From Patescibacteria group bacterium (GTDB taxonomy: Bacteria; Patescibacteriota; Patescibacteriia; GWA2-46-9), in assembly GCA_041675205.1 (NCBI GenBank), contig JBAYUF010000004.1, positions 29,898 through 93,897 of the forward strand: a DNA stretch of 64,000 bases, in the 5' to 3' direction. How positions within the stretch are numbered: the stretch's first letter is position 1; the number at the start of each line of letters is the position of its first letter. Under the pieces are notes generated by a model, which made no database searches, had not been told where the DNA came from, and saw only the letters and a list, made by a program, of their open reading frames with translations. Shown one piece after another: positions 1-64,000 of the stretch. The position numbers were made by a program, and so were the translations under genes.

Positions 1-76
1 TTCTTTGCCCGCACAAAGAAAGGGGCAATTTCTCACCTTGAAAAATGGTCTAAAAACTGAGATACTTTTCGATACT

Positions 77-3064
77 ATGCAGGAAACAAGCAGCACAACA
101 GAAGCAAACGAATTGCTGCCAAAAACCTACGACCCATCAACGGTTGAAACGAGCGTGTACGAAGCGTGGGAGAAAAGTGGCGCATTTTCTCCAAAGGAAG
201 GTAATGCTGAGCCGTTTGTCATGAGTCTCCCACCACCGAACGCGACCGGCACCCTACACCTTGGGCATTCAGTCATGCTCTCTATTCAAGATGTCCTGGC
301 TCGTTATCACCGTTTGCGAGGTGAGCCAACACTCTGGGTGCCCGGCACCGATCACGCCGCCATTGCGACGCAGAACGTTGTTGAAAAACAAATCTGGGAA
401 GCGGAAAAGAAAACGAGGCACGACATTGGTCGAGAAGAACTCCTCAAACGCATCGACGCATTTGTTGTTGGTTCGCAAGACACGATGCGGAAACAAATGC
501 GGCGTATGGGTGCCTCGCTCGATTGGTCGCGTGAACGCTTTACGCTGGATACCGGCCTGTCGCGATGCGTATCGCTCGTTTTCAAAATGATGTACGACGA
601 CGGCCTCATCTATCGAGGCAACCGTATCGTGAATTGGTGCACTCGCTGTCAAACAACATTAGCTGACGACGAGGTAAACTATAAAGAAGAGCAGGTCCCC
701 TTTTACCACTTCAAGTTCGGACCATTTAGCATCGGCACGGTTCGTCCGGAAACAAAATTGGGCGACAAATATGTCGTCGTGCACCCAACAGACGAACGCT
801 ACATTGAGTATCACGGCCTCAAAAAAACCATTCCGTGGATTAGCGACGACGTTGAAATGACAGTACTCGCAGACGAAGCGGCCGACCCAACAATGGGTTC
901 TGGTGCCATGACCATCACGCCGCAACATTCCTTTGTTGACTTCGATATAGCCGGTCGGCACAACCTTACCGTAAACGAAAATATCATTGGGCTAGACGGC
1001 ACCCTGACATCCGCCGCTGGTGAATTCGCTGGACTCACTGTGAAAGAGGCACGTAAAAAATTCGTGGAGATTCTTACGGCCAAAGGTTTAGTTGAAAAAA
1101 TAGACGAAGATTACGTTCACAATGTTTCGGTTTGCTACCGTTGCGCTACACCTGTGGAACCACTCGTTTCAAAGCAGTGGTTCGTTGCCGTGAACAAACC
1201 ATTTAAATTGAAGAGAAACACTTTAAATTATAAAAAAGACAGTCTGGTTACGCTTAAGGTCCTTTGCCTTGCTGCGGTAAATGATGCAGACCCTGGACTT
1301 AGTGTTGACGACGAGTTTCAAAGAAACGTACGTGACCAAATTTTATTTGAACAATTTTCTAAGCCCGAAGTTACAGAGCTTCGCTCTAAGCAGGCAATTA
1401 ACATTATACCGGAGCGATTTCAAAAAATTTATCTGAATTGGATTACAAATTTGCACGACTGGTGCATCTCCAGGCAAATCTGGTACGGACATCGGATCCC
1501 GGTTTGGTATGATATAACCGATCCAAAAAATGAGAACGGCATTTTTCATTACAGAAGCGGGATTGTTTTCAAACTGTTTGATACTGAAGCAAACACCTTC
1601 TTAACATGGAGCCAAGACGCCTTAAAGAAAGGTGAATCTATTCCTACGTGGGCTCAATTTGGAGAAGTAAGAATTATTAACTTCGCAATGGCCAATCTTC
1701 TTAATAAAAATTTTGGCTTGAGCTGGACTGATATAAAAGCTGACGCAGAAGTAAAAACACATAATTTGCCAGACAAAAGCGAGATTGTAACACAAAAAAT
1801 GTACTCTCTTGATTCGAAATATATCCAAGACCCAGACACGCTCGACACATGGTTCTCGTCTGGTATGTGGACGTTCTCAACACTGCTCAGTAGCGACGGC
1901 GACACAGCGACGTTAGACAGCTGGCGAGAAACATCACCCGACGTAAAACGGTTTCACCCAACAACAGTCCTTGAAACAGGCTACGACATTATCTTCTTCT
2001 GGGTTGCCAGGATGATTCTCATGACCACGTATGCACTGAATGAAGTGCCGTTTAAAACCGTGTACCTGCACGGGCTGGTAAAAGATCGCGAAGGTCGCAA
2101 GATGAGTAAGTCGCTCGGTAACGGCATTGATCCCATTGCGATGATTGAAAAGTATGGGGCCGACTCGCTACGTCTCTCTATGGTTGTCGGCACGACACCA
2201 GGAAACGACTTCCGCCTCTTTGAAGAAAAAATCGCCGGCTACCGAAATTTCGTAAACAAACTTTGGAATATTAGCCGCTTTATTCTCACCACCACCAAAG
2301 CTACAACAGCTGCCCCAACCCCAACCACTACGGCTGACCACTGGATTCTCGCCGAGTTCGCAGAAACAAATCGTCTGGTCACAACGCACATCGAAGCATT
2401 CCGGTTTTCTGCGGCTGCCGAAGCCCTGTATGAGTTCACCTGGGCCAAACTGGCTGATTGGTACGTTGAAGTTGCAAAAATTGAAGGTGCGAAAGATGCC
2501 ATCTTGCGTTCCATTCTCAAAGATTTACTCATCCTCTGGCACCCGTTCACCCCGTTTATTACCGAACACCTTTGGGCAAAACTGCACACTGAACCGAGTC
2601 AACTTATTTCTTATGAGTGGCCGAAACCATTGGAAGGCGCGAGCACCGAAGAACATCAAAACTTCCAATGGCTTCAGGCAATTATTACCGCGGCTCGTGA
2701 CCTCCGCCAGGAACTAGGCAATGCACCGGGCGTAACCGTGTACCTGCTCTCTAGTAACAGCACACTCGCCGCCAGTCCGCTTATTCAAAAAATGGCTCGG
2801 GTGGAAGTCTCGCTGGTCACTGAACTGCCCGAGGCGGCAACGCTTCGCCGCACTGTGCCTACTGGCACTATCGCCGCCATCCCCTCAGTAGCTTCTAAGA
2901 CCTTACGAGACGAAGAACGAATTGAGCTTGAACGCTATATTGCTTTGCTTGAAAGCCGCCTCGAAGACGAGGCGTTCCGCTCTCGGGCGCCGGCTGCTAT
3001 TGTAAAGAAGGAAGAGGAACGCTTGCACGACGCCAAAGAACGTTTTAACAGTCTTATTGGCTAG
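77..3064 (+). CDS. valS: Valyl-tRNA synthetase (class I aaRS)
   Basis: Class I HLGH motif (PPPNATGTLHLGH), KMSKS motif (GRKMSKSLGNGI) and a C-terminal coiled-coil are present. The six-frame ORF opens at TTG 5; the ATG at 77 (MQETSS..LPKTYDP) matches the canonical ValRS N-terminus. Confidence 0.93.
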   Translation: MQETSSTTEANELLPKTYDPSTVETSVYEAWEKSGAFSPKEGNAEPFVMSLPPPNATGTLHLGHSVMLSIQDVLARYHRLRGEPTLWVPGTDHAAIATQNVVEKQIWEAEKKTRHDIGREELLKRIDAFVVGSQDTMRKQMRRMGASLDWSRERFTLDTGLSRCVSLVFKMMYDDGLIYRGNRIVNWCTRCQTTLADDEVNYKEEQVPFYHFKFGPFSIGTVRPETKLGDKYVVVHPTDERYIEYHGLKKTIPWISDDVEMTVLADEAADPTMGSGAMTITPQHSFVDFDIAGRHNLTVNENIIGLDGTLTSAAGEFAGLTVKEARKKFVEILTAKGLVEKIDEDYVHNVSVCYRCATPVEPLVSKQWFVAVNKPFKLKRNTLNYKKDSLVTLKVLCLAAVNDADPGLSVDDEFQRNVRDQILFEQFSKPEVTELRSKQAINIIPERFQKIYLNWITNLHDWCISRQIWYGHRIPVWYDITDPKNENGIFHYRSGIVFKLFDTEANTFLTWSQDALKKGESIPTWAQFGEVRIINFAMANLLNKNFGLSWTDIKADAEVKTHNLPDKSEIVTQKMYSLDSKYIQDPDTLDTWFSSGMWTFSTLLSSDGDTATLDSWRETSPDVKRFHPTTVLETGYDIIFFWVARMILMTTYALNEVPFKTVYLHGLVKDREGRKMSKSLGNGIDPIAMIEKYGADSLRLSMVVGTTPGNDFRLFEEKIAGYRNFVNKLWNISRFILTTTKATTAAPTPTTTADHWILAEFAETNRLVTTHIEAFRFSAAAEALYEFTWAKLADWYVEVAKIEGAKDAILRSILKDLLILWHPFTPFITEHLWAKLHTEPSQLISYEWPKPLEGASTEEHQNFQWLQAIITAARDLRQELGNAPGVTVYLLSSNSTLAASPLIQKMARVEVSLVTELPEAATLRRTVPTGTIAAIPSVASKTLRDEERIELERYIALLESRLEDEAFRSRAPAAIVKKEEERLHDAKERFNSLIG

Positions 3065-4274
3065 TATGCCTAAAATCAAAACGGACCCAAAAATAATTCA
3101 TCGTCTACTCACTCGTGGTGTAGAAACTGTTTACCCTACAAAAGAGGCTTTAGAGAAAGTTTTGTTATCGGGTAAAAAGTTGCGGATTTTTCATGGCATT
3201 GATCCGACCGGTAAGCTACACATTGGACACAGTGTCAGCTTGAGGAAACTTCGACAATTTCAGGACTTGGGGCACGAGGTTATTGTGCTCATTGGAGACT
3301 TTACGGCTCGCATTGGCGACCCGACCGATAAAAGCGCGACGAGGCAAGCATTGTCTAAGCGTGAGGTGCTTCAGAACGCTCACGACTATAAAAAAATAAT
3401 TGGTAAAATTTTAGATCTAAAGAAAACAAACGTCCGTTTTCTGCACAACGAAAAATGGACGAATAAGTTAAAGCCCGAGAACTTACTCGAGCTGGCGTCT
3501 TCGTTTACCGTTTCACGCCTCTTAGAACGGGACATGTTCCAAAACAGAATTAAAGAGGGCAAAGAAATACGCGTCCACGAATTTCTCTACCCAATTTTTC
3601 AAGCCTACGACAGCGTTACCATGGATGTCGATATTGAAATTGGTGGTAACGACCAAACATTTAACATGCTGGCTGGGCGAACACTGCTGAGAAAGTTAAA
3701 AGACAAAGAAAAATTTGTTTTGGCAATGAAGCTGTTAACGAATGCCGACGGCAAAAAAATGGGCAAAACCGAGGGTGTAAAAATCAATCTTGACTCCGCT
3801 GCTACTGACATGTACGGAATGCTGATGGCTGTGCCCGACACTTCTATTATCGACTTCTTTACATTGTGTACCGATGAATCGGACGAAGAAATAGAAAAAA
3901 TGAGGCGAGTACTCGCGTCTAGTTCATCAAACCCGCGCGACCTTAAAATGAAGTTGGCTCGAACAATTGTTGCGCTCTACCACAACGTGAAAGAAGCCAA
4001 AAAGGCGGAAGCAAATTTTGTAAACGTATTCCAAAATAAAGAGCAACCTGAATCAATTCCCACAGTCAAACTGACAAAGTGGCCAAAGACAATTCTTCAG
4101 GCGCTCGTTGTCTCAGGCCTCGCAACCAGTATGAGTGAGGCGCGACGCTACGTTGTGCAAGGTGGTGTACGCATTGCTGACAGTGTGGTCACCGACCCAA
4201 ATGCAATGCTCCCCGCTTCTCCGGTCATCATCAGCCGCGGCAAGCGACATTATTGCCGACTTCAAAAACAGTAA
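3057..4274 (+). CDS. tyrS: Tyrosyl-tRNA synthetase with C-terminal S4 domain
   Basis: HIGH motif (KLHIGHSV), KMSKS variant (KKMGKTEG) and an S4-like C-terminus are present. The start overlaps the valS stop by 8 nt. Confidence 0.88.
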   Translation: MASMPKIKTDPKIIHRLLTRGVETVYPTKEALEKVLLSGKKLRIFHGIDPTGKLHIGHSVSLRKLRQFQDLGHEVIVLIGDFTARIGDPTDKSATRQALSKREVLQNAHDYKKIIGKILDLKKTNVRFLHNEKWTNKLKPENLLELASSFTVSRLLERDMFQNRIKEGKEIRVHEFLYPIFQAYDSVTMDVDIEIGGNDQTFNMLAGRTLLRKLKDKEKFVLAMKLLTNADGKKMGKTEGVKINLDSAATDMYGMLMAVPDTSIIDFFTLCTDESDEEIEKMRRVLASSSSNPRDLKMKLARTIVALYHNVKEAKKAEANFVNVFQNKEQPESIPTVKLTKWPKTILQALVVSGLATSMSEARRYVVQGGVRIADSVVTDPNAMLPASPVIISRGKRHYCRLQKQ

Positions 4275-5996
4275 ATGAACGCGCTCCAGATTGCTAAAGC
4301 AGAACTCATAACAGTCCTCGCTGCACATGATTATTCAGTGACAGCGCACGAGGTCATTATTCCTGAAGCGAGTCTGGGGGACCTGGCGCTCGCCTGCTTC
4401 TCTATTGCAAAAAAACACAGTGTGCCACCACCGCAAGCTGCCAAACAAACGACTGAGCTTATAAACAGCTACGTCGCCGCAACACCAGATTCGTTGCTAA
4501 GTGGCGCCACCGCCGTTGGACCGTACCTCAATATAACCTTGCGACGGTCAGCCTTTGCGGCGCTCATCACCGTCGACAATGATTTATTAGCCACAATACG
4601 CCAAGAAAAACCGGAGCGATTGCTGGTTGAGTTTATTTCGCCAAATACCAATAAGCCCCTGCACATTGGACACCTCAGAAACGCCTGCCTTGGCTGGAGC
4701 ATTAGTGAACTACTCAAAGCAGAGGGGCATGAGGTAATCCGAGCTGAAATTATTAACGACCGCGGTGTTCATATAATGAAATCCCTCTTGGCGTACGAAC
4801 GCTGGGGCAACAGCCAAACACCGGAAACCGCAAACAAAAAATCGGACCACTTCGTGGGCGACTACTATGTGCAGTTTGCCAATGAAGCAAAACAAAACCC
4901 AGACCTCGACGCTGAAGTCTTAACGTATCTACAGCGCTGGGAAGCTGGCGACGAAGCACTAAGAAAACTTTGGCAGCAAATGAACACCTGGGCAGAAGAG
5001 GGTCAAACGACCACCTGTAAAAGGCTCGGTATAGCTTTTGACCGCGTTGACTACGAAAGTAACATTTACGAAGCGGGTCGAAAACTTGTTGAAGAAGCCG
5101 CTGCAGCAGGGCTAGCGACAAAAAAAGACGACGGCTCGATTGTCGCCCCTATCACCACCGCTTCCGAAGAAGGACCAAAAGAAAAGGTGCTGCTGCGAGG
5201 TGATGGTACAACGGTCTACATCACCCAAGACTTAGCATTAGCGGCGCTCAGAATGCAGGAGCTTCGTCCAGCCCGCATGCTGTTTGTTGTGGCGCAGGAA
5301 CAAGATTATCACTTTACCGTACTCTTTGAGCTACTAGAACGGTTCCATGTTGTGTCGCGCGATAATGTTGAACACGTCAGCTACCACCTCGTTTCACTCC
5401 CGGAAGGTAGAATGAAATCACGAGAAGGTACAGTGGCAGACATTGATCCCCTGCTTGACGAACTCATGCTCCTTGCAAAAACAGAACTTAAAAACAGAAC
5501 CACTGAACTAACCGAAGCTGAGTACAACGCCCGGGCCGAAACTATTGCGCTAGCTGCGGCAAAGTTTTACATGCTCTCTGTTCGGCCGTCCTCAGATATA
5601 ACCTTTAACCCGAAAGAGTCTTTAAGTTTCACGGGGAAAACCGGTCCTTATCTTCTCTACACGCATGCCCGACTACGAAGCATTCTTCGCAAAGCCGGTG
5701 CGGCTGCTGGTGCTCAAACTCCAGCGACGTTAACTGATGCAGAATGGGGCGTTATAAAAACAATCGGGCTTTTACCAGAAACGGTTTCCTTCGCGGCCAA
5801 GCATCGTGATCCGTCACGCATCGCTGACTATGCGTACACCTTAGCGCGCGCTATTGCCGCCTTCTATGAAGCCGATCCAGTGCTGACGGCCGACGAAGCA
5901 ACCCGCACGTGGCGGCTGACGCTACTCACCAAAGCCGACAGCGCACTCGTTACCGCCTTGTCGCTCCTCGGTATACAAACACTCGAAGAAATGTAA
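4275..5996 (+). CDS. argS: Arginyl-tRNA synthetase
   Basis: The ArgRS signature SPNTNKPLHIGHLRNA and a DALR-type C-terminal anticodon-binding region are present. The ATG directly follows the tyrS stop. Confidence 0.93.
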   Translation: MNALQIAKAELITVLAAHDYSVTAHEVIIPEASLGDLALACFSIAKKHSVPPPQAAKQTTELINSYVAATPDSLLSGATAVGPYLNITLRRSAFAALITVDNDLLATIRQEKPERLLVEFISPNTNKPLHIGHLRNACLGWSISELLKAEGHEVIRAEIINDRGVHIMKSLLAYERWGNSQTPETANKKSDHFVGDYYVQFANEAKQNPDLDAEVLTYLQRWEAGDEALRKLWQQMNTWAEEGQTTTCKRLGIAFDRVDYESNIYEAGRKLVEEAAAAGLATKKDDGSIVAPITTASEEGPKEKVLLRGDGTTVYITQDLALAALRMQELRPARMLFVVAQEQDYHFTVLFELLERFHVVSRDNVEHVSYHLVSLPEGRMKSREGTVADIDPLLDELMLLAKTELKNRTTELTEAEYNARAETIALAAAKFYMLSVRPSSDITFNPKESLSFTGKTGPYLLYTHARLRSILRKAGAAAGAQTPATLTDAEWGVIKTIGLLPETVSFAAKHRDPSRIADYAYTLARAIAAFYEADPVLTADEATRTWRLTLLTKADSALVTALSLLGIQTLEEM

Positions 5997-6046
5997 TTTG
6001 CCGCTCCGTCACTTGCGCGAGTAGTGCTTCGTTAATTTTTATACGC

Positions 6047-6907
6047 ATGTCGCTTCTCACCTTTTTTCACACCTACCTCCCCTCACCCATCATTACAACC
6101 GTTGGGGCATTACAACTGCACTGGTACGGTTTTTTTTATTTGCTAAGCTTCCTCGTTGGCTACGGATTGCTTGTTCACCGGCTGCAAAAGCTCAAGGCCG
6201 AGGGCAATGCAGCTACTAGAATACTCTACGACCGACTCCCCGGCTTTGCTGCTGGGCTAATTGTAAGCGGCATTATCGGCGCTCGACTGTATCACGTAGC
6301 AACACAGTGGTCGTATTATCAAGCCAACCTCTCTGAAATTCCTTTCCTCAATCACGGTGGGCTAGCCATTCACGGCGGACTCTTAGCAGGTGCCATATAC
6401 ATTGTTTGGTTTTCTCGTCGACACCTTCAACCATACCTGAAACCAACAGCTGCATTTTTATTTACTGCCGACCTCTTGGCGCCCGTTGTGCTTCTCGGCC
6501 AAGCCATTGGCCGTTGGGGTAACTACTTCAATCAAGAACTGTTTGGTTTACCAACAAGCTTGCCGTGGGGTATTCCCATTGCGCTCACCCACCGACCAGT
6601 GCTTTATACTGCAGCTACCCACTTTCACCCAGTATTTTTTTATGAATTTCTTTGGGACATACTAGGCGCCGCGGTTCTTTTTCTATTACAAAAGATAAAA
6701 TCAAAAAGAACGCTGCCTGGCAATGGGCATATTTTCTCGATGTATCTTATCTGGATGGGTCTTGGCCGAACGCTCGTTGAATTATTGCGGATTGAGCCAA
6801 CGCTCATGTTCTTTGATATTCGAATTCACCTACTTACCGCAATCGCCTTAACAGCAGCTGGTATAGCTTTCTTTACTGTTGCCCAAATGCAAAATCGGAC
6901 TGTATAA
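6047..6907 (+). CDS. lgt: Prolipoprotein diacylglyceryl transferase
   Basis: The Lgt signature GRWGNYFNQELFG is present in a multi-TM protein. The internal ATG at 6047 is preferred over the upstream frame extension, which translates as junk. Confidence 0.88.
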   Translation: MSLLTFFHTYLPSPIITTVGALQLHWYGFFYLLSFLVGYGLLVHRLQKLKAEGNAATRILYDRLPGFAAGLIVSGIIGARLYHVATQWSYYQANLSEIPFLNHGGLAIHGGLLAGAIYIVWFSRRHLQPYLKPTAAFLFTADLLAPVVLLGQAIGRWGNYFNQELFGLPTSLPWGIPIALTHRPVLYTAATHFHPVFFYEFLWDILGAAVLFLLQKIKSKRTLPGNGHIFSMYLIWMGLGRTLVELLRIEPTLMFFDIRIHLLTAIALTAAGIAFFTVAQMQNRTV

Positions 6908-6914
6908 TATTATT

Positions 6915-7460
6915 ATGCGTAAACTCATACTATTATTCGGTATTACCGTACTCCTCACGCTACCTCTTTCTAAAGTCAGTGCTGAGCAAATTGGGACGTG
7001 TAACTGTATTCCAACTGGTTCAGGAACAGCGCAGACTTACTTCAATTTGCCTGAACAAGACTGTGGCTTTAAAGAGGCAGAATTAACTGCCAGTTGCTCC
7101 TGGTCGCCAACTTCAGGCGCAGAAACAAATACAGGGATATATCCAACTGGTGCTGAAACAAAAACCGGCGGTTTAGGCGCGGGTAAAGCCGTAAATCTTT
7201 CAAACCCTCTTGGTGAAGGAAATGTTGATGTGAAGCTGATTATCGGCCGCGTCATTCGAACTACCCTCGGTATCGTTGGCTCAATTGCGCTCATTATTTT
7301 TGTTTACGGCGGCCTTCTCTGGACAACCAGTGCTGGTAACGCAGAGCAAGTGAAAAAAGGAACGGATACCCTACTGTGGGCAGCCATTGGGTTAACAGTT
7401 ATTTTCACAAGCTACACCTTGGTTAGCTTCCTCCTCGAAACCATAACGCAGACATCATAA
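6915..7460 (+). CDS. Small secreted protein with TrbC/VirB2-like (T4SS pilin-like) C-terminal double-TM domain
   Basis: It has a signal peptide (MRKLILLFGITVLLTLPLSKVSA) and a Cys-rich N-region. The C-terminus (LIIGRVIRTTLGIVGSIALIIFVYGGLLWTTSAGNAEQVKKGTDTLLWAAIGLTVIFTSY) resembles the conjugative pilin-like family common in CPR bacteria. Confidence 0.6.
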   Translation: MRKLILLFGITVLLTLPLSKVSAEQIGTCNCIPTGSGTAQTYFNLPEQDCGFKEAELTASCSWSPTSGAETNTGIYPTGAETKTGGLGAGKAVNLSNPLGEGNVDVKLIIGRVIRTTLGIVGSIALIIFVYGGLLWTTSAGNAEQVKKGTDTLLWAAIGLTVIFTSYTLVSFLLETITQTS

Positions 7461-7484
7461 TTTTCTTAGATCTTTGCAAATAAG

Positions 7485-7510
7485 CCTCGCACGTGCGGGG
7501 TTTATTTTTT
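7485..7510 (+). terminator. Rho-independent terminator after pilin-like gene
   Basis: A GC hairpin (cctcgc-acgt-gcgggg) is followed by the run tttatttttt. Confidence 0.7.
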
Positions 7511-7821
7511 ATGTCCCCTTAAACTGAGCAAGCAAATAGACGCTCAAAATTAGCTTATTATTGACAAGGGCCAATTTCTATGCCACTATACTTAGTTCTT
7601 TTTAAATTGCGCCTCCAGCGCACATTTGAAAAGGATGATCTTCCAGGACTTTGAAAAAAGAATAGGAAGAATGCCACGCAAACCTAGCGTGGTGTGCTGC
7701 GTGAAAACGCAGTTCATCATCATGAGGTAAACAATAACCCCGTGGGTCGCTATTGCGAACCCGCCACCACCCGCCGAGTACAAGATGCTCGTGCGGTTTT
7801 CTGCATACAGGAGAAAAACCA

Positions 7822-10056
7822 GTGACACAACCATACAGAAACGGCCCTCGAGGCCAAGGTGGCGGAGGTGGCGGACAGCCACGTCCTGCGGGTGGCGCTC
7901 CGGCACAACAGCCGGAACGCGTCGAGCTGCTTCGTGCAATCGCGAAGCAAAACGAGGCGGAAGAATACAAATTCGAAGTGGCGGTGCTGACGCGCGTTAG
8001 CCGAAACCTGCAGGCCCTCGGCCGGCGGGTGCTCCTGATGGTGAACGGCACCGCACGAAACGAACAAAGTGCCAGCGCAGAGACCGACCCAGCAACGGGA
8101 AGGATTTGGCTGCGCACTATCGTTGACGTGCGACAGCAGCACGACGGCGACCCCCTCGAGCTGCAGGTGGTGCTTACAAACACCACCATCGGTTCGAACA
8201 TCGTCAGCCTGAATCTCCAGACTGGCGAACCGGCTGCCGAACCGGCGGTAGAAATGCCACCAGCCAAAAAGGTGATGGCGTCAGCCAGCGCCGGAAAGAA
8301 GGCGCGGCACCACGTCCTGGTCTACCTCCTCGACAATGACGAGCAACCGACAACTGGCGAGGTGGTCGCACTGTACTCTCCAGAGTGCTGCAGTGCGAGT
8401 CGCTGCACCACGTACCAGATACCGGAGGTGGGCGCGGACTTGGAGTTTGCGCTTATTGACGGCGAATCCCTCGCCATCACCTTCGAGTGCCCCGGTGCCA
8501 CTCCGGCATCGGTAACCCTCCAAGGACCCGATAAAGTGCCGCCGGTAACCCCGTCGAAGCCAGCAACAAAGGTCAAACTGGTGGAAACCGGAACGACCTA
8601 CAACCCGGACACCGGTGCCTGCGCAGTCCTCGTTACGCCGCGCGCGTACGACGAAGACGGCAAGGGCGTGAGCTGCACCCTGCAGCTCACAACAGCGGAA
8701 CCCATCGAGATGTACCGTCTCGAAGGTGGCGTGGAGACCTGGGTCTCCACCGGCCAGCAGTTCACATTGCTGGTGTCAGCCATGCCGACCACCAGCTATC
8801 GGCTTATCAACTACCACACCACGGCAGTTGAGGTCGACTGCGACGTCGTCGGGCTTAATGCCGAGCTCGACAACAAGGAGCTGCCGGCTGCGAAGTCGAT
8901 GACTCCGTCTGGCAGGCTGGGCTGGCTCGAGGCCGCGCTGTACAGCACGGCTATCGGAATCGGCTTCATCCTGTTCGGCTGGATCTTCGTCAAAGCCATC
9001 ATCTGGATGGCTGGCGTGGTCTTGGCGCTGTCACTTGGTTCCGTTATCGTTGCCAACTTCCGCTCTCGTCGTCGTGAGGACGAAGAACCGGGTGGTGATG
9101 ATCACGAAGATGAAGAGGGGCGATTCAATGAACGGCTTTCAAGAAGGTCAGTGCTGAGCCGAACGTTCAACTGGCTCTTGCCGGTGCTTTGCATCATCGT
9201 CGGAGCGATTATCCTCGGATGGGTACTCACTCAGATTAGCGACTGGATGGCTGGCGTGGTCTTGGCGCTGATGCTTGTTTCCGTTGTCGTCGTTAGCTTC
9301 CGTTCTCGTCGCCGTCGTGAGGACGAAGAACTGGATGATGACTATCGGGAAGAAGAGGAGGAGCGAATCGAACGACCAGACAGGCAGTTCCGTCGGAACA
9401 AGACGATCGACTGGTCGAAACTGGTACCCTCTGACAACTTGGTGTGGGGATCATGGATGCTGGTAACGCTGCTCGTCAGCGCACTCGCAATCACGAACCC
9501 CGGGCCGAGTCAAGACGAGGTTGCGAAGGCCTACTCGTCACCGCAAACGATCGCAGTACTCGAGCAGATGGAGCAGAAGCAGAAACGCTTCTATGACCGC
9601 GTACTGCGCAACGAGGTTACAGAGACCAAGGAGAAAGAAACGAAAGAAGAAAAGGTCGCGCCGGTGAAAGAAACAGAACGCCGAGGAAACTGGGTAACAC
9701 TGCCCCTGGTAGTGTACCTATGGTTCTGGGCGTTTGCGCTCTTCATCCCCACCATCGGTGATGAACTGCGGGACTACGCCCACCGGTCGATCGATAAAAT
9801 CACCGGCGGATTCGACGGCGAGGTAAAGGTAGTCGGACCAGGAGCAACACTCCTGACCAGCCTCCTTCGTCCCCTTTCCGCCAAGAACAAGCCAACAGGA
9901 GAAAGAATGGCTGAGGCAGCAACCAGCACAATGGAAACTGTCATCAAAGAGGTGGGGATCGGCGATTTGCTTCGGCATATGGCCGCCAACATCTTCACGG
10001 ATCACATTTTGAAGGGCCGGCTGTTCAAACATCTGGTCCCAGGAGGAGTACGATGA
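7822..10056 (+). CDS. Hypothetical large membrane protein, GC-rich island gene A
   Basis: A GTG start at 7822 is preceded by AGGAGA with 8-nt spacing, and GC is about 62% against a host of about 48%. The N-terminus is Gly-rich and the soluble domain is Cys-containing. Two tandem TM-helix plus RSRRRREDEE modules are present, followed by further TM helices. Confidence 0.6.
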   Translation: MTQPYRNGPRGQGGGGGGQPRPAGGAPAQQPERVELLRAIAKQNEAEEYKFEVAVLTRVSRNLQALGRRVLLMVNGTARNEQSASAETDPATGRIWLRTIVDVRQQHDGDPLELQVVLTNTTIGSNIVSLNLQTGEPAAEPAVEMPPAKKVMASASAGKKARHHVLVYLLDNDEQPTTGEVVALYSPECCSASRCTTYQIPEVGADLEFALIDGESLAITFECPGATPASVTLQGPDKVPPVTPSKPATKVKLVETGTTYNPDTGACAVLVTPRAYDEDGKGVSCTLQLTTAEPIEMYRLEGGVETWVSTGQQFTLLVSAMPTTSYRLINYHTTAVEVDCDVVGLNAELDNKELPAAKSMTPSGRLGWLEAALYSTAIGIGFILFGWIFVKAIIWMAGVVLALSLGSVIVANFRSRRREDEEPGGDDHEDEEGRFNERLSRRSVLSRTFNWLLPVLCIIVGAIILGWVLTQISDWMAGVVLALMLVSVVVVSFRSRRRREDEELDDDYREEEEERIERPDRQFRRNKTIDWSKLVPSDNLVWGSWMLVTLLVSALAITNPGPSQDEVAKAYSSPQTIAVLEQMEQKQKRFYDRVLRNEVTETKEKETKEEKVAPVKETERRGNWVTLPLVVYLWFWAFALFIPTIGDELRDYAHRSIDKITGGFDGEVKVVGPGATLLTSLLRPLSAKNKPTGERMAEAATSTMETVIKEVGIGDLLRHMAANIFTDHILKGRLFKHLVPGGVR
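9001..9092 (+). repeat. Direct repeat copy 1 inside island gene A
   Basis: The core ctggatggctggcgtggtcttggcgctg and the tail ttccg.tctcgtcg.cgtcgtgaggacgaagaac are shared with copy 2. Copy 1 encodes WMAGVVLALSLGSVIVANFRSRRREDEE. Confidence 0.85.
9238..9332 (+). repeat. Direct repeat copy 2 inside island gene A
   Basis: The 28-nt core is identical to copy 1 and lies about 240 bp downstream. Copy 2 encodes WMAGVVLALMLVSVVVVSFRSRRRREDEE. Confidence 0.85.
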
Positions 10057-11147
10057 GCGAACACGGCGGAGGTCACGGCGAGAGTCATGGCCTCTTTGGT
10101 AAACTGGCGATTGCTGCAGGAGTGGCCATCGCCTTCGCCAGCCTCGTCGCATGGGCGACGGGGTGTTCTTTCACGAACGTGTTCGTGCCGATCATGGCAA
10201 TCGCGTTCATAACCGTTGTAGCGGCGGCGTTCATTCGCCTACCACAGCGCGCTTCGCGTCACTACCCGGGTTCGGCCGGATGGTGGAAGAGGCTCCTGAT
10301 GTTTGTCGGCACGGGTTTCGCCCTCGCCGCCATCGTCAGTCTGCGCAACAATGCTACCGCAAGTGAGGCGGAGCTACTGTCGTTCTGGAACGTCCAGGTA
10401 GCAGTAGCCATTACAGCAATGAGCGCGTGGGCGATGTTCGAGTTTTGGCACCAGCATGGTTACCGGCTCGCGGGAGCTGTCATGTTTGGCGTCGTGAACT
10501 CGATGCTTATCACGCTGATGTTGATCGGCTGGTTCCCTCTCACGATGCTCGAAACGGCCGGCTGGCGACCAGTAACGGATGCCAGCACTGCCGACATCGT
10601 TCGCGTCGACGACGAAGGAGTAGGCATCAGCTTTACGCAACGCAAGTTGTGGCGAGGCCGACTTCAAGATGGCCTCGACACGGCAATCAAGGATTCTGAA
10701 ACCCGTCTGAAAGACGGCAAGATCGGAACCAAGGAGGCATTGGACATTCAAACCAGGGCCCTCAAGGACTACAAAGAGGGCATCAGCAAAATGGAGGCGG
10801 AGCTGAGACTTGCTCCTCCGCTGTCGGAACGAGTGAGCGGAAAAGTGAAGGAGGTACTTTCCGCACTCAGGAGCACACCACAGAAACCTGCCGTATCAAA
10901 CCGACCGGACGGCGTTCCTGAGAACGCAGTCCGCTTCGTCCTTGAACCGGGAGAAGACTGGTGCCCAACCGAGAAAACGAAACTCGGCATCAAGGGCGAA
11001 GACGGACGCGAGTATGCGTTTGTCGACGTCTCGACCGGACATGCGCCGACGGTGCTCGACGGATCAGACCACAGTGGGATCTGGCCGTACTGCATCCGTG
11101 GCGGAGAGCTCGGCGCTGCCATCTGGGTGTGGCCGAGGTCCTCATGA
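10053..11147 (+). CDS. Hypothetical 4-TM membrane protein with C-terminal soluble domain, GC-rich island gene B
   Basis: The ATG overlaps the gene A stop (ATGA) and has a strong SD (AGGAGGAG). GC is high and no family is recognisable. Confidence 0.55.
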   Translation: MSEHGGGHGESHGLFGKLAIAAGVAIAFASLVAWATGCSFTNVFVPIMAIAFITVVAAAFIRLPQRASRHYPGSAGWWKRLLMFVGTGFALAAIVSLRNNATASEAELLSFWNVQVAVAITAMSAWAMFEFWHQHGYRLAGAVMFGVVNSMLITLMLIGWFPLTMLETAGWRPVTDASTADIVRVDDEGVGISFTQRKLWRGRLQDGLDTAIKDSETRLKDGKIGTKEALDIQTRALKDYKEGISKMEAELRLAPPLSERVSGKVKEVLSALRSTPQKPAVSNRPDGVPENAVRFVLEPGEDWCPTEKTKLGIKGEDGREYAFVDVSTGHAPTVLDGSDHSGIWPYCIRGGELGAAIWVWPRSS

Positions 11148-11169
11148 GGAGGAGGACAAGAACATACAG

Positions 11170-11208
11170 GGACCCGCCCAAGACGCAACGGCGTCAGGCG
11201 GGTCCCGA
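11170..11208 (+). terminator. Strong GC hairpin downstream of island gene B
   Basis: A perfect 10-bp stem (gggacccgcc / ggcgggtccc) carries an 18-nt loop. A second weak hairpin plus T-run follows at about 11275-11308. Confidence 0.45.
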
Positions 11209-11320
11209 GGAAGGCAAGGGCGAGAGCGAGGAAGAGCAACAGCTCAACCTCGTCTCTCGCCCTTTTCGTTTATAAAAAAGACCCCACGCAAGTGAGGTCG
11301 CTTTTTAGAATGGTGAAGAA

Positions 11321-11614
11321 CTAAGCGGATTTCAACTGCTCATCAATAATTTTTAATTTTACGGCGTTTCGAATGTCTTCTTCAGCCTGCCGAATCGACC
11401 GCAACGCCGCTACGGCAGTCTCTAAATCTTGCGCATACTGCTCATAAATTGCTGTCTTCGCTTTCATGTGAGCAAGCATGGCGGAAACAACAAGTGCACC
11501 TCGTGCTGTTCGTGGCCCGTCCTGCACGTCTTCTTGAATAGCTTTCTTGAGGTCTCCGGCGTTACTGTTACCCTGGAGAGCGACAATGGTTTTTTTAAAG
11601 AAATCTGTAATCAT
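11321..11614 (-). CDS. Hypothetical small alpha-helical protein
   Basis: It is a 97-aa protein lying 10 nt downstream of the coiled-coil gene on the same strand, so the two probably form an operon. No family is recognisable. Confidence 0.5.
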   Translation of the reverse strand: MITDFFKKTIVALQGNSNAGDLKKAIQEDVQDGPRTARGALVVSAMLAHMKAKTAIYEQYAQDLETAVAALRSIRQAEEDIRNAVKLKIIDEQLKSA

Positions 11615-11623
11615 ATCTATATT

Positions 11624-12802
11624 TTATGCGGCTGTTGCCCCACTCTCAAGAGAACGCAGTGCGCAATCAATTACCATTTTCTCACTAACTCGCCAAGTCA
11701 CCTCACGCATGCTAGTGAGTGTTTCGACAAGAAATTCTCTTGCATCTTTTTCAGTACCAATGACTCTCTTTGCTAAGTACGGCTTTAAAGAAGAGCGAAG
11801 GACATCTACGGCATTATTCTTTTGAAGAGCGTCTTCAACAGACGTTTCAAAAAGCACTTTCGTCTGATCTATAATTTCCTTATCAAGCGCTCTCAAAACT
11901 TCATCGTCGACAGTTAACGCCTCACTCACAATTTTATTTCCCCGCATGGCTTGATACTGACGAATCACCTTCTCTTTGTCCTCCAACGTCTTGGGCTCAG
12001 CACTGTCGTCTAGTGCGTCTCTTAACCCCTCTCTGATGGCTATATTTGCCATACTCCCCACTCGTTCAGTAACACCAAGACTTGCGAACACAACTTCATT
12101 TAACTCTGCAAGTTGCGCCAGCGCTGCATCGCGGAGCGCTTCAGCATTTTCAATTTTTTCTACTTTTTCAAGCTGTTGCTCGAGCACTTTTTTAATATTT
12201 TTTGCATTGTCACCATATCGTTCAATAGCGGCGTCCTCGTTACTCGTTCGGGAACGGAAACCCCAACGCTTCAAACGCGACGAACCCTTTTTGGCCGCTT
12301 CGAGATCTCTCGCCTTACTTTGTGCTTTCTCAGCACCACCCAATTTTTTACATTCGCTCTCAAGACTCGCTATTTGCTTCGTAACTGCCTGGTACTGTTC
12401 AATTGCATGTTGCATCTCAGCAATGGCCTCATGATTTCCTTCACGAACATACGCATCGATTTCATCAACAATTATACCTTCTACATCACCACTCTTTAAG
12501 CCAACCTCGCGAGGTATTTCTTTTTTGAAATAATTCGATAAACCCTTCTTTACTTCGTTAACGTTATTGTACTGTTCAATATATTGTTGTAACTGTTCTG
12601 GCGACATTTCACTCCCCTCACGGGTTGCGCCTGCTATCGCCTCTTTGTCATCGTCGGGTAACCTATCAACGAATTCTCTAAAACTCTTGTCGTTTAAATA
12701 TTTCTCAAGCGCTTTCGCATCTAACCGCGTACCCCCTTCTTCTGCAGCTTTATCCGCACTTGTCGAATGCTCTCTACTTCGACGTCCAAATGGATTATAC
12801 AT
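11624..12802 (-). CDS. Hypothetical acidic coiled-coil protein (about 393 aa)
   Basis: It is rich in long E/K/Q helical segments. The start is taken at the ATG (MYNPFGRR) at 12802 rather than the upstream extension. Confidence 0.55.
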   Translation of the reverse strand: MYNPFGRRSREHSTSADKAAEEGGTRLDAKALEKYLNDKSFREFVDRLPDDDKEAIAGATREGSEMSPEQLQQYIEQYNNVNEVKKGLSNYFKKEIPREVGLKSGDVEGIIVDEIDAYVREGNHEAIAEMQHAIEQYQAVTKQIASLESECKKLGGAEKAQSKARDLEAAKKGSSRLKRWGFRSRTSNEDAAIERYGDNAKNIKKVLEQQLEKVEKIENAEALRDAALAQLAELNEVVFASLGVTERVGSMANIAIREGLRDALDDSAEPKTLEDKEKVIRQYQAMRGNKIVSEALTVDDEVLRALDKEIIDQTKVLFETSVEDALQKNNAVDVLRSSLKPYLAKRVIGTEKDAREFLVETLTSMREVTWRVSEKMVIDCALRSLESGATAA

Positions 12803-12879
12803 ATTATGGGCATTATAGCAGCTATACCTGCGTTTTTCAATGGCTGTCCCCTGATTATCGAGGTATACTATGTACACAT

Positions 12880-13632
12880 ATGGAAACAACACCATTCCCC
12901 CTCGGCATCCTTATTAACGCTTTTGTCACGAGCGTCGTCAGTGCGACGGCGTTTGCTTTTGTTTTGTTTTTAACTCGCCGCTGGCGACAACTCTCCCCGG
13001 CAATGCGCAGCTACGCAGTTTTCTGGCTCGCCACCAGTGTGCTTTGGGCAGCCGTTACTATTCGTTATCTTCTTGTGATTTTTGGCTACGCAGGCCAACA
13101 GTTCCACTTCGTAAACGAATTTATGGTTGAAACGGCAGTATTTAGCTCTGGCGTTGCTCTGTACTTCTACCTCGGCATGCAGCTCTTTAATTCAATCCGC
13201 AAAGCCCTTGCCTTAACTAGTCTTGGTCTACTTGCCATGGTGGCGGGGCTATGGCAATTTTTATTACCTGGCGGGTTTCACCCTGGTATTGTTACCGCTT
13301 TCACTGCTGACCCAGTGCCAAGCATCCGATTTCTCGCGATCTTTGGTTCATCAGCAAGTTTGGCGATGCTACTCCTCATTCGACACATTTTTATAACTCT
13401 GAAAGCCTGGCGAGGACAACCGATTGGTACCTTCCCGTATGCCCTCCTCTATTCGCTCTCGCTCATCATCTACGTAACGCTCGGCGTTATTGACCAAATG
13501 AAAATTCTTATCGATTGGCCGCTCGTCATCTTCCGTATTCTTTACACGGCCGTTTTCCTGTTCGCTTATTTAGTGCTTACGACCGAAGAAGAACAGCGAC
13601 AAAATTACTTGCAACAAAAAACGGTCTCGTAA
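12880..13632 (+). CDS. Hypothetical polytopic membrane protein
   Basis: It has about 7 predicted TM helices and is divergent from the coiled-coil operon. The start is taken at METTPFPLG. Confidence 0.55.
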   Translation: METTPFPLGILINAFVTSVVSATAFAFVLFLTRRWRQLSPAMRSYAVFWLATSVLWAAVTIRYLLVIFGYAGQQFHFVNEFMVETAVFSSGVALYFYLGMQLFNSIRKALALTSLGLLAMVAGLWQFLLPGGFHPGIVTAFTADPVPSIRFLAIFGSSASLAMLLLIRHIFITLKAWRGQPIGTFPYALLYSLSLIIYVTLGVIDQMKILIDWPLVIFRILYTAVFLFAYLVLTTEEEQRQNYLQQKTVS

Positions 13633-13643
13633 GACCGTTTTTA
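13616..13643. terminator. Bidirectional terminator between convergent genes
   Basis: The run aaaaa, the hairpin acggtct-cgta-agaccgt and the run ttttt. Confidence 0.75.
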
Positions 13644-13913
13644 CTTTTTAAAAAGACTAGCAGCATTTGCTAGTTCAGCTTTTTCTTTTCGCTGCAAACG
13701 CTTTATCGACATTTCACGCTTTAATGCTGTGCTGTGAGAAGATTGTTGTTCAAACCAACAAAGAACGACAGGCAACCTCCCTCGAGTATACCGTGCGCCC
13801 GTACCATTATTATGTTGCTCGATGCGTCGCTCTATGTGAGTAGTGATGCCAGTGTAATAGGTACCATCAGAACATCGCAGTAAGTACACGAACCAATCTG
13901 CCTCACTACTCAT
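13641..13913 (-). CDS. GIY-YIG nuclease superfamily protein (UPF0213/YhbQ-like)
   Basis: The N-terminus WFVYLLRCSDGTYYTGITTHIERRIEQHN is a typical GIY-YIG motif in a 90-aa protein. Confidence 0.8.
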   Translation of the reverse strand: MSSEADWFVYLLRCSDGTYYTGITTHIERRIEQHNNGTGARYTRGRLPVVLCWFEQQSSHSTALKREMSIKRLQRKEKAELANAASLFKK

Positions 13914-13940
13914 AAAAATTTAAAAAGATTCTCTGCACTG

Positions 13941-13990
13941 CGAACCCGATCCCGTGGACACGGGACGATCTTCCGAGTGACAAGGCCACA
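13941..13990 (-). pseudogene. Decayed tRNA-derived fragment (unit 1), related to unit 3
   Basis: It shares the 3' flank ctctgcactgcgAAC and the hairpin core gatcccgtg..cacgggacgat with unit 3, but lacks the tRNA 5' half and shows no cloverleaf. Confidence 0.4.
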
Positions 13991-14035
13991 AACGTCAGTA
14001 AAGTACGAAGATAAAAACTTGTGTTCTCTGCACTG

Positions 14036-14110
14036 CGGACTCGACCGGATTCGAACCGGCGATCTTCTCCGTGACAGGGAGACGTGTTAACCAGGCTACA
14101 CCACGAGTCC
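14036..14110 (-). tRNA. tRNA-Asp (GTC)
   Basis: The reverse complement is GGACTCGTGGTGTAGCCTGGTTAACACGTCTCCCTGTCACGGAGAAGATCGCCGGTTCGAATCCGGTCGAGTCCG. It folds as a cloverleaf with anticodon GTC and a TTCGAAT T-loop. CCA is not encoded. Confidence 0.9.
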
Positions 14111-14175
14111 ACACTGAAGAGAACGAAAAGAGTATAGGTTGAAACGTTGTAATGGACAACTCTAACGAGATACTG

Positions 14176-14252
14176 CGGACTCGATCCCGTGTCGACGGGA
14201 CGATATCTCCGTGATCCCGCGAAGCGGGATTACCAGGCTACACCACGAGTCC
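14176..14252 (-). pseudogene. Chimeric tRNA-Asp-like pseudogene (unit 3)
   Basis: It keeps the first 23 nt (GGACTCGTGGTGTAGCCTGGTAA) and the last 11 nt (TCGAGTCCGCA) of tRNA-Asp. It also keeps the identical 27-nt upstream leader (gtccacactgaagagaacgaaaagagtat). The D/anticodon/T arms are replaced by non-canonical hairpins. Confidence 0.5.
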
Positions 14253-14369
14253 ACACTGAAGAGAACGAAAAGAGTATCACAAAAGAATTTAAGGAAACGA
14301 GTAGTGAAGCGGCGGCCGCTTGCTTACCTTAGCCTAGGGCTACACGGAAAACAAGCGGCAAAACAGGTG

Positions 14370-14744
14370 CTACTTCTTTGGCTTGTGCGCCTTAATGGCG
14401 GCTTTAACTTCGCGGACAACAACTGCAAAAATCTTCGGGTGATCAGCGGCAAGTGTGGACAGCACCTTACGGTCAAGTTCAATGTTTGCTTGCTTTAGCC
14501 CGGCAATAAATGCTGAGTAACTAAGACCAGCTGGCCGCACGGCGGCGCCTAAGCGGGTCTGCCACAATGCTCGATAATCTCGCTTCTTTAGCTTCCGACC
14601 AACATAGGCATGGACACCAGCCTTCACAATGGCGGTCTTTCCTGCCCGAAGTGTATTCTTACGCTTCCAACCAAACCCCTTCGCTCGCTTTAAGATGTTC
14701 TTGCGGCGCTTTACATGCGCGACGCCTCGTTTTACACGTGCCAT
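14370..14744 (-). CDS. rplT: 50S ribosomal protein L20
   Basis: MARVKRGV..KRRKNILKRAKGF..LKQANIELDRKVL matches the L20 family. Confidence 0.93.
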   Translation of the reverse strand: MARVKRGVAHVKRRKNILKRAKGFGWKRKNTLRAGKTAIVKAGVHAYVGRKLKKRDYRALWQTRLGAAVRPAGLSYSAFIAGLKQANIELDRKVLSTLAADHPKIFAVVVREVKAAIKAHKPKK

Positions 14745-14756
14745 AAAAGTAAAAGG

Positions 14757-14978
14757 TTACGAATACGGCAACTGCCGTCGAATAGTTTTAATGTCGCTTT
14801 TGGCCACCAACACTGGTCGCCGCTTCTTTCTGGTAACCGTACCGCTCTCAGCAGCATTGTAGTGATCTTGCCCAGCTGCTTTTCGCACCAACTTCGGAGA
14901 CTTCCCCGTTCGGCTGCCGGCTTTGGCGCCCGAGAAGCGAACTCGCTTCGATAAACTTTTTCTAGTTTTTAGTTTCAT
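14757..14978 (-). CDS. rpmI: 50S ribosomal protein L35
   Basis: It is a small basic protein, MKLKTRKSLSKRVRF...IRRQLPYS, in the conserved position between infC and rplT. Confidence 0.82.
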   Translation of the reverse strand: MKLKTRKSLSKRVRFSGAKAGSRTGKSPKLVRKAAGQDHYNAAESGTVTRKKRRPVLVAKSDIKTIRRQLPYS

Positions 14979-14998
14979 ATTGTCGTCGATAAATGAAT

Positions 14999-15610
14999 CT
15001 AGGTTTTAGCAGGTTGCGGTGCGGCGACCTTGCCGCTTGAAAAACAAATAAGTGACATCCTCGCACCTACCTTTAGTACCGGCTGCTCGATGGTAATAGT
15101 ATAACGCTTTTTCAAGCCGTCAATGAACTGGTTTATCGTCGCTTCGGCCAATTCTCTATGTTGATGCTCTCGGCCCCTGAGCAGCAGTTCAATCTTAAGC
15201 TTGCTGCCGTCATCTAAAAACTTTGACGCCTGATTTAAGCGAAGTTCTAGGTCATGCGTACCGATACGGGTTGAGAGTCGAATACCTTTCGTCTCTTGTT
15301 TCTTTTGCTTTTGCTTCGCCTTCTGTGTCTCCTTATCCCGCTGATACTTGAATTGGCTAAAATCAAGAATTTTTGCAACTGGCGGTTTGGCCGTGGGAGA
15401 AACCTCAACGAGGTCGTACCCAGCTTTCTCAGCCATTGCCCTTGCCTCCGCCGTAGCGACGACACCAACATTCTGCCCTTTTTCATCAACCAGTCTAACC
15501 TCAGGCGCAGTAATCTCTCGATTCACCTTATAGGCTGGACCGACTGGAAGAATGACACGGCGACGATACGTTCTACGCAAGGGCGTTGGATAGGGTGAGT
15601 AAACTGACAC
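14999..15610 (-). CDS. infC: Translation initiation factor IF-3
   Basis: It carries the IF3 N- and C-domain motifs (EVRLVDEKGQNVGVV, GYDLVEVSP, AKILDFSQFKYQ). The true start is uncertain; infC commonly uses an atypical AUU start, and candidate GTG and ATT codons lie within the ORF's 5' end. Confidence 0.85.
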   Translation of the reverse strand: MSVYSPYPTPLRRTYRRRVILPVGPAYKVNREITAPEVRLVDEKGQNVGVVATAEARAMAEKAGYDLVEVSPTAKPPVAKILDFSQFKYQRDKETQKAKQKQKKQETKGIRLSTRIGTHDLELRLNQASKFLDDGSKLKIELLLRGREHQHRELAEATINQFIDGLKKRYTITIEQPVLKVGARMSLICFSSGKVAAPQPAKT

Positions 15611-15700
15611 TATGCATAGCCCTTCTTCCCTTATTTTGCAGGGTTACGAAGGACACAACATGACTACTGGCCTGCCAGCCGTAGCTCGCAGAGCGAAGGC

Positions 15701-16084
15701 TGGTGGAGATGAGGGGAGTCGAACCCCTGTCTGAAGAGTGGAAGCCGAAAAGTCTACAGGTATAGTCGCTCATTGATTTCCATCCGACGACGTTGAGCGA
15801 CGACGTGACGGATGCGAGTTCCGAAAGTACTCCGTACGCACCGGAACAGCACGTTAGGAGTGCTTACAAATATGACACCTCAATTGCTTCCCTGTAAGCG
15901 AGGAGGCTGAGATGGTTCTCGGCTTTTTTAGGCGAGAACAGGAGCAAGGCGGAGAGACGCGAAAGCGTTCTGCACCTTACTGGCCAGTGTGTTGGCTTGT
16001 ATGTAGGTGGGAAAGATTTAGGAGCATTCCCATGCTCCACCTGCCTTTTCGGAAAGAACTCTCCATCGAAACCGGGACATCCCC
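15701..16084 (-). ncRNA. ssrA: tmRNA (SsrA)
   Basis: The 5' end is GGGGATG and the 3' end is GGGGTTCGACTCCCCTCATCTCCACCA. Together they form a tRNA-Ala-like acceptor with a G3-U70 wobble, and CCA is encoded. The gene sits directly downstream of smpB. The putative tag ORF is GCC AAC ACA CTG ... GTT CTC GCC TAA. Confidence 0.88.
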
Positions 16085-16086
16085 AT

Positions 16087-16593
16087 TTAGGGGCGCAGCA
16101 TTCGCTGCCGAACCATACGGCCGACCTCACGCGTCTTAATATCCTCGCGTCGGTCGACCTTTGTTTTACCTCGTCCAAGGCCAATACTGACCTTGATGAG
16201 TCGGTTGCGAGTATACAGAGAAAGTGGCACTACTGTCAAACCTTTTGTTTGCAATAATCCAACTAATCGCACAAGTTCTTGCCGTCGCAAAAGTAACCGT
16301 CTGGTCTGACGAGGTTCATACCCTTCTACCGGACCGGCTTTGACATATGGTGGAATATAGAGATTTACCAATTCGGCGGCGAACTGTTGATGGCGGCTGG
16401 CTGAGTAAAAAGACCGTACGCGCACATAACTACCACGCATATCCCCCACCCCAGCCTTCAAAGACTTCACTTCTTGACCACTCAACGTGATGCCAGCCTC
16501 CCACCGCTCGATTATGGCGAATCGCTGTCGTGCGCGACGATTCTCGACCAATGTTCGAGACGCGCTTGTTTGTGCTGTCCTTTGAGATTTCAT
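16087..16593 (-). CDS. smpB: SsrA-binding protein SmpB
   Basis: The motifs ENRRARQRFAIIERWEAGITLSGQEVKSL and LYTRNRLIKVSIGLGRGK match the SmpB family. Confidence 0.9.
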   Translation of the reverse strand: MKSQRTAQTSASRTLVENRRARQRFAIIERWEAGITLSGQEVKSLKAGVGDMRGSYVRVRSFYSASRHQQFAAELVNLYIPPYVKAGPVEGYEPRQTRRLLLRRQELVRLVGLLQTKGLTVVPLSLYTRNRLIKVSIGLGRGKTKVDRREDIKTREVGRMVRQRMLRP

Positions 16594-16645
16594 ATCTGTT
16601 GCCGTATACTCCGTATACTAGCCTCAGCGAACAGACCATACAACT

Positions 16646-17680
16646 ATGACTCCTCAATTTCAAGAAAGCAGCATTACCATCACCACCGCTACGATGCTTA
16701 AAGCAGTGGCGATGGTTGTGGCCGTTTGGGTTATCTACCTCACCGCTGATATCTTGTTCCTGGTTCTAGCGGCGATATTCTTGTCCGCCGCATTACGCCC
16801 GGGTGTTGATTGGTTGCAACGGCGACACATACCACGACCGGTGAGCATGCTCGGCATCTACGCCATACTTTTTGCGGTGCTTAGCACTGCGGTTATTCTC
16901 ATTGTTCCGCCAATTATTGAAGAGCTAAAAGCCTTGGCCCTCACCTTTCCCGACCTCTACACGAAATTTTTCACCTGGCTCACGAGCTACAGCCCGCAGC
17001 TCGCCGCTACACCAGCCACCCAAGCGCTTCAAGAGTTATCACGAGCCATAACGTCCGCCACGCAAGGCGTTGTCGGAACCATTGCTGGAATTTTTGGTGG
17101 CTTGTTCTCGTTCTTCATGGTGCTTGTTATGACCTTCTACCTGGTCGTAGACGAGAACGCCATTGAACGCAGCGTGGCAGCCTTACCAGCGTCAGCCCAG
17201 ACCTATCTCACTGGACTCTACGGCAGACTCGAGGCACAAATTGGTCGATGGCTACGAGCCCAACTGCTGCTCATGGCCTTGGTCGGCCTGTTGGTATACG
17301 TCTTACTTTTACTACTTGGCATGCGCTATGCGGTGCTCTTGGCAGTTGTGGCAGCATTAACGGAGTTTATCCCTTACCTCGGCCCTTTAATTGGCGCCGT
17401 ACCAGCCATCCTGCTGGCCTATGCCATTTCGCCGGAGATGGCGGGAGCAGTTGCTGTCGCCTACTACCTGGTACAGCTTTTTGAGAACAACGTTCTTACG
17501 CCAAAAATCATGGAGCGAGCAGTTGGCCTCTCCCCCATTATTTCGATTGTCGCCTTCTTGGTTGGTGGAAAAATTGGCGGCATTACTGGCGCCTTCTTGG
17601 CCATACCGCTCGCCATCGCCTTGCATGTTATCATCCAAGAAACACGGGCTCGGCATCGAGCAAAAACTAGCCAGAAATAA
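16646..17680 (+). CDS. AI-2E family transporter (PerM/UPF0118)
   Basis: It is an 8-TM protein with a conserved FIPYLGP...PLAIALHV C-terminal region. Confidence 0.78.
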   Translation: MTPQFQESSITITTATMLKAVAMVVAVWVIYLTADILFLVLAAIFLSAALRPGVDWLQRRHIPRPVSMLGIYAILFAVLSTAVILIVPPIIEELKALALTFPDLYTKFFTWLTSYSPQLAATPATQALQELSRAITSATQGVVGTIAGIFGGLFSFFMVLVMTFYLVVDENAIERSVAALPASAQTYLTGLYGRLEAQIGRWLRAQLLLMALVGLLVYVLLLLLGMRYAVLLAVVAALTEFIPYLGPLIGAVPAILLAYAISPEMAGAVAVAYYLVQLFENNVLTPKIMERAVGLSPIISIVAFLVGGKIGGITGAFLAIPLAIALHVIIQETRARHRAKTSQK

Positions 17681-17682
17681 TT

Positions 17683-19059
17683 ATGGTGAAATCAATGGAC
17701 GAATTGGTGTCATTCGCCAAACGTCGCGGCTTTATTTTTCCGGGTTCAGAAATCTATGGTGGACTGGCGAACGCCTGGGACTACGGACCGCTTGGTGTTG
17801 AACTTAAAAATAACATCAAGCAAGAGTGGTGGCGACGCTTCGTGAATGCTCGTCCCGATGTTGTTGGTATCGATGCGGCGTTACTGATGAACCCCAAGGT
17901 CTGGGAAGCCAGTGGCCACCTTTCTAATTTCACTGACCCCTTGGTTGAAGACAAGGTCACCCACGAACGCTTCCGACTCGATCAACTCCTGGAAGCACAA
18001 GGGATTGATATAACGGGCCTCACCTTTGAGGAAATGCGCGCGGCGGCCAAACATAACAAGGTGCAAAGCCCCCACGGCAATGAGCTCACAGAAGCCAAGC
18101 AGTTCAACCTCATGCTCAAAACCTTCCTCGGACCCGCTGAAGCGCAAGCGAACGTCGTTTACTTCAGACCAGAAACAGCGCAATCAATGTTTGTAAATTT
18201 TAAGGCAGTGCTCAACGCCACGCGTCGACGGCTTCCGTTCGGCATCGCCCAAATCGGCAAAGCCTTCCGAAATGAAATCACACCAGGCAATTTCATCTTC
18301 CGCACCCGTGAATTCGAACAAATGGAAATTGAATACTTTATTCGCGAATCAGAATGGGAAACCCACTTCTCCGCCTGGCTGGCGAGTATGCAACAATGGA
18401 TTCGTGACCTCGGCATTACTGAAGACCATATAGTACTCAAAGATATTGCGGACGGCGAACGCGCCCACTACTCAAAACGCACCATCGACATTGAATACAC
18501 GTTCCCGTTTGGTACCAAAGAACTCTACGGTCTCGCCTACCGCACAGATTTTGATTTACAGGCGCACATGACTGGCAGCGGTGAAGATCTCAGCTATACC
18601 AATCCTGAAGATCCAACGGATAAATTCGTGCCACATGTCATCGAACCAACCTGGGGAGTTGATCGCACCGTGCTGGCAGTACTGTGCGAAGCGTATACAG
18701 AAGAAGCCGCACCAACGGCTGACGATAAAGCAGAAACACGAATTGTGATGAAGCTTCCCTACTGGCTTGCGCCGATAAAGGTAGCCGTGCTCCCACTCTC
18801 CAAAAAAGAAGAGCTGGCGACCATCGCTAAGCCGTTATTTGCAGAGCTCGCCAAACGCTTCGTCTGTGACTATGACGAAACACAATCTATTGGTCGCCGG
18901 TATCGACGACAAGACGAGATTGGCACACCCTTTGCCGTAACCGTTGACTTCGATACGGTGAACGACCACTGCGTCACTCTTCGCGACCGCGACACAATGG
19001 AGCAAGTGCGACTTCCTATTACAAACCTTGCCGACGAAATTGCTCGGCGCTTAGCGTAA
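17683..19059 (+). CDS. glyQS: Glycyl-tRNA synthetase (dimeric class II)
   Basis: MDELVSFAKRRGFIFPGSEIYGGL and the class II motifs are present. Confidence 0.93.
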   Translation: MVKSMDELVSFAKRRGFIFPGSEIYGGLANAWDYGPLGVELKNNIKQEWWRRFVNARPDVVGIDAALLMNPKVWEASGHLSNFTDPLVEDKVTHERFRLDQLLEAQGIDITGLTFEEMRAAAKHNKVQSPHGNELTEAKQFNLMLKTFLGPAEAQANVVYFRPETAQSMFVNFKAVLNATRRRLPFGIAQIGKAFRNEITPGNFIFRTREFEQMEIEYFIRESEWETHFSAWLASMQQWIRDLGITEDHIVLKDIADGERAHYSKRTIDIEYTFPFGTKELYGLAYRTDFDLQAHMTGSGEDLSYTNPEDPTDKFVPHVIEPTWGVDRTVLAVLCEAYTEEAAPTADDKAETRIVMKLPYWLAPIKVAVLPLSKKEELATIAKPLFAELAKRFVCDYDETQSIGRRYRRQDEIGTPFAVTVDFDTVNDHCVTLRDRDTMEQVRLPITNLADEIARRLA

Positions 19060-19063
19060 AACA

Positions 19064-20341
19064 ATGCAAACTATCAAACGTAGCCGACTCAAAAACGGCC
19101 TGACGCTTTATGTCGCACCTATGCCAAGCGCCCAAAGTGCCACAGTACTGGTGCTCGTACGAGCCGGTTCAAAGTACGAAACAAAACGAACAAATGGTTT
19201 GTCCCACTTCCTTGAACACATGTTTTTTAAGGGCACGGCCAAGCGACCGACACCGAAAGACGTTGCCGCCGTGCTGGACGCGGTCGGTGGCGAATATAAC
19301 GCCTTTACCGACAAAGAGCACACCGGCTACTACGCCCGCCTCGACGCTCGCCATATCCCGCTGGCGGTAGACTGGGTGGCAGACATGTTGCTGCACTCTA
19401 ATCATGCGGCTGAAGAAATTGAAAGAGAAAAAGGTGTCATACAGCAAGAATTGGCCATGTACTACGACACGCCGACTTCATACATTGGCGACGTCCTCGA
19501 GTCCCTGCTCTACGGCGACCAGCCCGCTGGATGGGATATTGGTGGCACCCGGCAGACGGTCGCCAACGTTACTCGTCGTGATCTCCTGGCCTACTTCCAA
19601 AGCCGTTATGTGGCGAACGAAACCATTGTGGTCGTGGCCGGTAAAGTACAAGCCGCAAAGATTGAACGACTCATCGAAAAACACTTCGCTATCTTACCGA
19701 AACGTCGTACCACGCCAAAGCTAGCGGTGAAAGAAAAGCAAACAGCACCGGCCTTTAAGCTACAAGAAAAGCAAACTGACCAAACGCATCTCGCCCTGGC
19801 TGTTCGCACCTATAACGCGTATGACGAACGGCGATACGCCGTGGCTGTACTTTCTATGATACTTGGCGGCAACATGAGCTCTCGACTGTTTACCAGTTTG
19901 CGAGAAAAGCACAGCCTCGCCTACTACGTTTCAACCCGTTCCCAGTACTACTCAGACTCAGGCTACTTGGTAACAACGGCTGGTGTGCCAAACGGTAAAC
20001 TGGCCGAAGCAACGCACATCATTTTGAGTGAATACGAAACAATCAAACGAATTGGCATTGATGCCGCGGAACTCAATCAAGCCAAGGATTGCTTCAAAGG
20101 GCATGCTGTCATTGGGCTCGAATCATCGAGCGCCATGGCGAGTTTCCTTGGCGACCAAGCAATTCTGAAAGATAAAGCAGAACCAATTGAGTCTATGCTA
20201 AAACACATCGACCGCGTTACAACAGAGCAAGTGCTCAGTGTGGCAAAAGATATCTTCCAGAATAAAAAATTGAACCTCGCCGTCATTGGACCAAAGGGCG
20301 AGGAAGTAGCCGTTAAAGCCGCCCTTCGCTTCGCCATCTAA
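19064..20341 (+). CDS. M16 family zinc peptidase (insulinase-like)
   Basis: The inverted zinc motif HFLEHMFFKGT (HxxEH) is present. Confidence 0.85.
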   Translation: MQTIKRSRLKNGLTLYVAPMPSAQSATVLVLVRAGSKYETKRTNGLSHFLEHMFFKGTAKRPTPKDVAAVLDAVGGEYNAFTDKEHTGYYARLDARHIPLAVDWVADMLLHSNHAAEEIEREKGVIQQELAMYYDTPTSYIGDVLESLLYGDQPAGWDIGGTRQTVANVTRRDLLAYFQSRYVANETIVVVAGKVQAAKIERLIEKHFAILPKRRTTPKLAVKEKQTAPAFKLQEKQTDQTHLALAVRTYNAYDERRYAVAVLSMILGGNMSSRLFTSLREKHSLAYYVSTRSQYYSDSGYLVTTAGVPNGKLAEATHIILSEYETIKRIGIDAAELNQAKDCFKGHAVIGLESSSAMASFLGDQAILKDKAEPIESMLKHIDRVTTEQVLSVAKDIFQNKKLNLAVIGPKGEEVAVKAALRFAI

Positions 20342-20349
20342 TTAACCAG

Positions 20350-20811
20350 TTACAGCCAAACGACCAGCAACCAAACAAGAATAAACAACGACACCTGCAC
20401 AATGTAGCCCAATACTGGATGAATTGGATGCTTCAAAAAACGATGCGCAGCATCGTGCATTGTATGGAAATCTGGTAAAAATTTTTTCCTTGATACATGC
20501 CAACAACCATCAAGGACATCTGGCAGCACGGCGCCAAGGGCGCCTGTGAAAAAAGCAGCCGGATGTCGAGTAATACCGCTTGCATAAAACAGGGTGACGA
20601 TAGCTAAAGCGGTAAGCGCATCGAGAATAAATAAAGCAGCCACCCACCGCTTACGTTCAGGCGCGAGCAAGTACTTTTCAATCCGCTCGTCGCCATGCGG
20701 CACTGCGTCAAAAATGAAATGCGAGAGCATGCCGGCAAAACCAGCGACATACGGCTCGTCAATGACATCGCCAAGCAGAGCACCAATTGATGCGTGAACA
20801 GTTAGAAACAT
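20350..20811 (-). CDS. Membrane-bound metal-dependent hydrolase-like protein (YdjM/DUF457-like), tentative
   Basis: It is a small His/Asp-rich polytopic protein. The start is trimmed to MFLTVHASIG to avoid overlapping the upstream terminator. Confidence 0.45.
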   Translation of the reverse strand: MFLTVHASIGALLGDVIDEPYVAGFAGMLSHFIFDAVPHGDERIEKYLLAPERKRWVAALFILDALTALAIVTLFYASGITRHPAAFFTGALGAVLPDVLDGCWHVSRKKFLPDFHTMHDAAHRFLKHPIHPVLGYIVQVSLFILVWLLVVWL

Positions 20812-20849
20812 TTCATCAGTATACTGACCAATCCCCCTTCCGTCACATG

Positions 20850-20884
20850 AAAAAAACAAACGCTCCGACAAAGTCGGAGCGTTT
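20850..20884 (-). terminator. Rho-independent terminator for RRM-protein gene
   Basis: A perfect hairpin (aaacgctccgac-aaa-gtcggagcgttt) is followed by a T-run on the minus strand. Confidence 0.8.
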
Positions 20885-20907
20885 GTAGGAACAACGTCGG
20901 AAGACGC

Positions 20908-21165
20908 TTAGCGCTGACCCATTGGTCGCGCCTCGTTCACGGTGATGGTTCTACCACTCAAGCTCTGCCCGTTCCAGGCGGAGATTGCTGCATCTGCCTC
21001 TTCGTCCGTCGACATTTCGACGAAGCCGAAGCCCTTCGACCGTCCGGTTTCCCGGTCAGTGATGATCTTGGCTGATGCTACCGTGCCCGAGTTAGAAAAC
21101 GCGTCTTTGAGGTCCTCATCCGTGGTGGAGTAAGGAAGCCCGCCGACGAAAAGTCGCTTTGCCAT
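20908..21165 (-). CDS. RNA-binding protein (RRM domain)
   Basis: RNP-2 (LFVGGLPY) and RNP-1 (KGFGFVEM) motifs are present. The start is at MAKRLFVGGL. Confidence 0.82.
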   Translation of the reverse strand: MAKRLFVGGLPYSTTDEDLKDAFSNSGTVASAKIITDRETGRSKGFGFVEMSTDEEADAAISAWNGQSLSGRTITVNEARPMGQR

Positions 21166-21305
21166 TTCTCGTGCTTTGGTTACGTTACAAGTGCTCGTAA
21201 GGCGACCTAAATTCTCGGCTGTGGTCGCTTGGTAGCGTAAACAAGACACGAGAACCTTACATTGCGAAAATACTATAGCAGCTTTAACGCAACTTGTAAA
21301 GGGGG

Positions 21306-21767
21306 CTATTCAGGCCCTCTCCGGCGAACGTATTCAGGCCGCTCTGGTAAGTCAAAAAATAAACCGCGAAAACTTTTACTGCTGTAGTACAAAGCAAAGG
21401 CAAAAAGGAAGGCTATGAAATGACTGGCTACAAAAAAGGCGAGATGCGTGTTGCTTAGTGCGACCGCTGCGTAGCTGGTAGCGGACACATAGACAAAACT
21501 GTAGACACCAGCAGCAGAAACGACAAAATCAGTTGCGATAATCCAGCGCTGCAGAGGATTCGTTAATCCAGCTAACAGTATCAGCGCTAAAACAATAAGA
21601 GAAATTGCAAACGCTGATACTGGCAAGAGCGAAACAACGAATGGACTCACTATTGTTAAAGTAATTGCTATAGCAATGAACAAACGGCGAACAATGTCTC
21701 CGTAGTAATGCACCGTGGCAACGACCGGCACTACATGTTGGTCGACTGCTCGTAAATGTGAGTCCAT
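21306..21767 (-). CDS. Hypothetical membrane protein
   Basis: It has four predicted TM helices and no recognisable family. Confidence 0.45.
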   Translation of the reverse strand: MDSHLRAVDQHVVPVVATVHYYGDIVRRLFIAIAITLTIVSPFVVSLLPVSAFAISLIVLALILLAGLTNPLQRWIIATDFVVSAAGVYSFVYVSATSYAAVALSNTHLAFFVASHFIAFLFAFALYYSSKSFRGLFFDLPERPEYVRRRGPE

Positions 21768-21802
21768 GAGTTTATAATAACTCGTTTCAAAAGGTTGGCC
21801 AA

Positions 21803-23176
21803 CTATGAGTTGACGTTACCTAATCGCTGATGAACAGCTGCACTATACGTAGACACCGAGAATCTCCGGTCACACCCTGAACGAGCCATAAAGCGAACCG
21901 TGCCGAAAATCGGCCGAGGAAACCATGGCCGGTCATGAACGCCGCCAATAGACCAGGCGATACCTGCGTAGCCATTGGGGTCTCGCCCGTCGACTTGATA
22001 CCGGTCATTCAACCCAACCGCAACGCGCATGGCAATGGTGGCTGAGGGTGACCACTCTAGTATTTTTTTTGCCCAGTACATGCGCAGGTACCCAGGCATG
22101 GTGCCGCAATGCACCAACTCAAGCTGGGCCGCATTCCACAGTTCGTCATGTGTCTGTGCCTTGTCTAACGTGGCTTCACTGTATAGGTACGGACGCTTAT
22201 CACGACTATGCTCTGCAAGTGTTTTTTGCGACCAGGCTGGAAAGCCTTTTATCGAGTCGTAGTTCTCATTGTAAAAACAAAAGTTCTCCGCCAGTTCACG
22301 ACGAACTATCAATTCTTCCAAGAAGGTTTCGGCTGCTTCTGACCGTGGCTGCTTCATAACTTCTAGAGCGACTCGGGCTGCTGCCAGTTGCCCAAAATGT
22401 AGATACGGCGACAACAGTGACTGCCCAGACTTCGTTGGATCATTACGATGCTCTTTGTAATGACGCAGTTTATTTTTTATAAAATATCGCATCTTTCGAT
22501 TCGCTTCTTTTGGTCCTGGTTCAAGTTCACTCGGCAAGCGAATCGCTTCATTTACTTGCACCGTGCGCCGTATCGTTGACCAGTTTACAGTTGGACAATT
22601 ACCTGACCACGGAAATGGATGACGCCGTACCTTTGGGAATGGTGTTAGGTACTCCGGCAACAGTCGCGTAATCTTTGGTCGCAATGTTCGAGCCGAGTAC
22701 TCTTGCTTTGGTGAAGCCAACCAGCACGGCACGATATTATGTGCATCAACCTCAATGAGTGGTACTGGCAGTTCTTTGGCTAATGTCGAACGCCACTCAC
22801 GAGCGCGTCGAAGTGGAGAAAAATCTGTTACCACTGCTCCAACTTTGTGACGGCGAACAAACACTTTTATTGCCTTTACCGGGTCGTCAAGCAGGATAAA
22901 AAATGGTAGCCGCAATGTACGTGCCTCTGTTGCAACGGCGCGTAACCCAGGAAGCATAAAATCAACCAGACGGGCTGTACCACGGTGCTGTCGTAAATCA
23001 GGGCGTAAACAGAAAACAACTATAAGGGGCACTTTTTGCTGCACGGCTAATGACTGCGCATGCGATAAGGCCCAATTATCTTCAATTCGCTGATCCCGAG
23101 ACATCCAGTACACGACAGGACCAACACCATGCGGTTTGTCGTTCAGTGTTCGAGCACGACGCAAGTCACTATGCAT
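21803..23176 (-). CDS. Deoxyribodipyrimidine photolyase (class II CPD photolyase-like)
   Basis: HGYLRMYWAKKILEWSP and WSIGGVHDRPW are typical of class II photolyases. Confidence 0.82.
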   Translation of the reverse strand: MHSDLRRARTLNDKPHGVGPVVYWMSRDQRIEDNWALSHAQSLAVQQKVPLIVVFCLRPDLRQHRGTARLVDFMLPGLRAVATEARTLRLPFFILLDDPVKAIKVFVRRHKVGAVVTDFSPLRRAREWRSTLAKELPVPLIEVDAHNIVPCWLASPKQEYSARTLRPKITRLLPEYLTPFPKVRRHPFPWSGNCPTVNWSTIRRTVQVNEAIRLPSELEPGPKEANRKMRYFIKNKLRHYKEHRNDPTKSGQSLLSPYLHFGQLAAARVALEVMKQPRSEAAETFLEELIVRRELAENFCFYNENYDSIKGFPAWSQKTLAEHSRDKRPYLYSEATLDKAQTHDELWNAAQLELVHCGTMPGYLRMYWAKKILEWSPSATIAMRVAVGLNDRYQVDGRDPNGYAGIAWSIGGVHDRPWFPRPIFGTVRFMARSGCDRRFSVSTYSAAVHQRLGNVNS

Positions 23177-23179
23177 AGC

Positions 23180-23193
23180 TTCAGTGTACTGAA
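23180..23193. promoter_or_regulatory. Perfect palindrome TTCAGTGTACTGAA abutting photolyase start codon
   Basis: It is a 6-2-6 inverted repeat that starts 4 nt upstream of the photolyase start codon and extends about 17 nt into the 5' region. Confidence 0.3.
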
Positions 23194-23309
23194 TTCCAGA
23201 CGTAGCGTCATTTAAAATAAAAACGATTCTATCCGTCCGTGTCGAAAGCTACTAGCAAATCTTTCGCAAATAGGTTATGCTACGAATAGCTATAGTCTGT
23301 AATAATCCT

Positions 23310-24092
23310 ATGAATTTATATCTCTACGTCATTTGTTTCTCGCTCATTGGAGGTCTTATCTCGCTTCTTGGTGCAGTGATACTACTCACCAGCCAACGGT
23401 TACAGCCACATCTCCACCATATGTTGAGCTTTGCGGCTGGCGCACTCCTGGCCACTACGTTCCTGGAACTCTTACCTGAAGCAACCGAGTTACTAGCCGA
23501 ACGTGGTACACACACAGACGGACTCTTTGCCTGGACACTCACCGGCTTCGTTCTTTTCTTCCTAATGGAGTCTTTCTTTCATGGCCGAGCCACTCACCCA
23601 TCAAACGACGTCATAGAGAGCGGTGGCGGACATCACGACCTATCTCACGCTCCATGGTTTGTTATTATTGGCGACACACTACACAACTTTGTTGATGGCA
23701 TTGCCATCGCTGCTGCCTTCATTGTAAATCCCGGGCTCGGTATCGTAACAACCTTTGCTGTTGCCGCGCACGAAATCCCCCAAGAAATTGGTGACATGAG
23801 TGTCATGTTAGCGGCGGGCTGGAAAAAAAGTAGAGTCATTGGTTGGAATATTGTCAGCGCGGCGGCGTCTCTACTCGGCGCGATACTAACCGTTTCCTTG
23901 CAGGCATTCGTTGAACCCTACATTGCCGCCCTTTTGGCACTAACCGCCGGCTTCTTCATTTACATTAGCGCCGCCGACCTCGTGCCTGAGCTCCATCGTC
24001 GTACGAGGCAAGATAAACTCGGCCATGTGGTAACGATGTTTCTCATTGGTATAGCGGTCATAGCGATTGTTACAAAAGTTGCTCACGGCTAG
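23310..24092 (+). CDS. ZIP family zinc transporter (ZupT-like)
   Basis: The HNFVDGIAIAAAF and HEIPQEIGD metal-binding TM motifs are present. Confidence 0.8.
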   Translation: MNLYLYVICFSLIGGLISLLGAVILLTSQRLQPHLHHMLSFAAGALLATTFLELLPEATELLAERGTHTDGLFAWTLTGFVLFFLMESFFHGRATHPSNDVIESGGGHHDLSHAPWFVIIGDTLHNFVDGIAIAAAFIVNPGLGIVTTFAVAAHEIPQEIGDMSVMLAAGWKKSRVIGWNIVSAAASLLGAILTVSLQAFVEPYIAALLALTAGFFIYISAADLVPELHRRTRQDKLGHVVTMFLIGIAVIAIVTKVAHG

Positions 24093-24115
24093 GCGTGAAG
24101 CGCTAGTAATAAAAT

Positions 24116-24146
24116 CGCCCCGGCAAGATGTCGGGGCGGTTTTTTT
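24116..24146 (+). terminator. Rho-independent terminator after ZIP transporter
   Basis: The hairpin cgccccg-gcaagatgt-cggggcg is followed by the run gttttttt. Confidence 0.8.
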
Positions 24147-24159
24147 ATCTACACTATTT

Positions 24160-24576
24160 TTAATCTTTGTTCACGTAAGCCTCGAATGCTTCTTTATCTC
24201 CGTATGGCAGAAAATCTTTCTGATGCTCTGGCGCATGAAAACCTTCGTACTTTTTATGCATAATGGCACACCAAAATTTTTCTGATTCAGCCGCTATCCG
24301 CGCACAATATGGCAACAAACCATTGGCGTAACCACAGTAGGCACAATGTACCTTTTCAATGAGTGACAGGTAGGAAAGCTTGTGACGGTCAATGCGAATA
24401 TAGTCTCCCCGCTTAACATACGGCAAACCGTATATGGGAAAAGAAAACCGATGGTAGAGCTCGGTCGCAATATCAAGAAATAAAAGCGGTACAGCCATAC
24501 CATAAATAAAAGGCCCAGTAAGCCAATAGAGAAGGATTCGACTTGGTTGTTTCTGAAGTTCTTTTCGAAATTGCAT
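24160..24576 (-). CDS. Hypothetical membrane protein with Cys-cluster (CxxC...C...C)
   Basis: A TM region is followed by HCAYCGY...CARIAAESEKFWC. Confidence 0.45.
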   Translation of the reverse strand: MQFRKELQKQPSRILLYWLTGPFIYGMAVPLLFLDIATELYHRFSFPIYGLPYVKRGDYIRIDRHKLSYLSLIEKVHCAYCGYANGLLPYCARIAAESEKFWCAIMHKKYEGFHAPEHQKDFLPYGDKEAFEAYVNKD

Positions 24577-24655
24577 GTCGGCAAGTCTAGCTGGGATTGA
24601 CTAAAAAGGCAAAAGGTGCTAGTTTATTGGCACTTTGAGCCAGGAGGTGATGAGG

Positions 24656-24832
24656 ATGAGGAGTTGTGGAAGGCTTACATTCACAGCCAAGCGTTTCGAT
24701 GGACACTGGTTCCTCGAGATCTGCCCCAGGGCCAATCTCAGACGTTTGACGCCCGATCCAATTTTCTTCAACCCGTCGACGGCGAGACCCGTGCCAGCGA
24801 CGGACAATCGCAGGGTGAGAACTCTGCACTGA
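24656..24832 (+). CDS. Small ORF 1 in GC-rich islet (about 59 aa)
   Basis: The ATG is preceded by AGGAGGTG with 8-nt spacing, and a TTGACT...TAGTTT promoter-like sequence lies at about 24597-24626. The product is Arg/Cys-rich and the call is speculative. Confidence 0.3.
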   Translation: MRSCGRLTFTAKRFDGHWFLEICPRANLRRLTPDPIFFNPSTARPVPATDNRRVRTLH

Positions 24833-24842
24833 AGGAGGTCGC

Positions 24843-24977
24843 ATGACGCGACAAAATAAGGCGAGGGCTGTTGCCAGAAAGGCGGCCAAGAAGAAGGGAG
24901 AGAGCAACGGTGGCGGCAAGAAGAAACGCCACAACAACCGTTCGGCAAAAAGGCCGAAGAAAAAGAGGGAGAAGTAA
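24843..24977 (+). CDS. Small ORF 2: 44-aa highly basic protein (MTRQNKARAVARKAAKKKGESNGGGKKKRHNNRSAKRPKKKREK)
   Basis: The ATG lies 6 nt after GGAGGT. It falls below the 60-aa cut-off of the ORF track, and a terminator follows. Confidence 0.35.
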   Translation: MTRQNKARAVARKAAKKKGESNGGGKKKRHNNRSAKRPKKKREK

Positions 24978-25049
24978 CCCTCTCCCACCCGACCGACCCG
25001 CATGGCGGCTGGTGAGCAAGGTATCCCCTAGCTCCCAGCCGCCAAAAAA

Positions 25050-25096
25050 TTTGCCAAAAAATGAATCACACCCCGACACAACGTCGTGGTGTGATT
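25050..25096 (-). terminator. Terminator hairpin between islet and SIMPL gene
   Basis: The hairpin aatcacacc...ggtgtgatt has a 9-bp stem and a T-run on the minus strand, downstream of the SIMPL gene that ends at 25117. The plus strand has an A-run upstream. Confidence 0.6.
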
Positions 25097-25116
25097 TGTA
25101 AACTCACTAACAATGC

Positions 25117-25896
25117 TTATCGAATTTCGTACTGCAACGTGACGCTTATATTCACTTCTTGGCTGCCAGGCTCAATAGTCGGCGTTGGTACTGCAGCTTT
25201 CGTTTCCGCCATCATATCTCTCTCCCCGCCGTAGGCAAGCGGATACACTGGTGGCTGACCACTTGTTCCTTCCGACACTGAAAGGAGTCGCCCTAATCGG
25301 AAGTTACCGGCCTCAGCAATATCTTTTGCTTTGGCTTGCGCCTTGGCAAAAGCTTCGGCGCGCGCTTCGTTTTCTGATGCGGTTGGGTCGTCTACCGTGA
25401 ACTGCAAACCAGAAACCGAATTAGCACCATTTGCTACAACACCAGAAAGTAACGTTCCAGCCTTAGCAAAATCGTGCACCTTTACACCAACGCTTTGGCT
25501 CACTGTGTAGCCAACGATTGATGGTGGTGGGCAAGGAGCAACACCGGTACATGGGTAGTACTGGTAACTTGGTGAAACGTTATAGCCCTGTGTGCGAATG
25601 TCTTTCTTGTCTACCCCCTGCGCCTTCAAGTAGTCAATAGCGGCATTGGTCTTTTCGGTGTTCTTTGTTTGGAGCACCGCCACGTCGTCCTTGCCTTCAG
25701 TAATAACCGTAAAACTAAATTCGGCCACATCTGGCACCACCACAGCCTTACCATCACCACTCACCGAGAAACTACGAAACGACGTTGGTTCCGCAGCCCG
25801 ACTGTATGTTTTCACGTACGCCAACGCACTTACTGCTACTGCCGCAAGCGTGAACGTACCGACAATATAAAGCGCATTTTGAATTCTTTGATTCAT
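25117..25896 (-). CDS. SIMPL domain (DUF541, BP26/OMP28-like) secreted protein
   Basis: It has a signal peptide and is related to the second paralog at 28202-28969. It is Val/Thr-rich and likely beta-rich. Confidence 0.72.
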   Translation of the reverse strand: MNQRIQNALYIVGTFTLAAVAVSALAYVKTYSRAAEPTSFRSFSVSGDGKAVVVPDVAEFSFTVITEGKDDVAVLQTKNTEKTNAAIDYLKAQGVDKKDIRTQGYNVSPSYQYYPCTGVAPCPPPSIVGYTVSQSVGVKVHDFAKAGTLLSGVVANGANSVSGLQFTVDDPTASENEARAEAFAKAQAKAKDIAEAGNFRLGRLLSVSEGTSGQPPVYPLAYGGERDMMAETKAAVPTPTIEPGSQEVNISVTLQYEIR

Positions 25897-25949
25897 AGTG
25901 TTTTTAAATAGTAAGTATTTTTAGTATAGCACAGACGGGAAGAGAGGGT

Positions 25950-26660
25950 CGCACCATTATTGGGGCGACCCTCTCGAAACCTCTTCAAACCTGCACCCCC
26001 TCGCTCAGCGCCAGCGCGAACTAGAATGCTTGCGTGGCGTGAAGTGAAAGGCGCCGATTGTCGGCGCAGGCGGCGGAGACTGCCGGTTGCAGGTGTCCGG
26101 CCTGCGTCGTGCCCGCTCACGCTCTCAATCGGAGAGGTACGGACCCGTTTTCCATGCCCACGGACCACCTTCGCCATGCGCCCGCTTACCCGGAAAAGGA
26201 ATCGCAGGCGCGCCAGGCACCGGAGATGCGAAAGTCCCATGGTCGTCGACGAAGTAGAGCACTCCGCCGCGCCACGCGACTGACCGCCTGGTCTTCCTGG
26301 CGAACCGCCTCTGGGTCGCACGGCGACGTTCCTTCACCTTCGAATGCCTCGAATGCGACGATGACGTCGACTGCTTCTTGGGGGAAGCCGCTACCGATTG
26401 CACCGGCTCCTCCATCCTCACGCCATGCGCTCGGACGGAAGCCTTATCGAGCTGACCAACGAGCACCACGCCGCGTGCCCCTTCTTCGGCAATCTTGAAA
26501 TAGTGCCTGCAACTGCACTGCGCCTACAGATCGCCACCCCCGCCCTGCTCGTCTTCCAGAACGTCCTTGTCGACTCGACAAGACGCACGATCGCGCCGCA
26601 GCTACGATGGCGAAAGTACTGGTCAATCCAGGGTCCTTGCTCTTCTGCATACATGATGCT
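25950..26660. other. GC-rich (about 62%) block with mutually overlapping ORFs in several frames, likely degraded foreign DNA
   Basis: No frame gives a convincing protein. A minus-strand ATG at 26654 with an AGGAGG SD opens a 78-aa ORF (26418-26654), and adjacent minus ORFs lie in shifted frames. Confidence 0.3.
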
Positions 26661-26872
26661 TTCCTCCTGCCTTGGGTTCAAAATTGTGCCTAACCTGCCT
26701 CCTGACTCTTCGGGAACGAAAGAACTCTATGGGAGAAGTAAGAAAAAGGCAAGATAAACATAACTTTTCTTGCTCATCCAAGAAAAGTCACCAGAAGTCA
26801 TGCCAGAGGCAGATCCGCCTTTGGTGGACTGGTCTCTATTATTTTAACGAAGCAAAAGAGTAATGAAATCCC

Positions 26873-28102
26873 TTACTCCAGTGCTTTTTTATACTTTTCA
26901 ACAATTTTAGAAAACCCTTCTCGCTCCCCATCTGCTATCGGTTCACCAGGTGGCAAAACTTCCGCTAATGGATTAACTTTCACACCATTTTTAACAAGTT
27001 CATAGTGCACATGCGGCCCCGTAGAGAACCCTGTTGAGCCAACGTAGCCGATAACATCTCCTTGGCTCACCTTTTCCCCACGTTTCACTGCAAATTTGGA
27101 CATATGAGCGTAGTTGGTACTGAAGGTGGCATTGTGTCGAACAGAGACCTTATTACCATATGAGCCGTCCCATCCAGCGAGTGTAACGGTACCGTCTCCT
27201 ACAGCTCGAATTGGCGTGCCGTACGACGCAGCATAATCTATTGCCCGATGCCCCGTGCTCACGTTAAAGGCTTGCACGTACCGCCTGCCCGTTGTGAAGC
27301 CAGACGAAATATACCGATACGCTACCGGTGCTTTCAAAAAAAGTTTACGAACGCTATTCCCATTATCGTCATAGTATTGAAATTCGCTGCCCGGTACGGT
27401 GTAGCCAATCGCATACGCCGCCGTACCAGCATTCACATATTTCCCCGCGAGTACCCGGCCTGAACCTGCCTTTTCTCCATTGAGGAATCGTTCTTCATAT
27501 ACAACGGCGAACGTATCCCCGCTGCGAACATCTTGGGAAAAATCAACACTCCACTGCAACGAATCGGCAAATGCGATGACCGTTGCTTCATCTATGCCAG
27601 CAGCTAGCGCCGACTGATACAACGTTTCAGAAACAACCCCCGTCGCCGTACGCTCCGTTACCTCATACGGAATTGCTTGTCGCACAGCTCGCCACGCGCC
27701 GCTTTCGTCTCGCGTTACAATCAATTCTTCTTCGTCATCGATGTCGTAAACAAGTCGACCCAGTATGGCGCCAGCTGAATCAAAATAGAGTGCAATTGTT
27801 CGACCACTCCGAATAGTAGCAAGATCGTAAACCGCAAATGCCGCATCATAGATACTCGACGAAGCTTCAGTTGTTATGCCAGCGCTCGTCATGAGTACCC
27901 CATAGGTCGCCCCGTCGCTAATTGCAACGATTTTTTTGTGCTCGTCTGAAGCGGCAACCTTATTTGCCGGATGCACAAATTCTGAAGCCGTACCGTACTG
28001 ATTAATCGCTTTGTACGACGTCAGGCACGCGAGTACCGCGGCGGCTATAAGAAGCGTATGTTTTAGTGACAACATTGCACGCAGCATAACACAGCTACGC
28101 AT
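26873..28102 (-). CDS. M23 family metallopeptidase (LytM domain) with signal peptide
   Basis: The C-terminal catalytic motifs HRAIDY and GSTGFSTGPHVHYE are present. Confidence 0.85.
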   Translation of the reverse strand: MRSCVMLRAMLSLKHTLLIAAAVLACLTSYKAINQYGTASEFVHPANKVAASDEHKKIVAISDGATYGVLMTSAGITTEASSSIYDAAFAVYDLATIRSGRTIALYFDSAGAILGRLVYDIDDEEELIVTRDESGAWRAVRQAIPYEVTERTATGVVSETLYQSALAAGIDEATVIAFADSLQWSVDFSQDVRSGDTFAVVYEERFLNGEKAGSGRVLAGKYVNAGTAAYAIGYTVPGSEFQYYDDNGNSVRKLFLKAPVAYRYISSGFTTGRRYVQAFNVSTGHRAIDYAASYGTPIRAVGDGTVTLAGWDGSYGNKVSVRHNATFSTNYAHMSKFAVKRGEKVSQGDVIGYVGSTGFSTGPHVHYELVKNGVKVNPLAEVLPPGEPIADGEREGFSKIVEKYKKALE

Positions 28103-28201
28103 GGATACGAAACGGAATACACAGCGTACTAGTACATTGAAACATTGCGAAAGAAACGCCCGGCGCCAATGGCACAGGACGTTTCTTTTGGGTCTTTTAC
28201 T

Positions 28202-28969
28202 TTACTTTAAGCGGTAGTTCAAATTTACTTCAACAACGATTTCATTCACCCCAGCTGGCACAATTGGAGAACCACCTCCCCCACCACCTGCGCCTAAGCC
28301 CTCACCGTAGTACGGCGTCGGCCCAGGAACAGAAATTGGATTCTCCCACCAACCCACCACATCTCGCAGCCGGACACCAAGGCCGCTGGCAATGGCACCC
28401 GCTTTCGTCTTAGCATCTGCAATGGCAGCCAGCCGAGCCTGCTGTCGCAGCTCTTCAAGGTTTGATGGCGAGAAAGAAATACCAAAGACCTGATTCGCAC
28501 CGGCCGCTGTTGCCGCGGCAATGATGCCTGAAGTTCGGTTCGTGTCGTCTTTGGCTTGCTTTATGGTAATGGTAATGAGCTGATTCGCGGTATAACCGAC
28601 TGGTCGATTTTGACCGTTTACATACTCATAGCGGGCCTGCAACGTGTAACTCTGTGTGGCGATATCTTCCTTGAGCACACCAGCTTTCTCAATGGCAGCC
28701 AATACTTTACTGATGCGAGTGTTTAATTCGGTCAACGCTTTGGCCGCTTCTGTTTCTGTATCAACATTCACGCCAAGCGTTACCTTGGCCTCGTCTGATT
28801 CATAGGGAACAGTGGCGCGACCAGTAACTGAAATCTGCCACTGCGGGTAATTAACTATTCTGTCGCGTAAAATAGCGACAAGCACAACGGCGGTGAGAGC
28901 CACAATGCCAAGCCCCAAAAGCACCAGACGGCTACCGTTGCCTCCGGCGCGTATTGTTGAGATGTCCAT
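28202..28969 (-). CDS. SIMPL domain (DUF541) protein, paralog 2
   Basis: It has an N-terminal TM anchor, and its domain architecture matches the gene at 25117-25896. Confidence 0.72.
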   Translation of the reverse strand: MDISTIRAGGNGSRLVLLGLGIVALTAVVLVAILRDRIVNYPQWQISVTGRATVPYESDEAKVTLGVNVDTETEAAKALTELNTRISKVLAAIEKAGVLKEDIATQSYTLQARYEYVNGQNRPVGYTANQLITITIKQAKDDTNRTSGIIAAATAAGANQVFGISFSPSNLEELRQQARLAAIADAKTKAGAIASGLGVRLRDVVGWWENPISVPGPTPYYGEGLGAGGGGGGSPIVPAGVNEIVVEVNLNYRLK

Positions 28970-29057
28970 AGTTTGAAAATTGGTGCGACATAATTATCGC
29001 TACTATTTCTAGTATAGAGCAGTTCTTTCTCGAAAGACAATTCTATAGTTTTTGTAA

Positions 29058-29094
29058 AAAAGAAATACCGCTCCTTTTGAGAGCGGTATTTCAA
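29058..29094 (-). terminator. Rho-independent terminator
   Basis: The hairpin aaataccgctc-cttttga-gagcggtattt is followed by a T-run on the minus strand, downstream of gene 29108-29398. Confidence 0.75.
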
Positions 29095-29107
29095 TACAGT
29101 GCTCCGT

Positions 29108-29398
29108 TTACTTCTTTCCTTTTTTCTTGCCTTTCGCAGAAGAAACAGCCTTGATTGTTAATAGCGCCGCCAAAGCACCAAGAGCAATTTTTGCATTCCG
29201 CTTCGTGTTAGCGTCCAGTGCTTCGTAATGTGCCTTACCACGTTTTGCCAAAGTTTTTACGTCTGCGGTCACGCCCATAAGGTCACTTGCCAGCATGGCA
29301 ACTTTGTCGTTCAAACTGTTGACTGTCTTGTTATTTAAATGTTTTGCAACCTTCGCTTGTAATTGCTTCACTACCGGTGGCATTTTTTTCTTTTTCAT
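29108..29398 (-). CDS. Hypothetical small Lys-rich protein with C-terminal hydrophobic segment
   Basis: It is 96 aa with no recognisable family. Confidence 0.45.
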   Translation of the reverse strand: MKKKKMPPVVKQLQAKVAKHLNNKTVNSLNDKVAMLASDLMGVTADVKTLAKRGKAHYEALDANTKRNAKIALGALAALLTIKAVSSAKGKKKGKK

Positions 29399-29410
29399 AC
29401 TTTTTCGTAG

Positions 29411-29427
29411 TGTGAATAATATTCACA
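29411..29427. promoter_or_regulatory. Perfect palindrome TGTGAATA-A-TATTCACA (CRP/FNR-like TGTGA-N7-TCACA)
   Basis: It lies 13-29 nt upstream of the start of gene 29108-29398. A second hairpin (tgtacg-ccgag-cgtaca) follows at 29429-29445. Confidence 0.45.
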
Positions 29428-29455
29428 GTGTACGCCGAGCGTACAGGAACTACAA

Positions 29456-30697
29456 CTACCGGTCTCGGCGATAGCCGCCGCGTTGTGGCCGCGACGAATG
29501 GCCAGAACTGCGACGCGGTGGAAAATTATTGCGACGACTATCAGAACGCTCCGTATACTCGCTTCGCGATTCAGCCCGCGCTGGAGGTAATTCAGGCAGC
29601 CGAGAAATAGGTAACACGCGACGAATTAACCGTTCAATTTGCCGCACCGTATCCCCTTGTCCGGGAGCCGCGAACGAAATAGCATGGCCACCCTTACCCG
29701 CTCGTCCGGTACGACCAATGCGGTGCACGTAATCATCTGGATTATCTGGCAAGTCAAAGTTAAGCACCAACTCAATGCCAGTAACGTCGATACCGCGCGC
29801 CGCAATATCGGTCGCGACAAGTACTCGATACTTTCCAGATTTAAAACCATCAAGCGCTTCACGACGTTGGGCCAGGGTGCGATTAGAGTGAATTTCCGCT
29901 GAGTTCACTTTGGCTTTGCGGATGTCCAGCGCAATTTTTTTTGCACCGTGCTTCGTGCGTGAAAACACCAACACTGTCCCACGGTATTCACCGAGCAGTC
30001 GTTCGAGTAATCTAATTTTATCCCGCTGTGGCACCACGAATAATTCGTGGGTTACTTGAGAGGCAGCCGTTCCCGGCGGCGCGACTTCAACGCGAATCGG
30101 AAGCTGCAGGTAGACCGTGGCCAATTTCATAATTTCCGGGGGCATAGTTGCCGAAAAGAGCATTGTTTGCCCACCCTTTGGAACGCGATTCATAATTTGT
30201 TTGAGCTGCGGCGCAAAACCCATGTCGAGCATCCGGTCTGCTTCGTCTAACACCACTACCCGAACGTCATCCAGTGTTAAAATGCGTTGCTCAAGGTGGT
30301 CAATGAGTCGACCGGGCGTTGCCACAATGAGGTGTGGTCGGGCACGCAGGCTCCTAATTTGCCGATCCATTGAAGCGCCACCAATAAGAACAGCAGTGCG
30401 CAAATTGAATTGGCGGCCTATTTTCATAAGCACCTCTTCAACTTGCAGTGCCAGTTCACGTGTCGGAAGCACCACCAGGCCACGACCGCCGCTCGTTGCA
30501 ATTCGTTGCAAAAGTGGAATACCAAACGCTAATGTCTTACCAGTACCCGTTTGGGCAATACCAACAATATCCTTCCCTTGAATAGCAATGGGAATGGATT
30601 GTTTTTGAATCGGCGTTGGTTTAATGAACTTCGCCTTATCGAGAGCCTCGAGAAGACGTGGAGCAATACCTAAGCCGTAAAATGTATCGTCTGGCAT
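29456..30697 (-). CDS. DEAD-box ATP-dependent RNA helicase
   Basis: The Q-motif, AQTGTGKT, DEAD (VLDEADRM) and SAT motifs are present. The start is at MPDDTFYGLG. Confidence 0.9.
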   Translation of the reverse strand: MPDDTFYGLGIAPRLLEALDKAKFIKPTPIQKQSIPIAIQGKDIVGIAQTGTGKTLAFGIPLLQRIATSGGRGLVVLPTRELALQVEEVLMKIGRQFNLRTAVLIGGASMDRQIRSLRARPHLIVATPGRLIDHLEQRILTLDDVRVVVLDEADRMLDMGFAPQLKQIMNRVPKGGQTMLFSATMPPEIMKLATVYLQLPIRVEVAPPGTAASQVTHELFVVPQRDKIRLLERLLGEYRGTVLVFSRTKHGAKKIALDIRKAKVNSAEIHSNRTLAQRREALDGFKSGKYRVLVATDIAARGIDVTGIELVLNFDLPDNPDDYVHRIGRTGRAGKGGHAISFAAPGQGDTVRQIERLIRRVLPISRLPELPPARAESRSEYTERSDSRRNNFPPRRSSGHSSRPQRGGYRRDR

Positions 30698-30744
30698 GAA
30701 GAGCCTAGGTCTACCACAGTTTATCGCTTGTGTCAATCACTGCG

Positions 30745-32538
30745 TTACTTTCGAAGGGCATTCCGCAGTATTCGCTTACGTAAACGAATACTGGTTGGCG
30801 TTACTTCAACGAGTTCGTCGTCGCCAATGTACTCAAGTGCTAGTTCAATATTCTGTTCACGCTTTGGGGCTAAATCGCTCGTCGTTAAATCTTTATTTGC
30901 TCGAAAGTTTGACAATTGCTTCGCCTTACAAACGTTAATGACGATATCCTCGGCTTTGGCGTTCTCCCCTACAACCTGGCCTTCATATACTGTTTCACCT
31001 GCCCCCACAAAATACTCACCGCGGTCTTGGGCGTGGAGCAATGCATAGGGGGTACAAATGCCCGTCTCGTGCGCAATCAGTGAACCATGCGGCGCTGCTT
31101 CTAATCCTTGAATTTTTGGATGGTATCCAGCCACGAGTGAGTTCATTATACCCGTGCCTTTGGTCTCGATAATAAACTTGTGACGGAAACCAATGAGCCC
31201 TCGTGTTGGCGCGAAGAAATGGAAATGCGCCGTCTCGTTTTCAACGTGCATATTTTTAAGCTCACCTTTCCGCTGCGTCATCTCTTTAATGACCATACCC
31301 GAGTACGCATCAGCCACGTCCACCCAGACGTCTTCCATAGGCTCAGATAGTACGCCATCGATGTCTTTCATAATCACCTCAGGTCGGGATACCTGCAGCT
31401 CAAACCCTTCGCGACGCATTTTTTCAATGAGAATGGCCAAATGGAGCTCACCGCGGCCACTTACCACAAATTCCTCGGCTGAACCTCCCCGCTCCACTTC
31501 TAAAGCAACGTCATTTTCCAGCTCTTTCTTGAGGCGCTCATCAATGTTACGCGAGGTGCCAAGCTTCCCCTCTTTACCCGCAAAAGGAGACGTATTCACC
31601 CCAAAGGTCATACGAACCGTCGGCTTTTCAATGTTGATTGGTGGCAACGCTTCTGGCGCTGCGGTGCTCGCGATAGTGTCGCCAATGTGCACGTTGTCTA
31701 TGCCAGCCAAGACAGCAATATCACCAGATTCAACCCGCTCAACTTGAGTGCGGGCAAGGCCTTGAAAGGTCATCAGGGCGCTCAATTTCTGACGCTTCAT
31801 AGGGCTGCCGTCAAATGGTAAGTGCGCAATCGTTGCGCCGTTTTCAATGCTCCCCCGCTCAATACGGCCAAGCCCTAATCGACCCAAATAATTATCGTAC
31901 ACAGTGGCAACAACCATCAGCTGCAGCTCACCATCCGGATTAACATGCGGCACCGGAATGTGTTTCACGATTGCCTCAAAAAGAGGCGTAACGTTCTTCA
32001 TAGTATCGAGCTCCGGCGTAACACCCGCTAACCCAAGTTTGCCTGAAGCGTAGATGATAGGAAAATTAAGCTGCTCGTCATTAGCATTAAACTCCATAAA
32101 AAGCTCAATGACACGGTCAAGGACGTAGGCAATACGAGCACTCGGTTTATCAATCTTATTAATGACAACAATAATTTTATGCCCGGCGTCCAAGGCCTTT
32201 TTCAGAACAAAACGAGTCTGCGGCATTGGCCCTTCCTGTGCATCAACGAGTAAAAGCGACCCATCCGCCATATTAAGCACGCGCTCTACCTCACCACCGA
32301 AATCAGCGTGCCCAGGGGTATCAATAATATTAATTTTTGTGCCATCAAAAATAACGGAAGCGTTTTTGGCAAAAATGGTGATGCCACGCTCTCGCTCAAG
32401 CTCATTGGTATCCATGATGAGATCTTCAGTAGCAAATTTTCCAAGATTTGTGCCGGATTGCTTCAAGAAAGCATCAACCATGGTGGATTTACCGTGGTCA
32501 ACGTGAGCAATAATGGCAATGTTTCGTACTGTACCCAT
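30745..32538 (-). CDS. typA: Translational GTPase TypA/BipA
   Basis: [15 protein letters not shown] and the EF-G-like domain order match TypA, in a 597-aa protein. Confidence 0.93.
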
Positions 32539-32559
32539 AAAAAAAATAACGCGGCTAAC

Positions 32560-33150
32560 GTTGCGGCGCTTGCATACTCTACCCGCTTTCGACTAAAAAA
32601 GCAAGCCTAGCTTTGGGATGAGGCGGGTCAGCTAAAAGCTGCCCGCCTCGAGAAAAGGGTCACGTCACGACTGCGATTGGACTACTGAAGCCGCCTCCCA
32701 AGGCCAAAACCAATCGCTGAGTACAGTACAACGAAATTCCAGTACGAGTTACTCACATTCCTCATCACGAGGACGGGTAATGTGACGTACCACTGCACGG
32801 TTGTGTACCAGGACTCAGGCTCTTGTGTTTCTTCTGGTTTCATCTGCCCTACTCCTTTCTCCTCAACAATACAAACCTAGACCTCAAACCAAAGTTGGTC
32901 AACAAGGTACAACGCCTTGCTACCTTCGCTATGGGTTTTTATTTCATACCCCATAGGCTCGAGGTAGGCGTACGGAAGCGAAGACTGGTTGGTAGCCTTC
33001 GAGCCGCACTGTTTAAGTCCGAGCACCAGCGAGGACGAGTTTACGGCGAGCAATCAGTCGCAGTGAACCGTACCCACAACTCGGGCCGAGGGCGTCATTC
33101 TTTTGGTGACTTTTCTTAGACGAGTAAGAAAAGACACATCATGAACTTGC
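32560..33150. other. Long (about 640 bp) structured non-coding region between divergent typA and lexA
   Basis: Multiple stable hairpins are present. The first (gaggcgggtcagc...gctgcccgcctc) has about 12 bp. The second (ctatggg...cccatag) has 7 bp. The third (ggctcgagg...gccttcgagcc) has 9 bp. There is no convincing ORF. Confidence 0.35.
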
Positions 33151-33152
33151 GT

Positions 33153-33172
33153 TACTATACGTTCGTACAGTA
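33153..33172 (+). promoter_or_regulatory. Candidate SOS (LexA) box TACTATACGTTCGTACAGTA
   Basis: It matches the E. coli-type CTGT-N8-ACAG consensus with one mismatch (CTAT) and lies 12 nt upstream of the lexA ATG. Confidence 0.55.
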
Positions 33173-33183
33173 AACTATTATCC

Positions 33184-33756
33184 ATGACAACGCATGTAGA
33201 AAAGTTAGCGCAGTTCTATCGCACGCGCGATCGCATGCCAAGCTATGGTGAGCTCACAACGCTTTTAGGTTTTCGTTCTAAAAACGCCGCCACCTACTGG
33301 GTGGAACGTTGGCTGGAGCACGGTGTCGTAAAGCGTGACCGAACTGGTCGACTGCTCCCCGGTAAAGCACTCCTACCCATTCGACTGCTGGGTGACATCC
33401 AAGCTGGGTTTCCTTCTCCAGCAGAAGAAGAGAACGTCGACACTATCTCTCTTGACGACTGGTTGATTGAACAACGGGAATCAAGCTTTATGCTGCGCGT
33501 CTCCGGAGATTCAATGCAAGACGCTGGCATTCTAACCGGTGACTACGTCATTTTAGAACGTGGACGTACTCCTAAGAACGGCGACATTGTGGTGGCTGAA
33601 GTAGACAGTGCCTGGACTATGAAATATTTCGAACGGAAAAACGGTGTCGTTGCTCTGCGGTCAGGGAACCGGCGCTACCCAACACTTCGCCCCAAAGAAA
33701 CATTAACTATCGCTGGTGTTGTTACCGTTGTTATTCGTCGCTACAAAACGCTATGA
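33184..33756 (+). CDS. lexA: LexA repressor (S24 peptidase)
   Basis: An N-terminal winged HTH and the C-terminal S24 Ser/Lys dyad (SGDSM...K) are present. Confidence 0.88.
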   Translation: MTTHVEKLAQFYRTRDRMPSYGELTTLLGFRSKNAATYWVERWLEHGVVKRDRTGRLLPGKALLPIRLLGDIQAGFPSPAEEENVDTISLDDWLIEQRESSFMLRVSGDSMQDAGILTGDYVILERGRTPKNGDIVVAEVDSAWTMKYFERKNGVVALRSGNRRYPTLRPKETLTIAGVVTVVIRRYKTL

Positions 33757-35057
33757 ACCCAGAAGGCACGCACTGGAAACGGGTCATTATCCACCTTGAT
33801 GGGGATGCTTTTTTTGCCAGCTGTGAGCAAGCCATGCACCCAGAGTATCGTGGCAAACCTGTTATCACGGGTAAAGAACGTGGCATTGTGGCTGCCGCCA
33901 GCTACGAAGCGAAGGCCTTAGGTATACAGCGAGGTGTAGCGTTATGGGATGTAAAAAAAATTTGCCCTGAGGCTATTATTGTGCCGTCAGATTACGAAAC
34001 CTATTCACTTTTCTCGGAACGAATGTTTGCCATCATGCGCCGCTATACTTCCACCATTGAAGAATACGGCATTGATGAGGGGTTTGCAGACATTACTGGC
34101 CTCGCTCGCCCCCTCGGTTTATCGTACATTCAAATTGCGCAAGCCATGCAAACGGCTATTCATCGAGAGCTTGGCATAACCGTTTCCGTTGGCATGGGGC
34201 CGTCGAAAGTGTTGGCGAAGCTTGGTTCAAAACATAAAAAACCAAACAGCCTTACCGTTATTTCCCCGGGGGAGAGAATCGGCTACCTCGCAGCAACACC
34301 AGTAGGAAAACTTTGGGGCGTCGGGCCACGCACTGCCGCCTATTGCCATACGCTGCACATAGAAACAGCCCTTGATTTTGCCAGCCAACCACTCGCACTC
34401 GTAACCCGCCGCTTCACGAAGCCGCTGGTTGAACTGTGGCATGAACTACAGGGCGAATCAGTACTCCCCGTGGTAACGGCAATAAAAAATACCTATGCCA
34501 GTATCAGTAAAACAAAAACATTTACTGCATCTCGCTGTCGAGAGCTTGTCTATGCACAGCTTTTAAAAAATGTAGAGAATGCGTGCATAAAAACGCGCCG
34601 GTACGACCTGGCAAGCAAGAAAATCATTATCTTCCTCAAGCAAAATGATTTTCGAACAAGCGCAGCTGAAGCCTCATTAACGCGTGCCACCGCCTACCCA
34701 CAAGACCTGGCGCGAGTGCTTCATGATTTGTTTGACCGCATCTTTATACCAGGTACCGACTACCGTGCCACGGGCATCGTCCTGACCGACATGGTTCTAA
34801 GTGCAGACGTGCAGCGAGCACTCTTTGAGCCACCCGTGACCCTTGAACGATTGCACAACGTGTACGAAGCCGTTGATGAATTAGCTGAGAAGTATGGCAA
34901 ACACACTGTTCACTTAGCTGGCAGTGAAATGGCTCATAGAGAACCTGCCCACAACTCCCAGAGAAGCGAGCTGCCAGAACGAAAACGAACACGGCTGCGA
35001 GGTGAAACCACCAGAAAACATTTGGCTATTCCCCTACTCCTGCACGAGCTACGATAA
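33753..35057 (+). CDS. Y-family DNA polymerase (UmuC/DinB-like, translesion)
   Basis: IIHLDGDAFFASCE and SYEAKALGI motifs are present. The start overlaps the lexA stop (ATGA). Confidence 0.85.
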   Translation: MNPEGTHWKRVIIHLDGDAFFASCEQAMHPEYRGKPVITGKERGIVAAASYEAKALGIQRGVALWDVKKICPEAIIVPSDYETYSLFSERMFAIMRRYTSTIEEYGIDEGFADITGLARPLGLSYIQIAQAMQTAIHRELGITVSVGMGPSKVLAKLGSKHKKPNSLTVISPGERIGYLAATPVGKLWGVGPRTAAYCHTLHIETALDFASQPLALVTRRFTKPLVELWHELQGESVLPVVTAIKNTYASISKTKTFTASRCRELVYAQLLKNVENACIKTRRYDLASKKIIIFLKQNDFRTSAAEASLTRATAYPQDLARVLHDLFDRIFIPGTDYRATGIVLTDMVLSADVQRALFEPPVTLERLHNVYEAVDELAEKYGKHTVHLAGSEMAHREPAHNSQRSELPERKRTRLRGETTRKHLAIPLLLHELR

Positions 35058-35059
35058 CT

Positions 35060-35596
35060 CTAACCACCAACAATAAGTCTGTAGAGTAATTTCGTTATTG
35101 GATCAAGGTCTGGACCATATACCAATAACCCACCAAGACCACCCGTTAAGGTAACTGCCATAAGCCCTGCCATCGCAGTAACTGGCGCTAACCAACTCGA
35201 AACGACACGCTCTGCGATACGCGCTAGGTTAAATACGAATGACGGTAGTCCTTTTGCTACTCGACCACTCAGGCGTTCGAGTAGCCCAAACTCTGTAGCA
35301 ACAACAAGGACGTAGCAAACAGCAAGCACACTGAAAATGATAGTGGTTGTCTGCGCCGCTAGTTCGTGAAGCTCAAGAATGCGCAGAAAATCCCCACCCG
35401 CGCCGAATGACTCACCGGCAATATCACCGGTTAACAATGCCACTCCGGCACCGATAGTCCCTGGTAGGAGAAAAAGTGCCTTGGCATATCGCCACCATGG
35501 CAGAGCGAGCACAATTCGGAACCGTAAAAATTCCAACCCGACATACACGGTGAGTAGCGCGATTGGAAAATGAACAACGATTGGATGAATATCCAT
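35060..35596 (-). CDS. Hypothetical membrane protein (DUF2231-like)
   Basis: It has 4-5 TM helices and is probably co-transcribed with the upstream nuclease gene. Confidence 0.45.
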   Translation of the reverse strand: MDIHPIVVHFPIALLTVYVGLEFLRFRIVLALPWWRYAKALFLLPGTIGAGVALLTGDIAGESFGAGGDFLRILELHELAAQTTTIIFSVLAVCYVLVVATEFGLLERLSGRVAKGLPSFVFNLARIAERVVSSWLAPVTAMAGLMAVTLTGGLGGLLVYGPDLDPITKLLYRLIVGG

Positions 35597-35607
35597 ACGT
35601 TTTTTAT

Positions 35608-36360
35608 TTAGGTTAATTGCCGCACGGCACCAACGTAACTACAATAATCGCAATCTTTCCCGGGCAGCGGCACGACTGAGCCATCCATACAACGTCGAAG
35701 CGCAAAGATAGTATTTTGAATCCATGCGTCATCCCCCGTATAGGGAATAAGCGTGACCTCAAATTCAATCTTACCGTCAAACGCTTTCCGATCAGTTAGC
35801 CCATTGCAGTACACGAAATAACCGGTCGAAGAAACCTTATGTCCGTTCTGTCTGAGAAGCCACTGATAAATCTCCATCTGACGCTTATAACCAATATGCC
35901 AGTCCTGGTTCAGGCTGGTGATGCTTTCACCTTTGCTGGTGGCTTTGTAATCAACGACAATGTATTCACCGGCGGAATTTTGCCAGAGGTCGTCAATGGC
36001 GCCGGTGATGATGAGGTTCGTTGTCTCGTGTAAGTATTCAATGCCTTTAAAATTTTCTCGCCAATCATTCAATTGCTCATGCGCCACAGGCCGAGCATCA
36101 ACGCCATATTTTTCAATAAGCGGATGTTGCGTGCCATTGACTCGATGAATATCGAATTCTTTTTTAAGAAGTGTGTCGACCGCAGTGTTAAGGTTGAAAG
36201 GAAAACCCGGTGGCCGGCCAACACCTAACCGGCGGTCAAGATAAAAGCAACGGGGACATTCGATAAATAAATCTATTTTTGAACGACTAATTTTGAATGG
36301 TCGAGGGCTTGCCGGGTCAAAAATATTCCGTGTTCGAGTGGGATTATAGTATTTGCTCAT
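35608..36360 (-). CDS. PD-(D/E)XK nuclease superfamily protein, Cas4/RecB-like with Cys cluster
   Basis: An N-terminal CPRC, the motifs IITGAIDDL and IVVDYK (D...D/ExK), and a C-terminal C-x14-CDYC suggest an Fe-S nuclease fold. No CRISPR array is nearby. Confidence 0.6.
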   Translation of the reverse strand: MSKYYNPTRTRNIFDPASPRPFKISRSKIDLFIECPRCFYLDRRLGVGRPPGFPFNLNTAVDTLLKKEFDIHRVNGTQHPLIEKYGVDARPVAHEQLNDWRENFKGIEYLHETTNLIITGAIDDLWQNSAGEYIVVDYKATSKGESITSLNQDWHIGYKRQMEIYQWLLRQNGHKVSSTGYFVYCNGLTDRKAFDGKIEFEVTLIPYTGDDAWIQNTIFALRRCMDGSVVPLPGKDCDYCSYVGAVRQLT

Positions 36361-36450
36361 ACCGAAAGTATAGCACGGCGCGCGTTTGACGCTCTACTCG
36401 ATTCGCTATAAGATTTTGTCCTCTTTCGACAATTTCAGGAGGAACTCGCC

Positions 36451-37482
36451 ATGAACGACAAGGACGTATTGAATGCGGCAATCGACTGGCTTGTTGCCGA
36501 CCGGCTGCCGAATGACTTCTCTTTCACAACCTGCCTAAAGGCACTCTTCAAATGCGACGATGTGCCTTTGATCGCTCGATTTCTCAGCGAGCACTTCGCC
36601 TGGCTACGGCACAACACTGCTGTGGCACACGAGCACATCATCGAAGCCTTCTGGCTACTAAAAACGGAGCCAGTGGTGGTGCCCGGTCGGGTACTACAGC
36701 TTGGTGGAACCGGCGGCGCAGGTAAATCACGCAGACTGAACACCACGAGTTTAGCAACACTTGTGGCGGCCAGCGTGGATAGCGGCTGGCAGATAGTGAA
36801 GTTCGGTAATTCCGGACAACGCACGGCGGGCAGTACCGACTTCTGGGAAATAGCACTCGGTATTCCTGGAAGCTCACTGAACGTCGCACGCGCAACGAGT
36901 ACTCTACCAACAACTGGTTTGGCCATTATTCATGCCAGAACGGTCATCCCCTTGCTCGGAAAATTGCGCGCAGCCCGCCAGCAAGTCCAGGGGCCTACTG
37001 TTCTGAACCTCGTTGGTCCGTTGCTTCACCCTATCTACGGCGAAGAAACAATGGCGGCGATTGGGGTTTTTGACGAGAAGTTCCTGATGCCAGTAGCGCA
37101 CGCCATGCAGCAGCTTGGTTTGTCTGGGGTTGTATATAGCGGCACAGGCGAGCACGGTAGCTGGCTCGATGAACTCTCTTCAGACGGCATGACCTACGTG
37201 ATTGGTATTGGGCGGAACGAATTGTACCGTCCGGCAACGCTGCTCACTCAGTACTTTTCCACGTCAGAAACAGTGAGTGCAGCTGTCCTCGACAGACTCG
37301 TCCAAGGTGACGTTGAAAACCCTGCGGCTCGATGGGTTATCGAAAATGCGGCGTTCTTACTTGCGGCCACTGGTCGACCGGGCAGCGCACCAAATGCAGC
37401 GAGTGTTCGAGAGGTGACGATCACACTGAACAACGCCGTACGAAATGGTTCGGTGAAACGCCTCATTGAGGCATACCGATAG
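36451..37482 (+). CDS. TrpD2/YbiB-like protein (anthranilate phosphoribosyltransferase family, glycosyltransferase family 3)
   Basis: Gly-rich loop LQLGGTGGAGKSRRLNT; GC-rich with AGGAGG SD. Confidence 0.6.
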   Translation: MNDKDVLNAAIDWLVADRLPNDFSFTTCLKALFKCDDVPLIARFLSEHFAWLRHNTAVAHEHIIEAFWLLKTEPVVVPGRVLQLGGTGGAGKSRRLNTTSLATLVAASVDSGWQIVKFGNSGQRTAGSTDFWEIALGIPGSSLNVARATSTLPTTGLAIIHARTVIPLLGKLRAARQQVQGPTVLNLVGPLLHPIYGEETMAAIGVFDEKFLMPVAHAMQQLGLSGVVYSGTGEHGSWLDELSSDGMTYVIGIGRNELYRPATLLTQYFSTSETVSAAVLDRLVQGDVENPAARWVIENAAFLLAATGRPGSAPNAASVREVTITLNNAVRNGSVKRLIEAYR

Positions 37483-37497
37483 AAAAAAGGGGGTACT

Positions 37498-37546
37498 GAA
37501 ACAAACCGGGCGCTTCGCAAACCTGCGAAGCGCCCGGTTCCCTTTT
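37498..37546. terminator. Bidirectional terminator (14-bp perfect stem)
   Basis: The hairpin ccgggcgcttcgca-aacc-tgcgaagcgcccgg is flanked by A- and T-runs. Confidence 0.8.
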
Positions 37547-37561
37547 GGGGTACTAGGGTAA

Positions 37562-38038
37562 CTACCAGCCTAAACCGCCACCCATACCACCCATCATACG
37601 ACCATGCTGCCGACCCGTCGTCTTTCCCTTACGCTCTGTCACCTGCTTCTCAAGCGCAGCCAAACGTTTGTCGCTTTGTGCCTGCGTAATAACACCCTTT
37701 GAAACGAGCGTTGCCAAATGCTGCTTTACTGTTTCTTGCTGCGCGGCTTGAATGCGTTCTTTCAACTGTGCATCGGTAAGCCCTTGTGCAGTAGCGATAT
37801 CCGCAATTGACTTCCCGTCAGCCCACGCATCTTTTACGACATCGGCAGAAACGCCCAGCAACTTTGCCGCTGCATCAAAATGCTGCTGCTGACGACTACT
37901 TACTTCGTCTGCAGACAAGCTTGGCTCAGCAAAAGAAAATCCACTGCCAAACATGCCGCGCGCAGAAACAGCTGATGCGCCGAACAAACTTAAGCCGATA
38001 ACCGGTGCGAACGCGTAAACAAGGTACTTCTTTTTCAT
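37562..38038 (-). CDS. Hypothetical secreted protein (signal peptide, Gly/Met-rich C-terminus)
   Basis: It has a signal peptide (MKKKYLVYAFAPVIGLSLFGASAVSA) and no recognisable family. Confidence 0.5.
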   Translation of the reverse strand: MKKKYLVYAFAPVIGLSLFGASAVSARGMFGSGFSFAEPSLSADEVSSRQQQHFDAAAKLLGVSADVVKDAWADGKSIADIATAQGLTDAQLKERIQAAQQETVKQHLATLVSKGVITQAQSDKRLAALEKQVTERKGKTTGRQHGRMMGGMGGGLGW

Positions 38039-38132
38039 GTAAATAAGTTTAGCTGTATAAGAATGGCATCTGTCGACCGATGCCTATAACTACTACAACG
38101 ACACGCTGGACTTCTTACGTTACCAGCTCTTA

Positions 38133-38921
38133 CTACGGTACCAGCGGGATCATCATTGGTGCGCCTGGCCGCATCATCCTGCCCCTAAATTGTTCGCCAT
38201 CAACCGGCCGTAAACCATCGGCCATGATTATGCCATTATTGTGATTACCTAAAACAATAACGACATCACCCATCTTGAGATCTAAACCACTTGGCAGGCG
38301 TGTCTGTCGTGTGACGACGACGCGTACATCGTCACCATTACGAAGCGTCATAGTAAAACCATCATCCGTCCATTCCGCAACCGTACCCACATTCACCCGT
38401 GGCGTTTCCCGTGTGTCGAGTGATCGGTAGAAAGGTTCTGCGAAAGGCACATGCCGGCGCAGCGCTTGATCAGCAAACGTGCGGTGTAAGCGAACACGAT
38501 CGAATAGAAAACTCCCCACGAGAAACAGGATGAACAGCACGACTGCAGAGTATACGAGCGGTTGACGATATGCGAATTGAAAATGCTTAACAAGGTACAC
38601 CAAAGCGAGTAAGACCAGACCTGCAAATCCCGCTACAAGCCATGGGAATGACCAGAAAAGGATGCCAAACCCGGGAGCTCCAAATGCTGGCATGAAAAAA
38701 GTTCCGTTCATCCGCATAATGAACATGGCTAGACTCCCGACAAAGATGACAACGGCAAATCCGAAGAGCACCATGGTCACAAAAAGGATGCCTCGTATTA
38801 AAAAATGCCAACGCGGCCGCATACTAACATCCTTGTTATGGATGCGCTCAAGCACGGCTTTCCCTAGGTCGGTCAAGGATGGTGTGGTTTTTTTATCTTC
38901 CATAGGGATGTCGTTTTTCAT
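38133..38921 (-). CDS. Putative anti-sigma factor (membrane protein downstream of ECF sigma)
   Basis: Its position immediately after, and overlapping the end of, the ECF sigma gene supports this call. It has several TM helices, and the start is ambiguous (38903, 38921 or 38966). Confidence 0.45.
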   Translation of the reverse strand: MKNDIPMEDKKTTPSLTDLGKAVLERIHNKDVSMRPRWHFLIRGILFVTMVLFGFAVVIFVGSLAMFIMRMNGTFFMPAFGAPGFGILFWSFPWLVAGFAGLVLLALVYLVKHFQFAYRQPLVYSAVVLFILFLVGSFLFDRVRLHRTFADQALRRHVPFAEPFYRSLDTRETPRVNVGTVAEWTDDGFTMTLRNGDDVRVVVTRQTRLPSGLDLKMGDVVIVLGNHNNGIIMADGLRPVDGEQFRGRMMRPGAPMMIPLVP

Positions 38922-39453
38922 AAAGCTGACGAAGTGCCTCTTTTGCCCGAAGTAATCGGACACCAACAGTGGCGATGGGAATCTCTAAAATATCCGCTAT
39001 CTCTTGGTAGCTCATATCTTCAAAGTAATAAAAAATGAGCGGCTCACGGTACTTAACGTCAAGCAATTGAATAAGCTCGTCGAAGGCATCACGAAGTTCC
39101 CGTTCTAAAATATTCTTATCTGTTCGTTCTGCGGCAATTGGGTGCGGAAAAAGTACGTCAGGATCAAAGAAAGGCAACGCGTCGTGGCCAGACTTTTTTA
39201 TGGCGTTCACAAATTCGTTATGTGCTATCCGGTACAGCCATGGAGAAAAACGACGCTTCGCATTAAAACTATTTAAATTGACGTACGCTTTCAAAAAAAC
39301 ATCTTGCACCTTATCCTCAGCGTCTTCTCGCGTCGAAAGAAACCGACGGGCATACCGCAGCATCTTTCCCTCATACCGTTCAACAAGCGCAGCAAATGCA
39401 CTCACATCGCCCCGCTGTACAGACGCGGCTATTTCCTCGTCAGACTCTACCAT
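38893..39453 (-). CDS. ECF (sigma-70 family group 4) RNA polymerase sigma factor
   Basis: A region 2 motif (FSPWLYRIAHNEFVN) and a region 4 HTH (SYQEIADILEIPIATVGVRLLRAKEAL) are present. Confidence 0.85.
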   Translation of the reverse strand: MVESDEEIAASVQRGDVSAFAALVERYEGKMLRYARRFLSTREDAEDKVQDVFLKAYVNLNSFNAKRRFSPWLYRIAHNEFVNAIKKSGHDALPFFDPDVLFPHPIAAERTDKNILERELRDAFDELIQLLDVKYREPLIFYYFEDMSYQEIADILEIPIATVGVRLLRAKEALRQLYEKRHPYGR

Positions 39454-39499
39454 AGCTACCTTATACTACCCTTTTCTGTCCGATTTCTTTCACCTACCC

Positions 39500-39931
39500 C
39501 TACGACTGTTTTCCTTTTAGAGCGTGTAGCAGCGAAATAATTTCTTTCAGTTTTTCATCTTCAATTCGTGCTAATGCCTGTTGCAACTCTTCAATTTCTT
39601 CTTTTGCACGCTTGTTTGTTTCGTAATCGTCCAAAGCTTGAACACGATCCCGTTCACCTTGACGATTCTGCGACATCATAATTATCGGTGCCGCATACGC
39701 CGCCTGCGTAGAAAATAGTAAGTTCAGCAATATGAAAGGGTACGGGTCCCACCGTAACGTGTAGGCGACCAAATTAAGAACAATCCACACGAAGACAAGA
39801 ACACTTTGCAAAATAATGAAGTGCCAGGAGCCCATATATGCTGCCACCGCATCAGCCAAGCGTTGACCTACCGTTCGCTCTTCGTTATGACGTTCGTGCC
39901 AGGTTTTTATTTGGTTTGAGATATATGACAT
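39500..39931 (-). CDS. DUF1003 family membrane protein
   Basis: Two TM helices are followed by the MMSQNRQGERDR coiled-coil tail. It is a paralog of the frameshifted gene at 51998-52530. Confidence 0.6.
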   Translation of the reverse strand: MSYISNQIKTWHERHNEERTVGQRLADAVAAYMGSWHFIILQSVLVFVWIVLNLVAYTLRWDPYPFILLNLLFSTQAAYAAPIIMMSQNRQGERDRVQALDDYETNKRAKEEIEELQQALARIEDEKLKEIISLLHALKGKQS

Positions 39932-39962
39932 AGTGAAAGTATAGCATGACTCTCAAGCTACC

Positions 39963-41078
39963 TTACACTGCCGCAGGCTTCTCTCGACCAAAAACAATTG
40001 CCGCCAGCAAGCTACTTAACGGCACTGCCAAAACAAGTGCGGAAGAACCAACCAGCGTACGAATGACTTCTTCTATAATTATTTGGCTGTTTAACGTTAC
40101 CCAAAGTGGCTGAGTAGGAAAGGCGGCCACGAGCAAAAACAAAGGGAACGATGCGCCGGCATAGGCCAGGGCCAGTGTATTCACGAGCGCTGCAATATGC
40201 TCTCGACCCACCGACATACCACGGTGATAAAGTTCGGTTACCGAAAGTGAACCATTCGCTTTGTGGATTTCCTCGATAGCCGCTACCTGACTCGTTGTAA
40301 CGTCATCGAGTACGCCTAAGGTACCAATAATGATGGCACCAAAAAGTAAACCACGTAAATCAAGATTCTCAAACTGCCCAACCTGAATGTAGTACGCCTC
40401 TTCTGAAGCAGCACCGGAAAGTTTTGCAAACAGCACTGCCAGCCCAGCCACCGCAACGGTACCAAGCAAGGTGAGTAAGGTGCTGGTCAACGCCAGCCAT
40501 GTACGTTGCGTATGGCCATGGGCAACAAAAATTGAAATAACCGCAATCACGGCGGCACCCAAGACGCACACCCACAGCGGGCTGTACCCATGAAGAATGA
40601 GTGGCACAATTGCGAAAGCAATTACCGCAATACTAATGCCAAGGCCCACTATCGCACCTATCCCCTGACGTCTTCCTACTACTGCGACCAATAAAAAGAA
40701 TAGTCCGAACAGAGCGCCAACCCGCGGCAATCGATAGCGTTCGGCTATGTAATAACGCTCTAACGACTCATCATCTTCCGACCGAATCAGAACGACTGTT
40801 TCACCAGCAACTGCAAACTCACCCTCTCGAACGAGGTAATCACCGCCATGACGGATATCAAAAATTTCACCAGCATCAAGGCCACCAAGAACTCGAACAC
40901 GTACATCTTGATAGGTTGATGCGCCATTTTCTGTTTCATCGCTCCCGGTGCGTAGTACTTCAATCACCTCGCCGCGAACATAGGTATTGTAAATAACCGG
41001 CGCTTCTGTTTCTGCGGCAGCAATTATCGGCAGCGACCAAACAATGATGCTGAGGAGAGCAATAGTTCGACTACGCAT
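39963..41078 (-). CDS. YibE/F family membrane protein
   Basis: A signal peptide and periplasmic domain are followed by a polytopic C-terminal region. Confidence 0.55.
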   Translation of the reverse strand: MRSRTIALLSIIVWSLPIIAAAETEAPVIYNTYVRGEVIEVLRTGSDETENGASTYQDVRVRVLGGLDAGEIFDIRHGGDYLVREGEFAVAGETVVLIRSEDDESLERYYIAERYRLPRVGALFGLFFLLVAVVGRRQGIGAIVGLGISIAVIAFAIVPLILHGYSPLWVCVLGAAVIAVISIFVAHGHTQRTWLALTSTLLTLLGTVAVAGLAVLFAKLSGAASEEAYYIQVGQFENLDLRGLLFGAIIIGTLGVLDDVTTSQVAAIEEIHKANGSLSVTELYHRGMSVGREHIAALVNTLALAYAGASFPLFLLVAAFPTQPLWVTLNSQIIIEEVIRTLVGSSALVLAVPLSSLLAAIVFGREKPAAV

Positions 41079-41499
41079 GTTTCTTAGAGCAGCGCATGCA
41101 AAGTCCAAAAAATTCTAAGGCGTGTTCGTCAATACGAGCGAAAGATTTTGTTTGTTTCAATACTTTTCGACGTACAGCAGCAATACCACACTCTTGAAAA
41201 TTCTCTACTGCTCCGCAGTTTCGACACACTACGTGATGATGGTCGTCTGAAGCAACTTCATAGTGCGCATGGCCATGACGCAAATTGACTTGCCGCACAG
41301 CGCCGCAGTTCTCAAGCGATTCAAGTGTTCTGTACACGGTCGCTTGATCAGTCGTCGCCGTAAGCCCAGCAAGAACACCGCGGATACTAAGCGGCCCAGG
41401 CGCGTGTAGTAATGTGTCTAAAATAGCAACGCGTGAAGCAGTTACCCGTAGACCTTTTGATTTTAAGATATTCCTTGAAGTGACTGTAATTTTTTTCAT
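41071..41499 (-). CDS. Fur family transcriptional regulator (Zur/PerR-like)
   Basis: A winged HTH, the HHHVVCRNCG motif and a C-terminal CxxC are present. Confidence 0.85.
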   Translation of the reverse strand: MKKITVTSRNILKSKGLRVTASRVAILDTLLHAPGPLSIRGVLAGLTATTDQATVYRTLESLENCGAVRQVNLRHGHAHYEVASDDHHHVVCRNCGAVENFQECGIAAVRRKVLKQTKSFARIDEHALEFFGLCMRCSKKHA

Positions 41500-41506
41500 A
41501 CCGTTG

Positions 41507-41875
41507 CTACTCAAGTAGCAGGAACGTTGCGCTGACGTTACGGTCAGAAAAACGATACTCCAGAATTTCGCCTTCAGCTTTCTTCTCTGCTAACCACATC
41601 GCAACAACTTTTCGTAAGGCGCCAGTGCCGATACCAAAAATTATCTTACCTGTGCGCTGACTCTGGTACACCGCTTGATCCAAAAAATCATCCAACTCAC
41701 GAAGCGCTTCAGCCACATTCTTCCCGTGTAAATCTAGCTGTGGGGTTTCTGGATTCACCCCTGCTGCCGCCAATATGGTGCCACGGATATCCGAAACTGG
41801 TGGGGCAACTTCGCTAGGTGAACCAGCACCTTCGCGCATTTTCAATTTCCATGATTTTGGCATAAGCGTAAGCAT
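41507..41875 (-). CDS. Smr domain protein
   Basis: An LDLHG motif is followed by the Smr fold. Confidence 0.72.
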   Translation of the reverse strand: MLTLMPKSWKLKMREGAGSPSEVAPPVSDIRGTILAAAGVNPETPQLDLHGKNVAEALRELDDFLDQAVYQSQRTGKIIFGIGTGALRKVVAMWLAEKKAEGEILEYRFSDRNVSATFLLLE

Positions 41876-41958
41876 AACGTACTATTCATAAACCGTAAAA
41901 AACAGGCATAACTTATGTAACGCCTGTTTCTTGCCACCCAGCATGCTAAACTTATCAT

Positions 41959-43803
41959 ATGAATAATCGAATAAACTACCTGTTACTTGCCAGTATAGTC
42001 CTTAGTGCCACGCTGGCTGCTGTGCTCTACTTCGTGGGTAGTAATCTTGCTACTACCGTGCTATTCGTCACGCTCATTGTTGGCAGCCTCCCGACGGGCT
42101 ATCGAATTATTCGCTCAGCGCTACGAGGCCAAATGGGTGCGGATTTTATTGCGCTTGCCGCCATTTTGACAGCACTTATCATGGGCCAGTATCTGGCTGG
42201 CGTTGCGATTCTCCTCATGCTCACCACGGGTGAAGCCCTAGATTCCTACGCCCAAGGTCGTGCCACGGCCGAGCTTACGAAGCTACTCGAAAACACACCA
42301 CGCACAGCGCACCGACAACAAACGAATGGACAAATTGAAGACATACCCATAGAAGCAGTCGTTATTGGAGACACCCTCATAATTAAACCAAGCGAAATCG
42401 TGCCAATTGACTGTGTGGTTATCCAGGGCGACATCACAATAGATGAATCTGCTATCACCGGTGAAAGTTTACCCGTCAGTAAATCCCCAGGTTCAATTGT
42501 ATACAGTGGCTCGATTACCACCGATCAGCCCTTTACTGCCCGAGCCACTAGCACAAGTGCAGCCAGCCGTTATCAAACAATTGTTCGCCTCGTACGCAAT
42601 GCCCAGGAAGAACGCTCCCCCATTGTTCGCCTGGCGGACAAGTACGCTGGTCAATTCACCATTGCAACCTTTTTACTTGCCGGCCTGGCGTGGTTTGTTT
42701 CTGGTGACCCAACCCGCATGCTCGCTGTGCTTGTTGTTGCCTCGCCTTGCCCGCTTATACTTGCAGCACCCATAGCAATGATTTCTGGCATCAGTAAGGC
42801 TGCCAGCCGAGGCGTTATTATGAAAAGCGGCTCGGCACTTGAACGGTTAGCTGGCGCTCGAGGCCTTATTTTTGACAAAACCGGCACCCTCACGGTTGGG
42901 AAACCAACGGCTGTCCGTATTGTTGCTTTTGACGCACATACCGAAGATGACGTCCTCAGCATTGCCGCCTCAGTGGATCAACTTTCCACGCATGTTTTTG
43001 CTCGAGCTATCGTAGCTGAGGCACAAAGTAAAAAGCTTCAGCTTGTATACCCTGAGGCTTTTTCCGAAGTTATTAGTCACGGCACTGTCGGCACGATCAA
43101 AGGAACGCGCTACGTCGTTGGCTCCCTGCAACACATACATAAGCAAAAGCTAGCAATTCCCACAACACTCGCCGCAATCGAAGCAACGGCTCGTGAGGAA
43201 GGTTTGTCAGTCGTTTGTGTGGCCAGTGAAACTGCCATACTCGGATATATCCTGTTCGCTGATGTCATTCAACCTGATGTGCATGATTTATTCCAAAAAA
43301 TACGTAGTCACTCGTTACAAAAAATTGTCATGCTAACGGGAGACAAAATCGCTGTGGCTGAAAAAATTTCCGCAGCGGTCGGCATTGAGGAATACCACGC
43401 GGAACTACTTCCGGAAGACAAAGTACTGTGGGTTAAAAAACTACAGACCGAGCACGGCCCCATGGCCATGGTTGGTGACGGCATTAACGACGCACCAGCT
43501 CTCGCCGCTGCCTCCGTTGGCATTGCCATCGCCCACGGTGGAGCAACAGCAGCATCCGAAACAGGTGACATTATTATCACTGGTGCCGGCATTGCCAACA
43601 TTCACGATGCTATCCACATTGCCCAGCGTTCGAGTCAACTCGCGAAACAAAGTATCGGCGTTGGCATGGGTCTAAGTATCGGGCTTATGGTTTTTGCGGC
43701 GTTCGGTTACATTCCACCAGTACTCGGTGCGGTACTGCAAGAAGTCGTTGACGTTATTGTTATTGCCAACGCACTTCGACTACACCTTGAAACAATTACG
43801 TAA
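41959..43803 (+). CDS. Heavy-metal translocating P1B-type ATPase
   Basis: DKTGTLT, GDGINDAPAL and the TM6 motif SPC (ASPCPL) are present in a 614-aa protein. Confidence 0.9.
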   Translation: MNNRINYLLLASIVLSATLAAVLYFVGSNLATTVLFVTLIVGSLPTGYRIIRSALRGQMGADFIALAAILTALIMGQYLAGVAILLMLTTGEALDSYAQGRATAELTKLLENTPRTAHRQQTNGQIEDIPIEAVVIGDTLIIKPSEIVPIDCVVIQGDITIDESAITGESLPVSKSPGSIVYSGSITTDQPFTARATSTSAASRYQTIVRLVRNAQEERSPIVRLADKYAGQFTIATFLLAGLAWFVSGDPTRMLAVLVVASPCPLILAAPIAMISGISKAASRGVIMKSGSALERLAGARGLIFDKTGTLTVGKPTAVRIVAFDAHTEDDVLSIAASVDQLSTHVFARAIVAEAQSKKLQLVYPEAFSEVISHGTVGTIKGTRYVVGSLQHIHKQKLAIPTTLAAIEATAREEGLSVVCVASETAILGYILFADVIQPDVHDLFQKIRSHSLQKIVMLTGDKIAVAEKISAAVGIEEYHAELLPEDKVLWVKKLQTEHGPMAMVGDGINDAPALAAASVGIAIAHGGATAASETGDIIITGAGIANIHDAIHIAQRSSQLAKQSIGVGMGLSIGLMVFAAFGYIPPVLGAVLQEVVDVIVIANALRLHLETIT

Positions 43804-43808
43804 GTTCA

Positions 43809-44585
43809 CTATCGCCAAAAGGCGTACAATGCCGCCAAGCCAATGCGGTAGTACCCAAACACAGTAAAATCATTTTTTGCCACATAGTGAAGTAACCAAC
43901 GAATGCTGAGTAGCGCAACGATAAATGCCGTTACAAATCCCACCACCAGAAGGTCCACATTCGCCCGAGTAAACAGTTCATAATTCTTTACGATATCCAG
44001 CATACTTGCCGCTGCAATTGTTGGCACTGCTAACAAAAAAGAAAACGCCACAATTGTTTGACGTCGAAGCCCCAAAAGTAGTCCACCAATAATGGTCGCG
44101 CCGGAACGCGACACCCCTGGGATAATTGCAACTGACTGAAAACAGCCGATTAAAAAACAGGTGTGGTAAGAAAGTTCAGAAATTTCAGCAGTCGTCGTTA
44201 TACTCGACTGACCGCGCCATTTTTCAAATACAAGTATAACGACACCGCCAAGAAACAGTGCCCAGAGCACAACCGTGGTATTGGCAAGTACATATTGTTT
44301 CAAAAACGGATAGAGCAGTATTCCAACGAGTCCGGTTGGCACAAACGCTACAGCTAAGCGCATAAGCACTTGCCATTGCAAAAAACTGCGCCAATAAAGG
44401 GTCACAACAGCCAGTATGGCACCGAGCTGAATAATAATTTCAAAACTTTTCAAAAAATCATCCGCCGTAATTCCGAGCACCTGACTTGTCAAAATAAGAT
44501 GCGCCGTTGAAGAAACAGGCAAGAACTCCGTTAGCCCTTCAACGATACCGAGAATGATGGCGTCAAAATAGGTCATGTGTGCCAC
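43809..44585 (-). CDS. uppP: Undecaprenyl-diphosphatase
   Basis: EGLTEFLPVSSTAHL and PGVSRSGATI match the UppP/BacA motifs. Confidence 0.9.
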   Translation of the reverse strand: MAHMTYFDAIILGIVEGLTEFLPVSSTAHLILTSQVLGITADDFLKSFEIIIQLGAILAVVTLYWRSFLQWQVLMRLAVAFVPTGLVGILLYPFLKQYVLANTTVVLWALFLGGVVILVFEKWRGQSSITTTAEISELSYHTCFLIGCFQSVAIIPGVSRSGATIIGGLLLGLRRQTIVAFSFLLAVPTIAAASMLDIVKNYELFTRANVDLLVVGFVTAFIVALLSIRWLLHYVAKNDFTVFGYYRIGLAALYAFWR

Positions 44586-44594
44586 ACTATCAAT

Positions 44595-45578
44595 TTAACG
44601 CTGTACCTGCTTCCAGCGCCACGAAATTAGAGTGACAAAGTAACGAAGATTCAACAGAAAAACTATTGTGTTCAAAACAACCAGCACACTTCCCACGCTT
44701 GCCAATACTCCAGCACTGACTCTGCTTAAAACATGAACCAACCACCACAGAAACGGGGCTGATGGATCTTCTTGTAGCTCATCAGAAAATAATAACTGTA
44801 CAGCAAGTTGAGGGCCACGATTGGCAGCCACCAAAAAAATATAGCCAACGAATATCCCCGCGACAGTCGACAGCATCGAGAAAAATACTACTTGTCGACC
44901 ACGGGCACTCGTCGGCATGGCAAATAATTGTAATCTTAACTGCGCTGACAAGATATCACCAATCATGGCAATACGACGTTTTAATCCAATCGTGAAGCCA
45001 AATTTTTTTTCTTTTACTACCTGTGTAACGCCAGGAAGCATGACAAAGCTCAAACCCTTACTGTAATGCTGCGCATAAAAATTAAGACCAGTTTCTACCC
45101 GAAAACGAACTTTGTAATAATCAGGCAATAACTTCCATAGCGCTTTAGTTAATGCACGTTCTCCACCCAAAAGCGCCGTGAACGCTAATACGTACCGCAA
45201 ATAGTAAACCGTTCGATGTCGCATACCCACGCACATTGCCACCTCTCCGTACAATACGGGCTCAAGAATCTTATCAATCGCTGAGTGAGTTAAGCCGACG
45301 ATATCGGCATCGGTAAAAAAGAGGAGTTCGCCCGTGGCAACCTTAACGCCAGCAGCAAGGGCTTGAGCTTTACCATGATTTTTTTGAAGACGAACCAATC
45401 GAACTGGGTAACGGGCAACAATCTCCGACAGATTATCGGTGGAACCGTCATCAACCACAATGACTTCAGAAAATCCAGTATACGTCGTCAAAACATCGAG
45501 CACGGTGGCTATTCGTGCAGCTTCGTTGAATGCGGCAACAATGGCGGTTACTTTTTGAGAAGACGATTCGATAGCCAT
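44595..45578 (-). CDS. Family 2 glycosyltransferase with C-terminal TM segments
   Basis: VIVVDDGSTDN and FFTDADI (DxD) are present. Confidence 0.8.
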   Translation of the reverse strand: MAIESSSQKVTAIVAAFNEAARIATVLDVLTTYTGFSEVIVVDDGSTDNLSEIVARYPVRLVRLQKNHGKAQALAAGVKVATGELLFFTDADIVGLTHSAIDKILEPVLYGEVAMCVGMRHRTVYYLRYVLAFTALLGGERALTKALWKLLPDYYKVRFRVETGLNFYAQHYSKGLSFVMLPGVTQVVKEKKFGFTIGLKRRIAMIGDILSAQLRLQLFAMPTSARGRQVVFFSMLSTVAGIFVGYIFLVAANRGPQLAVQLLFSDELQEDPSAPFLWWLVHVLSRVSAGVLASVGSVLVVLNTIVFLLNLRYFVTLISWRWKQVQR

Positions 45579-46123
45579 ACCGTGATGGGCTGATACGTGA
45601 AAAAGACGAGCACTAATACGAGTAACGCTACTTCAACATGACCAAAATACGAAATAAGGTTCACAGAACCGCGACCAGCCAACCAGCCCAGTAGCACCAT
45701 GACCGTTAGCCACAGTATGGCGCCGGCAGTATCAAAAAAAAGAAACGTACTGAACCGAAGTCGCCGGGTAGCGAGATATAGTAATGTCAGAATACGGGTT
45801 CCGTAGAGAAATTTAATAAATAGTAACGCCAAAAATGGTTTGGTGCCGAATCGCTCTTCAATAGTCGCCAGTACCGTTTCGTATTTTTTTTGATAGCGAC
45901 GGAAGACAAAAGTCGTTGCCTGACGACCAAATAAAAACCAAACGCTATCTGAGAATACCGTTCCGAGTAACGCGACCCACCACACCACGACCGGAGACCA
46001 TAACCCCTGTCCCGACAAAAATGCAGCCGTAAGAATAACACTTTCACCAAAGAAAACACTGCCTAAAAAAATGCCAAAAACGTGATGAGCAATGATAAAT
46101 TGGATAACTGCAGGGCTAATCAT
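45548..46123 (-). CDS. DedA/TVP38-like membrane protein
   Basis: Its polytopic topology fits the DedA family. The start is at MISPAVIQF. Confidence 0.6.
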   Translation of the reverse strand: MISPAVIQFIIAHHVFGIFLGSVFFGESVILTAAFLSGQGLWSPVVVWWVALLGTVFSDSVWFLFGRQATTFVFRRYQKKYETVLATIEERFGTKPFLALLFIKFLYGTRILTLLYLATRRLRFSTFLFFDTAGAILWLTVMVLLGWLAGRGSVNLISYFGHVEVALLVLVLVFFTYQPITVWLSNRLLKK

Positions 46124-46266
46124 TGCTTCTAGTATACCTTGAATCGACCGAATGCAGACACTACACAACTTCTAGAACTATTGAGCCTTGTTTTTTCCTT
46201 TGCAGGGTCTACTATTGTGGGTACTACGTACTACTCGGCACGTAGAATTCCAGCAGGAGAAACGCC

Positions 46267-46386
46267 ATGCAAGGAGCACGTCGCGCACGCAGCTGTGAAG
46301 GCAAGGATCCGGACTTCGAAGAGAACCTCGATCCGGAACCGGACACCGCAACCGACACCGAAGTCGAAGAGGACGACGAGGACTAG
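46267..46386 (+). CDS. Small ORF: 39-aa acidic peptide in GC-rich islet
   Basis: GGAG lies 8 nt upstream of the ATG, a terminator follows, and the ORF is below the track cut-off. The call is speculative. Confidence 0.25.
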   Translation: MQGARRARSCEGKDPDFEENLDPEPDTATDTEVEEDDED

Positions 46387-46440
46387 ATCCCGTCTACCCT
46401 ACCACTTCATTCGGCCAGCAAGGCCGACAAGCCAACATAC

Positions 46441-46484
46441 GGCGGGCGGTTACCAACTGGAACCGACCCGCCTCAATTTTTTAT
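46441..46484 (+). terminator. Terminator hairpin with T-run
   Basis: The hairpin ggcgggcggtt...aaccgacccgcc is followed by tcaatttttta. Confidence 0.6.
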
Positions 46485-47018
46485 AGCGTCCAGTTTGTAG
46501 GTCCACCCTGGCTGCCACTGCCATGCCGCCGTCACAGTCTTTCGTAGTGGCACATCGTTTATTACATTTTCGAGACCGTACTGCGTGGCTCGGGAACCAA
46601 TGACAAGTACTGTTTTGCCATTATACTGGCTGAGAACATCGGTCAAAAAACTTTTCATAAGTTCCGTTGTTTGCTGGTAGCTCTGACCACCTGGAAATGG
46701 TTCTTCAATGTAATTCCCTCGACAACGCTCTACTTCACTACTTGCCCGTCTTGTGAAATCACCATAGTCACATTCCCGCAGTCGCTTATCTTTTAGAACA
46801 GGGAATGGGCGACCGGCAAACGCCAACTCGCCCGTTCTGTATGAACGCTGCAAATCAGAACAAAAAACAGCGGCAAATTCTTGATTCCGATATCGCTCAC
46901 CAAGTGCTTTCGCTTGCGACTCACCCACCGTCGACAGTGCAACATCAAAATCCCCCGAGGCTATTCCAGCTTCATTGTCTAAGGACGTTGCGTGTGACTC
47001 AAAAATAAGTGTAACCAT
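46473..47018 (-). CDS. Histidine phosphatase family protein (phosphoglycerate mutase-like)
   Basis: The fold and length fit the family. The canonical RHG is degenerate (ESHATS), so activity is uncertain. Confidence 0.6.
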   Translation of the reverse strand: MVTLIFESHATSLDNEAGIASGDFDVALSTVGESQAKALGERYRNQEFAAVFCSDLQRSYRTGELAFAGRPFPVLKDKRLRECDYGDFTRRASSEVERCRGNYIEEPFPGGQSYQQTTELMKSFLTDVLSQYNGKTVLVIGSRATQYGLENVINDVPLRKTVTAAWQWQPGWTYKLDAIKN

Positions 47019-47073
47019 TCTACGTGTTCAACAGACTTCCGCAACAACGCTTGTTTATATCTGTGAAGTGGCT

Positions 47074-47496
47074 TTATCGTTTCTTATACGCTGCTCGAGC
47101 TGGTCGTTCTTCACCACGAGAGCCTGATCCTAAAACTTTCAAAATCATGTCGAGCTTGCTATTCAACGTTCGAAGCTGTTCGTTTAAGGAAGATTCTTTG
47201 TCAGGGCGAATCTCACCGTCAAATCGACGAGCGGTACTCGCTCCTGTTGAGCCATAGGCAGGAGCATCTGCAACGCCTTCCCGTTTATAGCAAATCGAGC
47301 AAAATACTGGCTTTTTACCATTTGGCTTAAAAGGAACCATGCACTCTTTGCCGCACTTAACGCACGTGGCAGTATGCAGCTCTGTTCGGACATCGTCTCT
47401 ACTCGGCCCACTCTTTTTCCAAGGTTTGTCATTATTGAACTTGCTGCTGGTGCTGCGCTTGTCGCGAGAATTCCTATCGTACGTTTTTTTTATCAT
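47074..47496 (-). CDS. Hypothetical zinc-ribbon protein (CxxC-x17-CxxC), basic
   Basis: A Zn-ribbon segment (CVKCGKECMVPFKPNGKKPVFCSICY) is present. Confidence 0.5.
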   Translation of the reverse strand: MIKKTYDRNSRDKRSTSSKFNNDKPWKKSGPSRDDVRTELHTATCVKCGKECMVPFKPNGKKPVFCSICYKREGVADAPAYGSTGASTARRFDGEIRPDKESSLNEQLRTLNSKLDMILKVLGSGSRGEERPARAAYKKR

Positions 47497-47650
47497 AAAT
47501 GCAGTGTTAGCTAATTGGCTTGAGCCTATGCTAAATAAGGTAAATTGGCAAGGTAAGTAGCTTGCTATTTCAAATGATTACTTATAGAATCTGCGCACTG
47601 TTTACCTACGGCAACGGCCTGGAAACAGAATACGACCGAGAGGTTATACA

Positions 47651-47947
47651 TTGAGCCAGCTTCAAGACGGTTACATTTTTATCAGTGGGCCGGTTGGCTA
47701 TGACGGTGTCGTGGCCCTGGCTAAACCTGGTGCACCTGAAGCCTGGGTGCATCTCCTTGACGGTGTTACGGGTGCTCATGTGCATCGCGTAGAGCACCTA
47801 AGGGAGCTCATCAGTGGCAGACTGGCCACTCGCGACAAGAAAGGGTGGACCAACGCATCCCTACTCTTCGCCGTAGAGCCGAACACCGACGGCAAGACCG
47901 GGGAAATCATCCCCTTCGCCAAGTTCCGGCGGATGCTCGGCGTCTAG
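47651..47947 (+). CDS. Hypothetical protein (GC-rich, SD-preceded)
   Basis: A TTG start has GAGAGG 9 nt upstream, and GC is about 58%. Confidence 0.35.
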   Translation: MSQLQDGYIFISGPVGYDGVVALAKPGAPEAWVHLLDGVTGAHVHRVEHLRELISGRLATRDKKGWTNASLLFAVEPNTDGKTGEIIPFAKFRRMLGV

Positions 47948-47979
47948 CCGAACGAACGCCGGGAGCGACTGCTGGCGGG

Positions 47980-49107
47980 CTATCCAACTTCTAGGCAACG
48001 GCCTTGAACGTTGGGTAGCCCGCCATCGATTTTTTCAACTATTTCGTTTATGAGCTGTGGACCCTCGTAAATCATTCCGGTGATAAGTTGCACAAGGTCC
48101 GCGCCGCTGGCAAAGCGCGCCTGTGCGTCAGCTGAAGAAAATATTCCACCACAACTCACTAGCGCCACCTCACTACCAAACACCTGCCGCATGTGAGCCA
48201 CCAATGCGTGCGACTGCAAAGCGGTTGGCCGACCACTAAAGTTGCCTGGCTGACCAGCCAACGCCGCAATTTCTACTGCGTCGAACGCAGCACTGTGTCT
48301 ATTTTTTACTAAGTTTGAAAAAATAAATCCTCGTATACCGTACTGTAAAGCAATGCGTACAAGCACCTCGGCGTTAGGCACGGTGATTTCACTTGGCATC
48401 TTTACAAATAGTGGCTGCCGAATTCCGAGCGTTGTAACGGCACGTACCAGTGCGATAAAATTCTCAGGCTCTGAGAAAGTTTCAGTGAGTGCCGTGTTAG
48501 GACAACTGACATTAAGTTCAAAAAAACTAACGTATGGTTTCGCCTGAAATAATGAAAAAGTCTCTAAGTAATCATCGATTGCCTTAGGAACAGTATTAAC
48601 AGCGGAAACATTTGAGCTACCAATACTTATGCCAAGTGTCTGTTTTTCTAACTGCTTTTTGTCGAGACGAGCCGCAACAGCAATTGCACCGTCAGATTTG
48701 AAACCTTTGTTTACTAATATAGCTTGCGATTTCGGTAGCCGCACTAATTGTTTTCCTGGATTACCCGAGGATGGCCGAGCGGTTACCGTGCCAACGGTGG
48801 TAAAACCAAAACCAACTGCCGGCAGCACCTTCGCCAGATGACCGTTGTAATCAAAACCGGCCGCTAACCCAACGGGGTTTGCAAAGCTAATACCCAAAAC
48901 AGTTTTGGGCTTCCGCACTGTTCGTCCACAAAAAAATTGAACGATTGCCCGTCGATTCTCCAAATACTCACCTACGGCGACTGCTCCTCGATGTACCCGA
49001 CTAGCGTCAAACTTGAAAAGAACCGGCCGAAGAATGGTGCGATATAGAGCACCAATAAGTTTATGCGGCGCAGTAGTGCGAACGATGGCGTGCGTGAACC
49101 ACTTCAT
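47980..49107 (-). CDS. pyrD: Dihydroorotate dehydrogenase (quinone), class 2
   Basis: GFGFTTVGTVT, NLSCPNT-like (NVSCPNT) and GGIFSSADA are present. Confidence 0.9.
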   Translation of the reverse strand: MKWFTHAIVRTTAPHKLIGALYRTILRPVLFKFDASRVHRGAVAVGEYLENRRAIVQFFCGRTVRKPKTVLGISFANPVGLAAGFDYNGHLAKVLPAVGFGFTTVGTVTARPSSGNPGKQLVRLPKSQAILVNKGFKSDGAIAVAARLDKKQLEKQTLGISIGSSNVSAVNTVPKAIDDYLETFSLFQAKPYVSFFELNVSCPNTALTETFSEPENFIALVRAVTTLGIRQPLFVKMPSEITVPNAEVLVRIALQYGIRGFIFSNLVKNRHSAAFDAVEIAALAGQPGNFSGRPTALQSHALVAHMRQVFGSEVALVSCGGIFSSADAQARFASGADLVQLITGMIYEGPQLINEIVEKIDGGLPNVQGRCLEVG

Positions 49108-49166
49108 AATGTTAGTGGTACCACACTCTTTGCCAGGTCAACAATCCTGGCGGGTGACGAAATAAT

Positions 49167-50633
49167 CTAGAGCAACCCGAGATCTATGGTGTGATCAATG
49201 CGAATCTTGGCCACAAAGTCTGGGATGTGGCTCACCAACACCATCGCACCCTCATAACTATCGAGTGCGTTCGCTATCACCGGCAAATGTCGAAAATTAA
49301 TATGGTTCGTTGGTTCGTCTAGTATGATGAGACCCGGGCGCATGAGCACTAGTCGCGCTAAGGCAAGCAATCCCTTTTGACCTTCAGACATCGAACGAAT
49401 GTCGTTTCCGAGCACCTTACCATCCAACAAAAAACCAGCTGCCATGGAGCGAAGTGCGTGTTCGTCTTGCTTCTCCATAACCTTCGCCAAACTATCAAAG
49501 CCCGTCTCGTCAAAATTCAGCATTGAAAAATCTTGAGCATAGTAGCCAACACGAACGCCAGCCCCTATGGTTACACCTTTCGCTTCCCCGGATGCAATTT
49601 GTCTAAGCAATGTTGTTTTTCCAATGCCATTTGGGCCAGCCAAGAGAAGATGTGAGCGACGGCGGAGTGTTAAATCTATATCTTTCATGATTGGCTCCCC
49701 TGCTTTTACGATGCCCACCTTTTTAATATCAAGAATGGCGCCATTAAAATCGAACGGAAACTCTTGCACGGGAATAGTGAAGTCACGAATTGTTTTATCC
49801 TCACGACGCACTTCAACCATTTCTTCCGCCGCTTCTTCCGCATTTTCACGCATTCGCTTTGCAACCGAGCGAAGCTTACCACCCTTGTGTGCGAATACTT
49901 CTGCCTGCGCCATTTTCTTTTTTATCTGTTGAGCAGCTTGAGCGTTTTGCATTTCCTCGCGCTCAATGCGGCGACTAATCTCTTCAACCACATCTGTGTA
50001 GTTACCGTTGTACTGTTCAATTTTATGCGTATGTACATCCAGGTAGATAACGCCATCAGTAAAGGCGTTTAAGAAATCGGCGTCGTGGGAAATAACGATG
50101 ACTGTTTTCTCGTACATCATTAAGAATCCAGTGAGATGCATGATACCGTCGTGATCCAAGTTGTTCGTTGGTTCATCAAGCAGCAAAACGTCTGGGTCTT
50201 GAATGAGGGCGTAGGCAAGCAAAAGTCTAGCTTGTTGCCCACCCGAATGTTGACGAACTGTTTTTGTAAGGTCTGTCTTCAAGTTCACCGCATCAAGTAC
50301 GTCGGAAATTCGTTTATCCAAGTTGTAAGGTACTTCTTGAAAGGTGGCGGCGAAAAAATCTCGCACAGTAAGGTCCAGCTGTTCTGGGGCAACGACCTGC
50401 TTCGCAATGCCTACTGTGGCATCTTTGGGCGTTAAGTGAATACGGCCGGATTGCAGCTCACGCTCTCCTAAAATGAGCGAAAACAACGAGGTCTTCCCTG
50501 CCCCGTTTTGCCCCATGAGGGCAACCTTCGAGCCACGACGCACAGAAAAACTAGCCTCATCAAGAATGGGCTTGGTTTTGCCGTAATTAAAAATCACTTC
50601 GTCGAAACGAAGGACTACATCATTATTTGCCAT
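49167..50633 (-). CDS. ABC-F family ATPase (two tandem ABC domains, EttA/Uup-like)
   Basis: Two Walker A motifs (GQNGAGKT, GPNGIGKT), two LSGGQ motifs and an inter-domain linker are present. Confidence 0.9.
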   Translation of the reverse strand: MANNDVVLRFDEVIFNYGKTKPILDEASFSVRRGSKVALMGQNGAGKTSLFSLILGERELQSGRIHLTPKDATVGIAKQVVAPEQLDLTVRDFFAATFQEVPYNLDKRISDVLDAVNLKTDLTKTVRQHSGGQQARLLLAYALIQDPDVLLLDEPTNNLDHDGIMHLTGFLMMYEKTVIVISHDADFLNAFTDGVIYLDVHTHKIEQYNGNYTDVVEEISRRIEREEMQNAQAAQQIKKKMAQAEVFAHKGGKLRSVAKRMRENAEEAAEEMVEVRREDKTIRDFTIPVQEFPFDFNGAILDIKKVGIVKAGEPIMKDIDLTLRRRSHLLLAGPNGIGKTTLLRQIASGEAKGVTIGAGVRVGYYAQDFSMLNFDETGFDSLAKVMEKQDEHALRSMAAGFLLDGKVLGNDIRSMSEGQKGLLALARLVLMRPGLIILDEPTNHINFRHLPVIANALDSYEGAMVLVSHIPDFVAKIRIDHTIDLGLL

Positions 50634-50763
50634 GCCCGAACAGACTAAGGAATTTTTTTAGTCTTGGCAATGGCACACAATGAAAATGCGAGGCTTTTTT
50701 GTGTATTTTAACTATGGCTGTATACTTACTAAACGTTTTTAAAAAGATAACCTTACACATCCT

Positions 50764-51915
50764 ATGAGGCACAGGCTCTCGCTCTTCATCAGCACAGCGG
50801 TACTTATCATGACTCCCCTCTCGGCTCACGCGGCAATGCTCAAGGCTGGCGAAGAATATACCTTGCCGAAAAATAGTACGATCGAAGAAGATCTCTACAT
50901 TGGTGCTGGAAACAGCAGCATCAACGGTGATGTTGCGGGTGATTTAGTTGTTGGTGGTGGCAATATCGTCATTACCGGAAATATCAAAGACGACCTCACC
51001 ATTGGTGGTGGTTCAATAAAAGTCCTCGGCTCTGTTGGTGATGACCTTCGTATTGCTGGCGGCGACATAACAATTACTGGCGCTATTGGCGGCGACCTCG
51101 TCATTGCCGGTGGAAATGTTCACATTCTCTCAACGGCAACGATTGCTGGTGATATTTTAGCCGGTGCTGGTGCACTTATAATCGATGGCACAGTTACGGG
51201 GGATGTTTCAGCAGCCGGCGGTGCGCTGCTTCTTAATGGCACTGTTGCTGGAAGCGTCTTCGCTCGAGCTGAAGAAATCAAACTTGGTACGGGCGCAACA
51301 ATCGAAGGCAACCTTGCGTATCACGCACCAAAGGCCGCCTCTGTAGCCACTGGCGCAACCATTAAGGGCGCAACCGACTACACGCAGGTTATGCGGCCAG
51401 CAAAGCACGGCGGGCCAGCATTCGCCAAAGGCATGTTTGCCTTCTTGGGTGTCCTTTGGCTTACCAAAGTGCTCATGCTTCTTCTGGCAGCACTACTCCT
51501 CTTTGCCTTTGTACCTCGAATGCTTACGGCTACTACCAAAACGGCTATGGATAGCTTCGGGTCTGCCGCATTGCGTGGCTCCATTGTTCTGGTAGTAACG
51601 CCATTTGCAATTATTCTGAGCTTGATAACAATTATCGGCATGCTCGTCGGCATACCCGCGGCACTCATTTTCGGAGCACTTCTCATTATCGCAAAGGTGC
51701 TCGCGGGCGTTACGTTTGGCTCCATTATTTTCCGCCAATTCAAAAAGGCGAAGGAGGTAGAAGTAACCTGGCAGAGTATTACGGTCGGCGTCATCTGCTT
51801 GGCGCTCCTTAGTGCCATTCCTTTCGTTGGTTGGATTTTGTGTTTCCTACTGTTTATCGCCTCACTTGGTAGCGTGTCTTCCCACCTCTACCACTTGATT
51901 GCAAAAGAACGCTAA
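50764..51915 (+). CDS. Polymer-forming (bactofilin-like) repeat protein with C-terminal membrane domain
   Basis: A signal peptide is followed by a repeated GDxxGDLxxxGGxIxIxG beta-helix repeat and then four TM helices. Confidence 0.5.
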   Translation: MRHRLSLFISTAVLIMTPLSAHAAMLKAGEEYTLPKNSTIEEDLYIGAGNSSINGDVAGDLVVGGGNIVITGNIKDDLTIGGGSIKVLGSVGDDLRIAGGDITITGAIGGDLVIAGGNVHILSTATIAGDILAGAGALIIDGTVTGDVSAAGGALLLNGTVAGSVFARAEEIKLGTGATIEGNLAYHAPKAASVATGATIKGATDYTQVMRPAKHGGPAFAKGMFAFLGVLWLTKVLMLLLAALLLFAFVPRMLTATTKTAMDSFGSAALRGSIVLVVTPFAIILSLITIIGMLVGIPAALIFGALLIIAKVLAGVTFGSIIFRQFKKAKEVEVTWQSITVGVICLALLSAIPFVGWILCFLLFIASLGSVSSHLYHLIAKER

Positions 51916-51997
51916 GTAGAAATAACCTGTAAATAAACCAGCCCACTACGGGCTGGTTTATTTTTTGACCAAAAAATACTTCGCTACGGTAGCTTAG

Positions 51998-52530
51998 CTA
52001 TAGAATTTCTTTTTCCAATATTTTCTCTATTTCTGCTTCACTAATCGGTCTTAGCAATTTTTTTAATTCTGGGTCTTCGGACAAATCAACATCATGTTTC
52101 TTTAACAGCAGGACGGTCATTTTCATCAACTTCGTTATTTCTTTTTCGGCAATGAGGTTTATTTGTAAATGAACTTCTTCTCTAAGGTCGTCAACTTTCA
52201 TATTTCTGTTCTGTGATATCAGCACAAAATAGCAAGTACAATTGCTTCCAAAGAAACTATAGTGGTCAATAAGCTGAATGGAAATGGATCAAACACTGGA
52301 ATCCACGCAATGCGATTTGTATTGATGAGTACCCAGGCAATAAATAGGCCGGAATTAACAAGAAGAAAACTCATACTGCCAAAGTGCGAGGTCATCCAAT
52401 CGGCAATCTTGTCTGACAGTATTCTCTTGGCGTCAGCTTTCGCCTTAATGCTCCGGAGTATCATCTTTCTTTTTGGCGTTTCATTTTCACCAAACAACCC
52501 ATACAGAAACGACAAGTGATTTTTTGACAT
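51998..52530 (-). pseudogene. DUF1003 family paralog split by a frameshift at a T4 tract (52219-52225)
   Basis: Two ORFs (52219-52530 and 51998-52225) overlap by 7 nt, and together they are collinear with the intact paralog at 39500-39931. Adding one T at gctaTTTTgtg fuses them (...AIVLAIF-VLISQNRN...). Confidence 0.5.
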
Positions 52531-52603
52531 AGAAATATTGAACTAGTTTATATTGTTTCGACAATCAGTTGAAACCAAACCACAATCGTTCAACTCATAA
52601 TGC

Positions 52604-53911
52604 TTATTGCGCTTCATTTTTATGCTTCACAATTACTTTTTTTATAGTACGCAAAGTAATCTCCTGAACAGTAAAAACCATATCCTCGTGCAGAACTTCG
52701 TCCCCCGCTTTGGGAAAACGCTCTAGCCTATCCAAAATGAAACCAGAAACGGTATTAAAATCTTTATCTTCAGGCAATGCAGAATGGAAATGCTTATTAA
52801 AATCAACCACTGATACATCACCCGCAACCTTATGCGTATCGCCAACCTGCTCAATGGCTTGACTTACTTCATCGGTTTCGTCGGTAATGTCCCCCACTAT
52901 TTCTTCTAATATATCTTCCAGGGTAACAAGCCCCTCCACTTCACCACGTTCATTCGTTACTAATGCCACTTGCACCTTTTTTCTTTGCAGCCGTTGTAGT
53001 ACTTCGCTAATTTTCATAGCCGTAGGCACAAAGTAAGGCGGCAACAAATAATCATGGATATCAAAATTCTTATCCACGTTATCAAACTTCCCCAATAATT
53101 TTTTTGTGTACAAAACACCAACAATAGTATTGAGGTTGCCTTGGTATATAGGTATGCGGGAGTACCCAGATTCAATCGCTTTATGGACCACGCTTCGCGC
53201 TGGCTCATTAATATCAAAGGCAACCATCTGCGTCCGAGGTACCATTATTTTCTCTACGGTTAAATTAGAGAAATCAAAAATATTTTCTAGAAGACCGTGT
53301 TCGTGCGCCTTAATAGTGCCCGCATTACGACCTTCTATTAGAACTGCCCTAATTTCTTCCTTGGAAAGTCGCGACTCTAAAAAGCTGGTTGAATCTTTAA
53401 AAAATTTCAAAATGAAATTTGCAGAACTGCTGAGTAACTTTATGGGCCAAAAAGAAATTTTTGATTCCCACCAAATTGGATAGGCCGCCAGCAAGCTAAA
53501 TTTCTCGGCGTACCGTAACCCAAGTGACTTTGGCACAAGCTCACCCAAGACCACACTAACGTAGGACAATACCGCCACAACAACTACGAAACTGATGGCA
53601 TAAGCATTATTCGAAATGAATAAATAACTTACATTTTCTAGTACGCCTGAAAATCGTTCTGCAATACTAGCGCCGGCAAAGGCGGAAGCAAAAATGGTGA
53701 TAACAGAAATACCAACCTGAATCGTGGCAAACAAGCTTTCGGGATTCTTATGAAGCTCTTGGACAATTTTCGCTCGTTGATTCCCCTGCTTCGCTAAACT
53801 AGCAATGCGTGTTTTTCGAACAGAAATGAGCGCAATTTCGCTCATCGAGAAAAAACCGTTCAGTAACGTCAGTAAAAAAACTATTGAAATTTCCCAAAAG
53901 ATTTTATCCAT
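52604..53911 (-). CDS. CNNM/HlyC-CorC family transporter (DUF21-CBS-CorC)
   Basis: An N-terminal 4-TM DUF21, a CBS pair and a C-terminal CorC_HlyC domain are present. Confidence 0.85.
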   Translation of the reverse strand: MDKIFWEISIVFLLTLLNGFFSMSEIALISVRKTRIASLAKQGNQRAKIVQELHKNPESLFATIQVGISVITIFASAFAGASIAERFSGVLENVSYLFISNNAYAISFVVVVAVLSYVSVVLGELVPKSLGLRYAEKFSLLAAYPIWWESKISFWPIKLLSSSANFILKFFKDSTSFLESRLSKEEIRAVLIEGRNAGTIKAHEHGLLENIFDFSNLTVEKIMVPRTQMVAFDINEPARSVVHKAIESGYSRIPIYQGNLNTIVGVLYTKKLLGKFDNVDKNFDIHDYLLPPYFVPTAMKISEVLQRLQRKKVQVALVTNERGEVEGLVTLEDILEEIVGDITDETDEVSQAIEQVGDTHKVAGDVSVVDFNKHFHSALPEDKDFNTVSGFILDRLERFPKAGDEVLHEDMVFTVQEITLRTIKKVIVKHKNEAQ

Positions 53912-54061
53912 ATGTGCTGCAACATCCTTTACTATAGCCCGTTTTGAGGAAAATTGAACGTCACGGATATACTGTTTGAATCTTGCTGAAACGGGGGCGG
54001 GGCGAGTCTCATTCAGTGTTACTGAACAAAACCCGCCCCGTCAAGAAACCCGATGTACCCG

Positions 54062-55048
54062 TCAGTAGACGAGCGTCCCGCCGATGACCGGATAGCTATC
54101 CGACACCGTACTCATCACCTCCGACCCTCCGGGTGGTACGTACGACCAAGAGAGCCCGCCCGTAGCGCCTTGCGTACCATCGATTGTCACGCCGAAGGTA
54201 CTCATGGCAGTCGCACCGCTGGTGTCGACTTTGACACCCAAAGAAACGGTGTTGCCAGCAGTAACAGTGAAGGGCGGGTCAAACGTTACCAGACTGGTTG
54301 ATCCACCCATGGTGCCGCTCCAGTTATCACCCGTGCCGATGGAACTGGCGCCGACGTAGATCACCGGCGAGGCATTTACCGGCACTTGCGCGCCGACATT
54401 GCCAGTCCGCGTCAGTGTCAAAGAATGCAAGGTGAGATTTCGACCACCTTGCGCCTTCACATTGAAGATGGCGACCGTCTGTCCAACGGCTGGTGTAGAG
54501 GCACCGACTGGGCTCGCCGCCGAAAGGGTGATGATGGGCACCACCGATTCGGCGAGTGTCGTTGTTGTCGTCGTCGTGGTGGTAGTCGTTGTTGTCGTTG
54601 TGGTGACACTGCTGCACTGCGCGGTGCAGCTAGTAACCTCCGCAATCAATACTTCGACATCATCGCAGACGAGTGTGCCGCACCCCACCTCGCCTTGAGG
54701 GCCAGGTGCGCCTTGGAGTCCCTGGGATCCAACGACACCAGGCAGACCCTGCGGACCCTGAATGCCGCAGTAGCGAATGACGGCGTTCACAGACGAAACG
54801 CCGTCGCTCACATCGACAACGCAGTCCGCCGGCATGAAGGTCGCGGTCGCGGTGAAAATGCCATGGCCGCCCGCTTCCCCCGAAGGGATGCCGTCGAGCA
54901 TGACCGGGAAACCAGGCGTGGCACCACTGCCCTTGATGATGAGCTGACCACCTTTGATGGCAGCTTGCTTCACCACGATGCCGTCAGCCGCTTGTGCCGA
55001 AAAGGCCAGCGCGCACGAAAAGAACAGAGCTATGAACGGATTCCGCAT
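54062..55048 (-). CDS. Secreted collagen-like (Gly-X-Y) and poly-Thr repeat protein
   Basis: A signal peptide, a GIQGPQGLPGVVGSQGLQGAPGPQGEVG run and a T16 tract (imperfect triplet repeat at about 54555-54607) are present. GC is about 60% and the SD AAGGAGGAA precedes the start. Confidence 0.6.
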   Translation of the reverse strand: MRNPFIALFFSCALAFSAQAADGIVVKQAAIKGGQLIIKGSGATPGFPVMLDGIPSGEAGGHGIFTATATFMPADCVVDVSDGVSSVNAVIRYCGIQGPQGLPGVVGSQGLQGAPGPQGEVGCGTLVCDDVEVLIAEVTSCTAQCSSVTTTTTTTTTTTTTTTTLAESVVPIITLSAASPVGASTPAVGQTVAIFNVKAQGGRNLTLHSLTLTRTGNVGAQVPVNASPVIYVGASSIGTGDNWSGTMGGSTSLVTFDPPFTVTAGNTVSLGVKVDTSGATAMSTFGVTIDGTQGATGGLSWSYVPPGGSEVMSTVSDSYPVIGGTLVY

Positions 55049-55146
55049 GGGAATTCCTCCTTTGTTTTTGTTCGACAGGAAATTACCGACAACTATTCTT
55101 AGAGTAAAATGGTGACTTTGTCAACGTATTTAATGAATTTTAAACA

Positions 55147-55187
55147 AATAAAAAATCACCCCGACGTCAAGTCGGGGTGATTTTTTA
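55147..55187. terminator. Bidirectional terminator downstream of csp
   Basis: An A-run, the hairpin atcaccccgac-gtcaa-gtcggggtgat and a T-run. Confidence 0.8.
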
Positions 55188-55199
55188 ACCTAGTAAAAG

Positions 55200-55400
55200 T
55201 TAGGCTCGGCGAACGTTCTTTGCACGAGGGCCCTTGTCGGACTCTTCGGTCTCAAACGTAACGTCCATGCCAATTTGGAGGTCTTCGAAAGTGCCTTCTA
55301 CCAAAGCGGACTTGTGGAAGAAAACATCTTTGTCGGAACCTTCTGGCGTAATGAAACCAAAACCCTTTTCAGTGTTTAAGCTCTTAATTTTTCCATTCAT
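55200..55400 (-). CDS. Cold-shock protein (CspA family)
   Basis: MNGKIKSLNTEKGFGFITPEGSDKDVFFH matches the CspA family. Confidence 0.9.
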   Translation of the reverse strand: MNGKIKSLNTEKGFGFITPEGSDKDVFFHKSALVEGTFEDLQIGMDVTFETEESDKGPRAKNVRRA

Positions 55401-55585
55401 AGAAAACAAAATTAAATTGAACAATATACAAATTTAAAATTCCCCTGGAAATTCGACGGATATCCATATGGAACCCAATTTGTAAGACAATGATAGTTCA
55501 AATTACACATATTGTCCACCATGGCTCCGTGGCAAAGCGTACGAGTCCATGGCGTTGTAGTATACTTGTGAAAGCACCAATACGT

Positions 55586-57766
55586 ATGAAAAAAATAATT
55601 TCTTCTCTGCTTGTCGCTTGTATTTTTTTACTCCAACTGCAACCGGCGTTGGCTCAGGAAGTGTATCCTGAATTCAGTGCGAATATTCTTATACCAGACG
55701 CTGCGTTTACTGATACGTCTACCTTCGGCGGACCAGAAGGCATCCAACACTTCTTAGAATCAAAAGGAAGCGTTCTTGCCAACACCCAAATAGATTTTTT
55801 GATAAAATTAAATGAACCAAACGACACGACGGTTAAGCAAGCATTGGATGATCCGCAGCCAAACATCGGACGCCTGAGAACGGCCGCTGAACTTATTTGG
55901 GATGCTGCCCGAGCCAGTGGTTTAAATCCGCAGATCATCTTAGTTACCCTGCAAAAAGAGCAAGGACTCATCGCCAATAAAATCTCACCTGACCGATTAC
56001 CGCTCGTATTAAATCGAGCATTAGGATTTGATTGTCCGATTGCTACTGGATGCGGCAATCTTTTTCCCGGCTTTTACTACCAGCTATTTGGCAATATTGA
56101 TACCGAAGGAAATCGATACTTGGGCGCACCAAAATCACTTGTGAAATCATTTACGACACCAGGCGGACGTGGGCCAACCATCAACGGTGCAACGACAAAA
56201 GTTGGTGATAGCATTGTTCTAACAAATACTGTGGGAGACTATGCAAACGTGCAAACCTCGCAAAGCGTTACGCTTGGCAATCGAGCAACAGCCGCACTCT
56301 ATCGCTATACACCCCATGTCTTTAATGGAAACTATAACTTCTGGAAATTCTTTACTGGCTGGTTCAAATATCCGAATGGAACGCTCATTAAAACACTACA
56401 CGACAATGTCGTCTTTATTATTCAAGACGGATCTCGACAACACGTGCCAGGTTTCGTAGCCGCCGCACGTACTATAAACCAAGCAACGGCACTAACTGTC
56501 TCGCCAATCGAACTTACGAATTACCCACTTGGCCCGACCTATGGCCCCAATGACAACACTGTCGTTACTGCAAACGGTACGTTCTTTGTCTTCATTGCAA
56601 ACGTCATGCATCCCGCCACCACGTTTGTATTGCAGCAGCGAAAACTTGATCCAACCAAAAGTTTGTCTATTTCTCCAGCAGAAGCGAGCCTCTTTACCAC
56701 CGGCCCTCAGCTGACGCCAAGTAATGGCACGGTGGTACGAGGAGAAACCAACCCTGCCATCTACCTCGTCGACCAGAGTGTTTTGAAATTATTCACCCCG
56801 TTCACCTTACAGCAACACAATGCTGGTAATCTGGTACAAAAAATTCCTGACGCAGAGATTTCCTTATACGCAAAACAGGGGCATGTCTTTCCCTTAAAAG
56901 GTACGCTTATCAAAAGCGCGGCCAGTACGAGTGTCTATCTTATGAGTGAAGCACAACGACTACCACTGACTGCTGACCTATTCAAGAACCTTGGCTTCAA
57001 CACAAAAACTATTGCTACAGTGAACGATGTTGCGCTCGCTGAAATTCCAGTAGGTGCGTCGCCCACACCTCGTGACGGCACGTACTTCACTAGTAAAGAA
57101 TCAAAAGAAATGTACGTATTCAAAGGTGGGGCCAAGCATCCTATCTCGGCATTCGTGGCCAAGCAACGAGCCATTAAACCTGACTACGCTTTCGAAGCAA
57201 GTATCGTTAGCAATTGGCCAGACGGCATCGCCCTAACCCCAAAAGACGGCACACTGATAAAAAGTAACCTCTCGGCAAGCGTCTACGTTGTGATGAGTGG
57301 TCAACTGCGACCGCTCACGGCCGAACTGTTCAAGAATCTGGGTTACAACTTCAAAAATGTCGCAACAATTCCCGACAACGAGGTGGCTGTTTACCCTAAA
57401 GAAAGTTTTGCCACACCAAAAGAAAATACCTACTTTAGCGTTGCTGAAACACAGGAATTCTATCTATTTAGCAAAGGCACGAAGCGACGCATCTATCCAT
57501 TTATTGCAAAGCAGCGTGGCATGACACCCGATTATACGTTTAGTATTGAAGTGGCGAGTGGCTGGCAAAGTGGTATACCCGTGGCGGCGCGCGATGGAAC
57601 GCTCGTCAAAAGCGAAACATTGTCGACTGTCTACGTTGTCGTAACAGGAACGCTGCGGCCCTTAACCAGTACGGCATTCGCCCGACGTGGCTACAGCAGT
57701 AAAAAAATAACGGTTATCCCGCAAACGGAGCTTGATGGCTTACCGAAAGGCGCTTTGATTCAATAA
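55586..57766 (+). CDS. Large secreted protein with five or more ~50-aa tandem repeats (GTLIKS...SVYVV..G.LRPLT...F...GY)
   Basis: A signal peptide is followed by an N-terminal domain with a possible lysozyme/transglycosylase-like segment (NPQIILVTLQKEQGL). The C-terminus carries the repeat array. Confidence 0.6.
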   Translation: MKKIISSLLVACIFLLQLQPALAQEVYPEFSANILIPDAAFTDTSTFGGPEGIQHFLESKGSVLANTQIDFLIKLNEPNDTTVKQALDDPQPNIGRLRTAAELIWDAARASGLNPQIILVTLQKEQGLIANKISPDRLPLVLNRALGFDCPIATGCGNLFPGFYYQLFGNIDTEGNRYLGAPKSLVKSFTTPGGRGPTINGATTKVGDSIVLTNTVGDYANVQTSQSVTLGNRATAALYRYTPHVFNGNYNFWKFFTGWFKYPNGTLIKTLHDNVVFIIQDGSRQHVPGFVAAARTINQATALTVSPIELTNYPLGPTYGPNDNTVVTANGTFFVFIANVMHPATTFVLQQRKLDPTKSLSISPAEASLFTTGPQLTPSNGTVVRGETNPAIYLVDQSVLKLFTPFTLQQHNAGNLVQKIPDAEISLYAKQGHVFPLKGTLIKSAASTSVYLMSEAQRLPLTADLFKNLGFNTKTIATVNDVALAEIPVGASPTPRDGTYFTSKESKEMYVFKGGAKHPISAFVAKQRAIKPDYAFEASIVSNWPDGIALTPKDGTLIKSNLSASVYVVMSGQLRPLTAELFKNLGYNFKNVATIPDNEVAVYPKESFATPKENTYFSVAETQEFYLFSKGTKRRIYPFIAKQRGMTPDYTFSIEVASGWQSGIPVAARDGTLVKSETLSTVYVVVTGTLRPLTSTAFARRGYSSKKITVIPQTELDGLPKGALIQ

Positions 57767-57788
57767 TAAAAATTCAACCAAAACGTCA

Positions 57789-59552
57789 TTACGACACCAA
57801 CCACTGCTGGACTGCTCGAAACTTTTGTATATACGAACGTGTCTCTGTTCGTAAGCCATAGGTGCTGTTAACTGTTGTCTGCCAAGCATTACCGAAACGA
57901 GAAATGGCCAAGCGAATTCTACCCGGGCCGCCGTTATATGCCGCTGCTAAGGCTTCGGCCACAACGACATTGAACAATTCTGGATTACTGGTTATGTACT
58001 GCTGCACCGAGCTTTCAAGTGACGCCGCATTTGCATCGTGATACAGCGCCATGGCCTTAAACCCATTCACATGATTAACCATACCAGAGCGAAAATCTGG
58101 AATGAGCTTTGCCGAAGGATACAATCGAGTAATGCCGCTATACGTACTGCTGATAAATTGCGCTAGTCCGAATGCTCCGGCCGACGAGCCTGAAAATTGG
58201 TAACTATCTTCGCGGTTCGTTGCAAGAATAGCGAAAACTTTATTAACCACCGCATCCTTATTACTAGCGTTCACAAATTCTGTTGTATCCATGTGTTCTA
58301 TGAGCGCAATAGCTTTTAGCAAATTAGGGTCAGCAAAATCAGCCACCAAACCATTATGCGAGCGTGAACGAACGCCAAGTTGCCGCAGTTCTGTAGTCGC
58401 CTGAGTAACGACACTATCAAGGTAGCTGCGGCCAGACGCGACAATCACGGGGTCTAAGAAAGCAGTATTAAATGGCACGTAGACTTCTTCTGTTGGTGGA
58501 AATGTACCTAATGACCCGGGTGGAGCATCAAAAATCGGGAATCGATTGGCGAGCACTTTGTACCCTGTTGGCGAGGTTACCGTGTACTGCACATTTACCC
58601 CATTACCACTGTCGTAGCGCACATTAAACCCTGGCGTGCGCGATACCGCCTTCGGAACAGTCCGTATACTGCCGCCACTAGCCACACGTTCGGTGGTGAG
58701 CACAACCTGCACAAGTCGCATCTCGTTGTTTTGTTCGTGCCACGCGGCGAGTAATACCTCTCTATCAGCCGGTACGGTATCCGTCCACTGACGCACAAGT
58801 GAACCTGAACCGACAACAGGCAAACCACGCTGCTCGAGTGCAGCTAACGTTTTGGGGCCCACGGTACCAACTTGTTCTATTGCAACTGCTTTTTGAAATG
58901 CCAGAACAGCTGCTTCGGTAGCTGGACCAAAAATCCCATTCGGCGTAATTGTTTTTGGGAAATACCCTAAGGTTTGCAAAATCCGCTGCACCGCCTCAAC
59001 GTCGCTGCCGCTAACACCAGCAGTAAGTGTGCGAGCTATTCCTGCTTGCTTTTCTTGCAAGTACACCGGCGCAGCAGCGTGGAGGAGTGCGCGAGCTTCA
59101 CTCACCTTGTCGAGAAGCGGATGCACGCTTTGGGGTGGTGGTGTTTGGCTGCCGGGAGCGTCGTACCAGGTTAACTCTAATTGGTTTAGAATTGCTATTT
59201 CGTCCCACGCAAACCCCTGCGCTAAAAAATCCGCGGCAGAAGTAATTGCAATACGTTGCCCGCTTGTAATAGAAAAAACGGCCGGACTGTTCGCTAATTT
59301 TATGACGCGCGTCTGCGGTAGAGCATCAAACGCCGCACGGTCAAGTAAACGAACGTCGGCAAAACGAAAACCGTAGGAATTAAAGATGGCTTCATTTGGA
59401 ATGTGACGTTTCCGTTGTTTTGAAATTACGTACACACGACTATCGCCCGCTACCTGCCACAGTGAGCCTTCGGGGAATAGCGTTTCCGCTGCAACGGTAG
59501 GTCCTGAAACAGTGGTGAACAAAGTAAAGACCGACACTATGATGAGTGCCAC
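57789..59552 (-). CDS. Peptidoglycan-binding domain / lytic transglycosylase (SLT) protein
   Basis: A PG_binding_1-like segment (VEAVQRILQTLGYF...GIFGPATEAAVLAFQKA) is present, with a C-terminal SLT-like segment (AFGLAQFISSTYSGI). Confidence 0.7.
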   Translation of the reverse strand: MALIIVSVFTLFTTVSGPTVAAETLFPEGSLWQVAGDSRVYVISKQRKRHIPNEAIFNSYGFRFADVRLLDRAAFDALPQTRVIKLANSPAVFSITSGQRIAITSAADFLAQGFAWDEIAILNQLELTWYDAPGSQTPPPQSVHPLLDKVSEARALLHAAAPVYLQEKQAGIARTLTAGVSGSDVEAVQRILQTLGYFPKTITPNGIFGPATEAAVLAFQKAVAIEQVGTVGPKTLAALEQRGLPVVGSGSLVRQWTDTVPADREVLLAAWHEQNNEMRLVQVVLTTERVASGGSIRTVPKAVSRTPGFNVRYDSGNGVNVQYTVTSPTGYKVLANRFPIFDAPPGSLGTFPPTEEVYVPFNTAFLDPVIVASGRSYLDSVVTQATTELRQLGVRSRSHNGLVADFADPNLLKAIALIEHMDTTEFVNASNKDAVVNKVFAILATNREDSYQFSGSSAGAFGLAQFISSTYSGITRLYPSAKLIPDFRSGMVNHVNGFKAMALYHDANAASLESSVQQYITSNPELFNVVVAEALAAAYNGGPGRIRLAISRFGNAWQTTVNSTYGLRTETRSYIQKFRAVQQWLVS

Positions 59553-59794
59553 GCGATACGAATGTATTTTTTGAAAACGTAAAATATTCAGAACTTTTTC
59601 TTAAACTACAATACTTTTTTTAGTATACTACACAATGAAAGACTTTCGTTATTTCATAATGCGGTTTCTGTAAATTTGAAATGTATAAAGACAGCGGCGA
59701 ATGGGTCAGCATCGCCAACCTCCCCGCCCTTCGCGTATTGTCTTCACCACTTATTTGAAGCGTTGCTGAGATAAATAGATGTATTCAAAATTTT

Positions 59795-60511
59795 TTGTTA
59801 TACTTTTTGCTATTATATATGATACCAATTTTCTTAATTGCCGCCGTCATAAATGTTTTATTATCGACGGCAATTGTTATTCGTTTACGAAGTTCTTTTC
59901 AAAATAACGAAAAAGCAACCGCGAATAAACTTTTTATACTTTTTTACGAATTTTTTGGCTGCGCCTGGGTTGCGTGGACACTCGTCTACCTGGTTGATGA
60001 CCCCTATGGGAAAAATGCTTTGGATATAGTGGGTTACTTTCTATTAATTTTTTCAACGGCATTTATCGTGCAGGTACCCCTACTGCTTAGGCAAAAAAGG
60101 GCTGCTGCATTTTTTTTCTCAATACTTGAATTGCTTATTGCACTAATTTACGCCCTTGGTCGTGTAATGTATTTCCATCCTATGGCGCTTGCCACCACCG
60201 CACCTTTTTATATGTGGATACCAACTGAAGAAAACCAACTTATTTATTTATTGGGAATTAGTACCGTACCTGGAGCAATTGCCATATCGGTTACTTTTTA
60301 CATTATGGGGAAAAATGCATCATCCCAAATTAGAAAAAAATCTGTTTACCTTGCACTTGGAAAATTTGTTTTGCTTCTGGCGGCAATTATTGCTTTTTTT
60401 ATAGTGCCCTACCAAAATACGTTGCTTGTTTATACCCTCGCGGCATTCCTAGTTTCAACAAGTCTGCTTCTAACTTTTTTTACCATAAAACACTTTCAAG
60501 TAACCAGCTGA
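59795..60511 (+). CDS. Hypothetical AT-rich polytopic membrane protein
   Basis: It has about 7 TM helices and GC of about 38%. Confidence 0.45.
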   Translation: MLYFLLLYMIPIFLIAAVINVLLSTAIVIRLRSSFQNNEKATANKLFILFYEFFGCAWVAWTLVYLVDDPYGKNALDIVGYFLLIFSTAFIVQVPLLLRQKRAAAFFFSILELLIALIYALGRVMYFHPMALATTAPFYMWIPTEENQLIYLLGISTVPGAIAISVTFYIMGKNASSQIRKKSVYLALGKFVLLLAAIIAFFIVPYQNTLLVYTLAAFLVSTSLLLTFFTIKHFQVTS

Positions 60512-61362
60512 CGGTACTTCATTTTATACTCCTTCAGGTTCGCTACGATAATAAAGCTGATGATAACGAGGAGTGACCATGAACTCACTTTGCCAGGGTG
60601 CACAAGCGTCCAGGTAACCGCTTGGTCTGGGTACTGCCACGCACCAAAAAACGTTGCTACATTTTCAGCTATCCAAATAAAGAAGCCAATGAGTACGAAA
60701 GAGAGTGGTAGCGGCATTGAAAACTCTTTTTTCGTCACCGTAAAGTAAACCTTTGTGCGATAAAATACTACGAGCACAAGGAGTGCCAACAGCCAACGAA
60801 AATCGTAAACGTAGTGATGCGTGAAAAAATTAAGATAAATCGCTGCGGCGAGTGGGACAGTAATTGCTTGCCCAGGACTCCCCGTTAGGCGCAGGTGGAA
60901 AAGTTTCCAGGCTTGGCTAATGTAGCTGCCAACAGCGGCGTACATAAAGCCGCTGTAGAGTGGCACGCTAAAAATTTTCAAGTAACCAAATTCAGGGTAC
61001 GTCCACGAACCAATTTCTGGTCGAGTCTTAAAGACTTCCAGAACAAAACCGACCACATGGAACAGGGCAATCGTTTTTGCTTCGTCTGTGGTTTCTAATT
61101 TTGTCCAAATGAGGACTGCTTGAATTACTACAGCGCCAAGAAAAATGAAGTCATACCGAGGCAGCGGGCCAAGCGGTATAACCGTTGAAACAAAAAGCAA
61201 CGCAAAAAAAGAACCAGCGAACACGCAAGCTCGGGCTTGCTTTAAACCAAAAATTATTGCTTCACGAATAAACACGTATTTACTGTTTTCGAACTGGATT
61301 TTTAAAAGATGTGTAGGCACCAATGAACCGAGGTTTTCTGCCCCCGTCAGGCCACTCGACAA
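60496..61362 (-). CDS. DUF817 family membrane protein
   Basis: Its polytopic topology fits the family. The annotated start overlaps the upstream gene by 82 nt, so the true start may lie downstream. Confidence 0.5.
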   Translation of the reverse strand: MSSGLTGAENLGSLVPTHLLKIQFENSKYVFIREAIIFGLKQARACVFAGSFFALLFVSTVIPLGPLPRYDFIFLGAVVIQAVLIWTKLETTDEAKTIALFHVVGFVLEVFKTRPEIGSWTYPEFGYLKIFSVPLYSGFMYAAVGSYISQAWKLFHLRLTGSPGQAITVPLAAAIYLNFFTHHYVYDFRWLLALLVLVVFYRTKVYFTVTKKEFSMPLPLSFVLIGFFIWIAENVATFFGAWQYPDQAVTWTLVHPGKVSSWSLLVIISFIIVANLKEYKMKYRQLVT

Positions 61363-61558
61363 GTTCAGTAAATTCCTTCAAATCGCGATAGTAAACAAGT
61401 CCATCTTTTAGAGAGATGTATACGACTGCCTTGTTCCCCTCTCGTGCGTTGGTCGATTCAGTGGCAACAAAAAGAACACGGTATGTTCCCCCTTTATAGT
61501 GCTGATACATTCCTGGAGTAACTTCTAGGTCGTGAGGCATATCCAAAGTATAGCTCAT
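61280..61558 (-). CDS. DUF1653 domain protein
   Basis: MYQHYKGGTYRVLFVATESTNAREGNKAVVYISL matches DUF1653. The start is at MSYTLDMPHD. Confidence 0.6.
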   Translation of the reverse strand: MSYTLDMPHDLEVTPGMYQHYKGGTYRVLFVATESTNAREGNKAVVYISLKDGLVYYRDLKEFTELVEWPDGGRKPRFIGAYTSFKNPVRKQ

Positions 61559-61638
61559 CAAAATGTAAAAAGGACGAAAGGCGGGTCGGTCGGCGTTGCC
61601 AACTTCCCCGCCTCTCTCGTGATCCTGGCTGAGTAGTC

Positions 61639-61860
61639 TCAGCTTCTGGAAGGTTTGATGAGACCTTCCCTGACGCAAAGCACGGCCGCCTGCGTGCGGT
61701 TCTTGACGCCGATCTTGCGGAAAATCCGCTTGAGCTCTGACTTGATGGTCTCGGCCGAGACCTTCAGGTCCCTGGCAATCTCCGCATTCTTGAGGCCATC
61801 CGAAACCAGCCCCAGCACCTTCTTTTCATGATCGGTGAGCTGAAAACCATTGGCGTTCAT
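61639..61860 (-). CDS. LuxR/GerE-family HTH transcriptional regulator (stand-alone)
   Basis: LTDHEKKVLGLVSDGLKNAEIARDLKVSAETIKSELKRIFRKIGVKNR is present. The gene is GC-rich and preceded by an AGGAGAG SD. Confidence 0.7.
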   Translation of the reverse strand: MNANGFQLTDHEKKVLGLVSDGLKNAEIARDLKVSAETIKSELKRIFRKIGVKNRTQAAVLCVREGLIKPSRS

Positions 61861-62013
61861 GGAACTCTCCTGGAAACATAGTACCTTCCCATGGGCAGAA
61901 GGTCCGGTGCCAAGTTTTCATACATACACCAAAGTGTCAAGATTAACACGGCATATTAAATACCCAAGCGAATGCAATTGTATCAATTGATAGTACGGAA
62001 TCGTTGCCAGAAA

Positions 62014-63414
62014 TCAGCGCGCGACCTGTTCAATTACCTTATAGGCAAAGAAGATAAAGAAAACAGAAATGCACGCCAGCAATATATTTGTAATTATTCC
62101 TGGTCGTATTTCCCTCTCTAGTTTAGTGTTGTTCAAATACAGAAGCATTGGCGTATATACAGCCATACTAAGGCCGCCCAGCACGCCGGAGATTGTAAGG
62201 AGCACGAGTGGCTGCTTCATGGGGAGGAGTAAAGCCCCGAGCAGCACAACCACGGTTATTACTCCGTAATAAAGCTGACTTAAACTGAGACGACTAAAAA
62301 CCCTGAATGCTCGCTGATTGCCGCCGGCGCGAGAATTAGTATAGACAATGTCGCTCACCATGCGCGTCAACGCATCAATCACCGTCCACATAACTGAGAA
62401 GAGCATTAGGAACGCCATGACGAGAAAAAGTTTATAACCAACAATACCCCACTGATCGCCAAAAATATGGGCTTGTACCACCGCCACAGCAAAACCTTCC
62501 GGTACTAAACCACGCGGCACTAACACGGCATGCGCATTTGCGCTGAGTAGCACGAGCGTGATGAAACCAAGGAGCCAAAATATTAATCCCTGATCAATAT
62601 TGATATACCGCATCCACCCCCGCCACCGCTGCAGATTTTCTGGTGTCAAAGCAAATGTATAACCCGTAGCTGCGGCGGCTTCCTGTCTACCAGTAATGGG
62701 ATTCACAATTCGTCCCACGTATTTCCCCATACCGATTTGTTTGTCGCGGTACCACAAACCGACACAAAGATTAAGCATGCCACCGGCACCGGCAAAAACA
62801 ATGGCCCCGAGGAGCACATTAAAATCAACACCATCTGGAATATAACCAAAACGGGTTACCCCGCGCGCCACAGCCAAAACATCTTCCCATCCTAAATTAA
62901 CAAAACTAATAACTACCAGGATGACAAAGAAGGCGGGCACGGTCACTTTGAGCGAGCGCTCCAGCATGCGGTACGCCACGTGCCCGCTAAACGTTAAAAC
63001 GAGAACCAAACCAAGGGCAACGAATGACCAAAGATAGTGGCTCCCGAAACCAAATAATTCAAGCAGCGTCGTTCCAATAGCGCTCGCCCACCCTGGCCAT
63101 ATATATAAGAGAATTGCGGCTACCAACCAAAAGTAAGGTGACCAACGAAAAAACCGAGCTGAGGTTGTGAAGAATCCTTCACCAGTCGCAATCGCATGCC
63201 GAGCAACTTCTTTATTAAGAACGTATTGGCAACTTATGCCAACGAGCGCAAGCCACAGTAAATCTAAACCATGTTTGGTTACTAAATGCGGCCAAAGAAT
63301 CAACTCGCCTGTTCCCATGGCAAGCCCCATGACCACAATGCCGACCCCAATGGCTTTCGACCAATGCGGCGGCTCCGGTAATTCGCGTTGTTCTAATGAC
63401 GGGAAAGTATCCAT
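62014..63414 (-). CDS. Nramp-like divalent metal cation transporter (MntH-related), tentative
   Basis: It has 11-12 TM helices and Nramp-like topology; the canonical DPGN motif is not obvious. Confidence 0.5.
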   Translation of the reverse strand: MDTFPSLEQRELPEPPHWSKAIGVGIVVMGLAMGTGELILWPHLVTKHGLDLLWLALVGISCQYVLNKEVARHAIATGEGFFTTSARFFRWSPYFWLVAAILLYIWPGWASAIGTTLLELFGFGSHYLWSFVALGLVLVLTFSGHVAYRMLERSLKVTVPAFFVILVVISFVNLGWEDVLAVARGVTRFGYIPDGVDFNVLLGAIVFAGAGGMLNLCVGLWYRDKQIGMGKYVGRIVNPITGRQEAAAATGYTFALTPENLQRWRGWMRYINIDQGLIFWLLGFITLVLLSANAHAVLVPRGLVPEGFAVAVVQAHIFGDQWGIVGYKLFLVMAFLMLFSVMWTVIDALTRMVSDIVYTNSRAGGNQRAFRVFSRLSLSQLYYGVITVVVLLGALLLPMKQPLVLLTISGVLGGLSMAVYTPMLLYLNNTKLEREIRPGIITNILLACISVFFIFFAYKVIEQVAR

Positions 63415-63448
63415 TGATAAACTTTAAAATTATTAATCACCAGTGACT

Positions 63449-64000
63449 TCATGCGGTACTCACTCTAAGTATTTTAATTACTCTTGTCACTTGATGCAGC
63501 CGATTCACTTCAGCAATAGCAATGGTATCAGCAACAAAGGTGCAACGAAGTTTACTGAGTTTTCTGGCAACTATTTTTGCAGCATCCGCTTCAATAAACA
63601 TTCCTAGTGTTAGATGAGGATTAAAGAACTTAAGTAGATGTTGTGTGCCATATCGCTGACGATACAAAACCTCGAGCTTGGTAGGCATACGGCCTTTACT
63701 GGTCCAGGGCATCTCACCCGTTCTAAAATCTTTACACTGCGCCACGATCTTGCGATGCAGAAAATTGAGTTCTTTAGGTTTTGATAGGTTAAGAGAAATT
63801 GAATTATTGGAGTGAACAATAATTCCGCAAGACCGAACAACTTGTGGCTGGTAATTGTCGAGTAATTTTTTTACCGTTGCTTCTACTTTTTTTATGTTTG
63901 CAACCGAAGTACGAATATGAAAAAGGCTAAGATGTGGAATTAATTTTCTATTATCAACTAGGAACTTAGATGTATAAGCTCGACTCTCGTTGCGAACCTG
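63449..64000 (-). CDS. 2H phosphoesterase (LigT/ThpR-like), 5'-partial at window edge
   Basis: A single frame runs from the window end to 63449 and contains both HxS/TL motifs (IPHLSLF and NPHLTLGMF). The internal M at 63745 is not the start. Confidence 0.6.
   Translation of the reverse strand, partial: QVRNESRAYTSKFLVDNRKLIPHLSLFHIRTSVANIKKVEATVKKLLDNYQPQVVRSCGIIVHSNNSISLNLSKPKELNFLHRKIVAQCKDFRTGEMPWTSKGRMPTKLEVLYRQRYGTQHLLKFFNPHLTLGMFIEADAAKIVARKLSKLRCTFVADTIAIAEVNRLHQVTRVIKILRVSTA

What the first reader, a model, noticed from the sequence alone, without database searches (positions are those of the whole stretch)
7600..11310. 3.5-kb GC-rich island encoding two overlapping membrane proteins of unknown family, next to a T4SS-pilin-like gene
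GC jumps from about 47% to about 62% between roughly 7.6 kb and 11.3 kb. The two genes are 7822-10056 and 10053-11147, and they overlap by ATGA. Both carry strong Shine-Dalgarno motifs, whereas flanking host genes (valS, tyrS, argS, lgt, rplT, glyQS) have none. Neither protein matches a family I recognise. Gene A has a Gly-rich N-terminus and a Cys-containing soluble domain followed by multiple TM helices. Gene B is a 4-TM protein with a large C-terminal soluble domain. The island is bounded by terminator-like hairpins and sits directly after a TrbC/VirB2-like secreted pilin gene. Together this looks like a horizontally acquired, envelope-associated two-gene module. It could be a transport, surface or host-interaction system. 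It could also be a remnant of a mobile element whose other genes lie elsewhere.
Basis: partly seen in the sequence, partly recalled or inferred. Interest (0 to 1): 0.72.

Follow-up and report, generated by a model that had tools for sequence, protein, structure and literature searches.

The report
Conserved GC-rich membrane operon, not island
The GC-rich two-gene block is real, but it is not a recent foreign insertion: it is an uncharacterised membrane-protein operon kept at the same spot next to lgt and a pilin gene in at least four distantly related Patescibacteria, and in all of them it has its own promoter, folded leader RNA, ribosome-binding sites and GC-rich codon usage.

Summary
Genes A (7822-10056) and B (10053-11147) overlap by ATGA. 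They have GC 0.59 and GC3 0.67, against a host GC3 of 0.46 +/- 0.055. Both have GGAGG-type Shine-Dalgarno sites that the 16 neighbouring genes lack, and neither matches any Pfam, NCBIfam, PHROG, PADLOC or PDB family.

The interpretation as a horizontally acquired island is not supported. An exhaustive phmmer search found four remote relatives of A. All lie at the same locus, (valS)-tyrS-argS-lgt-T4SS_pilin-[A]-[B], in three other deeply diverged Patescibacteria/Uhrbacteria lineages (ArgS 47-53% identical). In every lineage the cassette is GC-rich and NNC-biased, and every cistron has a Shine-Dalgarno site. Each has a conserved TTGACA-N17-TAnnnT promoter, a structured leader of about 225 nt that opens with a 5' hairpin at an invariant GUUCU, and its own terminator. 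Cassette codon usage correlates between lineages (r 0.59-0.88) far better than with its own genome (0.10-0.38).

Best reading: this is a native, vertically inherited, fast-evolving envelope operon. It would combine a cytoplasmic Ig-like domain, a membrane anchor and an extracytoplasmic two-cysteine domain. Its composition seems to be actively maintained, probably through its expression mode. Its function is unknown and was not tested.

The parts
6047..6907 (+). lgt (prolipoprotein diacylglyceryl transferase). It is the conserved left-hand neighbour of the pilin-cassette unit in all four lineages.
   Evidence: PF01790, E 7e-58. Synteny. 45-50% identity to the other three lineages (45-53% among all pairs).
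6915..7460 (+). VirB2/TrbC-like pilin gene with a signal peptide. It lies immediately upstream of the cassette in all four lineages. Its own terminator is at 7478-7507.
   Evidence: PF18895 T4SS_pilin, E 5e-9. Terminator found. Synteny.
7561..7589 (+). Cassette promoter: -35 TTGACA at 7561-7566, a 17-nt spacer, and -10 CACTAT at 7584-7589. The transcription start is inferred at about 7594-7596.
   Evidence: TTGACA-N17-TAnnnT followed by an invariant GTTCT is present 239-279 nt upstream of the first cassette start codon in all four lineages. It occurs only once in each locus. The transcription start is inferred, not measured.
7595..7821 (+). Structured 5' leader of about 227 nt with host-like GC (0.48). 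It contains a 5'-terminal hairpin P1 (7598-7633, starting at the invariant GUUCU), a hairpin CCACGCAAACCUAGCGUGG (7671-7695), a hairpin at 7696-7714, and the Shine-Dalgarno site AGGAGA at 7809-7814.
   Evidence: RNAfold z = -6.8 (window), -5.7 (L035), -3.35 (L029) and -3.35 (L037). In every lineage the MFE structure opens with a long 5'-terminal hairpin (about 14-18 bp), and the stem sequences differ between lineages. The window and L035 leaders share many positions over about the first 110 nt (roughly 70% by eye), although the adjacent proteins are only 40% identical. No Rfam match.
7822..10056 (+). Gene A (744 aa). The N-terminus is Gly/Arg-rich. A soluble beta-rich region follows (aa 50-360), including a confidently modelled Ig-like beta-sandwich at aa 250-355 (nt 8569-8886) that carries the conserved TPRxYDxxG motif. 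Then come two copies of a TM hairpin plus an RSRRREDEE loop (an internal duplication, 9003-9123 and 9243-9366), TM5 followed by the T(H/N)PGP motif, a charged loop of about 65 aa, TM6 with the IPTIxDE motif, and a C-terminal tail of about 100 aa.
   Evidence: ORF and Shine-Dalgarno site. Hydropathy. The word-indexed search found only the protein itself. The exhaustive phmmer search found P0004-P0007. Alignments. AlphaFold2 pLDDT is 77-88 for aa 250-355 and about 50 overall. Foldseek returns generic Ig-like domains. Internal repeat.
10053..11147 (+). Gene B (364 aa), translationally coupled to A through the ATGA overlap, with Shine-Dalgarno site GGAGGAG at 10042-10048. It has five N-terminal TM helices, a coiled-coil hairpin (aa 192-253) and a conserved C-terminal beta domain of about 70 aa with two invariant cysteines, C304 and C347 (nt 10905-11144).
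   Evidence: One 40%-identical homologue, P0003. The genes in the B position in L029, L035 and L037 share the C-terminal Cys domain and the PP..ER motif.
11169..11271 (+). 3' UTR of the cassette. It has a 10-bp hairpin GGGACCCGCC...GGCGGGTCCC (11169-11206) and an intrinsic terminator, GCGAGAGCGAGG...CCTCGTCTCTCGC followed by CCTTTTCGTTT (11220-11271). A 43-codon ORF (11144-11275) overlaps this stretch. It is probably not a gene.
   Evidence: RNAfold z = -9.7. Equivalent long GC stems followed by a U-run end the cassette in L029, L035 and L037, with z from -6.2 to -7.0.
11280..11299 (-). Terminator hairpin of the convergent 97-aa gene. It marks the right boundary and is not part of the cassette.

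Best explanation
The block is a native, vertically inherited operon of one Patescibacteria clade (Uhrbacteria and relatives). It is a self-contained transcription unit.

Its layout is as follows. A sigma-70-type promoter at 7561-7589 is followed by a leader of about 225 nt that begins with a stable 5'-terminal hairpin. Then come Shine-Dalgarno-led, translationally coupled cistrons: A, which in other lineages is split into A_N and A_C, and B. A 3' hairpin and an intrinsic terminator close the unit.

The products probably form a membrane complex. A_N would be a cytoplasmic Gly/Arg-rich arm plus Ig-like beta-sandwich domains. A_C would be a membrane anchor of 4-6 TM helices with one outside loop of about 65 aa. 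B would have 3-5 TM helices, with its coiled coil and a small two-cysteine beta domain outside the cell. The constant neighbours, lgt and a VirB2-like pilin, suggest a role at the cell envelope or surface. The fast sequence divergence suggests exposure to a host or phage arms race.

The high GC3, the NNC codon bias and the Shine-Dalgarno sites are not relics of a donor genome. They are maintained in every lineage. The most likely reason is that this is one of the few leadered, Shine-Dalgarno-translated, mRNA-stabilised operons, and probably a strongly expressed one, in genomes whose other genes look mostly leaderless or re-initiation-coupled.

Shown here: the synteny, homology, sequence signals, composition and RNA folds. 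Inferred: the transcription start, the membrane topology, complex formation, the expression level and the function.
For: Synteny: A-family proteins lie directly after lgt and T4SS_pilin in L029-L034 (Uhrbacteria), L035/L036 and L037. In L035 the downstream genes (250aa, GIY-YIG, rplT, infC, smpB and onward) continue as in the window.

Deep divergence of the host genomes: ArgS identity is 47-53% and Lgt 45-53%. ArgS and pilin four-point sums favour (window,L035)|(L029,L037), the same grouping that A_N and A_C give.

Recurrent cassette signature: GC is 0.55-0.61 and GC3 0.60-0.73, against flanks of mostly 0.39-0.51 and 0.36-0.58 (a few flank genes fall outside these ranges; L029 valS and leuA are listed in the Against line). 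NNC/(NNC+NNT) is 0.73-0.90 against 0.19-0.59. A GGAG core lies 6-14 nt before all 10 cassette start codons.

Codon usage: RSCU correlation between cassettes is 0.59-0.88, between a cassette and its own host genes 0.10-0.38, and between host gene sets 0.56-0.81.

Expression signals: the promoter, the invariant GTTCT and the 5' hairpin are conserved, and the leaders and 3' UTRs are strongly structured. Leader GC is 0.48, like the host, so the GC excess sits in the coding sequence.

Other Shine-Dalgarno genes: the only other start-proximal canonical sites in the window belong to leadered genes that are also GC3- and NNC-rich, 36451-37482 and 54062-55048.

Topology: in B a basic loop precedes the last TM helix and the two-Cys C-terminal domain is invariant. 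In A the RSRRR loops follow the TM hairpins, and the separately encoded A_N proteins have no signal peptide.

From my own knowledge, not tested here: 5'-terminal stem-loops stabilise bacterial mRNAs (for example ompA), and selection for higher GC in expressed genes has been reported (Raghavan et al. 2012).
Against: There is no expression data. The L035 ribosomal-protein genes rplT and rpmI do not share the NNC bias (0.45-0.48), so the codon usage is not simply that of highly expressed genes.

The bias raises both C- and G-ending codons. That looks more like a general GC shift than tRNA-specific selection.

Some other GC-rich, Shine-Dalgarno-led genes, such as leuA in L029, are plausible true transfers. 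The signature therefore cannot by itself separate native genes from foreign ones.

Only four or five lineages are known, so the covariation and phylogenetic arguments are thin.

The structure models are poor outside one domain. No T4SS genes occur in the 64-kb window, so the link to the pilin rests on adjacency alone.
Confidence: 0.55

Rival explanations
1. Recurrent replacement. The cassette belongs to an unsampled GC-rich, Shine-Dalgarno-using gene pool, such as a mobile element, a phage of these bacteria or a GC-rich sister lineage. It has been repeatedly re-introduced at the same pilin-adjacent hot spot, so each copy still carries donor composition.
For: The codon usage is shared between cassettes and differs from each host. 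A fifth homologue pair sits on a 1.26-kb contig of 61% GC whose context is unknown. The region just downstream of the cassette is variable between lineages: 97-aa and 392-aa genes in the window, 2009-aa and 195-aa genes in L029, and nothing in L035. Other GC-rich, Shine-Dalgarno-led genes such as leuA look acquired.
Against: No integrase, att-like direct repeats or adjacent tRNA were found. The only other sighting among 1.84 billion representative proteins, 5.8 billion clusters, viral contigs, phages and plasmids is a 1.26-kb contig too short to show its context (L001); every homologue whose context can be read sits at this locus. The promoter and leader have host-like GC and are conserved together with the cassette. 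The cassette grouping matches ArgS and pilin. The cassettes are as diverged as, or more diverged than, the host genes.
Confidence: 0.15
2. GC-biased gene conversion. The cassette is native but is a recombination hot spot, like a fast-evolving surface locus exchanged between strains. Biased repair drives its GC3 upward in every lineage.
For: The GC3 rise is uniform and includes both G- and C-ending codons. The proteins diverge unusually fast (22-40% identity against 45-53% for the flanks). The adjacent region is variable.
Against: The shift of about +0.2 in GC3 is larger than I would expect from gene conversion in bacteria, judging from memory and without checking the literature here. The leader inside the same unit has host-like GC. 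The only population sample available, 11 loci of the L029 lineage, is clonal at 99.98% or more, so recombination could not be assessed. This model does not explain the Shine-Dalgarno sites or the terminal hairpins.
Confidence: 0.12
3. One reading: a single recent horizontal acquisition into this genome, either a genomic island or the remnant of a mobile element.
For: The GC, GC3, tetranucleotide and Shine-Dalgarno signatures are atypical. The proteins are orphans.
Against: Homologous cassettes occupy the same locus in three other lineages that have diverged to about 50% ArgS identity. There are no mobility genes or repeats. The grouping is congruent with host genes.
Confidence: 0.03
4. Assembly chimera or contamination from a GC-rich organism.
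For: There is an abrupt change in composition.
Against: The sequence is identical across both junctions in ENA, JGI and Logan assemblies. The same architecture was assembled independently in three other lineages and in more than 10 samples.
Confidence: 0.01

Closest known systems
Genomic islands detected by atypical GC, codon usage or tetranucleotide signature
   Same: The block is a sharp compositional outlier: GC3 z = 3.9 and the top tetranucleotide distance in the window. It has its own expression signals, orphan proteins and bounding hairpins.
   Different: It is syntenic in four deeply diverged genomes. It has no integrase, tRNA or direct repeats. Its composition deviates in the same way in every lineage. 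It behaves as a false positive for composition-based detection of horizontal transfer.
VirB2/TrbC-like pilin loci of Patescibacteria (PF18895; reviewed in PMC12102498)
   Same: The cassette always follows a PF18895 pilin gene. Patescibacteria pilin genes are often accompanied by variable, poorly conserved membrane proteins. The paper proposes fast evolution for host adaptation.
   Different: There is no VirB4, VirB6, VirB3 or coupling protein nearby. A and B match no T4SS profile in Pfam. The pilin has its own terminator, so it is a separate transcript.
mRNAs stabilised by a 5'-terminal stem-loop, such as the E. coli ompA 5' UTR (own knowledge)
   Same: A long 5' UTR begins with a stable hairpin within a few nucleotides of the inferred 5' end. 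It carries a strong Shine-Dalgarno site and encodes envelope proteins.
   Different: There is no sequence or Rfam relationship. The transcription start and the stability were not measured. This leader has at least three further hairpins of unknown role, so a regulatory function (riboswitch, attenuator or protein-binding leader) is equally open.
Native highly expressed genes that mimic foreign DNA in codon-usage screens
   Same: There is strong NNC preference, strong Shine-Dalgarno sites and translational coupling. One probable abundant host protein in the window, an RRM protein, has a similar NNC fraction of 0.74.
   Different: Ribosomal-protein genes at the syntenic locus in L035 do not share the bias. 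The shift is a general GC3 rise. The proteins evolve fast, unlike typical highly expressed genes.

Membership tests
Recently acquired genomic island or mobile-element remnant | Atypical base composition and codon usage relative to the host | tested here: met
   GC3 is 0.674 against 0.458 +/- 0.055. The tetranucleotide distance is the highest in the window.
Recently acquired genomic island or mobile-element remnant | Absent from the same locus in related genomes (interrupted synteny) | tested here: not met
   Homologous cassettes lie between the pilin gene and the downstream genes in L029, L035 and L037. No cassette-free context was found for the flanking proteins.
Recently acquired genomic island or mobile-element remnant | Mobility hallmarks: integrase or transposase, flanking direct repeats, insertion next to a tRNA | tested here: not met
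   No such genes are present. The only flanking similarity is between two terminator hairpins (23 nt, 78%). The nearest tRNA is 2.9 kb away, beyond three genes.
Type IV secretion system components (VirB3, VirB6, VirB8, VirB4 and others) | Significant match of A or B to a T4SS component profile | tested here: not met
   Pfam and NCBIfam scans of A, B and all family members give only sub-threshold hits to TM segments. The CONJScan profiles were not available.
Type IV secretion system components (VirB3, VirB6, VirB8, VirB4 and others) | Clustering with a VirB4 ATPase | tested here: not met
   No VirB4-like domain was found among the neighbours or the 10 largest other ORFs of the 64-kb window.
Phage or prophage genes | Homology to phage protein families or phage genomes | tested here: not met
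   PHROGs gave no significant hit. tblastn against 50,697 phage records gave no match. IMG/VR scans gave none.
Anti-phage defence systems (PADLOC) | Match to a defence-system protein model | tested here: not met
   The only hit is a 13-bit match to the ZorB TM segment, E 0.013.
Known cis-regulatory RNA families (Rfam riboswitches and leaders) | Covariance-model match of the 5' leader | tested here: not met
   There was no hit at the gathering threshold. The only weak hits (E of 0.09 or more) fall on the pilin terminator.
Diversity-generating retroelement target | Template-repeat/variable-repeat pair with adenine-specific differences, with a reverse transcriptase nearby | tested here: not met
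   No such repeat exists in 7300-11500. The only repeat is the in-frame duplication of the TM hairpin. A bAvd-like gene occurs only in the L029 lineage. I did not search specifically for a reverse transcriptase.
NfeD-like 'membrane protein implicated in regulation of membrane protease activity' (JGI's name for A) | Match to the NfeD domain | tested here: not met
   No NfeD family appears among the Pfam hits at E <= 0.1. The name is recorded.
Translationally selected, highly expressed native genes | Codon usage shared with ribosomal-protein genes of the same genome | tested here: inconclusive
   The window RRM protein has an NNC fraction of 0.74, like A and B. However, rplT is not among the 16 most NNC-biased window genes, so it is 0.52 or lower, and L035 rplT and rpmI read 0.45-0.48 with few codons. 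Too few reference genes are available.
Translationally selected, highly expressed native genes | High transcript or protein abundance | not testable with these tools
   No metatranscriptome or proteome data were accessible.

The most novel reading that the evidence does not exclude
The cassette may be built for expression outside the normal regime of its own genome. In the extreme version it would be a T-DNA-like unit, delivered through the VirB2-like pilus apparatus and expressed in the GC-rich bacterial host of these epibionts. That would explain why a canonical promoter, a long stabilised leader, a strong Shine-Dalgarno site on every cistron, GC-rich codons and a private terminator are conserved as a package next to a pilin gene, in genomes that otherwise avoid these features.

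The evidence does not exclude this, but it does not favour it. Other ordinary leadered genes of the same genome share the same codon usage. The promoter resembles the genome's own promoters. No relaxase, oriT or border repeats were seen.
Probability: 0.03. Interest if true: 0.95.

Novelty: new variant of a known kind. Interest (0 to 1): 0.6.

Why it matters
There are three reasons.

1. It is a clean counter-example to calling horizontal transfer from GC, codon or tetranucleotide deviation. A block that passes every compositional test for foreignness turns out to be syntenic across genomes that have diverged to about 50% identity in ArgS. At that divergence synonymous sites are saturated. The deviant composition must therefore be actively maintained, gene by gene. 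This points to two coexisting expression regimes in these reduced genomes: leaderless or coupled genes on one side, and leadered, Shine-Dalgarno-led, GC3-rich genes on the other.

2. It defines two or three new protein families (A_N, A_C and B) and a conserved structured 5' leader RNA that is not in Rfam. All are tied to the lgt-pilin locus of Uhrbacteria-like Patescibacteria, organisms whose surface biology and host attachment are largely unknown.

3. The fusion and fission of A_N and A_C, and the parity-preserving gain and loss of TM helices in B, give testable constraints on the topology of a putative envelope complex.

Tried and rejected
- **Word-indexed searches.** The homology searches of A, B and a B profile found only the query proteins and one 40% homologue of B. 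This wrongly suggested orphan genes. The exhaustive phmmer search was what exposed the family.
- **Collection scans with the B profile.** The viral, genome and metagenome scans found nothing.
- **Metagenome scan with the A_C profile.** It only re-found the L029 lineage.
- **ArgS scan of GTDB representatives.** It found no close relative (45% identity at best) and no locus with lgt next to argS other than those already held. A broader synteny survey was therefore not possible.
- **Empty-site search.** Exact look-ups of the pilin and the 97-aa protein returned no alternative context.
- **tblastn against phages and plasmids.** No match.
- **Family and PDB profile searches.** PADLOC, PHROGs, NCBIfam, Pfam and PDB gave only sub-threshold hits to TM segments. 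I reject the NCBIfam SCO2097 and FILTED hits as compositional: 20-23 bits against cut-offs of 40-110.
- **AlphaFold2.** B (2 sequences) had pLDDT 49 and A (5 sequences) had pLDDT 50, apart from one Ig-like domain. Foldseek against PDB returned only generic beta-sandwiches. I ran no further search on these models.
- **Terminal inverted repeats or att sites.** The only candidate, 7490-7512 with 11272-11294, is two terminators that resemble each other.
- **DGR target hypothesis.** There is no TR/VR pair.
- **Third gene.** I rejected the 43-codon ORF at 11144-11275 because the stretch is better explained by conserved 3' hairpins.
- **Quantitative covariation for hairpin P1.** This was not attempted, because the MAFFT alignment puts the two arms out of register.
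- **Population variation.** The 11 loci of the L029 lineage are clonal.
- **Literature search by accession number.** It found nothing relevant.

Full report

Yes. GC in 500-nt windows is 0.55-0.62 from 7751 to 11250 and 0.43-0.50 on either side. The 2-kb maximum for the whole 64-kb window falls here, at 0.585.

- Gene A runs from GTG 7822 to TGA 10056 and is preceded by AGGAGA at 7809-7814.
- Gene B runs from ATG 10053 to 11147 and is preceded by GGAGGAG at 10042-10048.
- The two overlap by ATGA.
- Both have GC3 of 0.674. The mean for 57 other ORFs of the window is 0.458 (sd 0.055, maximum 0.614), so z = 3.9.
- The tetranucleotide distance to the rest of the window also peaks on the block, at 0.368 against a median of 0.17 (sd 0.039).
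- None of the 16 neighbouring called genes has a GGAG-type motif before its start.
- The upstream gene is a PF18895 T4SS_pilin (E 5e-9) and follows lgt.
- A and B match nothing in Pfam, PHROGs, PADLOC, NCBIfam or PDB beyond sub-threshold hits on TM segments.
- Three assemblies from ENA, JGI and Logan are 100% identical over both junctions.

The GC rise starts near 7750 rather than 7600. B has five rather than four membrane helices.

**2. The genes are not orphans, and the block is not an insertion.**

The word-indexed searches found only the query proteins, plus one 40%-identical B homologue on a 1.26-kb contig. The exhaustive phmmer search of A against 1.84 billion representatives then found four remote relatives:

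| Protein | Identity | Region of A matched |
|---|---|---|
| P0004 | 42% | residues 57-360 |
| P0005 | 31% | residues 455-686 |
| P0006 | 28% | residues 535-702 (best-scoring stretch) |
| P0007 | 30% | residues 519-674 (best-scoring stretch) |

Looking up their contigs gave the decisive result. Every one lies at the same locus in another Patescibacteria genome, in the order DHH-(valS)-tyrS-argS-lgt-T4SS_pilin-[A homologue]-[a gene in the B position].

- L029-L034 belong to Candidatus Uhrbacteria from the Rifle aquifer.
- L035/L036 and L037 are two further lineages.
- In L035 the genes after the cassette (250aa, GIY-YIG, rplT, infC, smpB, AI-2E, a class II aminoacyl-tRNA synthetase, M16, RRM) continue exactly as in the window.

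The four genomes are deeply diverged. Pairwise identity is 47-53% for ArgS and 45-53% for Lgt. In the window and L029, A is one protein. In L035 and L037 it is split into A_N and A_C genes that overlap by ATGA or abut, so the fused form joins two modules.

The B-position proteins (364, 332, 474 and 270 aa) are very divergent. They still share a juxtamembrane and coiled-coil region with a PP..ER motif, and a C-terminal domain of about 70 aa with two invariant cysteines. The 54-residue fragment upstream of the fifth B homologue (L001) resembles the A C-terminus, so the pairing holds there too.

Four-point comparison of ArgS and pilin identities favours (window,L035)|(L029,L037). A_N and A_C give the same grouping.

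There is no integrase, flanking direct repeat or adjacent tRNA. There is no relative in phage, plasmid or viral collections. No cassette-free context exists for the flanking proteins. The 'horizontally acquired island' reading fails.

**3. The compositional anomaly is conserved, and that is the interesting part.**

In all four lineages the cassette genes differ from their flanks in the same way:

| Measure | Cassette genes | Flanking genes |
|---|---|---|
| GC | 0.55-0.61 | mostly 0.39-0.51 |
| GC3 | 0.60-0.73 | mostly 0.36-0.58 |
| NNC/(NNC+NNT) | 0.73-0.90 | 0.19-0.59 |

A few flank genes fall outside these ranges. The clearest are valS and leuA in L029 (GC 0.54 and 0.56, GC3 0.63 and 0.64), and the AT-rich bAvd-like gene in L029 lies just below them (GC 0.38, GC3 0.32).

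All ten cassette start codons are preceded by a GGAG core, whereas the housekeeping flanks have none. Codon usage (RSCU) correlates between cassettes of different lineages at r = 0.59-0.88. It correlates with the genes of its own genome at only 0.10-0.38. Host gene sets correlate with each other at 0.56-0.81.

At this divergence synonymous sites are saturated. A donor signature could not have survived, so the composition must be maintained in each lineage.

Within the window, the only other canonical start-proximal Shine-Dalgarno sites belong to two further leadered genes:
- a Glycos_transf_3 gene at 36451-37482;
- a secreted orphan at 54062-55048.

Both are also among the most GC3- and NNC-rich genes. 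Many other first-in-operon genes have a TATAAT-like hexamer 6-12 nt before the ATG, and internal genes start at or next to the preceding stop. My impression, not a measurement, is that most genes here are leaderless or re-initiation-coupled, and that Shine-Dalgarno-led initiation is reserved for the few leadered genes.

**4. The cassette is a self-contained transcription unit with conserved RNA signals.**

Aligning the regions between the pilin gene and the cassette revealed an invariant TTGACA, a 17-nt spacer, a TAnnnT hexamer and then an invariant GTTCT. This lies 239-279 nt before the first start codon in all four lineages and occurs only once per locus. In the window the -35 is at 7561-7566, the -10 at 7584-7589, and GTTCT at 7595-7599.

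The inferred leader of about 225 nt folds far better than shuffled controls: z = -6.8, -5.7, -3.35 and -3.35. In each lineage the minimum-energy fold opens with a long hairpin (about 14-18 bp) that starts at the GUUCU. The stem sequences differ between lineages. RNA pairing is kept through G-U pairs where DNA palindromy is not, which argues for an RNA element rather than an operator.

The window and L035 leaders are alike at many positions over their first 110 nt or so (roughly 70% by my reading of the alignment, not a computed value), including the hairpin CCRCGCAAACCUNGCGUGG. The adjacent proteins are only 40% identical. Rfam has no match.

After B, each lineage has a strongly folded 3' UTR (z from -6.2 to -9.7) that ends in a long GC stem followed by a U-run. 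In the window there is a hairpin at 11169-11206 and a terminator at 11220-11271. The hairpin at 11280-11299 belongs to the convergent 97-aa gene. The leader has host-like GC (0.48), so the GC excess sits in the coding sequence and the 3' hairpins.

**5. What the proteins look like.**

*Protein A.*
- It starts with a Gly/Arg-rich arm. The other lineages begin with a short Arg- and Gly-containing N-terminus too (MASPKRDRGGRRPQ, MARHGRGGGQPQ, MAGRAGRGDPGGG), although the sequences do not align.
- Beta-rich domains follow. Only residues 250-355 are modelled with confidence (pLDDT 77-88). They form an Ig-like sandwich that carries the family motif TPRxYDxxG.
- Separately encoded A_N proteins have no signal peptide or TM segment. 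In the fused forms the TM hairpins are followed by RSRRR-type loops. I therefore infer that A_N is cytoplasmic.
- A_C has one TM hairpin, duplicated in the window at 9003-9123 and 9243-9366.
- Next comes a TM helix ending in T(H/N)PGP, a charged loop of about 65 aa that is predicted to lie outside, a TM helix ending in (I/V)PT(I/F)xD(E/D), and a cytoplasmic tail.

*Protein B.*
- It has 3 or 5 N-terminal helices, an odd number in every lineage by my reading of the alignment. L035 appears to have two extra helices further along, which keeps the total odd.
- A conserved basic loop precedes the last N-terminal helix.
- The coiled coil and the two-cysteine beta domain should therefore be extracytoplasmic.

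All of this topology is inferred.

**6. Mechanism, committed.**

I consider it most likely (about 0.55 overall) that this is a native envelope operon of an Uhrbacteria-like clade. It would encode a membrane complex that links a cytoplasmic Ig-like module to an exposed two-cysteine domain, and it would be functionally tied to the lgt-pilin locus.

My confidence in the parts differs:
- native, vertically inherited operon: about 0.85;
- envelope complex: about 0.6;
- composition maintained through its expression mode: about 0.4.

The package consists of a promoter, a 5' hairpin, strong Shine-Dalgarno sites, coupled cistrons, GC-rich codons and 3' hairpins. It reads as an adaptation for stable, efficient expression from a leadered mRNA in a genome where that is the exception.

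Rivals:
- recurrent replacement from an unsampled GC-rich pool (0.15);
- GC-biased gene conversion at a recombination hot spot (0.12);
- a single recent transfer (0.03);
- a chimeric assembly (0.01).

Arguments against the expression-linked explanation:
- Ribosomal-protein genes in L035 lack the bias.
- Both G- and C-ending codons rise.
- There are no expression data.

**7. Comparison with what is known.**

The block mimics a genomic island but fails the synteny and mobility criteria. It sits beside a VirB2-like pilin of the kind surveyed in Patescibacteria (PMC12102498). However, it has no T4SS profile match, and no VirB4 lies within the 64 kb. Its leader resembles ompA-type stabilising 5' UTRs in layout only (my own knowledge). 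Existing database names for family members are not supported by any profile match. These names are 'Extracellular solute-binding protein family 1' and 'membrane protein implicated in regulation of membrane protease activity'.

**8. Verdict.**

What remains is a new, narrowly distributed set of protein families, an unannotated conserved leader RNA, and a clear case of gene-specific composition maintained across deep divergence.

I score interest at 0.6. The function is unknown and only four or five lineages are available. Even so, the conserved separate codon usage is unusual and can be tested directly with existing metatranscriptomes and more genomes.

Noticed in passing
window 11321-12895 (- strand): Relative to the closest syntenic genome (L035), the segment that is actually specific to this lineage is not the GC-rich block. 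It is the AT-rich pair of orphan genes just downstream: a 97-aa gene and a 392/423-aa coiled-coil protein, both with leaderless-looking starts. L035 goes straight from B to the 250-aa gene. L029 has 2009-aa and 195-aa genes at this position instead. The variable hot spot therefore lies to the right of the cassette.
   Followed up: partly
window 36451-37482 (+) and 54062-55048 (-): These are the only other genes in the window with a canonical AGGAGGA Shine-Dalgarno site at the start. One is a Glycos_transf_3 (nucleoside/AMP phosphorylase-like) gene and the other is a signal-peptide-bearing orphan. Both have short leaders of 40-50 nt behind TTGACR-17-TAnnnN promoters. Both share the cassette's GC3 and NNC codon bias. 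L029 leuA and an L037 162-aa gene (1772-2260) behave the same way.
   Followed up: partly
window 14035-14110 and 14172-14277 (- strand): tRNA-Asp(GTC) is followed upstream by a tandem copy of itself and its upstream region, about 83% identical. The copy has a rearranged anticodon region, and neither ARAGORN nor Rfam recognises it. It may be a decayed or unusual tRNA gene.
   Followed up: partly
L029 7792-8139 (also L030-L033): A 115-aa bAvd / 23S-rRNA-IVP-like gene (PF22296, PF05635) sits between argS and lgt in the Uhrbacteria lineage only. Such proteins accompany diversity-generating retroelements. No TR/VR pair was seen in the window cassette, and I did not look for one in L029.
   Followed up: no
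L035 7938-8648: L035 has about 700 nt of extra sequence between the pilin gene and the cassette promoter. It has no ORF longer than 135 aa and has host-like GC. It may be a decayed gene or an RNA.
   Followed up: no
window 3066-4274 (tyrS) against L029, L035 and L037: TyrS identities are discordant with ArgS, Lgt and pilin. Window-L029 is 69% and L035-L037 is 64%, while all other pairs are 45-48%. This suggests exchange or paralogue replacement of tyrS within the otherwise syntenic block.
   Followed up: no
window 9003-9123 and 9243-9366: There is an in-frame internal duplication in gene A (81% identical over about 120 nt). It duplicates a TM hairpin together with its RSRRR(R)EDEE loop. The other lineages have a single copy.
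   Followed up: yes
window 11144-11275 (+): A 43-codon ORF (MRRRTRTYRDPPKTQRRQAGPEEGKGES...) starts with an ATGA overlap on the stop codon of B. L035 has a similar overlapping ORF with a shared QRRxAGP stretch. The conservation coincides with two RNA hairpins, so I read this stretch as a 3' UTR. A small third cistron is not excluded.
   Followed up: partly
window 26058-26498 (+): This 146-codon ORF has the highest GC in the window (0.646). It has no Pfam match and no Shine-Dalgarno site. It may not be a gene, and I did not examine it further.
   Followed up: no
database records for family members: KKU47446.1 (the L029 A homologue) is named 'Extracellular solute-binding protein, family 1'. JGI names the window's A 'membrane protein implicated in regulation of membrane protease activity'. 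Neither name is supported by any profile match. NCBI and JGI call A as 692 aa from a later start that lacks the Shine-Dalgarno-led GTG at 7822.
   Followed up: partly

What the first reader, a model, noticed from the sequence alone, without database searches (positions are those of the whole stretch)
8998..9335. Tandemly duplicated TM-helix plus polybasic/polyacidic (RSRRRREDEE) cassette inside island gene A
Two copies of about 92 bp share an identical 28-nt core. They encode W-MAGVVLAL-[TM]-FRSRRR(R)EDEE and lie about 240 bp apart. Each is followed by a further acidic stretch (DDHEDEE / DDDYREEEEE). A hydrophobic helix directly followed by an Arg-run and then an Asp/Glu-run, repeated twice, is a peculiar membrane-anchoring or charge-zipper arrangement. 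The DNA-level identity suggests recent intragenic duplication and possible length variability.
Basis: seen in the sequence. Interest (0 to 1): 0.5.

Follow-up and report, generated by a model that had tools for sequence, protein, structure and literature searches.

The report
Duplicated membrane hairpin in orphan gene
An uncharacterised membrane protein of an uncultured Patescibacteria (CPR) bacterium carries an extra in-frame copy of an 80-residue module (two membrane helices plus an arginine-then-acid tail); this is real, but it is an ordinary kind of gene evolution.

Summary
The repeat is real. A 28-nt exact match (9003-9030 = 9243-9270) sits inside a tract of about 121/124 nt at 81.5% identity, spaced 240 nt apart and in frame. 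It lies in gene A (7822-10056, 744 aa). Three assemblies give identical sequence.

It is 80 aa: two hydrophobic helices joined by a tight turn, then RSRRR(R), then an acidic run.

Exhaustive HMMER found only four relatives. All lie in the same gene-order slot (ArgRS-LGT-T4SS_pilin-A-B) in four deeply diverged CPR lineages, and each has one hairpin. The window protein therefore carries a lineage-specific tandem duplication.

The first-helix halves are saturated at the DNA level. The tract has dS of about 0.3, which points to an old duplication plus later partial gene conversion.

Adding two helices leaves the orientation of the rest of the protein unchanged. The Arg run fits a positive-inside topology signal that the relatives share. 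The acidic run is not conserved, so a "charge zipper" has no support.

The GC-rich "island" is conserved in position across these lineages, not a recent import. The protein's function is unknown. This is a new member of a known kind, of low to moderate interest.

The parts
7822..10056 (+). Gene A, 744 aa (GTG start after AGGAG; an upstream TTG at 7753 is also open). Orphan membrane protein: R/G-rich N-terminus, beta-rich N-terminal region, six predicted membrane helices, C-terminal tail of about 100 aa.
   Evidence: ORF. The gene is called as P0001 in public assemblies. Coding-type GC1/2/3 = 0.635/0.448/0.674. The ribosome-binding site is visible in the sequence. There are four relatives.
8569..8886 (+). 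Beta-sandwich (Ig-like) domain with the family motif TPRAYDEDGKG. It is the only part modelled with confidence.
8914..9153 (+). Repeat unit 1 (80 aa): RLGWLEAALYSTAIGIGFILFGWIFVKAIIWMAGVVLALSLGSVIVANFRSRRREDEEPGGDDHEDEEGRFNERLSRRSV
   Evidence: Register and translation. Its first helix keeps the family consensus, with 8-11 of 21 residues identical to the relatives.
9154..9396 (+). Repeat unit 2 (81 aa): LSRTFNWLLPVLCIIVGAIILGWVLTQISDWMAGVVLALMLVSVVVVSFRSRRRREDEELDDDYREEEEERIERPDRQFRR
   Evidence: Its first helix has drifted from the family consensus, with 4 of 21 residues identical to the relatives.
8935..8991 (+). Helix a1 (ALYSTAIGIGFILFGWIFV)
   Evidence: Hydropathy scan. AF2 models a helix here with a break at G-W.
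8995..9060 (+). Helix b1 (AIIWMAGVVLALSLGSVIVANF)
9061..9117 (+). Basic run 1 (RSRRR) followed by acidic run 1 (EDEEPGGDDHEDEE)
   Evidence: Charge counts.
9172..9228 (+). Helix a2 (WLLPVLCIIVGAIILGWVL)
9244..9300 (+). Helix b2 (WMAGVVLALMLVSVVVVSF)
9301..9363 (+). Basic run 2 (RSRRRR) followed by acidic run 2 (EDEELDDDYREEEEE)
   Evidence: Charge counts.
9003..9123 (+). DNA-similar tract, copy 1. The 28-nt exact core is 9003-9030.
9243..9366 (+). DNA-similar tract, copy 2. The 28-nt exact core is 9243-9270.
9439..9495 (+). Helix e (LVWGSWMLVTLLVSALAIT). Family motif DN..W..W ... T(H/N)PGP.
9691..9747 (+). Helix f (WVTLPLVVYLWFWAFALFI). Family motif IPT(I/F)xD(E/D).
10053..11147 (+). Gene B, 364 aa. 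It overlaps the gene A stop codon by 4 nt. It has N-terminal membrane helices and a C-terminal domain with two Cys shared by its counterparts. It is the conserved partner of A.
   Evidence: ORF. The GC3 of 0.674 is identical to that of A. Weak similarity to the gene that follows A in the other lineages. One further relative at 40% identity. No family match in four libraries.
6915..7460 (+). T4SS_pilin (PF18895) gene, the conserved upstream neighbour. It is followed by a terminator-like hairpin at 7478-7507.
   Evidence: Pfam E=5.1e-9, 36.5 bits against a cut-off of 26.6. Terminator-like site. Synteny.
7561..7821 (+). Conserved promoter-like site and long leader of gene A. TTGACA (7561-7566) and GTTCT (7595-7599) are invariant in all four lineages. 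About 105 nt of the leader is shared with the closest lineage.
   Evidence: Alignment A4. RNAalifold on two sequences. No Rfam match.

Best explanation
**What it is.** The feature is a lineage-specific tandem duplication of an 80-residue module inside an uncharacterised integral membrane protein. That protein belongs to a small family restricted to one CPR/Patescibacteria clade.

**The module.** It is a helical hairpin of two membrane helices joined by a 4-9-residue turn. The hairpin is followed by an arginine run and then an acidic stretch.

**Topology (inferred).**
- Both ends of the hairpin face the cytoplasm.
- The Arg run next to the membrane acts as a positive-inside signal that pins the exit of the second helix to the cytoplasmic face.
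- A second basic cluster (RLSRRS / RQFRRNK) pins the entry of the next helix.
- The acidic middle offsets these charges. It forms a probably disordered cytoplasmic linker with blocks of opposite charge.

**Why the duplication is tolerated (inferred).** It adds an even number of helices, so the orientation of everything downstream is unchanged: helices e and f and the C-terminal tail.

**History (inferred).** The whole 240-nt unit was duplicated first. The first-helix halves then diverged to saturation. A later gene-conversion event of about 120 nt re-homogenised the second helix and the start of the tail. That tract has since diverged to dS of about 0.3.

**Function (weakly inferred).** A and its partner B form a membrane complex that is encoded next to a VirB2-like pilin gene in this clade. 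What the complex does is unknown.
For: **Shown**
- Repeat anatomy and reading frame.
- Six hydrophobic segments with membrane-helix scores.
- Only four relatives among 1.84 billion representative proteins. Each has one hairpin. Alignment A1 shows an 80-column insertion in the window protein equal to helix b1 + tail 1 + helix a2.
- Helix a1 matches the family consensus at 8-11 of 21 residues, while helix a2 matches at only 4 of 21.
- Helices a1 and a2 are still similar in register (p=0.0026).
- Divergence is mosaic: in-register identity is 32/90 nt in helix a, 58/69 and 43/54 in the tract, and 5/33 beyond it. NG86 gives dS 0.30 in the tract against pS 0.78 in helix a.
- Among conserved degenerate codons, 4 of 5 differ in helix a against 5 of 26 in the tract (Fisher p=0.017).
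- Positive-inside pattern holds across the family: 0-2 K+R in the turn against 4-6 K+R in the first 20 residues after helix b.
- In two lineages the N-terminal domain is a separate gene product with no hydrophobic segment or signal peptide. This fits a cytoplasmic N-domain and an N-in hairpin.
- The order pilin-A-B is conserved although ArgRS is only 47-53% identical between lineages.
- Identical sequence in three assemblies.

**From established knowledge (my own)**
- The positive-inside rule (von Heijne).
- Internal duplications are common in helical membrane proteins.
Against: - No dedicated topology predictor and no experiment was available. The Hessa-type scale values were recalled from memory and applied without position weighting.
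- AF2 confidence over the membrane part is low, with pLDDT about 45-60.
- The N-terminal beta-sandwich resembles Ig-like domains of surface adhesins, invasins and S-layer proteins. That would sit more naturally outside the cell and conflicts with the N-in model.
- One relative (P0004) has RWR in the hairpin turn.
- The loop between helices e and f holds 13 K+R, so the orientation of the C-terminal half is ambiguous.
- Gene conversion is inferred from only two copies in one lineage. Fast protein-level drift of helix a2 inflates the divergence estimates there.
- The functional link to the pilin gene rests on gene order alone, and a terminator-like hairpin separates the two genes.
Confidence: 0.65

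Rival explanations
1. Each 80-aa unit is a functional pore-forming or oligomerising element in the manner of a TatA "charge zipper" or a class II holin. The Arg block and the acidic block would pair within or between subunits. Duplication would then double the valency of a membrane-permeabilising or translocating assembly.
For: - The unit has two helices with both ends on the same side and a highly charged tail. This is the general layout of class II holins (my own knowledge).
- The charges are arranged in blocks: about +5, then about -11, then about +5 in each linker.
- There is a faint PHROG hit to a phage "membrane protein" family (phrog_3996, E=0.0083, 16.7 bits).
Against: - The acidic block is essentially absent in two of the three relatives that have the hairpin, and modest in the third. 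Charge pairing is therefore not a property of the family.
- The unit is embedded in a 744-aa multi-domain protein, and no endolysin or Tat component lies beside it.
- There are no phage relatives at the DNA or protein level.
- The PHROG hit is at noise level.
- The charge-zipper model itself was not supported by in vivo tests for TatA (PMC5601993, abstract seen).
Confidence: 0.07
2. The duplication is a neutral passenger. The extra hairpin and linker do nothing beyond being tolerated, and they are drifting.
For: - Helix a2 has lost the family consensus, with 4 of 21 residues identical to the relatives against 8-11 of 21 for helix a1.
- dN/dS in the tract is about 0.6.
- An even number of helices makes the insertion topologically harmless (inference).
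- All other lineages manage with one unit.
Against: - Both units keep uninterrupted hydrophobic helices, the Arg runs and the reading frame despite saturation elsewhere.
- This reading differs from the best explanation only on whether the extra unit is used. The present data cannot separate the two.
Confidence: 0.2
3. The two 28-nt cores act as a recombination switch. RecA-mediated deletion of exactly 240/243 nt (80-81 codons, in frame) would regenerate the ancestral one-hairpin protein, giving length-variable subpopulations.
For: - The cores are 28 nt, exact, direct and in frame at 240-nt spacing.
- Deletion between them would give helix a1, a chimeric helix b and tail 2, which is the architecture of the relatives.
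- 28 nt is near the minimum length for efficient RecA recombination in E. coli (my own knowledge).
Against: - Three assemblies from at least two samples, plus the NCBI MAG protein, all carry the two-unit form with no differences.
- The flanks of the core are already 19% diverged, which disfavours recombination.
- There is no short-period repeat.
Confidence: 0.05
4. The repeat is an assembly or chimerism artefact, or lies in a non-coding, GC-rich foreign insert.
For: Composition is anomalous: GC is 0.59 against 0.44-0.51 in the flanks. Shadow ORFs are present on the other strand.
Against: - Three assemblers give the same sequence across both island borders.
- The copies differ at 20 of 124 positions.
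- The GC1/2/3 pattern is that of a coding frame.
- Protein-level relatives occupy the same slot in other lineages.
Confidence: 0.01

Closest known systems
Internal tandem duplication of helical hairpins in alpha-helical membrane proteins (a general evolutionary mechanism)
   Same: The duplication is in frame and tandem. It adds an even number of membrane helices, so downstream orientation is preserved. Single-unit relatives still exist.
   Different: Only one extra hairpin is added to an otherwise asymmetric protein. It does not create an internal pseudo-symmetry of the whole fold. The unit also carries a long charged linker.
Positive-inside topology signals (Arg/Lys clusters flanking membrane helices on the cytoplasmic side; von Heijne)
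   Same: There are 4-6 Arg or Lys residues in the first 20 residues after the second helix in every family member, and 0-2 in the turn.
   Different: Here the Arg run is unusually pure (RSRRRR). It is followed at once by a run of 10-11 acidic residues, which the rule neither requires nor explains.
TatA "charge zipper" (Walther et al. 2013; challenged by Alcock et al. 2017, PMC5601993)
   Same: Blocks of opposite charge lie next to a membrane helix and could in principle pair.
   Different: There is no amphipathic helix bearing the complementary charges, no homology to TatA, and the acidic block is not conserved in relatives. The model itself is disputed.
Class II holins (two helices, both ends inside, charged C-terminal tail)
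   Same: A single 80-aa unit has this general layout.
   Different: The unit is not a stand-alone small protein. There is no lysis cassette, no significant PHROG match and no phage relatives.
NfeD-type [quoted passage not shown] (the IMG name for the identical protein P0006)
   Same: It has membrane helices.
   Different: No Pfam NfeD match appears even at E up to 0.1. The label is most likely driven by composition.

Membership tests
Unnamed CPR family of gene A (P0001-P0005) | Significant sequence similarity over the N-terminal domain and/or the membrane part | tested here: met
   phmmer E-values are 6.3e-46 (P0002), 2.9e-20 (P0003), 1.5e-19 (P0004) and 5.4e-5 (P0005). Shared motifs are TPR(A/G/V)(Y/F)D, LY..AI..G..F(G/R)W, DN..W..W, PG(P/E) and IPT(I/F).D(E/D).
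Unnamed CPR family of gene A (P0001-P0005) | Same genomic slot: ArgRS-LGT-T4SS_pilin-A-B | tested here: met
   The family is absent from more distant CPR loci.
Internal tandem duplication of a membrane hairpin | Two adjacent in-frame units with detectable homology along their length | tested here: met
   The tract is 81.5% identical at the DNA level. The first helices are similar in register (p=0.0026).
Internal tandem duplication of a membrane hairpin | Relatives with the unduplicated form | tested here: met
   All of P0003, P0004 and P0005 have one hairpin. The window protein has an 80-column insertion.
Internal tandem duplication of a membrane hairpin | The duplicated segments really span the membrane, with both ends on one side | tested here: inconclusive
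   Hydropathy and charge bias agree with this. No dedicated predictor or experiment was available, and AF2 confidence is low here.
Charge zipper (TatA-type) | A complementary charge pattern conserved across homologues | tested here: not met
   D+E counts in the first 20 residues after helix b are 10 and 11 in the window units, against 5, 1 and 0 in the relatives.
Charge zipper (TatA-type) | Salt-bridge ladder between the charged segments in the folded or oligomeric state | not testable with these tools
   The AF2 model is below pLDDT 50 in both linkers.
Class II holin | Small stand-alone protein in a lysis cassette or phage context, with a match to holin families | tested here: not met
   It is part of a 744-aa protein. 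The best PHROG hit has E=0.0083. There are no phage matches.
Pfam two-helix families (DUF4231/SLATT, RseC_MucC, DUF6232, DUF2207_C) | Score at or above the Pfam gathering threshold | tested here: not met
   All score 14-18 bits against cut-offs of 24-33 bits.
NCBIfam SCO2097_fam / FILTED domain | Score at or above the curated cut-off | tested here: not met
   22.8 bits against a cut-off of 110, and 19.9 against 40.
Recently acquired genomic island | Anomalous composition | tested here: met
   GC is 0.59 and GC3 is 0.674 for A and B, the highest among 47 ORFs in the window.
Recently acquired genomic island | Absent from the same site in relatives; flanked by mobility genes or att repeats | tested here: not met
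   The pair is present at the same site in four lineages, with raised GC in each. No integrase or flanking repeat was found.

The most novel reading that the evidence does not exclude
Genes A and B are the core of an undescribed, fast-evolving membrane apparatus of one CPR clade. It is tied to a VirB2-like pilin gene and driven by a conserved promoter and a structured leader. Its GC content has stayed high over deep time. The duplicated hairpin with its Arg/acid blocks would be a working oligomerisation or pore element whose copy number tunes the assembly.
Probability: 0.08. Interest if true: 0.55.

Novelty: new member of a known kind. Interest (0 to 1): 0.25.

Why it matters
The duplication itself is a textbook way for membrane proteins to grow. 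It is a clean small example: single-unit relatives survive, the added helices are even in number, and the two halves of the unit have different ages, which suggests later gene conversion.

The context is more useful than the repeat. The context work defines a previously unnamed protein family. The family is confined to one Patescibacteria clade and is always encoded after a T4SS-type pilin gene. It is fused in two lineages and split into two genes in two others, and it is persistently GC-rich.

This matters for annotating CPR genomes, where most such genes are "hypothetical". It also warns against reading every compositional outlier as a recent import.

Tried and rejected
**Searches that gave nothing**
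- The word-index homology search found only the query itself, both with the single protein and with the profile. Low-complexity words probably swamped the candidate list. The exhaustive HMMER search was what found the family.
- Phage DNA and protein searches found no match. The IMG/VR scan found no relative.
- The metagenome-contig scan returned only further copies of the L023-type lineage.
- The genome-contig scan with ArgRS found no close genome. The best hits were 36-45% identical, mostly CPR/DPANN. None of those loci carries the pilin, A or B.

**Family libraries**
- Pfam, PHROGs, NCBIfam and PADLOC gave nothing above their thresholds for A or B. The PDB sequence profile search gave nothing.
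- The sub-threshold two-helix families, SCO2097_fam and FILTED were rejected as compositional. Literature look-ups for FILTED and SCO2097 added nothing useful.

**Structure**
- The full-length AF2 model was too poor to search (mean pLDDT 50).
- The domain-only model matched only generic Ig-like beta-sandwiches.
- The afdb50 library was unavailable.

**Ideas rejected**
- Codon bias as the cause of the 28-nt identity: synonymous codons differ within a copy but match between copies.
- Microsatellite slippage: Tandem Repeats Finder finds no such repeat.
- Independent duplications in the relatives: none were found.
Full report
**1. The observation**

The region lies in a long + strand ORF (7753/7822-10056), which public assemblies call as a 744-aa protein starting at GTG 7822 after an AGGAG motif. 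I call it gene A.

- The repeat finder reports one long direct repeat, 9003-9118 against 9243-9358, with 240-nt spacing.
- The longest exact match is 28 nt, at 9003-9030 and 9243-9270.
- blastn extends the similarity to 9003-9123 against 9243-9366. This is 81.5% identity over 124 columns, with one 3-nt gap that makes RRR into RRRR.
- Only one other exact direct repeat of 20 nt or more exists in the whole window.
- Within each copy, Val, Leu and Ala each use two different codons, yet the copies agree codon by codon. The identity therefore reflects common descent, not codon preference.
- A MEGAHIT contig (ENA ERZ27247358), a Logan contig (SRR6484325) and a JGI contig (3300037067) are 100% identical over 6.2-8.1 kb, including both copies and both borders of the GC-rich stretch.
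- All four members of the 90%-identity protein cluster are identical apart from the called start.
- Tandem Repeats Finder finds no short-period repeat here.

**2. What the repeated thing really is**

Hydropathy shows six hydrophobic segments in gene A. Four of them fall in two pairs that are 80 residues apart. Each repeat unit is therefore about 80 aa:

- helix a
- a 4-9-residue turn around a conserved G-W
- helix b
- RSRRR(R)
- an acidic run
- a second basic cluster (RLSRRS / RQFRRNK) just before the next helix

The a-helices are also related. Their in-register BLOSUM62 score is 20, against -19 ± 12 for shuffles (p=0.0026), with G, G-W, I, I and L aligned at the same 80-residue offset.

**3. 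Relatives and context**

- The word-index search found only the query itself.
- The exhaustive HMMER search of 1.84 billion representative proteins found four relatives.
- All four are encoded in the same slot, DHH-IleRS-TyrRS-ArgRS-LGT-T4SS_pilin-A-B, in CPR/Patescibacteria contigs.
- The NCBI name for the identical protein is "Patescibacteria group bacterium".
- The lineages are deeply diverged. Identities are 47-53% for ArgRS, 45-61% for the pilin, 24-40% for A, and 25-34% over local stretches for B.
- In two lineages (L029/L030 and L032) gene A is split, at the boundary before the hairpin, into an N-domain gene and a membrane-part gene with overlapping stop and start. In the window and in L023 it is fused.
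- No relative was found in phage collections or in more distant CPR loci.
- No library names A or B.

**4. The duplication is derived**

Every relative that covers the membrane part has one hairpin. In the alignment (A1) the window protein has an 80-column insertion made of helix b1, tail 1 and helix a2. This is the signature of a tandem duplication.

Helix a1 keeps the family consensus LE..LY..AI..G..F(G/R)W.F, with 8-11 of 21 residues identical to the relatives. Helix a2 has drifted to 4 of 21. The relatives show no internal repeat of their own.

**5. Two ages within one unit**

| Segment | In-register nt identity | Third-position identity |
|---|---|---|
| Helix a | 32/90 | 11/30 |
| Tract, before the indel | 58/69 | 18/23 |
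| Tract, after the indel | 43/54 | 14/18 |
| Beyond the tract | 5/33 | 2/11 |

- Nei-Gojobori estimates give dS 0.30 and dN 0.18 in the tract. Helix a has pS 0.78, which is saturated.
- Among codons for conserved, degenerate amino acids, 4 of 5 differ in helix a against 5 of 26 in the tract (Fisher p=0.017).
- The simplest history is an older duplication of the whole unit, followed by gene conversion of about 120 nt. This is an inference.

**6. Topology and mechanism (inferred)**

- Across the family the turn holds 0-2 Lys or Arg, and the first 20 residues after helix b hold 4-6. By the positive-inside rule (established knowledge), the tails are cytoplasmic and the turn faces outward.
- The separately encoded N-domains of the split lineages have no signal peptide or hydrophobic segment. 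This fits a cytoplasmic N-domain.
- Adding two helices keeps helices e and f and the C-terminus in their original orientation. This explains why the duplication is tolerated.
- Each linker has about 5 basic residues, then about 11 acidic, then about 5 basic. The totals are 9 against 11 and 13 against 16.
- The acidic block is modest in P0003 and essentially absent in P0004 and P0005. It is a lineage-specific, low-complexity elaboration, not a conserved device.
- A charge zipper therefore has no support, and the model itself is contested (PMC5601993).

Caveats:
- No dedicated predictor was available, and the hydrophobicity scale was recalled from memory.
- AF2 is unconfident across the membrane part.

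**7. The "island"**

- A and B have the highest GC3 among the window's 47 ORFs, 0.674 each.
- Their counterparts are also GC-rich in the other lineages, with GC3 of 0.60-0.73. In L029 and L032 they clearly exceed every flanking gene. In L023, IleRS and LeuA have similar GC3 (0.63-0.64).
- The pair is therefore an old resident with persistently odd composition, not a recent import.
- What is missing from the closest lineage is the low-GC pair of minus-strand ORFs downstream (11321-12895).
- I have no tested explanation for the persistent GC excess.

**8. Verdict**

The feature is a lineage-specific tandem duplication of a two-helix hairpin with its charged cytoplasmic linker. It lies in a previously unnamed, clade-restricted membrane protein whose function remains unknown. 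The kind of event is well known, and the interest lies mainly in the family and its context.

- Interest: 0.25.
- Novelty: new member of a known kind.

Noticed in passing
window 7561-7700 (promoter and leader of gene A); L023, L030 and L032 upstream regions: A promoter-like site upstream of gene A is conserved in all four lineages: TTGACA, then a -10-like hexamer 17 nt later, then an invariant GTTCT. The window and its closest lineage also share about 105 nt of leader at roughly 75-80% identity. RNAalifold predicts three hairpins there, with two compensatory changes in the first. Rfam has no match. This may be an undescribed cis-regulatory leader, but only 2-4 sequences exist.
   Followed up: partly
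window 7822-11147; L023 10001-12325; L029 9063-12297; L032 9252-11647: Genes A and B keep GC3 of 0.60-0.73 in four lineages whose ArgRS is only about 50% identical. In the window, L029 and L032 this is well above every flanking gene (0.38-0.58). In L023, IleRS and LeuA are similar (0.63-0.64). This long-lasting compositional anomaly at a fixed gene-order slot is unexplained.
   Followed up: partly
L029 9063-10876 and L032 9252-10825, compared with window 7822-10056 and L023 10001-11299: Gene A is one gene in two lineages. In two others it is split into an N-domain gene and a membrane-part gene with overlapping stop and start. The split falls exactly at the boundary before the hairpin.
   Followed up: partly
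window 14090-14136 and 14232-14278 (features on the - strand): A 47-nt exact direct repeat covers the 26 nt upstream of tRNA-Asp(GTC) plus its first 21 nt. The upstream copy continues as a tRNA-like sequence that neither ARAGORN nor Rfam calls. It may be a degenerate or unusual tandem tRNA copy.
   Followed up: no
window 54062-55048 (-): A 328-aa ORF has the third-highest GC3 in the window (0.663). It has a signal-peptide-like start, a collagen-like GxY run and a run of 16 threonines. It has no match in Pfam at E of 1e-5 or below, or in NCBIfam at 0.01 or below.
   Followed up: no
window 11321-11614 (-) and 11624-12895 (-): Two low-GC orphan ORFs (97 aa and 423 aa, the latter rich in coiled coil) lie between gene B and the conserved 250-aa membrane protein. 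They are absent at this position in the closest lineage, so this is the variable spot of the locus. The 423-aa protein has a weak PADLOC hit to HamA/DUF1837 (E=2.6e-4).
   Followed up: no
N-termini of gene A family members (window 7822-7890; L023 10001 onward; L030 580 onward; L032 9252 onward): All four lineages begin with an Arg/Gly-rich stretch: MTQPYRNGPRGQGGGGGGQP, MASPKRDRGGRRPQ, MAGRAGRGDPGGGAGDP and MARHGRGGGQPQQP. This is a conserved low-complexity N-terminus of unknown meaning.
   Followed up: no
L023 7792-8139 (and L024-L027): The L023-type relatives carry a bAvd / 23S_rRNA_IVP gene (PF22296/PF05635) between ArgRS and LGT. It is absent in the window, and no reverse transcriptase was seen nearby.
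   Followed up: no

Follow-up and report, generated by a model that had tools for sequence, protein, structure and literature searches.

A tRNA-Asp gene of a Patescibacteria group bacterium lies between two non-tRNA, hairpin-bearing copies of itself

We describe a tandem array centred on a tRNA-Asp gene in a stretch of 64,000 nucleotides of DNA from a Patescibacteria group bacterium, which is referred to throughout as the window. All elements of the array are read from the minus strand, on which the order, 5' to 3', is rplT, a first tRNA-like unit (unit A), tRNA-Asp(GTC), a second tRNA-like unit (unit C) and a gene for a GIY-YIG protein of 90 amino acids. In full, rplT is followed by a 25-nt leader, unit A, a 36-nt spacer with a -35-like hexamer and a second copy of the 25-nt leader; then come the tRNA-Asp(GTC), its 13-nt trailer, a 32-nt spacer, unit C with an identical copy of the trailer and, finally, the GIY-YIG gene with its terminator. 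The periods of the array are 142 and 95 nt, the gaps between units measure 45-60 nt and the spacers about 36-37 nt. The features, in order of transcription and with the evidence for each in brackets, are as follows.

14370-14744, minus strand: rplT (ribosomal protein L20), upstream of the array (PF00453; infC-rpmI-rplT synteny in the window and in relatives).
14253-14277, minus strand: leader copy 1, 25 nt, equal to the true tRNA leader and including a -10-like GATACT/TATACT (direct repeat, alignments, promoter scan).
14176-14252, minus strand: unit A, a full-length non-decoding tRNA-Asp paralogue (not a tRNA by ARAGORN or Rfam; folding; clustered differences).
14214-14230, minus strand: hairpin A-h1, ATCCCGC-TTC-GCGGGAT, occupying the place of the 3' D stem and 5' anticodon arm (folding: -10 kcal/mol, z=-3.5).
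14184-14201, minus strand: hairpin A-h2, the T-arm replacement of unit A, GTCCCGT-CGAC-ACGGGAT (repeats, folding).
14131-14159, minus strand: promoter-like site 5' of the true tRNA-Asp, with -35 TTGTCC, 17 nt and -10 TATACT (a consensus match only).
14111-14135, minus strand: leader copy 2, the last 14 nt of which pair with the trailer (inverted repeat; pairing covaries in relatives).
14036-14110, minus strand: functional tRNA-Asp(GTC), CCA not encoded (ARAGORN; Rfam RF00005, 65.8 bits).
14023-14035, minus strand: trailer CAGTGCAGAGAAC, the partner of the leader in a helix that lengthens the acceptor stem (inverted repeat, folding comparison).
13991-14022, minus strand: spacer in which TCTTCGTACTTTACTG is a degenerate counterpart of the leader, assigned to unit C (alignment).
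13941-13990, minus strand: unit C, a degenerate tRNA-Asp copy (repeats, alignment, covariance model R1 at 57 bits).
13949-13966, minus strand: unit C hairpin, GTCCCGT-GTCC-ACGGGAT (repeats, folding).
13929-13940, minus strand: second trailer copy CAGTGCAGAGAA; a U-rich run and then the start codon of the GIY-YIG gene come next (direct repeat).
13641-13913, minus strand: gene for a 90-aa protein consisting of the GIY-YIG catalytic domain only, with a terminator at 13674-13656 (PF01541, E=1.6e-18).

The original prediction recognised only one bona fide tRNA-Asp(GTC) among the three units, and ARAGORN and Rfam bear this out: only the middle unit is called a tRNA, and units A and C are both rejected, by Rfam (RF00005) even at E<=10 and by ARAGORN down to 80% of its thresholds. 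Relaxed ARAGORN thresholds were tried over the range 60-100%, and at 70% unit A appears only as a 'tRNA-???' with a 2-nt anticodon. The leader and trailer of pre-tRNA-Asp form a 14-bp extension of the acceptor stem, and this helix covaries in the three genes that lack an encoded CCA (those of the window and of two relatives, L011 and L095) and is absent from two CCA-encoding tRNA-Asp genes (L005 and L007); the covariation makes the copies of the trailer plausible RNA partners. The -10 element of the promoter-like site that precedes the true gene falls within the duplicated leader. Introns can be carried at position 35/36 by tRNA-Asp genes of Patescibacteria (PMC13011429). A group I intron remnant was rejected, with no match to an intron model and a space of only ~140 nt available.

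Unit A is equal to the true gene without a single mismatch over 46 nt, which comprise the 25-nt leader and the first 21 nt of the tRNA, again over the 9 nt 'TCACGGAGA', and once more over the last 13 nt (9 nt of tRNA and 4 nt of trailer). The exact sharing of both ends had been predicted, though with other lengths: a leader and 5' end of 27 and 23 nt are corrected here to 25 and 21 nt, and a 3' end of 11 nt to 13 nt. Unit A departs from the true gene at 18 positions, which group into two patches, and a run of 46 nt free of mismatches has a probability of 0.0002 under random placement of the differences (100,000 permutations). Each patch consists of a hairpin, A-h1 standing in place of the 3' D stem and 5' anticodon arm and A-h2 in place of the T arm, so that the arms of the tRNA have indeed been exchanged for non-tRNA hairpins as first proposed. 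What is left is an intact 7-bp acceptor stem with the discriminator G retained; the anticodon arm is missing, and the T slot is without the 7-nt T loop (TTCRANY) on a 5-bp stem. Unit A folds compactly (-38.5 kcal/mol, z=-3.5), and in the predicted fold the 7-bp acceptor stem is stacked directly upon a 7-bp hairpin to give a helix of 14 bp, against 12.

Unit C was originally regarded as a shorter remnant that shares a hairpin and the 3' flank with unit A. Both shared elements are confirmed by the alignment, which also reveals a degenerate leader, an internal deletion and an exact 12-nt trailer; the unit retains remnants of the D arm and of the anticodon loop (TTGTCAC), a hairpin in the T slot and the 3' acceptor strand CGGGTTC, which can pair with GGACTCG by means of two G-U pairs. 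It possesses neither a paired anticodon stem nor a 5' acceptor strand, and lies 95 nt after the tRNA. On the basis of this alignment we conclude that unit C is a more decayed full-length copy and not a mere 3' remnant.

The hairpins share the stems TCCCGY/RCGGGA closed over a loop of 3-4 nt and, in the T slot, a hairpin with a stem of 6-7 bp takes the place of the 17-nt T arm, keeping its position and its length, with about twice its stability (-9 to -10 versus -4.8 kcal/mol). A-h2 and the hairpin of unit C are reverse complements of each other at 15 of 16 positions. Their loops had been described as covarying, which does not hold, the stems being identical and the loops simply different. All 28 stem cells pair, and at the sixth stem pair two of the five hairpins of the window and L095 have U-A and the other three C-G, the window containing examples of each; covariation is nevertheless thin, comprising one compensatory and six invariant pairs, and is not significant against shuffles (78/500). 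A covariance model, R1, built from the four T-slot units scores these units at 57-66 bits and the 3' halves of true tRNAs at 22-35 bits, true T arms falling about 25-30 bits below the hairpin units. In 120 kb of sequence from the window and its relatives the model detects no further copy, and neither the hairpins nor the tRNA ends recur in the 64 kb of the window or in 11 related loci, on which ground a genome-wide repeat was rejected. No donor sequence for hairpin A-h1 is present within the 64 kb.

The succession of rplT and tRNA-Asp is conserved in the clade, and five comparison loci are informative. The nearest other L20 found in a search of 5.8 billion proteins is only 70% identical to that of the window. 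The contig L010 belongs to a sister species, with L20 99% identical as protein and rplT 86% identical as DNA, and it carries the 5' half of a canonical tRNA-Asp exactly at the position of unit A before the contig ends at 'TCACGGAG', the point at which unit A and the true gene diverge. Since the sister species has a canonical 5' half at this position, unit A in its present form is, by this comparison, young, younger than the split between the two species. L011 and L007 each contain one tRNA-Asp and nothing more, and L005 contains a single tRNA-Asp followed by two blocks of three 34-nt hairpin-containing tandem repeats and then by a different GIY-YIG gene; the hairpin units are thus missing from these three relatives. 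They are present in L095, a distant relative whose L20 is 64% identical to that of the window, where two tandem 54-nt 3'-partial tRNA-Asp units follow the tRNA-Asp and precede an intrinsic terminator. Each of these units consists of AGAAGATCG, then TCCCGC-CAA-GCGGGA, then TCAAGTCCG and then CATTGCCGATAACG, and the locus shows three 54-nt periods, each beginning at AGAAGATCG. In the L095 units the 3' acceptor strand would meet the 5' strand of the tRNA with two C-A mismatches, and a 5' acceptor strand is lacking. The L095 sequence is also seen in two further samples and is the same up to the repeat. The loci of four further L20 homologues (P0072, P0020, P0042 and P0006) either have no tRNA beside rplT or lie on contigs that are too short, and a metagenome scan with a neighbouring protein of 250 amino acids recovered two loci only.

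What unites the window and L095 is that the same 12-nt stem, at the same length, occupies the same T-arm slot of units derived from tRNA-Asp, and that in each genome the trailer of the units is that genome's own trailer. From the periodic layouts (142 and 95 nt in the window, 54 nt in L095) it follows directly that tandem duplication of a unit made up of leader, tRNA and trailer gave rise to the arrays. We tentatively favour an explanation in which the array represents three tandem copies of the leader-tRNA-Asp-trailer transcription unit, two of which may have become lineage-specific non-decoding elements, co-transcribed with the tRNA and kept by selection as modules flanking pre-tRNA-Asp; from the sequence we infer that the units are transcribed and processed, are subject to selection and act in cis. 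With T loop and anticodon removed they cannot act in translation. The parts kept are those that meet at the ends of the precursor, namely the segment AGATCG of the variable loop, the 3' acceptor strand and the trailer and, in unit A, the leader and 5' acceptor strand as well. All units lie on the strand of the tRNA, in L095 between the tRNA and the intrinsic terminator and in the window between rplT and the terminator of the GIY-YIG gene.

Under this retained-module explanation, unit A would form a tRNA-like minihelix that could be cut by RNase P and RNase Z, so parting the rplT message from the tRNA, and unit C and the L095 units would supply stable hairpins together with a spare trailer able to pair with the leader. 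Insulation or protection of the 3' side may be the task of the latter units, extended in the window to the 5' end of the GIY-YIG message. Folding of the whole array yields a predicted pairing between unit A, through its leader and 5' acceptor strand, and unit C, through its trailer and 3' acceptor strand (z=-4.7). The near reverse complementarity of the two hairpins favours this predicted arrangement, which would enclose the true tRNA. A family of tRNA-derived small RNAs, offered as a second possibility in the original prediction, gains support from the exchange of T arm for hairpin in the 3'-partial tRNA-Asp units of L095. Other observations count against retained modules: hairpin units occur in two lineages only, and their absence from L005, L011 and L007 means that any function is dispensable; the C-A mismatches of L095 show that pairing of leader and acceptor is not uniformly kept; structural covariation is thin and unit A is young; and, with a 5' acceptor strand missing from unit C and from the units of L095, there is no obvious single role for all five hairpins.

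The main rival is that the units are neutral, decaying duplicates, copies made by slippage or unequal crossing-over that are now dying pseudogenes, with hairpins produced by template-switch mutation and patches of gene conversion, and without function. We consider this somewhat unlikely. In its favour, the arrays are periodic in both genomes, unit C has lost internal stretches and its leader has decayed, three relatives do not have the units and the sister species has a normal tRNA at the place of unit A; the near-perfect inverse relationship of A-h2 and the unit C hairpin is what inversion of a loop by template switching would give, and structural covariation does not reach significance. What neutral decay leaves unexplained is the same stem in the same slot of two lineages whose neutral sites are saturated. 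Given that rplT is only 86% identical at the DNA level even in the sister species, neutral intergenic DNA would be randomised at the divergence between the window and L095. It also has to suppose that the conversion tracts that homogenise both flanks always end at the edges of the hairpins, and that A-h1 was drawn from a donor that the 64 kb do not contain. Homogenisation that stops at hairpin edges is most easily explained by selection keeping the hairpins, and the exact identity flanking the rewritten patches, together with the invariant stem across lineages with saturated neutral sites, argues that the hairpins have been retained rather than thrown up by random decay.

A further-reaching proposal is that a clade of Patescibacteria keeps an undescribed class of tRNA-Asp mimics without a T loop, RNAs descended from the tRNA-Asp gene in which the leader, acceptor and trailer interfaces persist and a conserved, super-stable hairpin stands for the T arm. 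On behalf of the genome's tRNA-Asp they might regulate in cis, assist processing or draw off enzymes that recognise acceptor ends; we regard this as unlikely.

The original prediction saw in the array the serial partial duplications of integration and excision at a tRNA attachment site. In a broader form, the units would be scars of mobile DNA, either attL/attR-type partial duplications or repair scars and immunity variants left by the adjacent GIY-YIG gene acting as a homing endonuclease; this is quite improbable and, in our judgement, already largely refuted. Its attractions are that the 3' ends of tRNA genes are classic integration sites (PMC9897764), that the SegB homing enzyme, a GIY-YIG protein, resides within a tRNA cluster (PMC2330249), that a GIY-YIG gene occupies the same slot 3' of tRNA-Asp in the window and in L005, with proteins 37% identical, which hints at a hot spot of insertion, and that the contig L002 breaks off precisely at the start codon of the GIY-YIG gene. 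Against these stands the spacing of the units, only 45-60 nt apart, and the absence, by Pfam annotation of about 15 kb on both sides, of any integrase, transposase, phage or Cas gene. The neighbours comprise aminoacyl-tRNA synthetases, a T4SS-pilin-like protein, the infC-rpmI-rplT operon, tmRNA, smpB and glyS, along with clade-specific unknown proteins of membrane or coiled-coil type. A copied promoter-proximal leader or tRNA 5' end is not a product of att-site duplication, yet unit A has both; every T-slot unit differs from the tRNA precisely in the T arm, the usual integrase core, which has been replaced; and neither an integrase nor the body of an element is present, so that att-site duplication was rejected. 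A phage or attP origin was likewise rejected, as two pattern scans of IMG/VR viral contigs and a BLAST search against 50,697 phage genomes returned nothing beyond genuine tRNA-Asp genes and chance hits within GC-rich coding sequence.

The GIY-YIG gene itself, which the original prediction placed immediately adjacent to the array, is confirmed at 13641-13913. Its product has the family-invariant residues Y10, Y20, G22, R30, H34 and E67 in a single domain with no added DNA-binding domain, and is a protein we take to be YhbQ/UPF0213-like in size; planctomycete homologues are about 60% identical to it. The adjacency is not required for the hairpin units: L095 has them without a GIY-YIG gene, L005 has a GIY-YIG gene without hairpin units, and among 80 loci of homologues in GTDB genomes a tRNA lies within 2.5 kb in 8 and within 400 nt in about 4. 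With 72 of the 80 homologues having no tRNA within 2.5 kb, a general linkage of GIY-YIG genes to tRNAs was rejected, and the gene is probably a neighbour rather than a part of the hairpin element.

Other readings were rejected as well: a guide RNA of the CAST, TnpB or bridge-RNA style, in which a hairpin would be joined to a guide matching the tRNA, there being no Cas, TnpB or transposase gene nearby; a CRISPR array, with no unique spacers, cas genes or PADLOC hits; and the RNA repeats of a type III toxin-antitoxin system, since the L095 units have no downstream protein gene.

The conserved stem might alternatively matter as DNA, the 16-bp palindrome TCCCGY(N3-4)RCGGGA, with GATC on both flanks, being bound or cut beside the tRNA gene by a dimeric regulator, nuclease, methylase or recombinase. 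The stem sequence itself is conserved, with six of seven pairs invariant, the palindromes are perfect and number two or three per locus, and in L095 a gene for a YerC/TrpR-like (HTH) protein lies upstream and adjoins the tRNA. We nonetheless consider binding or cutting at the DNA level very improbable: a half-site spacing of 5 or 6 nt is unusual for a dimeric operator, the occurrence of both C-G and T-A at the sixth pair in one genome is a better fit to base pairing than to a half-site preference, and no candidate binding protein is common to the loci of the window and L095.

An assembly artefact, in which strain variants of one tRNA-Asp gene were joined into a chimera, might be suspected of a metagenome-derived sequence whose related contigs break within the array, but its probability is negligible and it is excluded by a three-unit layout that is identical base for base in an ENA contig and in a JGI contig from another sample, by two Logan contigs from a third sample, one reading in from each side and each breaking off at a repeat of 31 nt or more, which is the behaviour to be expected with k=31, and by the assembly of the long contig with k=141, the repeats of the array being shorter (<=53 nt).

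Patescibacteria are a phylum of minimal genomes, in which retained non-coding DNA is unlikely to be idle. If the units are functional, they would provide a bacterial case of a tRNA gene that has spawned non-decoding structured RNAs still attached to the parent gene, and would bear on the maturation, in Patescibacteria, of pre-tRNAs that lack CCA and have long leader-trailer helices. If they are only decaying duplicates, the locus would still illustrate cleanly how mosaic concerted evolution proceeds in a tandem tRNA array, and would be a caution for annotation pipelines. Either way, a story of GIY-YIG nuclease and attachment site built upon adjacency does not hold.

We found no description in the literature of such units in Patescibacteria, nor of a recurrent exchange of T arm for hairpin, and the array may best be placed by comparison with systems that resemble parts of it. 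Partial tRNA genes are commonly left by integrative elements (PMC9897764), and the likeness lies in the presence of additional, incomplete tRNA 3' ends beside an intact gene; the array differs in having no element, integrase or kilobase-scale spacing, in its altered T arm and in the 5' duplication of unit A. T4 SegB is a free-standing GIY-YIG homing endonuclease in a tRNA cluster (PMC2330249), and here too a GIY-YIG gene adjoins a tRNA gene, but the protein of the window is a catalytic domain only, its homologues are not linked to tRNAs and the L095 units occur without it. The tRNA-Other of B. cereus, a bacterial pseudo-tRNA with a non-translational role (PMC3399842), is similarly derived from a tRNA, unused in translation and retained beside normal genes; it keeps a cloverleaf that tRNA finders detect, whereas units A and C go undetected.

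For unit A the nearest functional analogy is, we suggest, with the t-elements of plant mitochondria and with mascRNA at the 3' end of MALAT1, non-decoding RNAs in which an acceptor stem stands on a T-like helix and which are cut by RNase P and RNase Z, so setting the ends of the adjoining transcripts. The predicted geometry of unit A, an acceptor stem plus helix situated between an mRNA (rplT) and a tRNA, may be of this kind. An interaction of leader and trailer matters for MALAT1 (PMC8457004). The known examples differ in being eukaryotic or organellar; the stacked helix of unit A has 14 bp rather than 12 and no T loop, and unit C and the L095 units are without a 5' acceptor strand.

The nearest described analogue of the array as a whole is the trailer of the E. 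coli tyrT-tyrV operon, known for rtT/RttR and tpr. The repeats of E. coli tyrT are co-transcribed with the tRNA and processed into a stable RNA (rtT/RttR), and we checked that in E. coli K-12 the 178-bp repeats overlap the 3' end of tyrV and carry the annotated small RNA RttR. As at the present loci, the repeats lie in tandem directly 3' of the tRNA, on the same strand, before a terminator and with their register inside the tRNA 3' end; this layout, of same-strand 3' tandem repeats that start with the 3' part of a tRNA, is shared by L095 and by unit C of the window. The E. coli repeats copy ~19 nt of unaltered tRNA 3' end and have no sequence relationship to the units described here, in which the copy extends from the variable loop, or from the start of the whole gene, to the trailer, with the T arm exchanged for a conserved hairpin, and to which the window adds an upstream full-length copy with a leader of its own.

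The acceptor stem of the pre-tRNA-Asp is lengthened by 14 bp through pairing of the leader, which lies 5' of the tRNA and is duplicated before unit A, with the 3' trailer, and we find this helix in the following places:

Window 14023-14035 with 14111-14124, minus strand: leader-trailer helix
L011 (a relative with a single tRNA-Asp) 2242-2356: leader-trailer helix
L095 (a distant relative with hairpin units) 4880-4995: leader-trailer helix

The pairing covaries between genomes, one pair, for example, being C-G, G-C or A-U. The helix is present in the three tRNA-Asp genes that lack an encoded CCA and absent from the two that encode it (in the single-tRNA relatives L005 and L007), a distribution which suggests that the CCA-less tRNAs of this clade follow a distinct maturation route.

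Three further elements, all on the minus strand, lie between the true tRNA-Asp and rplT:

Window 14131-14159, minus strand: sigma-70-like promoter 5' of the true tRNA-Asp (-35 TTGTCC, -10 TATACT)
Window 14253-14285, minus strand: TGTGATACT, extended -10-like element of unit A, at the equivalent position
Window 14315-14359, minus strand: imperfect inverted repeat of 14 bp, GCCGCTTGTTTTCC...GGTAAGCAAGCGGC, directly 3' of the rplT stop codon

The TATACT of the true tRNA falls within the duplicated leader and, since a -10-like element occupies the equivalent place in both leader copies, unit A and the true tRNA-Asp may, judging from these motifs, each have their own promoter. The inverted repeat, which is also kept in the sister species (L010), lacks a U tract; it is thus more likely to be a stem for processing or stability than a terminator.

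The hairpins that replace the T arm in the non-decoding units C (13950-13965) and A (14185-14200) are reverse complements of one another at 15 of 16 positions, so that long-range pairing between the two units could be envisaged. Their loops are inverted (GTCC in unit C, CGAC in unit A), and loop inversion through template switching is also a possible origin. The sister-species contig ends inside tRNA-Asp (L010 1090-1125) at 'TCACGGAG'. In the window, unit A and the true tRNA part ways at exactly this point, a hint that the sister-species sample contains a repeat or a strain polymorphism there.

Elsewhere in the window, the gene for tyrosyl-tRNA synthetase contains, within its 5' end, an exact 13-nt complement to tRNA-Asp positions 3-15 (3111-3123), which is probably a coincidence, as we estimate that about 0.2 such matches are expected by chance. 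The arrangement around the tmRNA is kept throughout the clade:

Window 15701-16084: tmRNA gene with the tag ANTLASKVQNAFASLRLAPVLA, flanked by smpB and infC

Downstream of tRNA-Asp, L005 carries repeats ahead of its own GIY-YIG gene:

L005 4452-4741: two repeat blocks of ~110 nt each, between tRNA-Asp and the GIY-YIG gene

Each block consists of three tandem 34-nt repeats, in which the hairpin GGCTT-GGCA-AAGCC occurs together with a motif, TCGTTCTTCAAGC, that is similar to the consensus of the clade's tRNA-Asp leaders. The GIY-YIG gene 3' of the blocks is a second one, which encodes 77 aa and looks unrelated. The GIY-YIG genes in the same slot of the window (13641-13913) and L005 (4774-5007) share only 37% identity, while the window protein is ~60% identical to planctomycete proteins, suggesting that GIY-YIG genes have been acquired independently, or replaced, at a hot spot 3' of tRNA-Asp. 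L002, a JGI contig with the full three-unit array, ends at 3832 (window 13914), exactly one nucleotide short of the start codon of the GIY-YIG gene; this gene is possibly polymorphic for presence or absence in the population behind this contig. In an Oscillospiraceae MAG (L039 2807-3119), tRNA-Leu(GAG) lies 3' of a GIY-YIG homologue and is itself followed by two inverted copies of its final 19-23 nt, which look like att remnants of an integrative element.
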